In this document: positions 1 through 49,929 of the stretch, piece by piece
How positions within the stretch are numbered: position 1 is the first letter of the stretch
Layout of the letters: the number at the start of each line of letters is the position of its first letter
Source: an uncultured Bacilli bacterium
Lineage (GTDB): Bacteria > Bacillota_I > Bacilli_A > RF39 > UBA660
Length of the DNA: 49,929 nucleotides
Assembly (NCBI GenBank): GCA_934141615.1
Contig: CAKPCM010000002.1
Coordinates: 1-49,929 of the forward strand
Reading direction: 5' to 3'
The notes under the pieces: generated by a model
What the model saw: the letters and a program-made list of their open reading frames with translations, nothing else
Database searches by the model: none
What the model was told of the DNA's origin: nothing
Made by a program: the position numbers and the translations under genes

Positions 1-687
1 AGTAAGAAGTATACTGAAGCTTTAAGCAAAATCGAAAAAGGTAAATTATATTCTTTAGAAGAAGCTGTTAAGCTAGTAAAAGAAACTTCTGTATCAACAT
101 TTGATGGTACTGTTGAAATAGCAGTAAGATTAAATTTAGATACTAAGAAAAACGACCAACAATTAAGAGGTGCAATCGTTTTACCTCACGGAACTGGTAA
201 AACTAAGAAAGTATTAGTTTTAGCAAAAGGTGATGCTGCAAAAGCTGCAACAGACGCTGGTGCTGATTATGTTGGCGACGTAGACATGATTACTAAGATC
301 GAAAAGGAAAATTGGTTTGATTTTGATGTAATTATCGCAACACCAGAAATGATGCCTATGTTAGGTAAGTTAGGTAAGGTTTTAGGTCCAAAAGGATTAA
401 TGCCAAACCCAAAAACTGGTACTGTTACAATGGATACTAAAAAGGCTGTTGAAGACGTTAAAAAAGGACGTGTTGAATACAGAACTGATTCATACGCTAA
501 CGTACATGCTTTAGTAGGTAAGGTTTCATTTGATGATGAGAAATTAGTTGATAACGTAAAAGCATTTATGGATGTTATTATTAAATCAAAACCACAAGCT
601 GCAAAGGGAATTTACTTAAAAGGTGTTTCACTTGCTTCAACTATGGGTCCTGGAATCAAGGTTGATTTATCATCATTTGACAAATAA
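1..687 (+). CDS. rplA: 50S ribosomal protein L1 (5' end cut by window edge)
   Basis: Frame 1 is open from nt 1 ([28 protein letters not shown]...[19 protein letters not shown]...) and continuous with the track ORF 286..687. Typical L1 sequence, followed by L10 leader-rplJ-rplL. Confidence 0.95.
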
Positions 688-699
688 TTAAAAATAATA

Positions 700-894
700 T
701 AAACTATCAGTAGTTAGCCGAGATTTGGTTTAACTATAAAGTACCAAAGACAGTAGGAGTGATATAATCACGTAACTTGTATTCCTACCGAGGACGAAAA
801 ATCAATTTTGGATTTTAAGGTCTTTGCGTCTTTGATGCATGGACCTTTTAATTTATACAAGGTACTTATTATACTAACGAAGGAGGAATGAACA
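700..894 (+). promoter_or_regulatory. rplJ (L10) 5' leader with attenuator-like hairpin
   Basis: 207-nt untranslated gap between rplA and rplJ, the position of the L10 leader in Firmicutes. Hairpin AAGGTC (817-822)/GACCTT (842-847) followed by TTTT. SD GAAGGAGG lies just before the ATG at 895. Confidence 0.55.
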
Positions 895-1389
895 ATGGCA
901 AACCAAGCTATAATTGCTAAAAAAGAAGAAGTTGTAAATGAAATAGCTGACCGTGTTCAAAACGCAGCAAGTGCTATTTTGTTTGATTACCGTGGTTTAA
1001 CTGATTCAGAAATTACTGAATTACGTCGTAAATTACGTGAACAAGAAGCTTCTTATAAAGTATATAAAAATACTTTAACAAAAAGAGCATTTGACAAGTT
1101 ATCTATTAACTTAGATGATTGTCTAGAAGGTCCATCTGCTATTGCAACATCAGATGATGCTATTGCACCTATAAAGGTTTTAGCAGACTTTGCAAAAGAT
1201 CATCCTGCACTTGAATTAAAGGGTGGTATCGTAGATGGAAAAGAAACAAGCTTAAGCGAATTAAAAGAATTAGCAACAGTTCCATCAAGAGACGGATTAT
1301 TAACAATGTTCGCCGCTGGATTAATGGAACACGTAAAGAATGTTGCTATCTGCCTTGACTTACATAGTCAAAATCTAGAAGAAGAATAA
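895..1389 (+). CDS. rplJ: 50S ribosomal protein L10
   Basis: 164 aa ([21 protein letters not shown]...[20 protein letters not shown]...), strong SD, position between rplA and rplL. Confidence 0.95.
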
Positions 1390-1417
1390 TTTTAAAGAAA
1401 ATAGGAGGAAAATAAAA

Positions 1418-1786
1418 ATGGCAAAATTAAGTACACAAGAAATTATTGATGCAATAAAAGAAATGAAAATTCTTGAAGTTAAAGAATTAGTAGACGCAAT
1501 GAAAGAAGAATTTGGAGTTGACCCAAGTGCTGTAGCTGTTGCTGCTGCACCAGCTGCTGGAGCAGAAGCTGAAGAAAAGACTGAAGCTACTGTAGTATTA
1601 AAAGACGCTGGATCAGCTAAGATTCAAGTAATCAAAGCAATCAGAGATATTACTGGTTTAGGATTAATGGAAGCTAAGAAGTTAGCAGACGAAGGTGGAA
1701 ACGTTAAAGAAAACGCTCCAATGGAAGAAGCTAACGAAATTAAAGCTAAGTTAGAAGAAGCTGGCGCTACTGTTGAACTTGCATAA
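1418..1786 (+). CDS. rplL: 50S ribosomal protein L7/L12
   Basis: 122 aa with Ala-rich hinge [17 protein letters not shown] and C-terminal domain [33 protein letters not shown]. Confidence 0.97.
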
Positions 1787-1806
1787 GTTAGATAAATAAG
1801 TACTTA

Positions 1807-1833
1807 AAGAACTACAATTTGTGGTTCTTTTTT
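1807..1833 (+). terminator. Rho-independent terminator after rplL
   Basis: AAGAACTAC (1807-1815)/GTGGTTCTT (1821-1829) 9-bp stem, 5-nt loop, T-run to 1833. Confidence 0.7.
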
Positions 1834-1861
1834 GTTATAATTAAAAAGGTGAGGTGAAAAA

Positions 1862-2452
1862 ATGGCACATTACTTTACAAATGAAGAAAACCTAAAATCA
1901 GAAATAGAGAAGGTAATAGCAGAAATAAATGGTATCCCATTTTATTTTTATACCGATAATGGTGTGTTTTCTAAGGGAGAACTTGATTTTGGAACAGAAC
2001 TTTTATTAAAGAATTTTAAATATGATAATCCTAATAATAAAACGTTATTAGATATAGGCTGCGGTTGCGGACCAATCGGAATATATGCATCTCATTTAGG
2101 TTTTGCTGTGGATATGTCTGATGTTAACAAAAGAGCTATTCATTTATCTAAGATGTCTTTAAAAGAACAAAACTTAAATGCAAACGTATTTGAATCCGAC
2201 GCTTATAAAAACATTAATAATAAATATGATTATATAGTATCTAATCCACCAATAAGGGTTGGAAAGGAAAAGTTATATGAAATAGTAATGAACGCTAAAG
2301 ATCATTTAAAAGATGGTGGCACGTTATGGATAGTTGTTAGAAAACAGCAGGGCGCAGAATCTATGGTAAGAGATATGAAAAACGTATATAAAACAGTAGA
2401 AGTGATAGCTAAGAAAAAAGGATTTTTTATAATAAAGGCAAGTTTAATTTAA
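1862..2452 (+). CDS. Class I SAM-dependent methyltransferase, RsmC/YbxB-like (rRNA m2G-type NPPx family)
   Basis: Motif I LLDIGCGCGPIGI and motif IV VSNPPIRVG. Same rplL/rpoB position as B. subtilis ybxB. Confidence 0.8.
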   Translation: MAHYFTNEENLKSEIEKVIAEINGIPFYFYTDNGVFSKGELDFGTELLLKNFKYDNPNNKTLLDIGCGCGPIGIYASHLGFAVDMSDVNKRAIHLSKMSLKEQNLNANVFESDAYKNINNKYDYIVSNPPIRVGKEKLYEIVMNAKDHLKDGGTLWIVVRKQQGAESMVRDMKNVYKTVEVIAKKKGFFIIKASLI

Positions 2453-2510
2453 AATATATGGCGCAAATAATAAAATATTTGTGTTTTTTTGTAAAAATAA
2501 GTAAAATTTA

Positions 2511-2540
2511 TTGACAAGGGTAGATTTTTCCTGTAATATT
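2511..2540 (+). promoter_or_regulatory. Candidate sigma-A promoter for rpoBC
   Basis: TTGACA (2511-2516), 17-nt spacer, TAATAT (2534-2539) preceded by TG. Confidence 0.45.
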
Positions 2541-2599
2541 TTAAATTGGTACTGTGTCTTTAATTTTAGACATGTTCTTTAAAAATTTATAGTTTAGGG

Positions 2600-5500
2600 G
2601 TGGATTGCGTGGCTTATAAAGTAAGAAAAGTAAACGAATACCGTGAAAGAAGAGACTTCTCAAGAGTAAAAAAATCTCTAGAATTAGCAGATTTACTTGA
2701 GGTACAAACTAAGTCTTATGATTGGTTTATTCAAGATGGAATCAAAGAAGTGTTAGAGGAAATAAGCCCAGTAGAAAATTTCTCTGGAACATTATCTTTA
2801 GAATTTGGTGAATATTCTTTTGATGAACCAAGACATACAATTAAAGAATGTAAGGAGAAGAAAACTACATATGCAGCTCCATTAAAGGTTCAAACTCGCT
2901 TGTTTAATAATGAAACAGGAGAAGTAAAAGAACAAGAAATATTCCTAGGTGATATGCCACTTATGACAGAATCAGGATCATTTATATTTAATGGTTCAGA
3001 GCGTGTTATTGTATCACAATTAGTACGTTCTCCAAGTGTTTATTATGGAAGAGAAATAGATAAGAATGGACGTTCTATAATATCTTCACAAATCATACCT
3101 ACAAGAGGTACTTGGTTAGAATATAAACTAAATAGTAAAGATGTTGTTGACGTTAGAATAGACCGTAATAGAAAGGTTGTTGTAACTGCGTTTTTAAGAG
3201 CATTTGGACTATCTAGTGATGATGATATCTTAAAATTATACGGACAAGATGAATATTTGATTAACTCTTTAGGAAAAGATTCTACAAAGAATACTGATGA
3301 AGCATTACTTGAAATCTATGAAAAGTTAAAACCTGGTGAACCAGCAACTTTAGATAGTGCAAAGAACCAGTTAATAACTAGATTCTTTGATAATTTTAGA
3401 TATGATTTAGCTAAGGTTGGACGTTATAAATTTAACAAAAAACTTGATGTTGCAGATCGTCTATTAAATCAAAAATTAGCAGAAGACATAACGGTAGATG
3501 GAAAAGTTGTAATAGAAAAGGGTACTAAGATTACTCACGATGTATTAGAAACTTTAAAACCTATTTTAGCTGATGGATACGGAATGATTGATGCTACAAT
3601 GGATAAAGAACTTGATAACCATACTATGGTTCAAGTAATTAGCATTTATTCTCCAGTAGAACCAGATAAAGTTATAAAAGTAATTGGTAATGACCAATCA
3701 CTTACTGTTAAAACACTTACTATATCAGATATATATGCATCTGTATCATATTATTTGAACCTTTTACAAAACGTAGGTCAAATAGATGAGATAGACCATT
3801 TATCTAACCGTCGTTTAAGACAAGTAGGTGAATTATTACAAAACCAATTTAGAGTTGGTGTTGCTCGTATGGAAAGAGTAATTCGTGAAAGAATGACTAC
3901 TTTAGACGTTGAAACTGCAACTCCAAAGACATTAATAAACATAAGACCAATAACAGCTGTTATTAAGGAATTCTTTGGATCAAGTCCATTATCACAATTT
4001 ATGGACCAAATTAATCCATTATCAGAATTAAATAACAAACGTCGTTTATCAGCGCTTGGACCTGGTGGACTTTCTCGTGATAGAGCTGCTATGGAAGTAC
4101 GTGACGTTAACGTATCTCACTATGGTAGAATCTGTCCAATCGAGTCTCCAGAAGGTGCAAATATAGGTCTTATTACATCTCTTGCAAACTATGCAAAAGT
4201 AAATGAATATGGTTTCATCATGACTCCATATAGAAGAGTAAAAGATGGTAAATTACAAGATCAAATAGATTATTTAACAGCAGACGAAGAAAACGGACAC
4301 ATTATTGCACAAGCTAATGTTGCTATGAAAGATGGAGAAATCATAGAAGAACATTGTCCTGCTCGTCAAGACGGAGAAAATATTCTTGCAAAACCAAGTG
4401 AAATAGATTATATCGATGTTGCTCCACAACAAATTGTATCTGTTACAACAAGTTGTATTCCATTCCTTGATCACGATGATGGTAAACGTGCGTTAATGGG
4501 ATGTAACATGCAGCGTCAAGCATTACCATTATTAAAACCAGAAGCAGCATTAGTTGCAACTGGCGTTGAAGCTCAAGCAGCAAAGGATTCAGGAGTTTGT
4601 GTTTTAGCAAAAGCTGATGGTGTTGTTGAATACGCTGATGGTAAAAAAATCGTTGTTAAAACAGCAAAAGCAAAAGACATATACTTACTTAAAAACTTTG
4701 AGGAATCAAATGCAGGTACTTGCTATCACCAAAGACCAATCGTTAGAATTGGAGATAAGGTAAAACGTGGACAAATAATAGCAGATGGTCCATCAACAGA
4801 TAAAGGTGAAGTTGCATTAGGTAAGAACTTAGTAGTTGCATTCATGACTTATAATGGTTATGACTATGAAGATGCTGTAATATTAAATGAAAAAATGGTA
4901 AAAGAAGACGTATTAACATCTATTTATCTAGAAGATTACGAAATTCAATGTCGTGATACTAAGTTAGGACCTGAGGAAATTACTCGTGATATTCCAAACG
5001 TAAGTGAAGAAGCTCGTAAGAACCTAGATGCTAATGGTATTATTAGAATAGGTACAGAAGTAAAAGAAGGAGATATCTTAGTTGGTAAGGTAACTCCAAA
5101 AGGAATGGTAGAACTTACTTCTGAAGAAAAATTATTACACGCAATCTTTGGTGAAAAGACTCGTGAAGTAAGAGACACATCTCTTAGAGTTCCACATGGT
5201 GGAGCTGGTATAGTTCATGATATAAAGATTTATACTAAGAAGGATTCAGATGAATTACCATCAGGAGTTTCAAAAGAAATCCGTGTATATATAGTTCAAA
5301 AACGTAAGATTCAAGTTGGTGACAAAATGGCTGGTCGTCACGGAAATAAAGGTGTTGTATCACTTGTTGTTCCACAAGAAGATATGCCATACTTACCAGA
5401 TGGTACTCCGGTTGATATCTTACTTAACCCACTTGGTGTTCCTTCTCGTATGAACCCAGGACAAGTTTTGGAAATGCACTTAGGTATGGCTGCTAAGAAA

Positions 5501-6244
5501 TTAGGAGTATATACTGCAACTCCAGTATTTGATGGTGCAACTTGGGAAGATATCCAAGAAATGATGGCAGAAGCTGGAATGGATCCAGATGGAAAGACTG
5601 TTTTATACAATGGTAAAACAGGTGAACCTTTTGATAACCGTGTAGCAGTTGGTGTTATGTACATGATTAAACTTGACCACATGGTTGATGATAAATTACA
5701 CGCACGTGCAACTGGTCCATACTCATTAGTTACACAACAACCTTTAGGTGGTAAAGCTCAATTTGGTGGACAAAGATTTGGTGAAATGGAAGTTTGGGCA
5801 CTTTATGCTTATGGTGCTGCTCACGTACTTCAAGAAATCTTAACAGTTAAGTCAGATGATGTTGTAGGACGTGTTAAAGTATACGAATCAATCGTTAAGG
5901 GTAAACCAATTAACCAAGCAGGTGTTCCAGAAAGTTTCCGTGTTTTAGTTAAAGAATTCCAAGCTTTAGGTTTAAACATTGCAATGATAAATGAAGATGG
6001 TAAAGAAGTAGATGTTAAGACTCTAGAAGAAGAGGAAGACAAAGAAGGAGCTCCTTTATCAATCGAAGAAATAGATAATGTATCAATGGTAAAACCAAAA
6101 GAAACTGTTGATATCGTAAGTAAAGAAGAGGAAGCAGAAGAAAGTGATGAGCTTTCGGAAGAAGAATCTGATGATTACGAAGCTGAATTAGAAGACAATT
6201 TAGATGAATCGGAAGATTTACAAGTGGAAGGGGATGAAGAATAA
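2600..6244 (+). CDS. rpoB: DNA-directed RNA polymerase subunit beta
   Basis: 1214-aa ORF with canonical beta motifs ([40 protein letters not shown]). The GTG at 2609 (MAYKVRKV...) is better spaced from the AGGGG SD than the GTG at 2600. Acidic C-terminal tail. Confidence 0.98.
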
Positions 6245-9200
6245 TGTTAGATGCAAATAGATTTGAAGGAATTAAAATATCTATCGCTTCACCCGAACAA
6301 ATCCGTGAATGGTCTTATGGAGAAGTTAAAAAGCCAGAAACAATAAACTATCGTACTTTAAAACCAGAAAGAGATGGTTTATTCTGTGAAAAAATCTTTG
6401 GACCTACAAAGGATTATGAATGTGCTTGTGGTAAGTATAAGAGATTAAGATATAAAGATATCGTGTGTGATAGATGTGGAGTAGAAGTTACTAAATCTAA
6501 GGTTCGCCGTGAACGTATGGGTCATATCGAACTTGCTACTCCAGTATCTCACATCTGGTTCTTTAAAGGTGTACCAAGCCGTATGGGATTAGTACTTGAT
6601 ATGTCTCCAAGAGACTTAGAAGAAGTATTATACTTTGTATCATACGTAGTTGTTAATCCAGGTGCAGCTCCACTTGAAAAGAAACAAACTTTATCAGATA
6701 AAGAATACCGTGCATACTATGAAAAATATGGAAATACTTTTGAAGTAGGTATGGGAGCTGAAGCTATCTTAAAACTTCTAAAAGAAATAGATGTCAAAGC
6801 TGAAATAGCAAAAATAGAAGAAGAGTTAGATGGCGCTTCAGAACAAAAGAAAACAAGACTATTAAAGAGATTAGACATATTAGATTCATTTGATAAATCA
6901 GGAAATAAACCTGAATGGATGATATTAACAGCACTTCCTGTTATACCTCCAGAACTAAGACCAATGATTCAATTAGATGGTGGTCGTTTTGCAACAAGTG
7001 ATTTAAATGATTTATATAGACGTGTTATTAACCGTAACAATCGTTTAAAGAAATTACTTGAGTTAAATGCTCCATCAATCATTGTTCAAAACGAAAAAAG
7101 AATGCTTCAAGAAGCAGTTGATGCTTTATTCGATAACGGAAGACGTGGTAGAAATGTTACCGGTCCATCAAATAGACCACTTAAATCAATTTCTTCTATG
7201 TTGAAAGGTAAACAAGGTCGTTTCCGTCAAAACTTACTTGGTAAGCGTGTTGACTATTCTGGACGTAGTGTTATTGCTGTTGGTCCAGAACTTAAGATGT
7301 ACCAATGTGGTATTCCAAAAGAAATGGCACTTGAATTATTCAAACCACACGTTATTCATGGTTTAGTAGAAAGAGATATTGTTCACAATATTAAATCTGC
7401 TAAAAAAATGATTGAAAATCAAGATGAAAGAGTATGGGATGTTGTTGAAGATGTTATTAAAGAACATCCAGTAATGTTAAACCGTGCTCCAACACTTCAC
7501 AGATTAGGTATTCAAGCATTTGAACCTAAGTTAGTAAGTGGTAAGGCTATTAGATTACACCCACTTGTTTGTGCTGGATTTAACGCAGACTTTGATGGTG
7601 ACCAAATGGCTGTTCACGTACCACTATCAGAAGCAGCACAAGCTGAAGCAAGATTACTTATGTTATCTTCAAATAACATACTAGACCCAAAAGATGGTAA
7701 GCCAATCGTTACTCCATCACAAGATATGGTTTTAGGTAACTATTACATAACTACTGAAAAACCTGGTGATAAAGGAGAAGGTAGAGTATTTAAGAACGCT
7801 AACGAAGCTATCGAAGCATACGAAAGAAGAGAAGTTACTCTTCATGCTAGAATAGCATTACCAGCTAAATCATTTAAGTATAAAACATTTACTGATGAGC
7901 AAAAGGAAATGTACTTAATAACTACTGTTGGTAAGTTATTGTTTAACGAAATATTACCAGATGGATTCCAGTATATTAATGAACCTACGAAGGCAAATTA
8001 TGAAGGATTTACTCCTATGACTCACTTCTTAAAGAGAGGTTCTAACATTCCAGAAGAAATTAAGAAGAAAGAAATTAATAAACCTTTCGCTAAGGGTGAC
8101 TTAAAGAAGATAATTGCACAAGTATTTAAACGTTATAAAACAACTGAAACTTCAATATATCTAGATAAATTAAAGAACTTAGGATTTAAGTATTCTACTT
8201 TATCAGGTATTTCAATTTCAATTGCGGACGTTGTAAAAAGTGAACACAAAAATGAAATTATTGATAAATCTCAAAAGGTTGTTGACACTATAAATAAACA
8301 ATATAGACGTGGTTTAATAACTGATAGAGAACGTTATGAAAAAGTTTGTGAAGTATGGAATAATACAACAAGCGAAGTAGAAAAAGAATTAAAACAAAAA
8401 GTGCAAACTTTAACAGATAACCCGATTATGATGATGGTTAACTCTGGTGCCCGTGGTTCTATTGGACAATATAACCAGATGGCAGGTATGCGTGGACTTC
8501 TTGCAAAACCAAATGGTGATGCAGTAGAAATTCCAGTTACATCTTCATTCGTTGATGGATTATCAGTATCTGAATACTTTATATCTACTCACGGAACTCG
8601 TAAAGGTAATGCCGATACAGCACTTAAGACAGCTGACTCTGGTTACTTAACAAGACGTTTAGTTGATGTTGTTCAAGATGTTATCGTAAGAGAAGAAGAT
8701 TGTGGTACTATCCAAGGTGTTGTTGTTAAAGCATTCGTTGATGAATCAGATGGTACTGTAATAGAAAGTCTTCATGAACGTATAACTGGTAGATATACAA
8801 ACAAAAAAGTTGTTGATCCAGAAACTAAGCAATTAATTATAGATAAAAACGAATTAATTACTGAACCAATCGCTGACAAGATTGATAAGGCAGGAATTAC
8901 AGAAGTTGAAATAAGAACTGCTTTAACTTGTAAGACAGAAAATGGTGTATGTAAACATTGTTATGGTATTAACCTTGCAACTGGTAACATTGCTGAAATA
9001 GGTGAAGCTGTTGGTATTATGGCAGCTCAATCTATCGGTGAACCAGGTACACAGCTTACAATGCGTACATTCCACAATGGTGGTGTTGCATCAGGAGCAG
9101 ATATAACTCAAGGTTTACCTCGTGTACAAGAGTTGTTTGAAGCAAGAAATCCAAAGGCTAAATCTACAATTGCTGAAATAGATGGTAAGATAACTAAGAT

Positions 9201-9876
9201 AGATGAAGTAAATGGTAAATATAAAATTGCTATTACTAACGACGTAGAAACAAGAGAACATACAACTAACTATGGTGTTAAACTTTGTGTTGAATTAGGA
9301 CAAAGTGTAAAAGCAGGAGATAAATTAAACGTTGGTTCTATAAATCCAAAAGAATTACTTGCGGTAACTGACCCAATAACTGCACAAAACTATATTTTAT
9401 CTGAAGTACAAAAAGTTTATAAATCACAAGGTGTTGATGTTTCAGATAAGCACGTTGAAATACTTGCTCGTCGTATGATTGCTCGTATTAAGATAGTTGA
9501 TGGTGGAGAAACTGAATTAGTTGATGGTAAATTAGTTTCAATGCACGAATTTACTAGAATTAATAAGGAAGCTATTATAAATGGTAAGAAACCAGCAACT
9601 GGTCGTCCAATAATGCTTGGTATAACTAAGGCATCGTTAGAGACTGATTCATTCTTATCAGCTGCATCATTCCAAGAGACTACTCGTATCTTAACTGACG
9701 CTGCAATTAAGGGTAAGGTTGATAATTTAACAGGTCTTAAAGAAAACGTTATTATTGGTAAATTAATACCAGCAGGTACAGGTTCTAAATATTACTCTAA
9801 TGTTAAATATTCTCTTGAAAGTGAACAAGTAGAAGATGATGCATTAGATGTATTAGAAGACCAATTAACTGATTAA
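6244..9876 (+). CDS. rpoC: DNA-directed RNA polymerase subunit beta'
   Basis: 1210 aa; Zn-finger CACGKYK...CDRCGVEV and catalytic [12 protein letters not shown]. Start overlaps the rpoB stop (ATAATG). Confidence 0.98.
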
Positions 9877-9879
9877 TAA

Positions 9880-9907
9880 GGAAGTCAAAATTTGACTTTC
9901 TTTTTTG
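9880..9907 (+). terminator. Rho-independent terminator after rpoC
   Basis: GGAAGTCAAA/TTTGACTTTC hairpin followed by T7. Confidence 0.75.
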
Positions 9908-9963
9908 TTTTTGATATTATAAGCGTCGTTTAAAGATTAAATTTATGGGGGAGATGTATATAT

Positions 9964-10362
9964 ATGTATAAAAAAGCAAAAAAGATGAATGAGGCTGCAA
10001 TTGATTGTAGATTAGCTAGTATATGTGAAGATCTTTTAAAAGTAAATAAAGATGCAATATTTGCAATTTCGAGAAAGTTTGTTGAAAATAGCAATGGATC
10101 ATTTAAGTCGGAAGTAAACGGAAATAAGGTGATTGGAAGTTCAAAACAGATTGATTCTCTTATAATTCCTAGCTGCTTGAATCTAGTTAACAAAAACGGT
10201 GACTTTTATTTAACTATTTGGTGCGATGATCAAGAATTAATAAGACTACTTTATAGTCATATGTCGTTTGAGGATGGAATAATAAATAATAAAAGAATAG
10301 AGAATTTATATTTAGATTTAGAAAATGATGAAGAGTTAAAAAAAACTACAGCATATATTTAA
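9964..10362 (+). CDS. Hypothetical protein (132 aa), no recognisable family
   Basis: ORF preceded by GGGGGAG (9947-9953) and followed by its own terminator. No motif recognised by eye. Confidence 0.45.
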   Translation: MYKKAKKMNEAAIDCRLASICEDLLKVNKDAIFAISRKFVENSNGSFKSEVNGNKVIGSSKQIDSLIIPSCLNLVNKNGDFYLTIWCDDQELIRLLYSHMSFEDGIINNKRIENLYLDLENDEELKKTTAYI

Positions 10363-10374
10363 AAATTATTAAAA

Positions 10375-10400
10375 TACCATATAGAATATGGTGTTTTTTT
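10375..10400 (+). terminator. Rho-independent terminator
   Basis: ACCATAT/ATATGGT hairpin followed by T-run 10393-10400. Confidence 0.6.
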
Positions 10401-10434
10401 CTTTTTGTGTTACAATATACGTTAAGGTGATTTT

Positions 10435-11763
10435 ATGAAAGATGTTTATAAATTTCTGGATTCTTTACATATAAAAAAAGAAGATATTATAACGGTTGCG
10501 GTATCTTACGGACCAGATTCTATGTTCTTACTTGATTTATTAAAAAATAAATATAAAGAAAATAAAATTATTTGTTGTCACGTACATCATAATCATAGAG
10601 AAGAAAGCAATTTAGAAAAAGATTCTTTAGAAAAGTATTGTATGAAAAATAATATCATCTTTGAATTTATGAAGATAGATAAATATAAGAATAATAAGTT
10701 TACCGAAGAAGAAGCAAGAGAAAAAAGGTATGAATTCTTTGATAAAGTATTAAAAAAATATAATTCTAAATATTTATTTACTGCTCATCACGGGGATGAT
10801 TTAATTGAAACTATTCTTATGAAAATATCTAGAGGATCTTCACTTAAAGGTTACACTGGAATAAAATTAATATCTAAAAGAGATAGTTATTCTATTATAA
10901 GACCTTTGTTATATTTAACAAAAGATGATATAAATAAAGCTTGTATAAAAGAAAATATTCCTTTTGCTGTGGATAACTCCAATACAAGTGATGAATATAA
11001 AAGAAATAGGTACAGAAAGTATGTTTTGCCTAAATTAAAAGATGAAAATAAAATTATCCACAGGAAATTTATAGATTTTTCATTAGAATTAAAAAAATAT
11101 GATGATTATGTATCTAAAATGGTTTTAAAGATTTACTCCAAAGTAGTTAATGATGATAAGATAAATATTTCTCTATTATTAAAAGAGGACGATTTAATAA
11201 TAGAAAAAGTAATAGAAAAATATTTATTTTCTGTGTACAAAAAAGACATAGGAAAAGTAACTTCTAAAAATAAAAATGATATTTTAAAAATGTTAAAAAG
11301 TAAAAGACCAAATAGTATTTTATCAATGCCAAACAATAAAAAATTAATAAAAGACTATAATAAGATATATTTCGCGGATGATATAATTTATAATAATTGG
11401 TGTTTTACATTTGATAAAGAGCTTCATTTACCTAATGGATATGTAATAAAACAAATAGATAAGTTAGATGATACAACTAATTTTTTTACGGCGTTTAACT
11501 CATCTGAAATATCACTTCCTATTACTGTTAGGACTAAAAATGATGGTGATAAGATGAATGTCTTAAATCTATCTGGGTTTAAAAAGTTAAAGGATATATA
11601 CATAGATGAAAAACTTAGTATGAAGCAAAGACACAATCAGCCCGTTGTAACAGATAGTAATGATAAAATAATATGGCTCCCAGGCCTTAAAAAATCTAAA
11701 TATGATAGGTCAAAAAGGGGAAACTATGATATAATATTAGAGTATTACAAGGAGGAACAATAA
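10435..11763 (+). CDS. tilS: tRNA(Ile)-lysidine synthase
   Basis: PP-loop VAVSYGPDS (SGGxDS variant), HHGDDLIETILM, C-terminal ...IIWLPGLKKS. Classic tilS-ftsH adjacency. Confidence 0.9.
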   Translation: MKDVYKFLDSLHIKKEDIITVAVSYGPDSMFLLDLLKNKYKENKIICCHVHHNHREESNLEKDSLEKYCMKNNIIFEFMKIDKYKNNKFTEEEAREKRYEFFDKVLKKYNSKYLFTAHHGDDLIETILMKISRGSSLKGYTGIKLISKRDSYSIIRPLLYLTKDDINKACIKENIPFAVDNSNTSDEYKRNRYRKYVLPKLKDENKIIHRKFIDFSLELKKYDDYVSKMVLKIYSKVVNDDKINISLLLKEDDLIIEKVIEKYLFSVYKKDIGKVTSKNKNDILKMLKSKRPNSILSMPNNKKLIKDYNKIYFADDIIYNNWCFTFDKELHLPNGYVIKQIDKLDDTTNFFTAFNSSEISLPITVRTKNDGDKMNVLNLSGFKKLKDIYIDEKLSMKQRHNQPVVTDSNDKIIWLPGLKKSKYDRSKRGNYDIILEYYKEEQ

Positions 11764-13749
11764 ATGCAGAATAATCAAAATATGAAAAAGGGAATGTTTC
11801 CTTATGTAATGTTATTAGTAATTGGTCTTGCCATAATGTTTTTATATAACATGACTAATGATATGAATAAGGAATTAACATATAATGAGTTTAATAAAGC
11901 ATTAAATAAAAATAACATTAAAGAAGTTGTTATAACACCTTCTACGCAAGCTTACACATACCAATTAACAGGTACGTTAAGAGATGCTAAAAAAGGAGAG
12001 ACATTTAGTGTTAAAACACCACTTTCTGATACTGTTATTAAACAAATAGTAAAGGCAAGTGAGAAAAAGGATTTTAAGATAGTATCTAAATCAGATCCTA
12101 CATCAAGTACTTGGTTTATGTTCTTAACAAACATACTTCCTTACCTAGTTTTATTTGGTATTGCATTCTGGTTCTTTACAAAGCAACTAGGTGGTCAAAA
12201 AGGATCAATGGACTTTGGAAGAAGTAGGGCTAAATTAAATCCTGATAAGGGAAAGGTAACATTTAAAGATGTTGCAGGATTACCTGAAGAAAAAGAAGAG
12301 TTACAAGAGTTAATTGATTTTCTAAAAAATCCAAAGAAATTTACTAAATTAGGAGCTAGAATACCTAAAGGTGTTTTACTTGTAGGTCCTCCAGGAACTG
12401 GTAAAACATTACTTGCTAAGGCAGTTGCAGGAGAAGCAAACGCACCATTCTACTTTATATCTGGTTCTGATTTCGTTGAATTATACGTAGGTATTGGTGC
12501 TTCGAGAGTAAGAGATATGTTTAAACAGGCAAAGCAAAATGCACCTTGTTTAATATTTATTGATGAAATTGATGCAGTAGGTCGTCAACGTGGTACGGGT
12601 ATTGGTGGAGGTCATGATGAAAGAGAACAAACTCTTAACCAATTATTAACTGAAATGGATGGTTTTGGAGCAAACGAAGGAATTATAATAATTGCAGCAA
12701 CTAACAGACCTGACGTACTTGATCCAGCACTTTTAAGACCAGGAAGATTTGATAGGCAAGTAACTGTTGCCCTTCCAGAACAAAAGGCGAGGGAAGAAAT
12801 ATTAAAAGTACACGCAAGAGGTAAGGTTTTATCTAAAAACGTACACTTAGATAATATCGCTAAAAGAACGGTTGGTTTTTCTGGAGCAGATTTAGAGAAC
12901 TTACTTAATGAGGCTGCATTACTTGCAGTTAGAAGAGAGAAAAATGCTATTACAATGTCTGAAATAGACGAGGCAATAGATAGAGTTATTATGGGACCTG
13001 CTAAGGTAACTAAAAAATATACTCCAGCAGAAAAGAAGTTAGTAGCATATCACGAAGCTGGACACGCAGTATTAGGAATTAAGCTTGATAATGCAAATGA
13101 TGTTCAAAAAGTAACTATTATTCCACGTGGTGAGGCTGGTGGATATAACTTAATGCTTCCAAAAGAAGAGAAATATACGGCAACTAAAACAGAATTATTA
13201 GAACAAATAATGGGCTTACTTGGTGGTCGTGTTGCAGAAGAAGTTGTGTTTGGTGAAATAACAACGGGAGCACATAATGACTTTTCAAAGGCAACAAAGA
13301 TTGCAAGAAGTATGGTAACAGAATACGGAATGTCTAGTTTAGGACCAGTTCAATTAGAAACTCCAGAAGGAAGTTCATTCTTAGGAAGAGATTATAATAA
13401 AAACAGAAACTTCTCTGACCAAGTAGCACTAGAAATAGATAATGAAGTTAGAAAAATAATTAATGATTGTTATAGTAAAGCTAAAAAGATAATAGAAAAA
13501 AATAGAGATTTACTTGATTTAATAGCATCTAACTTAATTGAACATGAAACATTAACAAAAGAACAAATAGATTACATAGCAGAAAATGGTAAGATGCCAG
13601 TTGAAGAAATGCTAGATGATGTAAACCTTTCAAAACTAAAAGAAATGGCTAAGGCTCAAGGGATTAAAGGTTATTCTTCAATGAATAAAGATGAACTTAA
13701 AAAGGCTTTATCAAATGATTTATCAGAAGAAGATGAAAAAGACGACTAA
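11764..13749 (+). CDS. ftsH: ATP-dependent zinc metalloprotease FtsH (with Rho_N-like C-terminal tail)
   Basis: Walker [12 protein letters not shown], Walker B IIFIDEID, SRH, Zn site HEAGHA; two N-terminal TM segments. Confidence 0.97.
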
Positions 13750-13769
13750 TTGCTAGTCGTTTTTTTTTC
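13742..13769. terminator. Bidirectional hairpin terminator shared by convergent ftsH and the PBP gene
   Basis: ACGACTA (13742-13748)/TAGTCGT (13754-13760), 5-nt loop. T10 downstream on + and TTTTT downstream on -. Confidence 0.55.
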
Positions 13770-15677
13770 TTCTCTAATTACAGATTTACTTTTACTTTTA
13801 TATCCAGGCTCTGTTCCTTTTATGTAATATAAAATGGTTTTAAGTTTAGAGTCATTAGTTGCTTCTTTACCAGTGTTAACGTCTGTTAAAACACCAACGA
13901 CATTATCTGGTTTTTCATACCATTTAGCATCCTTTTCTCTTAAGTAGCCTTCTATCGTGTCTGCCCATATGTTTTTGGCATATTTATATTCTTTATTAGA
14001 TAACTTTCTATTATCATCATATCCAGTCCAGACTCCAACTACAACATCGGGGTTATATCCTACAGTCCATAAATCATAATCAGTAGTACCACTTTTAACC
14101 GCGTACTTCTTTGTTAGTTTAGGTTTAATAGATGCACAAGTAGGAGTTGTGTAACTCTTCAATGATGTATCATATGTATTAGATAAAAGTTCACTTAATA
14201 TATACGTGTATGATTTATTTAATACTTTATCCTTTTTACTTTTATATTCATAAAGTACATCACCATTACCATCTTCTACCTTTTTTATTAGGTGCTCTTT
14301 AACACTATACCCGGAGTTCGCCAAGGTAGCATATGCGTTAGTAAATTCTAAGATAGATAATTCATTAGTCCCAAGAGGAAGTGATGCATTAGCCTCTAAC
14401 TTACTTTTTATGCCCATTTTCCTTGCGTATTTAATCATCATATCTTCTCCTAAGAACAGATGTGTTTTAATTGCGTATATATTATCAGAGTAACAAATAG
14501 CAAGTGCCATTGTTATTTTATCATTGGGATAAATATTACCATAATTGCTGGGAGAATATGAAAGCCCATTATCTAAAGTAAAGGTTGTTGGTTTGCTTAA
14601 AAATGTAGTTGATGCAGTAAGACCATTTTCTAATGCAGCATAATATAAAATCGGTTTCATGGTGGAACCTACTTGTCTTTTAGATTGCATTGCTCTATTA
14701 TATTGTGATTTAGAATAATCTTTTCCACCAGCAAGTGCTATTACTTCACCATTATTTGGATTCATAACAACAGCGGATGTTTGCATTTCTTTTTTTCCTT
14801 CTAAATTATTTTTAATCGCATCATCTAATGCTGTTTGCGCACTAATATCAAGACTAGTATATATTTTAAGCCCTTCTTGTCTAATTGTGTTTTCACTTAC
14901 TATTTTTAAGTCTTGTAATTCTCTTATTACAGCATCTTGATAATACATTAAAGTAGATAGATTAAGGTTTTCCTTTTTTCCGTAATAGCTTAGTTTCACA
15001 TTAATGGTGTCATTCATTTTATCTTTTGTAATTATTTTGTTATTTACAAGTGCATTTAATATTTCTTTCTGCCTTTTTTTAGCGGCGTTTAAATCATTTA
15101 ATGGAGAATAATTGTCTGGAGACTTTGGTATTCCTGCAAGCATCGTACTTTCAGCTAAATTTAATTCTTTAGCAGGTTTATTAAAATAATATTCAGATGC
15201 ATTTTCAATTCCAAGTATTCCATTTCCATAATTAATTGTGTTTAAGTAGCCTTCTAATATTTCATCCTTCGAGTACTGCGTCTCTAATTTAAAAGCATAC
15301 CAAGCTTCTTTAATTTTTCTTTCCCAAGTTTTATCAAATGTCAAAAATAAATTTCTTGCATACTGCTGCGTAATTGTTGAAGCTCCTTGCGTTAGATTTT
15401 TAGATTTTATATTTATAAACATGGATTTTACTATTCTAGGAATATCAAAACCATTGTGCTTATAAAAGTTTTTATCTTCTGAATATATAGTTGCATTAAC
15501 TAAGTCTTTAGATATGTCCTTTAATTTGACCCATTTTTTAGTACCATTATTACCTTCATAGAAACTTTTTTTATCTTTATCATACATATATATACTATTT
15601 GAGTTTTCTATATCTATTTTAGAACCATACTTAGCACATAAGAATAATATTGTATAAGATAGGCAGAATAATAACAT
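13746..15677 (-). CDS. Class A (bifunctional transglycosylase/transpeptidase) penicillin-binding protein
   Basis: GT51 motifs EDKNFYKHNGFD and GASTITQQYARN. Transpeptidase motifs STMKP (SxxK) and KSGTT (KTG-like). The ORF stays open to 15719 with an SD-supported ATT (see findings). Confidence 0.9.
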   Translation of the reverse strand: MLLFCLSYTILFLCAKYGSKIDIENSNSIYMYDKDKKSFYEGNNGTKKWVKLKDISKDLVNATIYSEDKNFYKHNGFDIPRIVKSMFINIKSKNLTQGASTITQQYARNLFLTFDKTWERKIKEAWYAFKLETQYSKDEILEGYLNTINYGNGILGIENASEYYFNKPAKELNLAESTMLAGIPKSPDNYSPLNDLNAAKKRQKEILNALVNNKIITKDKMNDTINVKLSYYGKKENLNLSTLMYYQDAVIRELQDLKIVSENTIRQEGLKIYTSLDISAQTALDDAIKNNLEGKKEMQTSAVVMNPNNGEVIALAGGKDYSKSQYNRAMQSKRQVGSTMKPILYYAALENGLTASTTFLSKPTTFTLDNGLSYSPSNYGNIYPNDKITMALAICYSDNIYAIKTHLFLGEDMMIKYARKMGIKSKLEANASLPLGTNELSILEFTNAYATLANSGYSVKEHLIKKVEDGNGDVLYEYKSKKDKVLNKSYTYILSELLSNTYDTSLKSYTTPTCASIKPKLTKKYAVKSGTTDYDLWTVGYNPDVVVGVWTGYDDNRKLSNKEYKYAKNIWADTIEGYLREKDAKWYEKPDNVVGVLTDVNTGKEATNDSKLKTILYYIKGTEPGYKSKSKSVIREEKKTTSN

Positions 15678-15876
15678 TAAAGCGATTAGAATTTTACATA
15701 TTATGTTTACTTTTTTAATTTAAATCGCCTTCTTTCTAATTTTAGTATTGGTAAAAAATAATAAAATATTAAAAGAATGAATAGATTTTTATATAAAATT
15801 AAATACAAATAATTGGTTAAAAATCAAAAAGTTTGCAACACGTTGGAATATTTTTATATTCAATGAGTTATTTTTA

Positions 15877-15905
15877 TTGACCTTTTTTCTTATCTATGCT
15901 ATATT
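15877..15905 (+). promoter_or_regulatory. Candidate sigma-A promoter for the DUF1934-argS operon
   Basis: TTGACC (15877-15882), 17-nt spacer ending in TGC, TATATT (15900-15905). Confidence 0.4.
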
Positions 15906-15934
15906 GACGTTAGAAAAATTTTAAGGGTGTTTTT

Positions 15935-16309
15935 ATGTCTAAAATTATTGTAAATCATAATATAAAATCTACTTCTTCACTTGAAGTTGTAAAAGATAAA
16001 AAAGGAATATTAAAAGATAATATAATTACTTATAATCATAATGGTGTTATGATTAAGCTTAAACTTTTAGAAAATAAAATTTTTTTTGAAAGAGAAAATA
16101 AGGACGTAAAGATATACTTGGAGTTTGAAAAGAATAAATCTATAATAACTAAATATGTTATTAAAGATATGGGGATAGAAATTAAACTTGAATCTAAAAC
16201 TAAAAATCTTATCATAAATCATAATAAAATAATGGTAGAATATGACTTATTTATGAATGGTGAATTTAGTGACAGTTTTAAGTATGAAGTAGAATGGAGC
16301 GATTTATAA
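15935..16309 (+). CDS. DUF1934 (YwiB-like) beta-barrel protein
   Basis: 124 aa, alternating beta-strand-like sequence, immediately upstream of and overlapping argS as in Bacillus ywiB-argS. Confidence 0.65.
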   Translation: MSKIIVNHNIKSTSSLEVVKDKKGILKDNIITYNHNGVMIKLKLLENKIFFERENKDVKIYLEFEKNKSIITKYVIKDMGIEIKLESKTKNLIINHNKIMVEYDLFMNGEFSDSFKYEVEWSDL

Positions 16310-17940
16310 TGAATCTGAAAGAAAAAATAAAAGAAATGATTAAATCCGCATTAAATGAATTATCCATCAAATTTGATTCGGAAAACATTGTTGTTGAAGT
16401 TCCTAAAAAAAGAGAGCAAGGAGACTTTTCAACTAACATTGCAATGCAATTAACTAAGGTTTTAAAAGATAATCCAAGAAATATAGCTGAAAAAATAGTG
16501 AAAGTTTTAAGTAAAAATACTAATGAAATTAAAACAATAGAAATAGCAGGTCCAGGTTTTATTAATATTTATTTAAATGATGAATATGTTTTTAGCGGAA
16601 TATCTAATGTAATAAAACAAGGTGAAAATTATGGTTCATCATCCATTGGAAAAAAAGAAAAAATAGATATAGAATTCGTTAGTGCAAACCCAACTGGAAT
16701 ACTTCATTTAGGTACTGCAAGAGGGGCAGCATATGGTTCTAATCTTGCTAATATAATGTCTTTTGCGGGCTATGATGTTACTAAAGAGTACTATATAAAT
16801 GATGCTGGAAACCAAATAATAAACTTAGGTGTTTCATTAAAGGAAAGATATAAGGGTTTATGTGGTTTAGAAGAAAATATGCCAGAAGATGGTTATTATG
16901 GTTCTGAAATTATTGATATTGCCAAAACTATTTTTGATAAGTATGGTGATTCTAAGCTAGATGAAGATTTAGAATTCTTTAAGAAAGTTGCGGTTGATTA
17001 TTTGCTTAACATAATAAAAACGGATTTATCTAATTTTGGTGTTACGTTTGATGTATGGACAAGTGAAAAGAGTATTCGTGCTAAAGGAAGAATTGAAGAA
17101 TCATTAAAAATTCTTGATGAAAAAGGTTTGGTTTATAAAAAAGACGATGCAACATGGCTTAAAACAACCGTTTATGGTGATGATAAAGATAGGGTACTTA
17201 TAAAAACTGATGGTAGTTATACGTATTTAGTACCAGATATAGCTTATCATCTAGATAAATTTGATAGAGGTTTTGATTATTTAGTAGATGTTTTTGGAGC
17301 GGATCATCATAGTTATGTATCAAGATTAAAGGCTAGTATTGAGGCTTTAGGATATGATAAGGATAAACTAGAGGTTAGACTTCTTCAAATGGTAAGACTT
17401 CTTCGTGATGGAGAAATTGTTAAAATGAGCAAAAGAACAGGCGGAAATATTACTATTTCTGAACTTGTTGGAGAAATAGGTAAAGATGCTGCCAGATATT
17501 TCTTTGCAACTAGAAGCTTGGATGGTCAGATGGATTTTGACATCAATTTAGCTCTTAAAAAATCTAGTGAAAACCCATTCTTTTACGTTGGATATGCAAA
17601 TGCTAGAATTTGCTCTATATTAAGAGATGCTAAAGAAAAGAACATAGATATTTGTACCGAAATAAAAGAAGGTTTAGACTTAGACTCAAAAGCACTTTTA
17701 TTAAAGGTTTATGAATTTACTGAAGTTTTAGTAAGTGCTGCTTTAAAGAAAGAACCACATTTAATTACTAATTACGTGTATGAATTAGCTAGTATGTTCC
17801 ATAATTATTATGGTAAACATAAAATATTAACTGATGATATAAAAGCGTCAGAAAAACGTTTAGGGCTTATTAAAACGGTTGGTATAACCATAACTAATGC
17901 TTTAAAATTAATAGGTGTTAAAGCGCCAGAAAAAATGTAG
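16309..17940 (+). CDS. argS: Arginine--tRNA ligase
   Basis: HIGH-type motif ANPTGILHLGTARG and KMSKRTG motif. The ATG at 16309 overlaps the upstream stop (TAATG); the track start at 16294 is less likely. Confidence 0.95.
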   Translation: MNLKEKIKEMIKSALNELSIKFDSENIVVEVPKKREQGDFSTNIAMQLTKVLKDNPRNIAEKIVKVLSKNTNEIKTIEIAGPGFINIYLNDEYVFSGISNVIKQGENYGSSSIGKKEKIDIEFVSANPTGILHLGTARGAAYGSNLANIMSFAGYDVTKEYYINDAGNQIINLGVSLKERYKGLCGLEENMPEDGYYGSEIIDIAKTIFDKYGDSKLDEDLEFFKKVAVDYLLNIIKTDLSNFGVTFDVWTSEKSIRAKGRIEESLKILDEKGLVYKKDDATWLKTTVYGDDKDRVLIKTDGSYTYLVPDIAYHLDKFDRGFDYLVDVFGADHHSYVSRLKASIEALGYDKDKLEVRLLQMVRLLRDGEIVKMSKRTGGNITISELVGEIGKDAARYFFATRSLDGQMDFDINLALKKSSENPFFYVGYANARICSILRDAKEKNIDICTEIKEGLDLDSKALLLKVYEFTEVLVSAALKKEPHLITNYVYELASMFHNYYGKHKILTDDIKASEKRLGLIKTVGITITNALKLIGVKAPEKM

Positions 17941-17952
17941 GAGGATTTATTT

Positions 17953-18393
17953 ATGAACGTTAGACAAATGCCTTTAGAGGAATTAGAATTATTATCTTAT
18001 ACTGATATAGCATATGAGCTATTAAAACTTGATAAAAAACCTAAAACAACCCACGCTTTATTTAAAGAAGTATGTGACTTATTACAAATAAGTGAAGATA
18101 ATATGATGGATATGATAGGAGACTTTTATACTACGTTAACTACTGATAAGAGATTCATCCTATTAGATTCTGCTGAATGGGATTTAAAAGAAGCTCATTC
18201 TGTAAAAACAATAATTGATGATGAAGATGATGATGAAGTATCAGAAGATGAAGAAGATACTGATGAAACAGAACCAGAAGGAACTGAAGATGAAGCAGTA
18301 TCAGGTGATATAGATGATTTTGATGATACCGATGATGATATGGATGATTTAGAAGACTTAGCCATTGTAACAGAAGAAGAGATGGATGAGTAA
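17953..18393 (+). CDS. rpoE: RNA polymerase delta subunit
   Basis: N-terminal HARE-HTH-like domain ([11 protein letters not shown]...[14 protein letters not shown]) plus a long Asp/Glu tail. Confidence 0.88.
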
Positions 18394-19448
18394 TGTTTGA
18401 AAGATTAGAAGCAATAAAAGAAAGAAACGATGCAATTACTAAGGAACTTACTAAACCAGAAGTAATAAGCGATGTTAAAAAAGTTACTAAATTATCAAAG
18501 GAACAATCTGACTTATCAGAAATAATAGAATGTTACAATGCCTATTTAAAGGCTAAAAATGATTATGAGGAAGCTAAAGAGTTAGCACATGATCCCGAAA
18601 TGAAAGAATTTGCTATGGAAGAGGAAGAAAAAAATTTAAACAAGCAAAAAGAACTTGAAAAGCAATTAGAAATTCTTCTTTTACCAAAGGATCCAAATGA
18701 TGGAAAAAATATTATTGTTGAAATAAGAGGGGCAGCAGGCGGAGATGAGGCTAATATCTTTGCGGGCGATTTATATGATATGTACGTAAGATATGCTGAA
18801 AATCAAGGCTTTAAAGTAGAAACTTTAGATAGTACTCCAGGTTCTAGTGGTGGATATTCAGAAATCTCATTTATGATAAAGGGAGATAGTGTTTACTCAA
18901 AACTTAAATACGAATCCGGGGCACACCGTGTTCAAAGGGTTCCTCAAACAGAATCACAAGGAAGAGTTCACACGTCAACCGCAACGGTACTTGTAATGCC
19001 AGAGGTGGATGACGTTGATTTTGAACTTGATATGAATGATGTAAGAGTTGATATAACAAGATCATCAGGATGTGGTGGTCAAGGAGTAAACACAACTGAT
19101 TCAGCAGTTAGATTAACGCATATTCCAACGGGTATTGTAGTTTATTCTCAAACTGAGAGATCTCAAATTAAGAATAAAGAAATAGCAATAAAAATCCTAA
19201 AATCAAGAGTATATGATTTGAAAATGAGAGAAAAAGAAGCAGAAGTTGGGGCAGAAAGAAGAAGTAAAATAGGAACTGGTGACAGATCTGAAAAGATAAG
19301 AACGTATAACTATCCTCAAAACAGGGTAACTGATCATCGTATAGGTTATACAACAAACTCATTAGATAGAGTAATGAATGGTAAGTTAGACGATATAATC
19401 GAAGCTTTAATGACGGAAGATCAAAGAAGAAAATTAGCTGGAGAATAA
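18393..19448 (+). CDS. prfA: Peptide chain release factor 1
   Basis: GGQ motif [16 protein letters not shown] and PxT recognition loop [17 protein letters not shown]. Confidence 0.95.
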
Positions 19449-19496
19449 CTCTTCAGCTTTTTCATATGTTATAATGTATTTTAAGGATGTGATTTA

Positions 19497-20618
19497 ATGA
19501 AATATACTTTTCCAGATTATGATAAAGGACTTATAAACGTAATTTGTTCTATTGAAAAATACTTTGGAATACCAAGTAAACATAATTCTCTTGATTTGTT
19601 AGATAATATATTAAATAAAAATAATAGCAAAAACGTGGTATTATTCTTATTTGATGGATTAGGTTACAACATTTTAAAAGATAATAAAGATATATGCCCA
19701 TTTTTATATGATAATTTAATAACTAACATATCATCTAATTTTCCGTCTACCACTATGTCTGCTAGAACAACCGTAGAATCAGGTCTTACTCCAAAAGAAC
19801 ATGGATGGCTCGGATGGGATATGTATTTTAAATGCTTTGATGAAGTTATATGCTTATCAAAAAACGTTATAAAAGGAACAAATAAGAGTCCTTGTAATTA
19901 TAATGTAGCTAAAACCCTTCTTAAATATGAACCAGTAACGGATATTATTAATAAAAAAGAAGGATGCGTATCAGAAACTTTAAGAGTTTATAGTAATCAT
20001 AAAACGGAGTCTTTAAGAAAGATGAAAAAGAAAATAAAAAAACTTACAAAATCAAAAGAAAGGGCCTATGTATATGCTTACTATAATGAACCAGATCATG
20101 CCCTTCATAATAATGGAGTAGGAAGCATCCAAATGAAAAAATACTTAAAGCACATAAATAAATGGTTTAAGAAAACTTGTAAGTCATTAAAGGACACAAC
20201 CGTAATAATGATCGCGGATCATGGCCACATAAACGTAGAATATATCAATTTAATGGATTATCCATCAATTACCAAAATGTTATCCCACAATATAGCAATA
20301 GATGATAGAGCAACTAGTTTTATGGTAAAAAAAGAATATAAGAAGACTTTTCCTTTAGAACTTAAAAAAGTATTAAAAGATGATTTTTTAATAATGACCA
20401 AGGAAGAAATTATAAAACAAGGATTATATGGCCCAGGATATGAAAATAAGTATTATAAGGATGGATTAGGGGACTTTTTCGCACTAGGAATAGGTAATAA
20501 GGCAATTAGATGGAATAATAAGACTAACTTGCATAAATCTGCACATTCCGGATTGACTTTAGATGAAATGCTTGTTCCGTTAGTTGTTGTTAATACTGAT
20601 AATGTAAAAAGATGGTGA
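19497..20618 (+). CDS. Alkaline-phosphatase superfamily protein (nucleotide pyrophosphatase/phosphodiesterase- or PglZ-like)
   Basis: LFDGLGYN, FPSTTMSARTT (nucleophile Thr/Ser region), EPDHALH, IADHGH metal-ligand motifs. Confidence 0.75.
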   Translation: MKYTFPDYDKGLINVICSIEKYFGIPSKHNSLDLLDNILNKNNSKNVVLFLFDGLGYNILKDNKDICPFLYDNLITNISSNFPSTTMSARTTVESGLTPKEHGWLGWDMYFKCFDEVICLSKNVIKGTNKSPCNYNVAKTLLKYEPVTDIINKKEGCVSETLRVYSNHKTESLRKMKKKIKKLTKSKERAYVYAYYNEPDHALHNNGVGSIQMKKYLKHINKWFKKTCKSLKDTTVIMIADHGHINVEYINLMDYPSITKMLSHNIAIDDRATSFMVKKEYKKTFPLELKKVLKDDFLIMTKEEIIKQGLYGPGYENKYYKDGLGDFFALGIGNKAIRWNNKTNLHKSAHSGLTLDEMLVPLVVVNTDNVKRW

Positions 20619-20623
20619 TAAAA

Positions 20624-21337
20624 ATGCAAAAAGAAATAGAATATTTAAAAAAATATTATAAAGGTGATATAAAAGATGCTATTAAAAGACTTAAAAATAA
20701 TGAACCGGTTCAGTATATAGTAGGAGATGTAGATTTTTATGGATATACGTTAGATGTTAATAAAAACGTTTTAATTCCTAGAAGAGAAACTGAAGAATTA
20801 GTAGAATATGTCATAAAATACGCTAAAAGGCTTAATAAACCCTCTATAATTGATGTTGGAACAGGAACTGGTGCAATTGCAATAGCACTTTCAAAAGAGC
20901 TTAATTTGCCTGTATACGCAAGCGACATATCTTCTTTAGCACTTGAAGTAGCAAGAAAAAATGTAGAAAAAACTAATTCAAAAGTATCATTACTTTTGGG
21001 AGATATGCTAAAACCTTATATAGATAAGAATATAAAGGTAGACATATTAGTTAGTAATCCGCCGTATATAAGGGAAGATGAAGAAATAGAAAAGATAGTT
21101 AAGGATAACGAGCCAGAAATAGCACTTTATGCGCCGAATAATGGATTGTTTTATTATGAAGAAATATTAAAAGATGCAAGCAAAGTATTAAATGATAAGT
21201 TTTTAATAGCATTTGAAATAGGAGAAAAGCAAGCATTTGATGTAGAAAAACTAGCACATAAATATTTGAAAGATGTAAAAGTAGAAATAAAGAAGGATTT
21301 GTCGGATAAAAATAGGTTTGTTTTTGTATATAATTAA
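20624..21337 (+). CDS. prmC: Release factor glutamine N5-methyltransferase
   Basis: IDVGTGTGAIAIAL SAM motif and VSNPPYI. GGTGA SD 5 nt before the ATG at 20624; the track start 20612 overlaps the upstream gene. Confidence 0.88.
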   Translation: MQKEIEYLKKYYKGDIKDAIKRLKNNEPVQYIVGDVDFYGYTLDVNKNVLIPRRETEELVEYVIKYAKRLNKPSIIDVGTGTGAIAIALSKELNLPVYASDISSLALEVARKNVEKTNSKVSLLLGDMLKPYIDKNIKVDILVSNPPYIREDEEIEKIVKDNEPEIALYAPNNGLFYYEEILKDASKVLNDKFLIAFEIGEKQAFDVEKLAHKYLKDVKVEIKKDLSDKNRFVFVYN

Positions 21338-21341
21338 AATA

Positions 21342-21377
21342 AATCACTCACTAGTTAATAGATGGTGGGTGATTTTT
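21342..21377 (+). terminator. Hairpin terminator after prmC overlapping the spoIIR SD
   Basis: AATCACTCAC (21342-21351)/GTGGGTGATT (21365-21374), one G.U pair, then TTTTT. Confidence 0.55.
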
Positions 21378-21379
21378 AA

Positions 21380-21910
21380 ATGAAAAAAATGATACTTATA
21401 TTCCTTGCTGGATTAATGATATTTTCTGTTTATAATAAATCAAAAAAGAATGAAGAGGTTAAACTTCCAGATTCTGCGATTAGATTTAGAGTTTTAGCTA
21501 ACAGTAATTCTCCAAGGGATCAAAAAATAAAAGAAGAAGTAAGGGATAAAATGCAAAAAGAACTTTATACCTTATTAGAAAACGCAAAATCAGCTAAACA
21601 AGCAAGAAGCTTAATAACTAGTAATATGGATAATTTTAATGATATATTAGCGGGTGAAATGAAAGATAAAGAGTATTCTTACACAATAGATTATGGTATG
21701 CATCCATTTCCAGAGAAAAAATACAAAGGAATTACATATGAGGCAGGAGAATATGAATCTTTATTAGTCACTTTAGGTAGTGGTGAAGGTGATAACTGGT
21801 GGTGTGTTTTATTTCCTCCATTATGTCTTTTAGAAGCTGAAGAAACTACTAATACTAGTGATGTAGAATATAAATCTTTTATAAAAGAAATAATAGAAAA
21901 ATATTTTTAA
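21380..21910 (+). CDS. spoIIR: Stage II sporulation protein R
   Basis: N-terminal signal/TM, IRFRVLANSNSPRDQKIKEEVRD, GEGDNWWCVLFPPLC signature. Confidence 0.88.
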   Translation: MKKMILIFLAGLMIFSVYNKSKKNEEVKLPDSAIRFRVLANSNSPRDQKIKEEVRDKMQKELYTLLENAKSAKQARSLITSNMDNFNDILAGEMKDKEYSYTIDYGMHPFPEKKYKGITYEAGEYESLLVTLGSGEGDNWWCVLFPPLCLLEAEETTNTSDVEYKSFIKEIIEKYF

Positions 21911-21985
21911 ACTAATTGTAATACTATTAATGTAGGAAGGTGATTTATTATCACAAGTATAATATTAATAGCAATTAGTTTAAGT

Positions 21986-22477
21986 ATGGATGCTTTTTCA
22001 TTGGCGCTTTCTTATGGTATAAAAAGCATATCAAAGAAAAACGTTATAATTACTGCTATAACAGTTGGATTATTTCACTTTTTTATGCCACTTCTAGGTA
22101 ATATGGTAGGTATTTCTCTTTTTGAAAATACTTTTATAAAGCCAAAATACGTACTTTTTGTAGTTTTTCTTCTTTTATCAGTAGATATGCTTTTAAATTT
22201 TTTTGAAGAAAATGCTAAAATTAGAGATTTAAATGTTTTTGGAACGCTCTTTTTTGCTATATCAGTTAGCTTAGATAGTTTTAGTGTTGGTATAGGAATA
22301 AACTATTTATATGATAATATTTTATTTGTAGTAAGTAGTTTTTGCATAATTAGTGCATTATTTACTTTCTTAGGTTTTTATCTAGGACGAAAGATAAATA
22401 ACAAGATAGGAAAGTATTCGTTTTTACTAGGCAGCATAACACTATTTATATACTCCCTTTTAGTATTGACAAACTAA
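21986..22477 (+). CDS. mntP: Manganese efflux pump MntP / YtaF family (DUF204 x2)
   Basis: SMDAFSLALSYG and SLDSFSVGIG repeats with 6 predicted TM segments. The frame is open from 21944 with an SD-supported ATT/ATC (see findings). Same neighbourhood as B. subtilis ywlD. Confidence 0.78.
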   Translation: MDAFSLALSYGIKSISKKNVIITAITVGLFHFFMPLLGNMVGISLFENTFIKPKYVLFVVFLLLSVDMLLNFFEENAKIRDLNVFGTLFFAISVSLDSFSVGIGINYLYDNILFVVSSFCIISALFTFLGFYLGRKINNKIGKYSFLLGSITLFIYSLLVLTN

Positions 22478-22526
22478 TATTTTTGTGCTAGTATATAGGG
22501 CATTCAAACAAAAGGGGGAGATTTGA

Positions 22527-23843
22527 ATGAAAGATAATAATTATAGTGCACCGCAAGTTAATAAGAATGGTAAAAAGAAGTTTTTAGCATCAGTTGTGGC
22601 TTTGATTATTGCAATAACTGGTGGAATTGGAGCTAAAAACGCAGTTAAATCATATAAAGGAAAAAATCCAGAACCAACTAGTCAGAGCGATACAGTTAAA
22701 ACTGACCCTCAAGAGGATTTAGAATATGTTTTTGTACAACCATTTAATATAAATGATGAAGAATCCGTAAAGGAAACAATTAATGCGGTAAATGATAAAT
22801 ATGATACTGCTATGCTTCAGAGAATGTGGGCTTACTTTAACGGAACTTTGACAAAAGAAGATTTTGGAAATATGAGCGATGATGATATTGTTAAAGAAAT
22901 AAGAGAATATGTAATTGTTTTATTTGACATCTTATCTAAAAACGTTACTGATTATGTTAATGTACAAGCGGGAGAAAAAAAAGATTTAGAAAAAGTTTTT
23001 GGATCAGAAAATCCCATAAGTGAAGATAGTGAATCTTATGACTATCCTAAAGAATTAGATGCTGTTCTAGATAATCAACTTAAAGCAATTGCTACTTCAA
23101 TCAGTGAAGATTATAGTGCACAATTTATAAATTTATCAGAAGAAGTTTGGTCTGATAGTAAAATGTTAGTTAACCAAAAAAATGCACTTATGGTAGCTTT
23201 TAATGTATATAAATCTTTATTTAAGAGCTTAACGAAAGAGCAAATAGACGATTTACAAGCGAACCAAGACAATATTGCTACTCTAGTATTAAACGAAACT
23301 ATACAAAAACTCGGATTAAAACCAAAAACTAATTATGACCTAACTGGTAAAGATAAAACGTCGGAGGGATATAATCCTGAAGATAAAGAAGATGCTGTTA
23401 AATATGCTGGTTCAACAGGTGAAGAAGAAACAAAATTAGATACAAAAGGTGGCAAGAAAACTAATGGTGGTAAAGGACAACAAGAAATAATAAGTAACCC
23501 TACTACTAGCAGTTCATCTAGTTCTAGTACAGCTGATGTTTCAAAAGAAGATTTAACAAAAAAATCAGAGACTGTAACAGGTGGAGATGTTGTGTCTACA
23601 ACTGAAAAAACAGAAACAACTACTATAATAGAAGAAGAGGATGTTGCCCCTGAAGAAGAAAAAACACAAGAGTCAAATGATTACGTTTATTCAGATGCCG
23701 ATTTTAATAGTTTAGACTCAAAAGAAAAAGGATTCATAACACTTGGATTTAGCGTAGCAGGAAGTATGCTAGTTTTAAAAAAGAAGAAGAGAAGAGCATT
23801 AGAAGAAGCAGAAGATACAAATAAAAATCAAAAACAAAGATAA
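22527..23843 (+). CDS. Hypothetical membrane protein with TM segments at both ends and a Ser/Thr/Glu-rich region
   Basis: SD AAGGGGGAG. TM FLASVVALIIAITGGIGA near the N-terminus. C-terminal TM ITLGFSVAGSMLVL followed by KKKKRR. No LPXTG motif. Confidence 0.55.
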   Translation: MKDNNYSAPQVNKNGKKKFLASVVALIIAITGGIGAKNAVKSYKGKNPEPTSQSDTVKTDPQEDLEYVFVQPFNINDEESVKETINAVNDKYDTAMLQRMWAYFNGTLTKEDFGNMSDDDIVKEIREYVIVLFDILSKNVTDYVNVQAGEKKDLEKVFGSENPISEDSESYDYPKELDAVLDNQLKAIATSISEDYSAQFINLSEEVWSDSKMLVNQKNALMVAFNVYKSLFKSLTKEQIDDLQANQDNIATLVLNETIQKLGLKPKTNYDLTGKDKTSEGYNPEDKEDAVKYAGSTGEEETKLDTKGGKKTNGGKGQQEIISNPTTSSSSSSSTADVSKEDLTKKSETVTGGDVVSTTEKTETTTIIEEEDVAPEEEKTQESNDYVYSDADFNSLDSKEKGFITLGFSVAGSMLVLKKKKRRALEEAEDTNKNQKQR

Positions 23844-23853
23844 TTAAAACTAG

Positions 23854-23882
23854 ACACTCAAATGTAAATTTGAGTGTTTTTC
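23854..23882 (+). terminator. Rho-independent terminator
   Basis: ACACTCAAAT/ATTTGAGTGT 10-bp stem, GTAA loop, T-run. Confidence 0.75.
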
Positions 23883-23933
23883 TTTGTCCAAATATGTAAA
23901 TTATGTTAAAATCGTATTAGAAGGTGATTTAAT

Positions 23934-24788
23934 GTGCTAGTAAATGGTAATGCAGTGTTGGAAAAGGCTTTAAAAGAGGGTTATGCGGTTCCTGCTTATA
24001 ACATAAATAATTTGGAATGGGCCAAGTATATATTAGAGGCTTGCCAGGAGGATAAAAGCCCGGTTATACTTGCGGTAACTGAAAAAAGTATTGATTATTT
24101 TGGTGGTGTTAATGTTGTGCATAACGTTGTTAAATCTCTTATTAATTCACTTAATATAACTGTTCCAGTAGTTTTGCATTTAGATCATGGAGGAAGCATA
24201 TCAATATGTAAACAGGCCATAGATTCTGGGTTTACATCGGTAATGCTTGATGCATCAGAAAAAAGTTTTGAAGAAAACGTAAATGATACTAACGAAGTTA
24301 TAGAGTATGCCAAGGAAAAAAGCGTAAGCGTTGAAGCTGAAATAGGTTCTATGAATAAAGAAGAAGGCGAAAAGTTAGTTTTAGGTGCTAAAACAACTAT
24401 CGATGAAGCTAAGGATTTTTATTTACAAACGGGAGTTGATTTTCTTGCACCATCCATTGGAAATATGCACGGAATATATAAGGAAAAACCAAACATAGAT
24501 TTTGATCTTTTAGGTTTGATATGCAAAGAAGTTAAAATACCACTTGTACTTCATGGGGCCTCAGGATTGGATGAAAACATGATAAAGGCTGCTATCTTTT
24601 GCGGGGTATCTAAAATAAACATAAATACAGATCTTATGTGTGCTTGGGCAAAAAGTGTTAGAACTTATTTAGAATTCAATAAAGAAGAGTATGATCCTAG
24701 AAAAATAATTTCAGCTGGAGAAAAAGCACTAAAAAAACTAGTTCACGAAAAAAATAGGTCGTTTGGTTCTGTAAATAGGGCTAATTAA
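23934..24788 (+). CDS. fba: Class II fructose-1,6-bisphosphate aldolase
   Basis: GTG start 6 nt after AAGGTGA. GYAVPAYNINNLEW, LHLDHG, IGNMHG, LVLHGASG motifs. Confidence 0.92.
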   Translation: MLVNGNAVLEKALKEGYAVPAYNINNLEWAKYILEACQEDKSPVILAVTEKSIDYFGGVNVVHNVVKSLINSLNITVPVVLHLDHGGSISICKQAIDSGFTSVMLDASEKSFEENVNDTNEVIEYAKEKSVSVEAEIGSMNKEEGEKLVLGAKTTIDEAKDFYLQTGVDFLAPSIGNMHGIYKEKPNIDFDLLGLICKEVKIPLVLHGASGLDENMIKAAIFCGVSKININTDLMCAWAKSVRTYLEFNKEEYDPRKIISAGEKALKKLVHEKNRSFGSVNRAN

Positions 24789-24843
24789 TCACTTTTTATA
24801 GCTTTTTTAATAAAATACTATGAAGAGAAGAAAGGAGTAAAAA

Positions 24844-26103
24844 ATGCACAAAATAATAATAGAAGGTAATAACAAGTTAAGTGGAAAAATAAGAATTAGT
24901 GGTTCTAAAAATAGTGCGGTTGCACTTGTTCCAGCGGCTGTTTTATGCGATGAAGAAGTAACCATTGCAAACGTACCTGGTATTTCTGATATAGATGCAT
25001 TAGATGAAATATTAAAGTTTTTAGGTGCTAAGGTAAAAAGAAAAGATGATGTTATGAAAATAGATTCATCTAAAATAAAAAATAAATTAATTCCAGAAAA
25101 AATATCTAAGAAACTAAGAGCATCATATTATTTTATGGGAGCATTACTTAGTAAATTTAAAAAAGTAGAGATGTATTTTCCTGGAGGATGTTCAATAGGA
25201 GCAAGACCTATTAATTTACACTTAAAAGGTTTTGAAGCGCTAGGTGCAAAAGTAGAGGAAAAAGATAATTTATTTATAATTACGGCAGATAAACTTATTG
25301 GGACTAAAATAAATCTAGATTTTGCATCAGTTGGTGCAACAATAAACCTAATGCTTGCAGCGGTAAAGGCAGAAGGAACTACAATAATATCTAACGCTGC
25401 TAAAGAGCCACACATAGTTAATGTTGCAACGTTTTTAAACAACATGGGAGCTAAAATAAGTGGAGCAGGAACTAGCGAAATAAAAATAGTTGGGGTATCT
25501 AAACTTCATTCATGTTTCCACGAAGTTGTACCAGATTATATAGAAACTGGTACGTATATGATTTTAGCAAGTGCTCTAGGAGATGCTATAACGATAGAAA
25601 ACATCATTCCGGATCACGTAGAATCACTTATATCTAAATTGGAAGACGTTGGTGTTCCAATGGAAATAGGAGTTGATTACATAAATATAAAAGCCCCAGA
25701 AAAACTTAAGGCAACAAACGTAAAAACACAAGTTTATCCTGGATTTCCAACCGATCTTCAGCAACCATTTGCTGCATTACTTACGCAGGCTACTGGAAAA
25801 TCAGTTATAAACGAAACCATTTACGAAAATAGATTTCAAAACTTATACGAACTAAATAAAATGGGAGCTACGACAGAACTTTTAACAAATCAACAGGCTG
25901 TAATAGTAGGACCTACTAAATTAACCGGAAACACGGTTAGAGCAACAGATTTAAGAGCTGGAGCATCACTTGTTATTGCAGGTTTAATAGCAAATGGAAC
26001 AACAACCATATTAGATGCAGATTACGTATTAAGAGGCTATGAAGACCTTGTTGAAAAATTAACTAATGTAGGGGCAAAAATAAAATTAGAAAAGGAAGAT
26101 TAA
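24844..26103 (+). CDS. murA: UDP-N-acetylglucosamine 1-carboxyvinyltransferase
   Basis: SGSKNSAVALVPAA; active-site Cys loop GGCSIGARPINLHLKG; 419 aa. Confidence 0.95.
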   Translation: MHKIIIEGNNKLSGKIRISGSKNSAVALVPAAVLCDEEVTIANVPGISDIDALDEILKFLGAKVKRKDDVMKIDSSKIKNKLIPEKISKKLRASYYFMGALLSKFKKVEMYFPGGCSIGARPINLHLKGFEALGAKVEEKDNLFIITADKLIGTKINLDFASVGATINLMLAAVKAEGTTIISNAAKEPHIVNVATFLNNMGAKISGAGTSEIKIVGVSKLHSCFHEVVPDYIETGTYMILASALGDAITIENIIPDHVESLISKLEDVGVPMEIGVDYINIKAPEKLKATNVKTQVYPGFPTDLQQPFAALLTQATGKSVINETIYENRFQNLYELNKMGATTELLTNQQAVIVGPTKLTGNTVRATDLRAGASLVIAGLIANGTTTILDADYVLRGYEDLVEKLTNVGAKIKLEKED

Positions 26104-26106
26104 ATA

Positions 26107-26280
26107 ATGGCATTAAAAGAAAAAGCAAAAGCAAATAACAAAATAGATAAAAATGAAAAACAAAAGCAAATTGTTTATTCTGATGGAGCTTATACCATAC
26201 ACGTTCCAATGGATGTAATGGAGAAGGCTAAAGAGCGTATAAATAAAATGAATGACGAAAGCGCAAATAAGTCAAAATAA
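26107..26280 (+). CDS. Possible small Lys-rich protein (57 aa), unannotated in the ORF track
   Basis: ATG at 26107, 7 nt after AAGGAAG; MALKEKAKANNKIDKNEKQKQIVYSDGAYTIHVPMDVMEKAKERINKMNDESANKSK. A terminator follows. Confidence 0.35.
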   Translation: MALKEKAKANNKIDKNEKQKQIVYSDGAYTIHVPMDVMEKAKERINKMNDESANKSK

Positions 26281-26309
26281 ATTGTACTAAAACCCTTTTA
26301 TAATAAATA

Positions 26310-26339
26310 AAATAGTATTGCTAGTAAATACTATTTTTT
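26310..26339 (+). terminator. Rho-independent terminator
   Basis: AAATAGTATT/AATACTATTT stem with 7-nt loop and T6. Confidence 0.65.
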
Positions 26340-26355
26340 ATTATGGAGGAATACT

Positions 26356-27117
26356 ATGAAAAGAAGGTATAAACTATTAATTGGTTTTTTAATAACGGGA
26401 ATATTTCTTATAACTATATTTTTTATAACAAGAGATAAGAAGGTTTATTATTTGTCACTAGGTGACTCTTTAGCAGCGGGACAGACTCCGAATAACAGCA
26501 TAGGTTTAAGTTATGGGGATTATGTTTCTGAGTATTTAAAAGATAAAGAAGTGTTAGAATTTTATACTAAGTCTTTTGCAAAGAGTGGGTATAGGAGTAT
26601 AGATTTGTTAAACGATTTAAAAAACAATAAGACGGTTAAGATAAATGGTAAGGCACTTACAATTAAACATGCACTTATAAAAGCGGACATAGTAACTCTT
26701 AGCATTGGATCAAATGATCTATTTTATAAACTGAACATAGGTAATGAATTTGATTTAAATGAGTTTGATGATATATATACGTACGTTGATGAGTCAATTA
26801 AAGATATAGATAAACTTCTTTATGAACTCAGAAAATCATGCAAGGAACAAATAATGGTATTTGGTTTTTATAATCCTTTTACAGCGTTTTCTAGCACTTT
26901 AGCAAACACGGTTGAACCAGTTATTTTATACGCTAATAATAAAATGGAAGATTTAGTTAAAAAATATGACATGACATATGTTGATATTCACGATATGTTT
27001 TTAGCTAATGATAACTATCTTCCTAAAAAATTAGAAATTCATCCAACCACTTTAGGTTATAAGGCTATGGCAAAAAGTGTTATTAGTTTAATTGATAAAA
27101 AAACACTTGCAAAATAA
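26356..27117 (+). CDS. SGNH/GDSL-family hydrolase with N-terminal membrane anchor
   Basis: Block I LSLGDSLAAG, block III SIGSNDL, block V EIHPT; TM at residues ~5-25. Confidence 0.85.
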   Translation: MKRRYKLLIGFLITGIFLITIFFITRDKKVYYLSLGDSLAAGQTPNNSIGLSYGDYVSEYLKDKEVLEFYTKSFAKSGYRSIDLLNDLKNNKTVKINGKALTIKHALIKADIVTLSIGSNDLFYKLNIGNEFDLNEFDDIYTYVDESIKDIDKLLYELRKSCKEQIMVFGFYNPFTAFSSTLANTVEPVILYANNKMEDLVKKYDMTYVDIHDMFLANDNYLPKKLEIHPTTLGYKAMAKSVISLIDKKTLAK

Positions 27118-27192
27118 TAAAACAATTGTTATAATATAAAAGATTTTATATCTATGACTTTATAAGAGTCATGGCGAAAGGAGCTATAGAAT

Positions 27193-27417
27193 ATGCCTAA
27201 AAAAGAAAGTATCTATATGACTTCTACAGTTACATGTACTTGTGGAAACACATTCGAAACAAAATCTACTAAGGATAAAATACACGTAGAATCTTGCTTT
27301 AAATGTCATCCATTCTACACTGGTCAAGCAACTATGCAATCAAAGACTGGTAGAGCTGAGAAGTTTAACCAAAAATATGGTTTAAAGAGCAATGTTAGTG
27401 CAACAAAAGCTGAGTAA
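27193..27417 (+). CDS. rpmE: 50S ribosomal protein L31 (Zn-ribbon type)
   Basis: CTCGN...CFKCHPFYTG...RAEKFNQKYGL. Confidence 0.9.
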   Translation: MPKKESIYMTSTVTCTCGNTFETKSTKDKIHVESCFKCHPFYTGQATMQSKTGRAEKFNQKYGLKSNVSATKAE

Positions 27418-27434
27418 TAACCATAAGTAAACTA

Positions 27435-27464
27435 TTGACAAAAAACACAAAATAGTGTTATATT
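27435..27464 (+). promoter_or_regulatory. Candidate str-operon promoter
   Basis: TTGACA (27435-27440), 18-nt spacer, TGtTATATT extended -10 (27456-27464). Confidence 0.55.
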
Positions 27465-27560
27465 AAATAAGCTGATGTTTAAGTCTTACTATTTTCGTAA
27501 GGCTTAAAAATATATCATAAATGAAACACCAGGTAGTGTGTTAAGAAAGGAGTAGAAATT

Positions 27561-27974
27561 ATGCCTACAATAAACCAAATTCTTCGTCATGGAAGACAAA
27601 AGAAGACTCGTAAGCCAAAAGCACCTGTTTTACTTGTTAGAACTAATACTCTAAAGAAGAAAAACATCTCTGCTTCATCACCACAAAAACGTGGAGTTTG
27701 TACTCGTGTTGGTACTATGACACCAAAGAAGCCAAACTCAGCATTACGTAAGTATGCTCGTGTACGTTTAAGTAATGGTTACGAAGTAACTGCTTATATT
27801 CCTGGAGAAGGACACAACTTACAAGAACACAGCGTAGTATTAATACGTGGTGGTCGTGTTAAGGACTTAATCGGTGTGCGTTATCACATCATAAGAGGTA
27901 CATTAGATACTCAAGGTGTTGCTGATAGAAAACAAGCAAGATCTAAGTATGGTGCTAAAAGACCTAAAAAGTAA
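27561..27974 (+). CDS. rpsL: 30S ribosomal protein S12
   Basis: [39 protein letters not shown]. Confidence 0.97.
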
Positions 27975-27984
27975 AAAATAATAA

Positions 27985-28482
<498 letters not shown>

Positions 28483-28496
28483 GAAAGGATTAGTAT

Positions 28497-30569
28497 ATGG
28501 CTCGTGAATATTCATTAGAAAAAACTCGTAACATTGGTATTATGGCTCACGTTGATGCCGGAAAAACCACTTGTACAGAGCGTGTTTTATTCCATACCCA
28601 TAAGATTCACAAAATTGGTGAAACTCATGATGGTGAATCACAAATGGACTGGATGGAACAAGAAAAAGAACGTGGTATTACCATTACTTCCGCTGCTACT
28701 ACTGCATTCTGGAAGGGTAATCGTTTAAACATCATTGATACTCCAGGTCACGTAGACTTCACAATCGAAGTTACAAGATCACTTAGAGTACTAGATGGTG
28801 CCGTTACAGTACTTGATTCACAAAATGGTGTTGAACCTCAAACTGAAAACGTTTGGCGTCAAGCAACTGAAATGGGTGTTCCAAGACTTGTTTTCTCAAA
28901 CAAGATGGACAAAATGGGTGCAGACTTTGCAGCTAGTGTTGAATCTATTAAAACAAGATTAGGTGTTAAAGCAACTGCTATTCAATGGCCAATTGGTGCT
29001 GAATCAGAATTTGACGGCATAATTGACTTAGTTACAATGAAGGCTTATCACTATGATGGTAAACCAGAAGAAAATCCTACTGAAATCGAAATTCCAGCTG
29101 ACTTAAAAGACATAGCAGAAGAAAAGAGAATTGCTATGATTGAAGATGCTGCTGAATTCGATGAAGAATTAATGGAAAAATACTTAGAAGGTGCTGAAAT
29201 TTCTGTTGACCTAATTAAAAGAGCAATCAGAAAAGGTGTTCTTGCAGTTAAGATGTTCCCAGTAATGTGCGGTACTGCACTTGGAAACATTGGTGTTAAG
29301 TTAATGCTTGATGCTGTAATAGATTACTTACCTGCACCAACTGATATTCCATCAATTAAGGGTCACGATGAAAATGATCACGAAGTATTAAGACATGCAT
29401 CAGATAGTGAACCATTTGCTGCATTAGCATTCAAGATTATGACAGACCCATTCGTTGGTAGATTATCATTCTTCCGTGTATATTCAGGTACACTAAAGAG
29501 TGGTTCATATGTTCTTAATGCAAACAAAGGCGTTAAAGAAAGAATTGGACGTATCTTACAAATGCACGCTAATAACCGTACTGAAATACAAGAAGTATTC
29601 GCAGGTGATATAGCAGCAGCCGTAGGACTTAAAAATACTACAACAGGAGATACTTTATGTGACGAAAAACACGAAGTTATCCTTGAAAAAATGGTTATTC
29701 CTGAACCAGTTATCTCAATTGCTATTGAGCCAAAGAGTAAGGGAGACCAAGAAAAGATGTCTACTGCACTTCAAAAGTTAGCAGAAGAAGATCCAACATT
29801 TAGAGCAGAAACTGATCAAGAATCTGGTCAAACTGTTATATCTGGTATGGGTGAACTTCACTTGGACGTATTAGTAGACAGAATGAAACGTGAGTTTGGT
29901 GTTGAAGCAAACATTGGTAAACCACAAGTTGCTTATCGTGAAACTTTAACAGCTGCCGGTGATTGTGAAGGTAAATATATCAAACAATCAGGTGGACGTG
30001 GTCAATATGGACACGTTTGGGTTAAGTTTGAACCAAATCCAGATAAAGGATATGAATTCGTTGACGCTATCGTTGGTGGTGTTGTTCCTCGTGAATACAT
30101 CCCAGTAGTAGACAAGGGATTACAAGAAGCTATGAAAACTGGTGTTTTAGCTGGATATCCTATGATAGACGTTAAGGCAACATTATTTGATGGTTCTTAC
30201 CACGATGTTGACTCTAACGAAATGGCATTTAAGGTTGCTGCATCGTTAGCACTTAAAGAAGCTAAGAAAAACTGTAAACCAGTACTTCTAGAACCAATAA
30301 TGAAAGTTGATATAGTAGTTCCAGAAGAATACTTAGGTAACGTAATGGGTGATGTTACATCTCGTCGTGGACGTCCAATGGGACAAGAAGCACAAGGTAA
30401 CTCACTTAAGATCAATGCTTACGTACCATTATCAGAAATGTTTGGTTACGCAACAAGCTTAAGATCTAATACTCAAGGACGTGGTACATTCATGATGTTA
30501 TTTGATCACTATGAAGAAGTACCTAAGAGTATCTCAGAAGACATCATTAAGAAAAATGGTGCACAATAA
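28497..30569 (+). CDS. fusA: Elongation factor G
   Basis: [21 protein letters not shown] GTPase motifs; 690 aa. Confidence 0.98.
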
Positions 30570-30581
30570 TAAATAATCCTG

Positions 30582-30606
30582 AGGGAAAATACTTGCTATT
30601 TTCCCT
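30582..30606 (+). other. Perfect 10-bp hairpin in the fusA-tuf spacer, no U-tract
   Basis: AGGGAAAATA/TATTTTCCCT with 5-nt loop. Possible partial terminator, processing or stabiliser element. Confidence 0.4.
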
Positions 30607-30655
30607 TAGATTAGATAAAATAGATATGTAATTCATATAGGGAGGAAAAATAATT

Positions 30656-31840
30656 ATGGCAAAAGAAAAATTTGATCGTTCAAAACCACATGTTAACATT
30701 GGTACTATTGGACACGTTGACCATGGTAAAACTACTTTAACAGCTGCAATCACTAAAAGATTAGCTGAAAAGGGACAAGCTAAATTCGAAGACTATGCAG
30801 ATATCGATAAAGCTCCTGAAGAAAGAGAACGTGGTATAACAATTAACACTGCACACGTTGAGTATGAAACTGACAAACGTCACTATGCTCACGTAGACTG
30901 CCCAGGACACGCTGACTATGTTAAAAACATGATCACTGGTGCTGCACAAATGGACGGAGCAATCCTAGTTTTAGCTGCAACTGATGGTCCTATGGCTCAA
31001 ACTAAAGAACACATCTTACTTGCTCGTCAAGTTGGTGTTCCAAGAATCGTTGTATTCATGAACAAATGTGATATGGTTGACGATCCAGAAATGCTAGACT
31101 TAGTAGAAATGGATGTTCGTGAACTATTATCTAAATACGGATATGACGGAGATAACACTCCAGTAATCCGTGGTTCTGCTCTTAAAGCTCTTGAAGGAGA
31201 TCCAGAGTGGGAAGCTAAGATTGATGAATTAATGAACGCTGTTGATGAATGGATTCCAACTCCAGAAAGAGACAACACAAAACCATTCTTAATGTCAATC
31301 GAAGACGTATTTACTATCACTGGACGTGGTACTGTTGTTACAGGACGTGTTGAACGTGGTGAATTAAAATTAAACGACGAAGTTGAAATCGTAGGTTTAA
31401 AACCAACTCAAAAGACAGTTGTTACTGGTATTGAAATGTTCCGTAAACAACTAGACTTTGCTGAAGCAGGAGATAACGCTGGTGTATTATTACGTGGTAT
31501 TTCACGTGAACAAGTACAACGTGGTCAAGTTCTTGCTAAACCAGGAACAGTTACTCCACATACTAAATTTGAAGCTCAAGTTTACGTATTAAGTAAAGAA
31601 GAAGGCGGACGTCATACTCCATTCTTCTCAAACTACAGACCTCAATTCTACTTCAGAACTACTGATGTTACTGGTGTTGTTACATTACCAGAAGGAACTG
31701 AAATGGTTATGCCTGGTGACAACGTTAATATGTCAGTTGAATTAATTGCTCCAATCGCAATTGAAAACGGTACTAAGTTCTCTATCCGTGAAGGTGGACG
31801 TACTGTTGGTGCTGGTACAGTTACTAAGATTGATGCATAA
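30656..31840 (+). CDS. tuf: Elongation factor Tu
   Basis: [21 protein letters not shown]; 394 aa. Confidence 0.98.
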
Positions 31841-31854
31841 TTAAGGTTAAACTA

Positions 31855-31886
31855 AAAGACATTCATTAATGAGTGTCTTTTTTTGT
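31855..31886 (+). terminator. Rho-independent terminator after tuf
   Basis: AAAGACATTCA/TGAGTGTCTTT stem followed by T7. Confidence 0.75.
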
Positions 31887-31889
31887 GCA

Positions 31890-31916
31890 TAAAAAAACAG
31901 AAGAATGTATCTTCTG
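31890..31916 (-). terminator. Rho-independent terminator of the fem-like gene (minus strand)
   Basis: CAGAAGA/TCTTCTG hairpin. On the minus strand it is followed by T7 (A7 at 31890-31896 on +). Confidence 0.6.
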
Positions 31917-31917
31917 A

Positions 31918-33165
31918 CTATATTGGCGTATTAAGCCAGTTAAGGATTGGGTTAAGTCTGCTTCCTGTATAATAAGATTTCTTATTTATTACAAGGTCAA
32001 ACTCTCCAACATATTCTACCATTTTGTTAGACATTTCAGTCATTAAAGTAGATTCATAATCTTTTTTAAATTCACTAGTTAACCCACCTAAATTAACAAC
32101 TTTATATCCCATTTTAGCGTATTCTTGCATTAGTTGCCACTTAAGTAAGTATTCTGGATATTGATCTTTAAATGTCTCGTTAACACCACTTGCAAAGAAT
32201 GTTACGGTGCTTCCGTATTTAATTACTGCAACTGCTGCGGTAACAAGACCACTAGGATACCTTTGAAAAAGATTACTAGCTTCCAACATATTTTTCTTAT
32301 ATTTAGCAAGCCCTTCATCAGATTTTAGTTTTTCATTTATAATGGCATCTTTATTAGGATTGTTAAAATCTTGCATTTGCATATTTAAATCATTATTTCT
32401 TTGTTCTTCATTTTCATACATTGTTTTACTAGAATTTACATAAGAAATAGGTTCTAATTTATTAAAATATATTTCAAACATGTTTTGCCCATAAAATTGA
32501 TAATAATCTAAATAGTAATCAAGTGGTGGTGTAGTTTTGTTTATTACACTGTAAAGTAAGCTAATGTCATTCATTGAACCACGATAAACACGATTTCCTA
32601 ATTTGGATGCTTCACTTATTTTTTCTCTAGCTTCTTTTGATATCGAATTATATAATGCTATTATGTTACTATCTAAAGCAGTTAGTGCATTCCATCTTGG
32701 TTTAGATGCTTCCATACCATTATTGAACCCCATGTGAATATAACCTAGTCCTTGTAGTTTTTGAACTAAACTTTGATTAGAATCTGAAAGTGTTTTTTCA
32801 CTCCCATCTATGTTATGTTCCTTATATACTACCATAGGATCTACCTTAACATAAGTAAAGTTCCTTTTAGATAAAAAGTCCTTTAATTTTTCGGTAAATT
32901 CTTTTACTAAATCATCGTTATTCCAATCTATTAAAAAACCTCTTGGGGCATATCCCATTTTTCTTTTTTCTTTAGCATCATTTTTAACAATAATTAAAGT
33001 TGCGGCCTTAATTTCACCATCATCAGCAGCGAGGCCTAAATAATAAGCATTGTGTCCATGCTTAGTCATAAGCCTACCATAATTACTTGTTTGATAATAG
33101 TTGTGATTAGGGTGAGAAATTGCGAATTGATCAAATCTAGCTTCATCAAGTAATATAATTTGCAT
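31918..33165 (-). CDS. FemAB/FemX-family peptidoglycan interpeptide-bridge aminoacyltransferase
   Basis: 415 aa with typical FemABX N-terminus (FDQFAISHPNHNYYQTSNYGRL...YYLGL), a central coiled-coil insert and a GNAT-like C-terminal half. Confidence 0.85.
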   Translation of the reverse strand: MQIILLDEARFDQFAISHPNHNYYQTSNYGRLMTKHGHNAYYLGLAADDGEIKAATLIIVKNDAKEKRKMGYAPRGFLIDWNNDDLVKEFTEKLKDFLSKRNFTYVKVDPMVVYKEHNIDGSEKTLSDSNQSLVQKLQGLGYIHMGFNNGMEASKPRWNALTALDSNIIALYNSISKEAREKISEASKLGNRVYRGSMNDISLLYSVINKTTPPLDYYLDYYQFYGQNMFEIYFNKLEPISYVNSSKTMYENEEQRNNDLNMQMQDFNNPNKDAIINEKLKSDEGLAKYKKNMLEASNLFQRYPSGLVTAAVAVIKYGSTVTFFASGVNETFKDQYPEYLLKWQLMQEYAKMGYKVVNLGGLTSEFKKDYESTLMTEMSNKMVEYVGEFDLVINKKSYYTGSRLNPILNWLNTPI

Positions 33166-33304
33166 ATTAATCCCTCCCTTTTATTCTAAGATAATATTAT
33201 ACCTTAAAATACTATATAAAGTCAATTTACATATTTTGATAAAAATATTAATTTAATGACGCTATAGTGGTATAATAAGCTTATAAGAAAGGTAGGCGTA
33301 AAAT

Positions 33305-34534
33305 ATGAAAATAGCTAATGTAAAAGCAAGAGAAATACTTGATTCAAGAGGAAATCCTACTGTTGAAGTGGACGTTACTTTAGAAAATGGAATAATGGCA
33401 AGGGCATGCGTTCCATCTGGAGCATCAACCGGTGTGCGTGAAGCTCTTGAAATGCGTGATAATGATACAACAAGATTTAACGGTAAGGGAGTATTAAACG
33501 CCGTTAAAAACGTAAATGAAAAAATAAGACCAGTAGTAGTTGGTATGGATGTTAAAGACCAATATAGCATCGATAATGCCATGTTAGAGTTAGATGGTAC
33601 TAAAACAAAAAGTAATTTAGGTGCTAACGCAATATTAGGCGTTTCTATGGCTTGTTTAAAGGCTGCTGCAAAAGAAAGTGGTATGCCTTTATATAAATAT
33701 GTTGGAGATGGAAAAACACTTCCAATTCCAATGATGAACATATTAAATGGTGGTGCACATGCTGATAACAAGTTAGACTTTCAAGAGTTCATGATAATCC
33801 CACAACGAGATAATATTCATGAGAGAGTAAGAGTTGGTTCAGAAGTATTCCACGCTTTAAAAAGCGTATTAAACGAAAAGAAATTATCGACTGGAGTTGG
33901 TGATGAAGGTGGTTTTGCTCCTGACTTAGATTCAAATACAGAAGGTTTTGAACTTATTATGGAAGCTATTAAAAAAGCTGGGTATACGCCTGGTGTTGAC
34001 GTAAAACTAGCAATAGATGTTGCAGCATCGGAGTTTTATAGTGATGGTAAGTATAATTTAGTAGGAGAAGGAAGAAGTCTTTCTACTGACGAATTAATAG
34101 ATTTCTATAAAGAGTTAGTAAGTAAGTATCCTATTGTTTCGATAGAAGATCCTGTAGATGAAAATGACTGGGAAGGTTTTGCTGAAGTTACTAAAGAATT
34201 AGGAGATAAAGTTCAATTAGTTGGCGATGATCTTTTTGTTACAAATAAAGAATGTTTACAAAAAGGCATCGATATGAAAGCAGGAAATGCAATTCTTTTA
34301 AAGGTAAACCAAATAGGTACTATAACAGAGACTTTAGAAACAATTAAATTAGCTAAAGAAAATGGTTATAAAACAATAATATCTCACAGAAGTGGTGAAA
34401 CAGAAGATACAATAATAGCAGATTTAGCTGTAGGTCTTGATTTAGGTCAAATAAAAACAGGCTCTATGTCTAGAACTGATAGAATATGTAAATATAACCA
34501 GTTAATGAGAATTGAAGAAGAACTAGAAGGCTAG
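33305..34534 (+). CDS. eno: Enolase
   Basis: [42 protein letters not shown]. Confidence 0.97.
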
Positions 34535-34546
34535 TTCTTTTTTTTG
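34520..34546 (+). terminator. Rho-independent terminator after eno
   Basis: GAACTAG/CTAGTTC hairpin (contains the eno stop codon) followed by T9. Confidence 0.75.
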
Positions 34547-34598
34547 TTTACAGGTCGGTTTTGAGTTTACAAGTTCTTTGCACAATATAATAAAAAAC

Positions 34599-34626
34599 TT
34601 GACGGGGGGGGGGTATATGATATTAT
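34599..34626 (+). promoter_or_regulatory. Candidate promoter of the atypical sigma operon, with poly-G in the spacer
   Basis: TTGACG (34599-34604), 16-nt spacer (nine further Gs then TATATGA), TGaTATTAT extended -10 (34618-34626). SD AGGAGG sits 8 nt before the ATG at 34669. Confidence 0.5.
34604..34613 (+). repeat. G10 homopolymer tract
   Basis: Counted directly: GAC GGGGGGGGGG TAT. It stands out in a genome this AT-rich. Confidence 0.95.
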
Positions 34627-34668
34627 AAACATAGAAAATTTTATAAATTTCACATAGGAGGAATTATT

Positions 34669-36864
34669 ATGAATGATACTCAGTTAATTGATATGATAAA
34701 CAAAAATGTAGAAAACGAAAACGGTAAAAAAAGTATTTCTTATGAAAAACTTGATGATGTTTTCTTAACCGATCTATCAGAAGATGATATTAATAAATTA
34801 TATGATATTCTTGAAGAGGAAAATATTGAAATTAAATCTGATAATTTAGATAATGATAATGTTTATTATGATATAGATAAAGATGCTCCTATGTTAGATG
34901 GCGTTAAGAATTATTTAAGGTTAATAGGGCAATATCCGTTGTTAACTGCTGAAGAGGAGGTATATTTAGCAGAGCAAATTAAACTTGGAAGCAAAGAAGC
35001 ACGTGATAAATTAATAAATTCTAACCTTAGATTGGTTGTATCAATAGCAAAAAAATATAATACAACAATCATGACAATGGATGATCGAATTCAAGAAGGT
35101 AATTTAGGACTTGCAAAAGCAGTTGAAAAATTTGATCCAACTAAGGGTTATAAATTTTCTACATATGCGACTTGGTGGATAAGGCAAGCTATAACAAGAT
35201 CGATCGCAGATAAAGAAAAATTAATTAGATTGCCGGTTCACTATACAGAAGAATTAAGAAAGGTTCAAAAGTTTATTAAAGAATACGAACACAAAAACAA
35301 CGTTTATCCTACAAAAAATGAAATAGCAAAAGGATTAGATATGAGTACCAAAAAAGTAGAAGATATATTAAAAAATTCTCTTGAGGTAAGTTCATTAAAT
35401 AAACCCGTTGGTGAAGATGAGGATTCAGCATTAGAGGATTTTATATCAGACGATTCCTTACCAATAGAAGGATTGACAGAAGATAAGTTTCTAGGAAAAG
35501 ATATAGAAAAAATGCTTAAAGATGTAGCTAATTATGGAAACAAAAATGAAAACACAAAAATAGCAAAAGATGAGATAATAGAAAATTTAGAATTAAAAAA
35601 GAAAAGTGAATTAGAGTATCTATTTGGTTATAAGGGCTTAATAACAGATGTTTATGGTTATGGTTTTTCTAAAAAAACAAAAGAAAAATATAATTATATA
35701 AATTTTATACCATCAGAAGAAAATAAGATTATATTTAATAATGAAAAGAAAGAGGCATATGAGTTATATTCATTAAAGAAACTTCTTTCTTTTGAGGGAT
35801 TAGTAACAGATGTTTATGGTTATCACTTATCAGAATCATTTAAAAATCAGTATCCATATGTAAAGTTTTATGATGGAGATATAAAAAAAGTTATGGTAGA
35901 TCATTATAGGAAAAATGAGATTATTCTTGAATCAAGAATAAATAAAACTATGACCTTACAAGAATTAGGAATTATGTTCGGACTTACAAGAGAAAGAATA
36001 AGACAGTTAAATAGTAAAATGATAGATAGATTAAAAAGAAATATATTATATGGTAAGACCTCAATAGAAAAGGGAATTTATGAAAAAGAAAAATTAAGGC
36101 ATGAGGTAATCAAAGCCACTGACGAAATTAAAGATTTTGTAAATTTATATGGTACTGGCTTGACTCTTTACGAAGTAGATTGTGCTTTTGAATTAGATAA
36201 AAGATATGAAACATTAAATAACATAATCAAATCTATATATGGAAAAATTCAGATAATAAAAGATGAATGTATTAAAATTTCAGGTAGTAAAGAAGTTACA
36301 AAAGAAGAATTACTTGCATCATTAGAAAAAATAAAGGAAAATTTAAAATTAGAAAAGAAAAAGCAAGAAGCAATTGTTAAAGAAAAAAAATTAACTGAAA
36401 GACACACTCAAAAATATGAAGAATTAGATGCAAAAGAAAAAGAATGCGTAAAAATGATATCTTCAATTGATAAAAAAATATTAAATATTTTAATTAGTAA
36501 TGCAGAAGCTTTATCTAATGATTCAAATATAAATATTAATAAATTTATTAATAATATTTATATGCCTGTTGGTACTATATTTGAGGGTATTAATTTAAAG
36601 AAAACACCGTATAAAGATATATTATTAAGTCTATCCTCTAGTAATATAGTTCTATTAGAGGAAGTTAGGGCTAAAACAATGTATATGAGTGAAAAGAAAG
36701 ACATTAAATTTTTAGAATCTATCAATGATGAGTCTCAATCTGATATAAAAAAATGTTTTGTTCACAAAGTAGTAGATGAAGTAAAACGAAAGGGATATTC
36801 TATACAAGAATATATTGATTTAAAACAATATATTAATTTGGAAGAAGAAAATAAAATTAAATAA
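34669..36864 (+). CDS. Atypical 731-aa sigma-70 family (RpoD/group 1-2-like) sigma factor with internal insertion and long C-terminal extension
   Basis: Region 1.2 VKNYLRLIGQYPLLTAEEEVYLA. Region 2 NLRLVVSIAKKY...DRIQEGNLGLAKAVEKFDPTKGYKFSTYATWWIRQAITRSIADKEKLIRLPVH. Region 3 present. Region 4.2 TLQELGIMFGLTRERIRQLNSKMIDRLKR at aa ~429-457. About 130 aa are inserted at aa ~285-415 and ~270 aa follow region 4.2. Confidence 0.85.
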   Translation: MNDTQLIDMINKNVENENGKKSISYEKLDDVFLTDLSEDDINKLYDILEEENIEIKSDNLDNDNVYYDIDKDAPMLDGVKNYLRLIGQYPLLTAEEEVYLAEQIKLGSKEARDKLINSNLRLVVSIAKKYNTTIMTMDDRIQEGNLGLAKAVEKFDPTKGYKFSTYATWWIRQAITRSIADKEKLIRLPVHYTEELRKVQKFIKEYEHKNNVYPTKNEIAKGLDMSTKKVEDILKNSLEVSSLNKPVGEDEDSALEDFISDDSLPIEGLTEDKFLGKDIEKMLKDVANYGNKNENTKIAKDEIIENLELKKKSELEYLFGYKGLITDVYGYGFSKKTKEKYNYINFIPSEENKIIFNNEKKEAYELYSLKKLLSFEGLVTDVYGYHLSESFKNQYPYVKFYDGDIKKVMVDHYRKNEIILESRINKTMTLQELGIMFGLTRERIRQLNSKMIDRLKRNILYGKTSIEKGIYEKEKLRHEVIKATDEIKDFVNLYGTGLTLYEVDCAFELDKRYETLNNIIKSIYGKIQIIKDECIKISGSKEVTKEELLASLEKIKENLKLEKKKQEAIVKEKKLTERHTQKYEELDAKEKECVKMISSIDKKILNILISNAEALSNDSNININKFINNIYMPVGTIFEGINLKKTPYKDILLSLSSSNIVLLEEVRAKTMYMSEKKDIKFLESINDESQSDIKKCFVHKVVDEVKRKGYSIQEYIDLKQYINLEEENKIK

Positions 36865-36875
36865 TGGAGGCAAAA

Positions 36876-37904
36876 ATGAAAGAAAATATAAGTGAAATAG
36901 CACAATATGTTTATGATAATCTATCTCACGGCGATTTTTCAATGAATGAATTGAATGAGATTTTAGAAAAGGATAATATTATATTAAATAATAAACAGTT
37001 AGGGAGGTTAATTTCTGAGTTAAGAAAGTATGGGTTAACCCTTGATGATACATTAGAAATTTATGATAAAGATGATCATACTAATAGTCACATTTCTTAT
37101 GATAATGCAGAATATGGTGAAAATTCAAACTATGTACAATCTTTATCAGAAGATGAATTACAATTAAGTGGTGCTGTTAAAAAATCAATTCCAGAAAATT
37201 TTGTTAGTTCGTTGAGTATTAAAGAGGCTATAACTGACAAAAAAATAGATAAATTTATTAAGTTTATGGAAATTCAACCAGTAGAACTTGCTAAAAAGGT
37301 AAAGAAAGAAATTTTGCAAGAAGTAAATGTTAATGCAGATAAAAAAATAGAGTTATCAAAATGTAGCGAATTTATGAAAAAATGTGTGGATAAATATTTT
37401 GCAAAAATTAATGTTAAAAATAATGTTATACCAAGAATTAAGAAAATACTTAAAAGTAGAGGAATAGAAAATAATATAGGAATAGAAGATTATGTGACAA
37501 GAAAGTTTAATGATAATGAATCATTATTGTTATCATTTAATTCTTATGATGATTTTTATAAAAAACAAGTAGAAGAATTATTAATAGAAGGTTATTTAAC
37601 ATATTTAAATTATTTATATTCACTAGCAAATGTAAAAATGCACGATGTTAAAGTAAATGATATGTTAGATAATTTACTTAAAGTTAAAGAATCTGATAAA
37701 GAAGAAATGCAGAAATTTAATAATGAACATCCTATTTTGGATGATATTGAAACTCAAGTGAAAGTTCAAGATGCTAATAATGCTCGTGCACAAGCTTCAA
37801 TTAACGCAGCTATTGAAGAATTAGGACCTAATGCGTCTAGTGAAGAAATAAGAAAAAGAAGTTTGGAAATATTAAATGATACTACACCAAGTAAATCTAA
37901 ATAA
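36876..37904 (+). CDS. Hypothetical soluble protein co-transcribed with the atypical sigma factor
   Basis: The ATG at 36876 lies 5 nt after GGAGG (36866-36870). An alternative ATG at 36864 overlaps the sigma stop (TAATG). No TM segment and no recognised family. Confidence 0.6.
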   Translation: MKENISEIAQYVYDNLSHGDFSMNELNEILEKDNIILNNKQLGRLISELRKYGLTLDDTLEIYDKDDHTNSHISYDNAEYGENSNYVQSLSEDELQLSGAVKKSIPENFVSSLSIKEAITDKKIDKFIKFMEIQPVELAKKVKKEILQEVNVNADKKIELSKCSEFMKKCVDKYFAKINVKNNVIPRIKKILKSRGIENNIGIEDYVTRKFNDNESLLLSFNSYDDFYKKQVEELLIEGYLTYLNYLYSLANVKMHDVKVNDMLDNLLKVKESDKEEMQKFNNEHPILDDIETQVKVQDANNARAQASINAAIEELGPNASSEEIRKRSLEILNDTTPSKSK

Positions 37905-37964
37905 TTCCTGGTTGAAATACATATTATAATATGATAAAATAAGTAGTAGCTAGGAGGGATACAT

Positions 37965-38174
37965 ATGCTTACAGTGTTAATGATTGTATCTGTTTTACTT
38001 ATTATTATAGTATTACTTCAAAGTGAGAAGGCTGAGTCTGGTAATATAATTACTGGTGGTAATGCTGATTTATTTATGAACAGAAAAGAACGTGGAGGAG
38101 AGCTATTTATTACTAGGTTAACTTACGTTTTAGGGATTTTATTCTTTATTTTGTGTATAATTATAGACATGTAG
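37965..38174 (+). CDS. secG: Preprotein translocase subunit SecG
   Basis: 69 aa, two TM helices, VLLIIIVLLQSEKAESG signature; synteny with rnr-smpB-ssrA. Confidence 0.85.
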   Translation: MLTVLMIVSVLLIIIVLLQSEKAESGNIITGGNADLFMNRKERGGELFITRLTYVLGILFFILCIIIDM

Positions 38175-38176
38175 TT

Positions 38177-38206
38177 AAAAAAGGCTTTATTAATAGCCTT
38201 TTTTTG
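38177..38206 (+). terminator. Rho-independent terminator after secG
   Basis: AAAAAGGCT/AGCCTTTTT hairpin followed by T-run. Confidence 0.75.
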
Positions 38207-38240
38207 TTTTATAATATATATAGAAAGATAGGTGGAACTT

Positions 38241-40379
38241 ATGAAAGATAGAATACTAAATATTTTAGAAGAGGAAGATAGAGCGTATACTGCAATTGAA
38301 CTTAAAGATATACTAGGTTTAAATACTACTGAAGAAGTAGAAGAGATGCTAAAAGTGCTAAATGAATTAGAAAGCAATTTAACAATATATCATACGAACA
38401 AAGATAAATATATGGCTTTTTGCTATAGTCATTTAAAAAAAGGTAAGATATCTGTTTCAGATAAAGGCTTTGGTTTTGTATTAATGGAAAGTGAAGATGA
38501 TATTCACGTTGATGCTAAACATTTAAATGGTGCGATAGATGGTGATATGGTAATTGTAGAAATTACTAATAAAAATACTGGTTCTAAAAAAGAGGGACGA
38601 GTACTTAGAATAGCATCTAGAAATTATGGGCCAATAGTAGGTGAGTTTAAATTTATAGATGATATGCCAACAATTATTTCAAATGATAAGAAGTTTAAAC
38701 AAAAAATAGTTTTAACTAAGGAAAGTACAAAAGACTGTGTAGAAGGCCATATTGTGGTTGCAAACGTTATTAAGGAGCTTGATAGAAATACTGTTTTAGC
38801 AGAAATAACAACCATTATAGGTCATAAAAATGACGTTGGTGTTGATGTTGAGGCAATCGTTTATAAACATATGTTTTCTCCTAAATTTCCTGATGAAGTT
38901 TTAGAAGAATTAAAAGATATACCAGATTCTGTAAGTGATGATGACAAAAAGGGAAGACGTGATTTAACTGACGTTACAATATTTACAATAGATGGTGATG
39001 ATACAAAGGATATAGATGATGCTATTTCGATAAAAAAACTTGCTAATGGAAATTACGAGTTAGGTGTTCATATAGCAGATGTTTCATATTATGTTAAACC
39101 GGGTACTCATCTATATGATGAAGCATATGAAAGAGGTACTAGCGTTTATTTAGTAGATAGGGTAATACCTATGCTTCCTCATAAGTTGTCTAATGGTATA
39201 TGTTCACTTAATCCCGGAGTAGAACGTTTGGCACAAAGTTGTGTAATGGAAATAGATAACAAAGGAAATGTTGTTTCTCATGACATATTTGAAAGTGTTA
39301 TTAAATCAAGAATTCAAATGACTTATAAAAAGGTTAATAAATGGTTAGATGAAGGTATTGTAGAAGATGGATATGCTCCTTTTACAAGCGATTTATCACT
39401 AATGAAAGAATTAGCAGATATTATAAGACATAATAGAGAAGCTCGTGGTGCGATTGATTTTGATACTGACGAAGCTAAAATAATTTCAGATGATACTGGA
39501 AAACCAATAGATGTAGTTTTAAGAGAACGTGCATCTGGTGAAAAAATGATAGAAGACTTTATGATAGCTGCCAATGAAACGGTTGCATCACATATATTCT
39601 ATATGGATTTACCATTTATATACCGTGTTCACGGAACTCCAAAGGAAGAAAAAGTAAATGACTTTTTGGATTTCGTAAGTTCTTTGGGTTATAAAATAAC
39701 AGGTAAAGTAAACATTAAGTATCCATCTTCAATAGAAAACGTGTTAAGTCAATTAAAAGATAAAAAAGAATATAAAATATTAGCATCACTTATGCTTCGT
39801 GCAATGCAAAAGGCCGTATATCAAACGGACAATATAGGTCATTTTGGACTTGCTAGTAAAATATATACTCACTTTACTTCACCAATTAGAAGATTTCCAG
39901 ATACAACGGTACATCGTCTTTTAAGAACTTATTTGTATAATGGTGATGAATCTAAGAAAACGACTGATTACTTTAGAGAGTATTTGCCACAACTTGCAGA
40001 ACATTCATCATTAAAAGAAAGAGATGCAATAGACTGTGAAAGAGAAGTTGAAGACATGAAGATGGCTGAGTACATGATGGATCATATTGGAGAAGAATTT
40101 ACTGGTATGATAAGTGGTGTTACATCATTTGGTATGTTTGTTGAACTACCTAATATGATAGAAGGTTTAGTTCATATAACTGATATTAAAGGAGACTATT
40201 ATAATTATGATGAAAGAACAATGTCTTTAGTAGGTCAGAAAACAAAAAGAAGATATAGAATTGGTGATACAGTAACAGTAATTTGCAAAAGTGCATCAAA
40301 AGAAGAAACTTTTATAGATTTTGAAATAAAAAAGGAAGAAGTAAATAATGAAGAAAAAGAAGCTAAAAACGTGGGTTAA
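38241..40379 (+). CDS. rnr: Ribonuclease R
   Basis: Cold-shock-like domains, RNB domain (TIDGDDTKDIDDA, HFGLA...YTHFTSPIRRFPD), C-terminal S1 domain. The ATG at 38241 follows AGGTGGA. Confidence 0.93.
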   Translation: MKDRILNILEEEDRAYTAIELKDILGLNTTEEVEEMLKVLNELESNLTIYHTNKDKYMAFCYSHLKKGKISVSDKGFGFVLMESEDDIHVDAKHLNGAIDGDMVIVEITNKNTGSKKEGRVLRIASRNYGPIVGEFKFIDDMPTIISNDKKFKQKIVLTKESTKDCVEGHIVVANVIKELDRNTVLAEITTIIGHKNDVGVDVEAIVYKHMFSPKFPDEVLEELKDIPDSVSDDDKKGRRDLTDVTIFTIDGDDTKDIDDAISIKKLANGNYELGVHIADVSYYVKPGTHLYDEAYERGTSVYLVDRVIPMLPHKLSNGICSLNPGVERLAQSCVMEIDNKGNVVSHDIFESVIKSRIQMTYKKVNKWLDEGIVEDGYAPFTSDLSLMKELADIIRHNREARGAIDFDTDEAKIISDDTGKPIDVVLRERASGEKMIEDFMIAANETVASHIFYMDLPFIYRVHGTPKEEKVNDFLDFVSSLGYKITGKVNIKYPSSIENVLSQLKDKKEYKILASLMLRAMQKAVYQTDNIGHFGLASKIYTHFTSPIRRFPDTTVHRLLRTYLYNGDESKKTTDYFREYLPQLAEHSSLKERDAIDCEREVEDMKMAEYMMDHIGEEFTGMISGVTSFGMFVELPNMIEGLVHITDIKGDYYNYDERTMSLVGQKTKRRYRIGDTVTVICKSASKEETFIDFEIKKEEVNNEEKEAKNVG

Positions 40380-41502
40380 GGTTTTAATTCATATAATATT
40401 ATTATCTATCATAATATACTTAGGACTTTTCATTTATAAAAAGTTTGATATGGATAACCAAAAGGATAATAAAAAGCAAAAGGTAACAACAAAAAGTACT
40501 GAAGCTAAAAAAGAGTCAAACGAGCTTTCCATGGTTATGGTAGGAGATTGCTTGATTCACAGATTCATATATAATGATGCTTCAAATGGTGATGGAACAT
40601 ATTCTTTTGATAGTATGTTTGATGAGGTTTCTCCATTAATTAAAGGACATGATTTAGCCTTTTATAACCAAGAGAGTATAATAGGTGGTAAAAATTTAGG
40701 CCTTTCAGCATATCCAAGATTTAATTCTCCTGAAGAAATAGGAGATACAATGGTTAACTTAGGTTTTAATTTAGTTAGTTTAGCTAATAACCATACCATG
40801 GATAAGGGAGAAGTAGGAGTAATTAATTCGGTGAATTATTGGAAAACTAAGCCGGGAGTTTACTATTCTGGTCAAGCACTTTCATCATCTGACAGAGAAA
40901 GCAATATAAAGGTAGAAGAAAAAAATGGTATAAAGTACGCTTTTCTAGCTTATACATCAGTTACAAATGGTCTTTTACCTCCTAGTGGTAAAGAATACTT
41001 AACTAACATTTATTCTAAGGAAAAGGCCCAAAAAGATATTAATAAGATAAAGAATAAAGTAGATTTAATAATTGTATCAATGCACTGGGGAGAAGAATAT
41101 GTAACAACTCCAAATAATTCTCAGAAGCAAATAGCAAAAGAATTATCTGAGATGGGTGTAAATTTAGTTATAGGAAATCACGCTCATATGATAGAACCAG
41201 TAGAGAAAATAAACGATACCTTGGTATTTTATGCACTTGGTAATTTTATTGCAGCACAAGATACTAATGATAAGCAAACGGGTGCTTTAGTAACTTTAAA
41301 TATAAACAAGGATAAAAATGGTAAGATAACCTTTAGTAACGTAAAAGCAAATCTTTTATATACTTATTTTAAAGGTAGCCATAACTTTAAGGTGTATCCT
41401 TATACAAAATTAAATAATAGTCTTTTAAATAATTATGAAACATACTATAATAAGTACAAAGGTGTTTTAACTAAGTATACCAACATAGTAGAGGTGGAAT
41501 AA
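40348..41502 (+). CDS. CapA/PGA_cap-family metallophosphatase-like membrane-anchored protein
   Basis: N-terminal TM; [31 protein letters not shown] motifs. Overlaps the rnr 3' end by 32 nt. Confidence 0.82.
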
Positions 41503-41939
41503 TGATAGAAATAAAAAATAAAAAAGCTTCATTTGATTATTTTATAGAAGATACATATGAGTGCGGAATAGTTTTAACTGGTACTGAGATAAAGTCCATT
41601 AGAAAGGGTAGTTGTAATTTAAAAGATAGCTATGCTAGAGTTAAAAATGGTGAAGTTTTTCTAACTAATATGTTTATTTCTACTTATGAAGAGGGTAATC
41701 GTTTTAATCATGACGAAAGAAGAGAAAGAAAGCTTTTACTTCATAAAAAAGAAATATATAAAATAAGAGATAAGGTGGAAAAAGAAGGTTATTCGCTAGT
41801 TCCTGTTAAATTATATTTAAAAGATGGAAGAGCTAAAATACTACTTGGTATAGCAAGAGGTAAAAAGCTTTATGATAAAAGACAAAGTCTAAAAGAAAAA
41901 GATATTAAAAGAGAAATGGAAAAAAATATAAGGTATTAA
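41502..41939 (+). CDS. smpB: SsrA-binding protein
   Basis: [29 protein letters not shown]...[12 protein letters not shown]. Confidence 0.95.
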
Positions 41940-41968
41940 AAAGGTTCCAAATTACTTGGAATCTTTTT
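41938..41968. terminator. Bidirectional terminator between smpB and the convergent glycosidase gene
   Basis: GGTTCCAA/TTGGAATC hairpin flanked by an A-run upstream and a T-run downstream. Confidence 0.6.
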
Positions 41969-43289
41969 ATTTGTCTGTAACTATTATTGATGTTGCAATA
42001 GTACGAGTTCTATGCCTTAATGCTCCATCTACTGGATCATTTATATAACAATATGTATCAGTACAAGTGTCTTTATATTTTAAGGCTTCCTTTTGTGGTA
42101 ATACCATAACAGTTGATGTTCCACCATCTAAATTAGCAGCGTTAATAGCGCCGTATTTATCCATTATATCTGTTAAATCTACCATATCGGCTCCCTTTGT
42201 TCTAGAAGAATTACTGTTGATAACTAAAAGTAATATAATACCATCTGACCTTTGTCCAATAGCGGTTCTAGCGGCATATCCCCAACCACCATTTCCTTTT
42301 ATAAATGATTTTTTACCATTTACGATTAAGAATGGTCCCCAAGATACACCGTCTCTAACGTTCATGTTTAATGCTTTTTGTGCTGTAGCACCTTTAATTA
42401 ACACTAATTTATTATCATTTGTGATACCAATTATACCACCAGACTGAGTGTATGAACTATAGTTATTATCTGTTATTACTTTACCATTAGAAATTGTTAC
42501 ACCAGTTGGCATACCACCGGTACTATTGTTGCCTGGATCATAAAATCCACCACCATTAACTGCAAGCATGGCCTTATTATCTTCGGCCATTTTCGTAACT
42601 AACTGTCCTTTTACTCCTAAACTTTTGGTTACTGAAACTTTAACCATAGAAGGATCATATATGGCGGCTAGATAACCTTTCTGCCCATTAACTTCTAATT
42701 CTATTATTTTATATTTTGCGTCTTTGTCATGCTTTAAAATCTGCTCTTCATATTCGTTTTCATAAGTTATTTCTTCTTCCATATCTATTAAGTCGGTATT
42801 TGTCTCTTCGTTAACTTCTATTATGTAGTTTCCTTTAATTACCTTTAATATTTCATCATCATTATAAAACCATTTACATAAGTATTGATGATTCATAGTA
42901 GACATCGCGGTAGATATAAGCCACGTTCTAAAGTTATCATATGGTCCATATAATAAGAACGTAAAACCAAAGCATCCTAGTATGTATATTGTAAGTATGA
43001 TATTTTTAATAACTTTAAATACTTTTTTCTTTTTAAGAATGTTTTTTTTACTTTTCTTAATTTTAAATAATCCTATGATAAAAAGGTATATAAATATGGA
43101 TAGAAGTACGCAAGATATATAGTTAAATGGAACTTTCACAAGTCTTTTTGTGTGTAGTGATATTATGGTTAATAAAAATAATATCGGTATCATAATAAGA
43201 GGAATTGTTCTAAACCATATTTTTATTTTACTATTTTTATCATCAAAGTCATAAAATTGTAATACTTCTATTTCTTCGTTATTATTCAT
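41967..43289 (-). CDS. Phosphodiester glycosidase (NAGPA/DUF2233) family protein with N-terminal TM region
   Basis: AVNGGGFYD...TGGMPTGVTISNGKV, RTAIGQRSDG, ANLDGGTSTVMV motifs; 3-4 N-terminal TM helices. Confidence 0.8.
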   Translation of the reverse strand: MNNNEEIEVLQFYDFDDKNSKIKIWFRTIPLIMIPILFLLTIISLHTKRLVKVPFNYISCVLLSIFIYLFIIGLFKIKKSKKNILKKKKVFKVIKNIILTIYILGCFGFTFLLYGPYDNFRTWLISTAMSTMNHQYLCKWFYNDDEILKVIKGNYIIEVNEETNTDLIDMEEEITYENEYEEQILKHDKDAKYKIIELEVNGQKGYLAAIYDPSMVKVSVTKSLGVKGQLVTKMAEDNKAMLAVNGGGFYDPGNNSTGGMPTGVTISNGKVITDNNYSSYTQSGGIIGITNDNKLVLIKGATAQKALNMNVRDGVSWGPFLIVNGKKSFIKGNGGWGYAARTAIGQRSDGIILLLVINSNSSRTKGADMVDLTDIMDKYGAINAANLDGGTSTVMVLPQKEALKYKDTCTDTYCYINDPVDGALRHRTRTIATSIIVTDK

Positions 43290-43388
43290 ATACTTTTCTC
43301 CTATTGTTAATTATACAGAAACTTACAAAATTTGACAATTAAAAATTATGAATCTATGTTATAATACTATTGTTATTTATATCTATAT

Positions 43389-43752
43389 GGGGCTGTTATT
43401 GGTTTCGACGGTAAGTATGAGGCTATGGTTGCAAGTGGAAGGTACTCCTTACGTACAAACAAAAAATAAATAACAACAATAATAATTATGCTTTCGCAGC
43501 TTGCGCTGCCTAGTCTCTAATAGAGAAAGCGCTTCTTTTAAAGTTTTACTCACGGACTTTTTAAGAGGCTCATTTTAGTGAGTTATATTATCTTGTTTGT
43601 TTAGGATAAGATAAAGAATTTTACTAAACTCGTTATTTGGTGGGTATGTTAGTTACCTTTATCATTTAATTAAATTTAATTACTAACTAAACTTGTAGAC
43701 GTCATAGAGTACTATTTATCGGACACGAGTTCAAATCTCGTCAGCTCCACCA
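43389..43752 (+). ncRNA. ssrA: tmRNA (SsrA)
   Basis: 5' GGGGCUG pairs with 3' CAGCUCC-ACCA and includes the G3.U pair. T-arm CGAG-UUCAAAU-CUCG. Internal tag ORF ...NNNNNYAFAACAA-TAG (43472-43513). Located next to smpB. Confidence 0.9.
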
Positions 43753-43753
43753 A

Positions 43754-43764
43754 ATTGATTGATA
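43754..43764 (+). repeat. Direct repeat copy 1 (ATTGATTGATA + CTCGAA/TTCGAG hairpin + GTAATAA)
   Basis: The exact 11-mer recurs at 45159-45169 with the same downstream hairpin/GTAATAA arrangement. Confidence 0.6.
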
Positions 43765-43801
43765 CTAAACTCGAACTTTTATAAATTCGAGAGTAATAAA
43801 T

Positions 43802-43827
43802 TACTAACAGAAATGTTAGTTTTTTTG
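43802..43827 (+). terminator. Rho-independent terminator after ssrA
   Basis: ACTAAC/GTTAGT hairpin followed by T7. Confidence 0.7.
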
Positions 43828-43848
43828 TTATTTAAGAAAGGAAAGTGA

Positions 43849-44393
43849 TTGAATATGACAATAGAAACTAAAGAACTTAAAATAAGTGAAGAATTAAAAA
43901 GAAATGTATATATGGTTTGTATGACTGATAAACCTAATACTACTATTTTAAATGGTAAAATGGTTATGAGAATAATGACTAATGTAAGTCAAAATGAAAT
44001 AGAAAAATGTTTTGAAAGAATAAAATTTGGTATGGTAGTTGCTATTAAGTCATGTCATATTCCTAATCGTTCATCTATGGGTTTTAAAAGGAAAAATAAA
44101 AAATTAGTTCCAGATTCACTTACAAAACATATTGTTGTTAGAGTATTTAATTTATATTTAGGTGGAAAGTTCATCAAACGATTACTAACATATTTAATAA
44201 AGATAAAGTTTTAGGTAAAACAAATTGGCATGACACTACAATCAAAAAAATATTATCAAATGAACTTTATAAAGGAGATTTTGTAAATGGTAAAAGAACA
44301 GATACTGAAAAATATACTATTTCTACAAGAAAATTAAAAAAAATTACTAAAAAACTAGATAATAGATTAGAAAAGCAAAATTATGTTTTTTAA
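43849..44393 (+). pseudogene. Large serine recombinase remnant (N- and C-terminally truncated, frameshifted near 44170)
   Basis: Frame a: ...GFKRKNKKLVPDSLTKHIVVRVFNLYLGGK. Frame b continues (S)VHQTITNIFNKDKVLGKTNWHDTTIKKILSNELYKGDFVNGKR..., the recombinase-domain signature. The catalytic resolvase domain and zinc ribbon are absent. Confidence 0.65.
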
Positions 44394-44482
44394 TTTTAAA
44401 ACTTTCGTAATGAAAATAAAAGAAAAGCCTATCGCTACTTTTACTTGCAAGCAAAATGTACCACGGCCTTTATCTAATCTAA

Positions 44483-44995
44483 TTACCCAATTTTTGAATT
44501 TAAACAAATAAATCGTCTAGCAATTTTTTTGTATTTTTCATATATTTCTTTAGCATTTTGATTTTGAATTATTTCTTTAGTAAAATCATTATAAGAGTTT
44601 TTATCTTGTAGTAATTCTATCAAAAAACAAATTTTATCTGTTTCAGAAATATCGTTTAATTTTTCAAAATAATTAGTTAAAGTAGTAGTCCAAAAAGGAT
44701 CAACATTTGGATTGGTTATAAAGTTGATTATATCTAATAAGCTTATTTCAAATTTTTTAGGTTCTATTTTATATTCTTTACCTGTTTTTTCTTTTAATAA
44801 TTCTTCTAATGCTATTTTAGTTGAGTTTGTATTTACATTTTTGCTAGCATATAAATAATTTTTAATAATATAGTCAATTTGTTCTTCTTTTGAACTAAAA
44901 CAATAATGTTTCTTTAATTCCTCGTATTTTTTTTCTAATTCTTCAACTGATAAGTTTTTATACCATTTTTTTGCTAAACTTGGTGCAAATGCCAT
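44483..44995 (-). CDS. Hypothetical protein (170 aa), no recognised family
   Basis: Intact ORF with SD (GGAGGAAG on the minus strand at ~45003-45010); Lys/Glu-rich helical sequence. Confidence 0.5.
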   Translation of the reverse strand: MAFAPSLAKKWYKNLSVEELEKKYEELKKHYCFSSKEEQIDYIIKNYLYASKNVNTNSTKIALEELLKEKTGKEYKIEPKKFEISLLDIINFITNPNVDPFWTTTLTNYFEKLNDISETDKICFLIELLQDKNSYNDFTKEIIQNQNAKEIYEKYKKIARRFICLNSKIG

Positions 44996-45158
44996 AATTA
45001 TCTTCCTCCTTATATGATGATTATATCATTTTTTTTAATTTTTTATTGCTTAATATATTGATTTTATCAAAAATGTGGTATGATTTAACCAGTTAGTAGT
45101 TATTACTACCTAGAAATTTGTGCCTAGTGGTTGTTTTACTTCCAACAAAAGGTGCTAG

Positions 45159-45169
45159 ATTGATTGATA
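45159..45169 (+). repeat. Direct repeat copy 2 (ATTGATTGATA + TCGAA/TTCGA hairpin + GTAATAA)
   Basis: See copy 1. Also followed by a second hairpin ACGACTT/AAGTCGT (45200-45219). Confidence 0.6.
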
Positions 45170-45311
45170 ATCGAATAATTTCGAGGTAATAATAGAAAAC
45201 GACTTGTCAAAAAGTCGTTAAGGTAATGCTATAAGTAAAATGATGATAATGATTAAAGAAAAGATTAAAAAATATTTTTCACATTCCATCTGTAAATATG
45301 GGGGGTAGTAT

Positions 45312-46178
45312 ATGAATAAGAGGGCAGCAGCGGTAATTTCTTCTATTTTTAATTCATTTTGTGATTTTACTTTAGATATTGCAGTAAATAAATATTCTGT
45401 TTATAAAGTATTATTATATACAAGTATAATTTCATTCATTTTTCAAGTTTTATATGCATTTTATGTTGGTATTTCTATAACAGTTCAAGCAATTCCTATT
45501 GTTTTAATTTATGGTTTGATTATATTATTAGGTTATCTATGTTATGTTAAGGCATTAGAGAATATACCAATAGGTCTTGCCGCTTTACTTGAAAATTTAG
45601 ATTTATTTATAATTTTAATAATTGATATATTATTTGGAAATTTAATTTTAACCCCAAAATTTATATTTTTATTCATATTGTTTATTATTTCTATTTTATG
45701 GTTTAGTCTAGAAACAAATAGAGTTAAAGATGAAATAAAGTTTAAGAAAATAAAATTTATAGGTGTTGTTTTTATATTATTATCTGTTTTATTTTATGGA
45801 ATTGAACCATATATAGTAAAGTATGCTAATATATTAGGTGCTAATGAGGTGGCTATTAACTTTGGTTATAGTGCATTTGCAATTCCATTTTTCTTTTTTA
45901 AAAGTAAAAAATTGGATGCATCAGCAACAGAAAATAATAATAAAAGATTTTTAATTTTAGTAGTTTTGATTGGTTTTTTTGAAGCTATTTATTATATATT
46001 TGGAACTATCGGTTATATTTATGAAACTCCAATTATAGTTAATATTATTCAAGAAATCAGAGTATTTTTATTAGTTATATTATCAGCAGTGTTTAAGACA
46101 GATAAAATGAATTTAAGAAAGGTAATTGCAATATTACTTGGTATGATTTCAATAACAGGAATTTATTTTATTAAATAA
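45312..46178 (+). CDS. DMT-superfamily (EamA-like) 10-TM transporter
   Basis: 288 aa with two 5-TM halves; YVKALENIPIGLAALLENLDLFIILIID resembles the EamA repeat. Confidence 0.6.
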   Translation: MNKRAAAVISSIFNSFCDFTLDIAVNKYSVYKVLLYTSIISFIFQVLYAFYVGISITVQAIPIVLIYGLIILLGYLCYVKALENIPIGLAALLENLDLFIILIIDILFGNLILTPKFIFLFILFIISILWFSLETNRVKDEIKFKKIKFIGVVFILLSVLFYGIEPYIVKYANILGANEVAINFGYSAFAIPFFFFKSKKLDASATENNNKRFLILVVLIGFFEAIYYIFGTIGYIYETPIIVNIIQEIRVFLLVILSAVFKTDKMNLRKVIAILLGMISITGIYFIK

Positions 46179-46250
46179 CAATTATTATATATAGTAAAAA
46201 AATTATAGATATCTAAGGTAATCGAATTATCCGAACCTTTGATTCGTTTT

Positions 46251-46279
46251 TTGACAATATCAATGAATTATGATATTAT
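46251..46279 (+). promoter_or_regulatory. Strong candidate sigma-A promoter with no ORF behind it
   Basis: TTGACA (46251-46256), 17-nt spacer, TGaTATTAT (46271-46279). Confidence 0.5.
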
Positions 46280-46285
46280 TGGTAT

Positions 46286-46404
46286 GTAAGCAAGATTTCT
46301 TGCATAAAATAAAAAAGGGAACATTCAGTCCTCTTAAGTTGAATGTCTACCCTAAATACTTAAGCTAGACATTTAATTCGAATTGAATTAAGTGTCATTT
46401 TTTT
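46286..46404 (+). ncRNA. Unclassified ~120-nt structured RNA (orphan riboswitch-like leader or sRNA)
   Basis: Hairpins GCAAG/CTTGC (46290-46303) and ACATTCA/TGAATGT (46321-46346). Alternative pairing AATGTCTA (46342-46349)/TAGACATT (46366-46373). Ends in a 12-bp terminator. Confidence 0.4.
46368..46404 (+). terminator. Strong Rho-independent terminator
   Basis: GACATTTAATTC/GAATTAAGTGTC 12-bp stem (one G.U), GAATT loop, A + T7. Confidence 0.8.
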
Positions 46405-46600
46405 ATTACTATTATCATAATGATGAATAGAGATAAAATGATAGTAATGTAGCGAAGGACTTTTATAATAAAAGTATATTTATCAGTAAAATTATTTCAT
46501 TTTATTACAGCCCCTTAAATATTGCAAATACATATCAAAGACTGGTAATATATGATATGTTCTGTTTTATGGAACAATATATTGAATTTTCACAATGTGA

Positions 46601-46930
46601 TGATTAGCAGAGTATGGTGAACTACCTCGAGAAGCTGTAATTAGAGAAAGTAAAGTGGAAGTTGGTCTAGATATCATACCAACAAAAAGTAATACATGAA
46701 GATAGTAATTTAGACAAATTCAAAAATCTTGTTTATATTTATGTAAATTGAAATCAAAAGTTGATGATATAATTTTGTGAGAGGAAAAGCATTCAGAATA
46801 TAAATTTATTAACTCTTTAGAAGATTTAAAAAACGAAAAGATTTTGCCATTTCTTATAGAAGTATTTAATAATTTATATAAATATGGTATATTATATGTA
46901 GAGCTTATATTTTATTGGTCACTCTTTTAA
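46601..46930 (+). pseudogene. Nudix hydrolase remnant (multiple stops and frameshifts)
   Basis: Degenerate Nudix box EYGELPREAVIRESKVEVGLDI (46610-46675), bounded by an in-frame TGA at 46601. C-terminal pieces lie in other frames (KFKNLVYIYVN*, SEYKFINSLEDLKNEKILPFLIEVFNNLYKYG...). Confidence 0.45.
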
Positions 46931-47124
46931 ATATAAGTATTTAAAATTGATATCACCAAAATGATTTGGCAGAACTATAGTAAATTCAAATTTAATATGA
47001 AAATATTTTTAACTTATTTTTATAATTTTTTCCATTATTATATAACATATAATTATTTGAAAGGAGTGAAATCATGGGAACAATTGAGGTTTAAGTACGA
47101 ATTTAGCAATTATTAAAAATTATT

Positions 47125-47154
47125 AAGAAAGTCATTACATATTGACTTTCTTTT
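47125..47154 (+). terminator. Hairpin terminator overlapping the tetR promoter -35
   Basis: AAGAAAGTCA/TGACTTTCTT perfect 10-bp stem, 8-nt loop, TTTT. Confidence 0.6.
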
Positions 47155-47202
47155 AAATTAGTCATATACTATACTGGTATACCGAATTGGTGTAGTAGTA
47201 TA
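47142..47202 (+). promoter_or_regulatory. Candidate tetR/yhgE promoter and palindromic operator
   Basis: TTGACT (47142-47147), 17 nt, TATACT (47165-47170). Perfect palindrome GGTATACC (47176-47183) nested in inverted repeat TATACTA (47165-47171)/TAGTATA (47196-47202). Confidence 0.45.
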
Positions 47203-47214
47203 TTGGAGGCGATT

Positions 47215-47778
47215 ATGAATAATATTAAAGGGGACATATTAAAATCATCCAGAGAACTATTTACCAATTATGGGTATAAAAAGGTTAGTATGGATGAAAT
47301 CGCAAAGGCATCTGGTGTAACAAAAAAGACGGTTTACTCCTATTTTAAAGATAAGGCAAGTTTGTTAAAAACACTTATTGATGAAGAAATGGCAAAAATG
47401 AAAAAAATCATAATTAGCCATTCAAATATCAATGATGAAAACTTCTTTGAAGAAGTTAACAAAACTTTATATGACTTACTTAAGTATAAGAGAGAAGCTA
47501 AATTGTTTGTTACTTTAACAAAAGAGGCCGACGAACTTAACACTATTTCTTCTAAAAATTCAATAGAAATGATTGATGATGCAATTTTAGGTTTTATAAA
47601 AGAACGTTTATCTTGGGCTATTGAAAAAGGATACGTAAAAAAATGTGATCCAGATTTATGTGCTTTTATAATCTATAAAGTGTATGTAGCAGTTATGTTT
47701 GAATGGGATAAAGAAATAGATGAAAATGAAGTTACTCAAAACGTAACACAAATATTAAAGGAAGGATTGTTTAATTAA
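47215..47778 (+). CDS. TetR/AcrR-family transcriptional regulator
   Basis: HTH ELFTNYGYKKVSMDEIAKASGVTKKTVYSYFKDK. The ATG at 47215 lies 5 nt after GGAGG. Confidence 0.9.
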   Translation: MNNIKGDILKSSRELFTNYGYKKVSMDEIAKASGVTKKTVYSYFKDKASLLKTLIDEEMAKMKKIIISHSNINDENFFEEVNKTLYDLLKYKREAKLFVTLTKEADELNTISSKNSIEMIDDAILGFIKERLSWAIEKGYVKKCDPDLCAFIIYKVYVAVMFEWDKEIDENEVTQNVTQILKEGLFN

Positions 47779-47823
47779 TTGTGATTAATTATAATTAATT
47801 GCATTTTGTGGGGGATGATAATT

Positions 47824-49851
47824 ATGAAAAACAAAAAAAACAAAAGTAAAAGCAATTGGTTTAGTTACGTAGTGGTAGCAGTAGTATTACTAATACCATT
47901 TATGTATAGTTTCTTCTATCTAAAAGCATATTGGGATCCATATGGACATATGGATGATATTCCAGTTGCAATAGTAAATGAAGATAAGACGGTAGATGGC
48001 CAAAATAAGGGTAAGGATTTAGTTAATTCTTTAAAGAAGAAAAATACCCTTGATATCAGTGTTGTAAATAAAAATAAAGCAGATAGTGGTCTTAAGAATA
48101 AGGATTATTATGCAGTTATTACAATTCCTAGTGATTTTACTAGTGACTTGTTAAGTGCAGAACAAAGCGATAAAACAGCTGCAACAATTACTTATTCACC
48201 TAACCAAAAATCTAACTATTTGGCATCTCAAATAATAAATAGAGTTGTATCCGAAGTTGAAAAACAAGTTAGATCTAACGTATCAAAAGAAGTTGTTAGT
48301 ACACTTACAGATAATCTAAATGGAGTACCTAAAAAGGTAGAAAAAATAGATGATGGTTTAAAACAAATATCTGATGGTACTAGTGAACTTAAAACAGGAG
48401 CTTATAAATTACAAGATGGAACAAGTACTTTAAGTTCAAAATATGCATTATTTAATAATGGTGTATCAAACGTTGGTAATGGAGCATTAACATTATCACA
48501 AAATATTAGTTTATTAGATAGTGGTCTTGGTAATTTACAATCTGGTGTTAATGATTTTGCATCAAAAACTACTAAGTTAGATGATTTAAAAACTGGAGTT
48601 ACTAAGTTGAAAACAGGAGAAGATAGTTTTGATTCAGGACTTAATACATATGTTAGTTCTGTTAACACTATTTTAAGTGAAGCTAAAACAAATCCTGCTA
48701 TATTAACGACTCCAATACTTACTTTAAAAGGTGCAACTTGTACAGCACAAAGTGGAATGTATGACCAAGCAAAATGTGCATACTTTACTCAAATAGTTAA
48801 TGCATATAAAATTAGTGATAACACTTATACAATGGTTGATTTGTTAGCTGATTCAGGTTCTAAATTAACAAGTTCAAGTGCTACCATTAAAGCAGGTGTA
48901 GATGAATTAGATACTAAAACAGATGAATTAAATAGTATTAAAGCAGGTGTTAATACATTAAAGACAAGCGTTGATACATTAAAGAATGGTTCATCAAAAC
49001 TTGCATCTGGTTCAAAACAATTAGTTAGTGGAACAAATACTTTATCTAGTAGTTCTAATGAAGTATTAAATGGTATTAATACATTAAATAGTGGAGCAAG
49101 CACTTTAGCTAGTGGAACAAGCACATTAAATGATGGTGTTAATACTGCTAAAAGTGAAGTATCAAATTCTATTAGTTCAACTAATAGCGAACTTAAAAAA
49201 TTAAATGGATTAGATGAATATACAGCAAATCCTGTTAAAGTAGAAGAAAAAGACGTAAATGAAGTTAGTGAATATGGTACTGCATTCTCTCCATTCTTTA
49301 TGTCAATAGCATTATGGGTTGGATCTCTTATGTTATTTATAATCCTTTACTATGATGCAAATGATAGATTTAAGAATTGTAGTCGTAATGCAGAAAACAA
49401 AGTAAAAAGAACTTTCTGTTACTTAGGACTTGCAACATTACAAGGTATAATCTTAGGAATATTATTACTTGTAGGATTAAAATTTAGTGTTACAAATTAC
49501 TTCTTATATTTTGCATCATTAATATTAGTTGCTTGGATGTTTGAAGCTATAATGGAATTTTTAATAGTTCACTTTGGAGACATTGGTAAGTTCTTAGCTC
49601 TAATCTTGTTAGTATTACAATTAGCAGCAGCAGGAGGAACCTTCCCAATCCAAACCGTTTATACAGGATTCCAAAAATTATTTAACGTACTTCCAATGAA
49701 ATATTCAATAGATTTATTTAAGGAAGCATTAATTAGCATAGAAGGTGGCTTACTTTCTAAAGCACTAATAGTAATAATAATAATATTTGTGGTATTATTC
49801 GTTATAAATATATTAAAAGATATAAGATTACAAAAAAAGGCTAGTAAATAA
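47824..49851 (+). CDS. YhgE/Pip-domain membrane protein (ABC-2-like permease architecture)
   Basis: N-terminal TM + YLKAYWDPYGHMDDIPVAIVNEDK. Long extracellular helical repeats (L.SG...L..G). Five C-terminal TM segments. The ATG at 47824 follows GTGGGGGA. Confidence 0.85.
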   Translation: MKNKKNKSKSNWFSYVVVAVVLLIPFMYSFFYLKAYWDPYGHMDDIPVAIVNEDKTVDGQNKGKDLVNSLKKKNTLDISVVNKNKADSGLKNKDYYAVITIPSDFTSDLLSAEQSDKTAATITYSPNQKSNYLASQIINRVVSEVEKQVRSNVSKEVVSTLTDNLNGVPKKVEKIDDGLKQISDGTSELKTGAYKLQDGTSTLSSKYALFNNGVSNVGNGALTLSQNISLLDSGLGNLQSGVNDFASKTTKLDDLKTGVTKLKTGEDSFDSGLNTYVSSVNTILSEAKTNPAILTTPILTLKGATCTAQSGMYDQAKCAYFTQIVNAYKISDNTYTMVDLLADSGSKLTSSSATIKAGVDELDTKTDELNSIKAGVNTLKTSVDTLKNGSSKLASGSKQLVSGTNTLSSSSNEVLNGINTLNSGASTLASGTSTLNDGVNTAKSEVSNSISSTNSELKKLNGLDEYTANPVKVEEKDVNEVSEYGTAFSPFFMSIALWVGSLMLFIILYYDANDRFKNCSRNAENKVKRTFCYLGLATLQGIILGILLLVGLKFSVTNYFLYFASLILVAWMFEAIMEFLIVHFGDIGKFLALILLVLQLAAAGGTFPIQTVYTGFQKLFNVLPMKYSIDLFKEALISIEGGLLSKALIVIIIIFVVLFVINILKDIRLQKKASK

Positions 49852-49875
49852 GGAGACTGCTGAAAAAGTATACAA

Positions 49876-49907
49876 AGATTACTGTAGACTATATCAGTAG
49901 TCTTTTT
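49876..49907 (+). terminator. Rho-independent terminator after yhgE/pip
   Basis: AGATTACTG/CAGTAGTCT stem (one G.U), 10-nt loop, T5. Confidence 0.6.
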
Positions 49908-49929
49908 AATTTGATATAATGAATATGTA

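Follow-up and report, generated by a model that had tools for sequence, protein, structure and literature searches.

A length-variable poly-G tract in the promoter spacer of a SigA-like sigma factor gene as a probable slippage-driven control element in an uncultured RF39 lineage

A run of ten guanines separates the −35 and −10 elements of the promoter that precedes a SigA-like sigma factor gene in a bacterium of RF39, an abundant uncultured order of human and animal gut bacteria. Is this run a hypermutable tract whose length, changed by slippage, sets the spacing of the promoter elements, or is it a fixed recognition element, a remnant without effect or a sequencing error? We compared the locus in the window, by which we mean the whole stretch of 49,929 nucleotides analysed, with the corresponding and related loci in other genomes and metagenome assemblies.

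The window carries three RNAs recognised by Rfam:
726–860, L10 leader
27152–27183, L31-Firmicutes leader
43389–43752, tmRNA
Their presence beside rpoB/C, the str operon, tuf, secG, rnr and smpB indicates that the window is core chromosome.

Results

The G tract lies within the spacer of the sigma promoter

The promoter, the genes around it and the predicted signals are as follows:
33305–34534, eno, upstream of the sigma promoter
34514–34545, + strand, intrinsic terminator of eno, a 13-pair stem overlapping the eno stop codon, then T8
34577–34598, + strand, upstream part of the promoter unit, TTTGCACAA followed by the A-rich ATATAATAAAAAAC
34599–34604, + strand, −35 hexamer TTGACG, whose final G also opens the tract
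34604–34613, + strand, G10 homopolymer GGGGGGGGGG, the putative hypermutable element within the spacer
34614–34630, + strand, TATATGATATTATAAAC, the TG-extended −10 element with its conserved flanks (TG at 34618–34619, TATTAT at 34621–34626)
34631–34668, + strand, predicted 5′ leader, with AGGAGG at 34656–34661, 7 nt before the ATG
34669–36864, + strand, gene for a 731-aa SigA-like sigma factor (Pfam regions 1.2, 2, 3 and 4)
36864–37904, + strand, ORF2 (346 aa), whose start overlaps the sigma stop codon by one base; no family hit

The tract is followed by TATATGA and then by TATTAT, giving a spacer of 16 nt. This agrees with the sequence-only reading, which had placed G10 at 34604–34613 between TTGACG and TGaTATTAT. 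A promoter-spacer homopolymer is defined by a run of at least about 7 nt between −35 and −10, and G10 is such a run. In a consensus scan, TTGACG/TATTAT is the best sigma-70-like site of 34300–34900, with 10/12 matches in addition to the TG. TTGAC is invariant in all copies of the promoter unit described below, as well as in the orthologous promoters without the tract. The transcription start is predicted near 34633. An upstream candidate promoter, TTTACA-14-TATAAT (34566–34591), was rejected, its spacer being too short and its sequence not conserved.

Upstream of the −35 hexamer, 34577–34598 occupies the position of an UP element or an activator site, to judge from its placement. TTT(C/G)CACAA followed by about 13 A-rich nucleotides recurs before TTGAC in most unit copies of other genomes. 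The terminator of eno was found as one site against 0.1 expected and is kept in relatives; as predicted, it isolates the sigma promoter from upstream transcription.

The G+C content of the window is 30%. Under a first-order Markov model, 0.002 G runs and 0.00009 C runs of at least 10 are expected per window, and G10 is as conspicuous in this AT-rich DNA as had been remarked. The accompanying remark that the window has no comparable G or C run also holds: no other run of at least 7 occurs in the 49.9 kb, and the next is a G6 at 45300. This second-longest G run of the window (45300–45305) sits 6 nt before the ATG of an ORF at 45312–46178 and may be a ribosome-binding site.

Related promoters place the tract in a promoter and the optimum at 17 nt

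Related genera keep the gene order eno–sigma–secG–rnr–smpB, and the sigma promoter there has no G run:
Loci L107 and L108, TTGACT, 18 nt, TACTAT, with TG
Loci L115 to L117, TTGACC, 17 nt, TATCAT, with TG
That these orthologous promoters keep TTGAC and a TG-extended −10 supports the earlier assignment of the tract to the interior of a promoter. In the collected lineage DNA, extended −10 promoters with non-G spacers peak at 17 nt (16 promoters at 17, 7 at 18 and 5 at 16), in line with the earlier claim that 17 nt is the optimal spacer. The set includes clear promoters of ribosomal-protein genes and others preceding ribosome-binding sites. Taken together, the orthologous promoters and the 17-nt peak support both the hexamer assignment and a preference of RNA polymerase for 17 ± 1 nt. 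On this comparison, an ordinary spacer was replaced by the G tract within the clade to which the species of the window belongs, the tract being the derived state.

The sigma factor resembles SigA and carries an insertion and a C-terminal extension

The closest solved relative of the sigma factor is Bacillus subtilis SigA (7ckq_F, E 9e-58), to which it aligns over SigA residues 14–287 and 327–358. Region 2.4 and the TRERIRQ helix of region 4.2 are near-identical, indicating that the protein should read ordinary TTGACA/TATAAT promoters. It scores below the cut-offs for RpoD (NF006666, 239 bits versus 572; TIGR02393, 218 versus 354), and region 1.1 was not detected with Pfam or NCBIfam. An insertion of about 160 aa (residues about 265–424, window 35461–35940), which contains an internal duplication, lies between region 3 and region 4.2 and splits region 4. 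The C-terminal extension of 275 aa (residues about 457–731, window 36037–36861) is modelled confidently by AlphaFold (pLDDT 88); a search of the PDB gave no fold match for it (best E-value 0.1).

Because the start of ORF2 overlaps the sigma stop codon by a single base, the two genes are probably co-transcribed. No terminator was found between ORF2 and secG, the first being at 38177–38204, after secG. Rfam detects no RNA family at the sigma locus.

Several other identities and origins were considered. The best short RpoD hit, P0112, was examined as a possible dnaG–rpoD locus of the lineage; its contig belongs to an unrelated clostridial genome and is uninformative. Identity with MzaA, the MZA anti-phage sigma-70, was rejected: the PADLOC/NCBIfam hits cover the generic sigma core only (216 bits versus a cut-off of 800), and the neighbouring ORF has no defence-family match. 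PHROGs and PADLOC return only generic sigma-core hits for the sigma factor and none for ORF2 or for the 318-aa ORF described in the next section. A tblastn search of phage genomes yields similarity in the sigma core only, reaching at most 54% and covering roughly one third of the protein, and a scan of viral contigs did not find the promoter unit. With phage similarity confined to the sigma core and the unit absent from the scanned viral contigs, the idea that either the island or the unit came from phages is unsupported. A scan of genome contigs with the window sigma protein gave no matches, the peptide patterns being allele-specific.

The promoter is retained while its cargo is replaced

The sigma gene lies in a region that is much more variable than its surroundings:
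34644–37898, + strand, hypervariable island of leader, sigma gene and ORF2, with flanks 94–99% conserved
Among four relatives, identity is 94–99% in the flanks and 58–90% in the island. Synonymous divergence is 0.26–0.89 in the sigma gene versus 0.09–0.13 in eno, with dN/dS of 0.16–0.32. This mosaic pattern of identity suggests that alleles of the island are exchanged by recombination.

In two assemblies, L057 (5930–6886, − strand) and L104/UMGS957 (1–427, − strand), an unrelated 318-aa ORF replaces both sigma and ORF2. The flanks are 96–99% identical to those of the window or its relatives, and the poly-G promoter is kept. The boundaries of the replacement correspond to window positions 34643 and 37899, the first some 10 nt past the predicted start site and the second just before secG. 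The 318-aa ORF has no similarity to sigma or ORF2 and no family hit. The replaceability of the island argues that the sigma factor is dispensable, like a group 2 sigma factor; the deep conservation of the eno–sigma–secG gene order across genera argues that it matters. Judged by these properties of the locus, it may not be the housekeeping sigma factor.

Tract length differs between closely related strains

To follow the tract across strains, assemblies of the locus were gathered through the contigs of sigma-protein homologues and through a DNA-pattern scan of metagenome contigs. The tract is present at the same position in all 20 independent assemblies obtained. It comprises G7, G8, G9 or G10, with or without a preceding C, and the resulting spacers are 13–17 nt, mostly 15–16 nt. 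The lengths by sigma allele, the allele being named by its identity to that of the window, are as follows:
Window allele, three assemblies, each with G10
91%-identical allele, G9 (three assemblies) or G8 (one assembly)
84% allele, C+G9, G10 and G9
71% allele, G9 (three assemblies) or G10 (two assemblies)
60% allele, C+G9 or C+G10
Two strains with the other cargo gene, G10 (L057) and G7 (L104)

Of the five sigma-allele groups represented by two or more assemblies, four contain at least two tract lengths, which indicates that the changes are recurrent and independent. Recurrent change of this kind is the signature that would be expected of a hypermutable repeat. Three contig pairs, matching at 99.9–100% of positions over 2.4–8 kb, make the point at closest range. 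Between L013 and L014, which have 2 mismatches in 8078 nt, a difference of a single G in the tract is the only indel. L018 and L067 (no mismatch in 3713 nt) and L011 and L012 (1 mismatch in 2440 nt) likewise differ by one G, with the caveat that some length calls come from low-coverage assemblies (L001, 3×; L018, 2.5×), where homopolymer errors are possible. The A8/T8 runs of these loci served as a control: a change was seen in 1 of 23 comparisons, whereas the G tract had changed in 4 of 9 (Fisher p = 0.015).

Two independent metagenome assemblies from Hadza samples (ERZ4567810 and ERZ28614266; L001 and L002) are 100% identical to the window over the 201 nt of 34500–34700, which take in the intergenic region with its G10. 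The optimal spacer of 17 nt was seen only once at the sigma locus (L110), and no clearly dead state dominates.

The sequence-only reading had proposed a slipped-strand switch and had named, among the outcomes that would speak against it, a length invariant across strains and a run produced by sequencing or assembly. The length ranges from G7 to G10 in the 20 assemblies, and the run recurs in independent assemblies, two of them identical to the window through the G10. The comparative data, in the form of tract-length differences between strains and of the multi-copy family described below, support the proposal.

In a single assembly (L006, 1597–2780), an IS3-family insertion sequence with HTH_Tnp_1 and rve genes lies between the eno terminator and the poly-G promoter.

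The poly-G promoter is a multi-copy unit

Pattern scans reveal that the same arrangement precedes several unrelated genes. The unit consists of TTGAC, 0–4 nt, G6–11 and then YATATGRTATTATAAAC, usually with TTT(C/G)CACAA and an A-rich stretch upstream. The 17-mer that follows the tract in the window (TATATGATATTATAAAC) is identical in dozens of copies. In a scan of one genome per GTDB species, the unit was found in 11 metagenome-assembled or draft genomes, named Clostridium sp. CAG:594, Tenericutes UMGS957, or uncultured Mollicutes, Bacilli, Clostridium or bacterium. CAG-594 belongs to the order RF39, family CAG-433 (PMC8035907), and UMGS957 is 97.5% identical to the window over 7.6 kb. Among the fragments recovered, CASEKZ01 has 14 copies and CANQHF01 has 7.

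In 630 kb of lineage DNA, a sample biased by having been gathered largely through searches for the unit, 81 of the 82 G/C runs of at least 7 fall in promoter units. The runs in units always have G on the sense strand, and 88% of them are G9 or G10. The one G run of at least 7 outside a recognisable unit in the lineage loci is a G8 in L092 (6411–6418, + strand), which is followed by an A-rich stretch.

The genes downstream of the units mostly encode signal-anchored proteins. They include PARCEL/DUF285 repeat surface proteins (Pfam E 6e-84; NCBIfam TIGR02167 E 6e-97) and other families of 200–450-aa proteins whose SipW-type signal is weak and scores under the family cut-off. Most other copies of the unit thus precede a surface determinant, a typical feature of promoter-spacer switches and no strict requirement, whereas the copy in the window precedes a sigma factor. 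As far as these genomes reveal, the poly-G unit is a modular, multi-copy element common to the surface-protein repertoire and a regulator.

Orthologous surface-protein loci also vary between samples, over G8–G11 (spacers of 18–21 nt) and over G6–G9 (spacers of 16–19 nt). Spacers of the copies that mostly precede surface genes span 12–21 nt. Over all unique copies, the spacers form two groups, at 15–17 nt and at 19–20 nt, a distribution that fits some copies being on and others off. From their position and variation, the poly-G units look like a candidate set of phase-variable genes in an uncultured commensal lineage.

The copies in RF39-order genomes lie in loci L075 to L106, for example at 5559–5582 and 6415–6438 in L082 and three times in L097. 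Some tracts are interrupted, as CCCAGTAGGGGG (L022, L040, L055 and L072) or as GGGGGAGGGG or GGGGAGGGG (L030, L042 and L051), and copies in L028, L044, L069 and L073 have no G run. Copies with interrupted or replaced tracts have fixed spacers of 16–17 or 19 nt and may represent the switch locked in the on or the off state.

Contig L005 begins inside the G tract of the sigma locus, and L042, L059 and L070 end 10–20 nt from a unit copy. Such breaks are compatible with length heterogeneity within a sample; they are also expected because the unit is a multi-copy repeat.

Discussion

A model for the tract and its alternatives

We propose that the G10 is a hypermutable spacer homopolymer and that the spacing set by slippage determines the strength of the promoter for the sigma gene and the next ORF, a reading that we regard as probable. 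In this model, slipped-strand mispairing at replication would add or remove single Gs in the tract. Tract length would in turn set the spacer, G8 giving 14 nt, G9 15 nt, G10 16 nt and G11 17 nt, and spacer length would set the strength of the promoter from which the SigA-like sigma gene and the following ORF are predicted to be transcribed. The outcome at this locus would be a heritable, reversible and graded dosage of sigma. The position and conservation of the tract, its variation in length between strains, the multi-copy family and the 17-nt optimum of ordinary promoters are observed; the slippage mechanism, its rate and reversibility, and its effect on transcription we infer from sequence.

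The form of control may differ between loci. At the sigma locus, the extended −10 element and spacers of 13–17 nt (mostly 15–16 nt) make graded control likelier than a strict ON/OFF switch. The surface-gene spacers, judged by their range of 12–21 nt, are wide enough to allow true ON/OFF switching. A TG-extended −10 element can make a promoter tolerate poor spacing of its −35 element, and the effect of length on transcription could therefore be small. Tract length clusters at G9–G10 whatever the spacer context, which could mean that it is constrained for another reason.

This clustering is one of the observations that a fixed element would explain. On that account, the G run is a recognition site for a regulator, or for an unusual sigma factor or RNA polymerase, and the length differences are incidental noise. 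Conservation over many genes and species extends to the entire unit, the upstream TTTCCACAA and the exact 17-mer behind the tract included; the G9–G10 peak stays sharp regardless of extra bases between TTGAC and the tract, and G is always on the sense strand. However, non-G spacers of 17–18 nt serve in the orthologous sigma promoters and in paralogous promoters of surface genes, interrupted or decayed tracts occur in otherwise intact units, and G6 to G11 are found at one orthologous locus. Poly-G contingency tracts of Campylobacter peak near G9–G10 as well, so that a peak at these lengths also fits a contingency tract. It also agrees with the tprL tracts of Treponema pallidum (PMC7864442). We consider a fixed element unlikely.

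Alternatively, the tract may be hypermutable and have no effect, as a hitch-hiking remnant of a duplicated or mobile unit, the extended −10 being sufficient at any observed length. Consistent with this, every copy has the extended −10, spacers at the sigma locus stay within 13–17 nt, and the unit was retained when the cargo gene was swapped. An unselected G10 at 30% G+C should nevertheless decay through point mutations, yet the tract is intact in 20/20 assemblies and is kept across sigma alleles with synonymous divergence up to 0.9. The sole substitution, G to C in L010, L109 and L110, leaves a spacer of 16–17 nt. These observations make a tract without effect improbable. Homopolymer error in sequencing or assembly, as the source of the run or of its length variation, would be in keeping with the low coverage of some assemblies, the start of L005 within the tract and the several contigs that end at units. 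It is very hard to reconcile with a tract found again and again, in dozens of assemblies that came out of different projects and assemblers and include a contig of >100× (L067, G9), with lengths that range over 5 nt at orthologous loci, and with the stability of the A/T runs of the same contigs; we regard it as highly improbable.

Comparison with known systems

By position, polymorphism and recurrence, the tract fits the class of promoter-spacer homopolymer switches, to the extent that sequence features define the class. In Neisseria meningitidis porA, a poly-G tract lies in the spacer, and slippage by one base off 17 nt grades transcription from high to none (PMC7864442). The likeness is close, a G homopolymer within the spacer of a sigma-70-type promoter in both cases. 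The porA tract, however, serves the porin of a Gram-negative pathogen, whereas here the target is a SigA-like sigma factor of a Gram-positive-type gut commensal, the −10 element is extended and the unit is multi-copy.

T. pallidum offers a multigene parallel. Promoter tracts of G7–G11 precede tp0126 and paralogous tpr genes, tp0126 being expressed best at a 17-nt spacer, and the tprL tracts, mostly G9, vary in vivo (PMC7864442). Like the RF39 units, they place a poly-G tract in the promoter of each of several genes. They differ in having been verified by fragment-length analysis, 5′-RACE and reporters, and their targets are outer-membrane proteins only, with no regulator gene among them.

The Vlps of Mycoplasma hyorhinis are a family of surface lipoproteins, each gene having a conserved promoter region. 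Indels in spacer repeats turn transcription ON or OFF in M. hyorhinis vlp, M. arthritidis maa2 and M. mycoides vmm (PMC2268961, citing Citti and Wise 1995). Mycoplasmas are phylogenetic neighbours of RF39, and PARCEL/DUF285 proteins are common to both. In contrast to the units described here, the vlp, maa2 and vmm tracts are poly-A or TA repeats, and their targets are lipoproteins only.

In phasevarions, a repeat tract makes the expression of a methyltransferase stochastic, and one slippage event could change the expression of many genes (PMC7383803, PMC10123105). If sigma dosage matters, the present locus would resemble them in having a repeat tract on a global regulator. It would differ in that their regulator is a methyltransferase with the repeat usually in the coding sequence, whereas here a sigma factor has the repeat at its promoter and the effect on a regulon is hypothetical.

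We found no literature report linking RF39 to phase variation, and a 2025 review of phase variation makes no mention of sigma factors as a target class. What is new here is the host lineage and the target; the class of mechanism is already well known from a few pathogens (Neisseria, Treponema and Mycoplasma).

Implications

If slippage sets sigma dosage, the tract would provide a simple form of genetic bet-hedging on global transcription in a commensal. Tract lengths can be read straight from metagenomes and would then show which surface genes are on. A bolder version, which we regard as rather doubtful, is a 'sigma phasevarion' of an RF39 commensal, in which the tract renders the dosage of a SigA-like sigma factor heritable and stochastic, wired through the hypermutable promoter unit that also serves the variable surface-protein repertoire. 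One slippage event would then reset global transcription and not a single surface antigen, and the sigma factor and its partner ORF would be hypervariable, swappable cargo, perhaps under phage or host conflict.

Other sigma-like genes in the lineage

The other sigma-like genes found in the lineage loci are of the sporulation type, and none is a second SigA: a SigE/K-like gene in L030 (61–642) and a SigF/G-like gene in L084 (2912–3697, − strand). Genes of this type suggest that some of these reduced-genome Bacilli may still sporulate. The SigF/G-like gene of L084 adjoins a ylmC/ymxH-like gene.

A more distant genus carries a homologue of the window sigma factor at another place. In L095 (2036–4456, − strand), an 806-aa SigA-like sigma factor with a long C-terminal extension is encoded directly after dnaK–dnaJ, and its gene is preceded by a G10 unit at 4479–4502 with a spacer of 17 nt.
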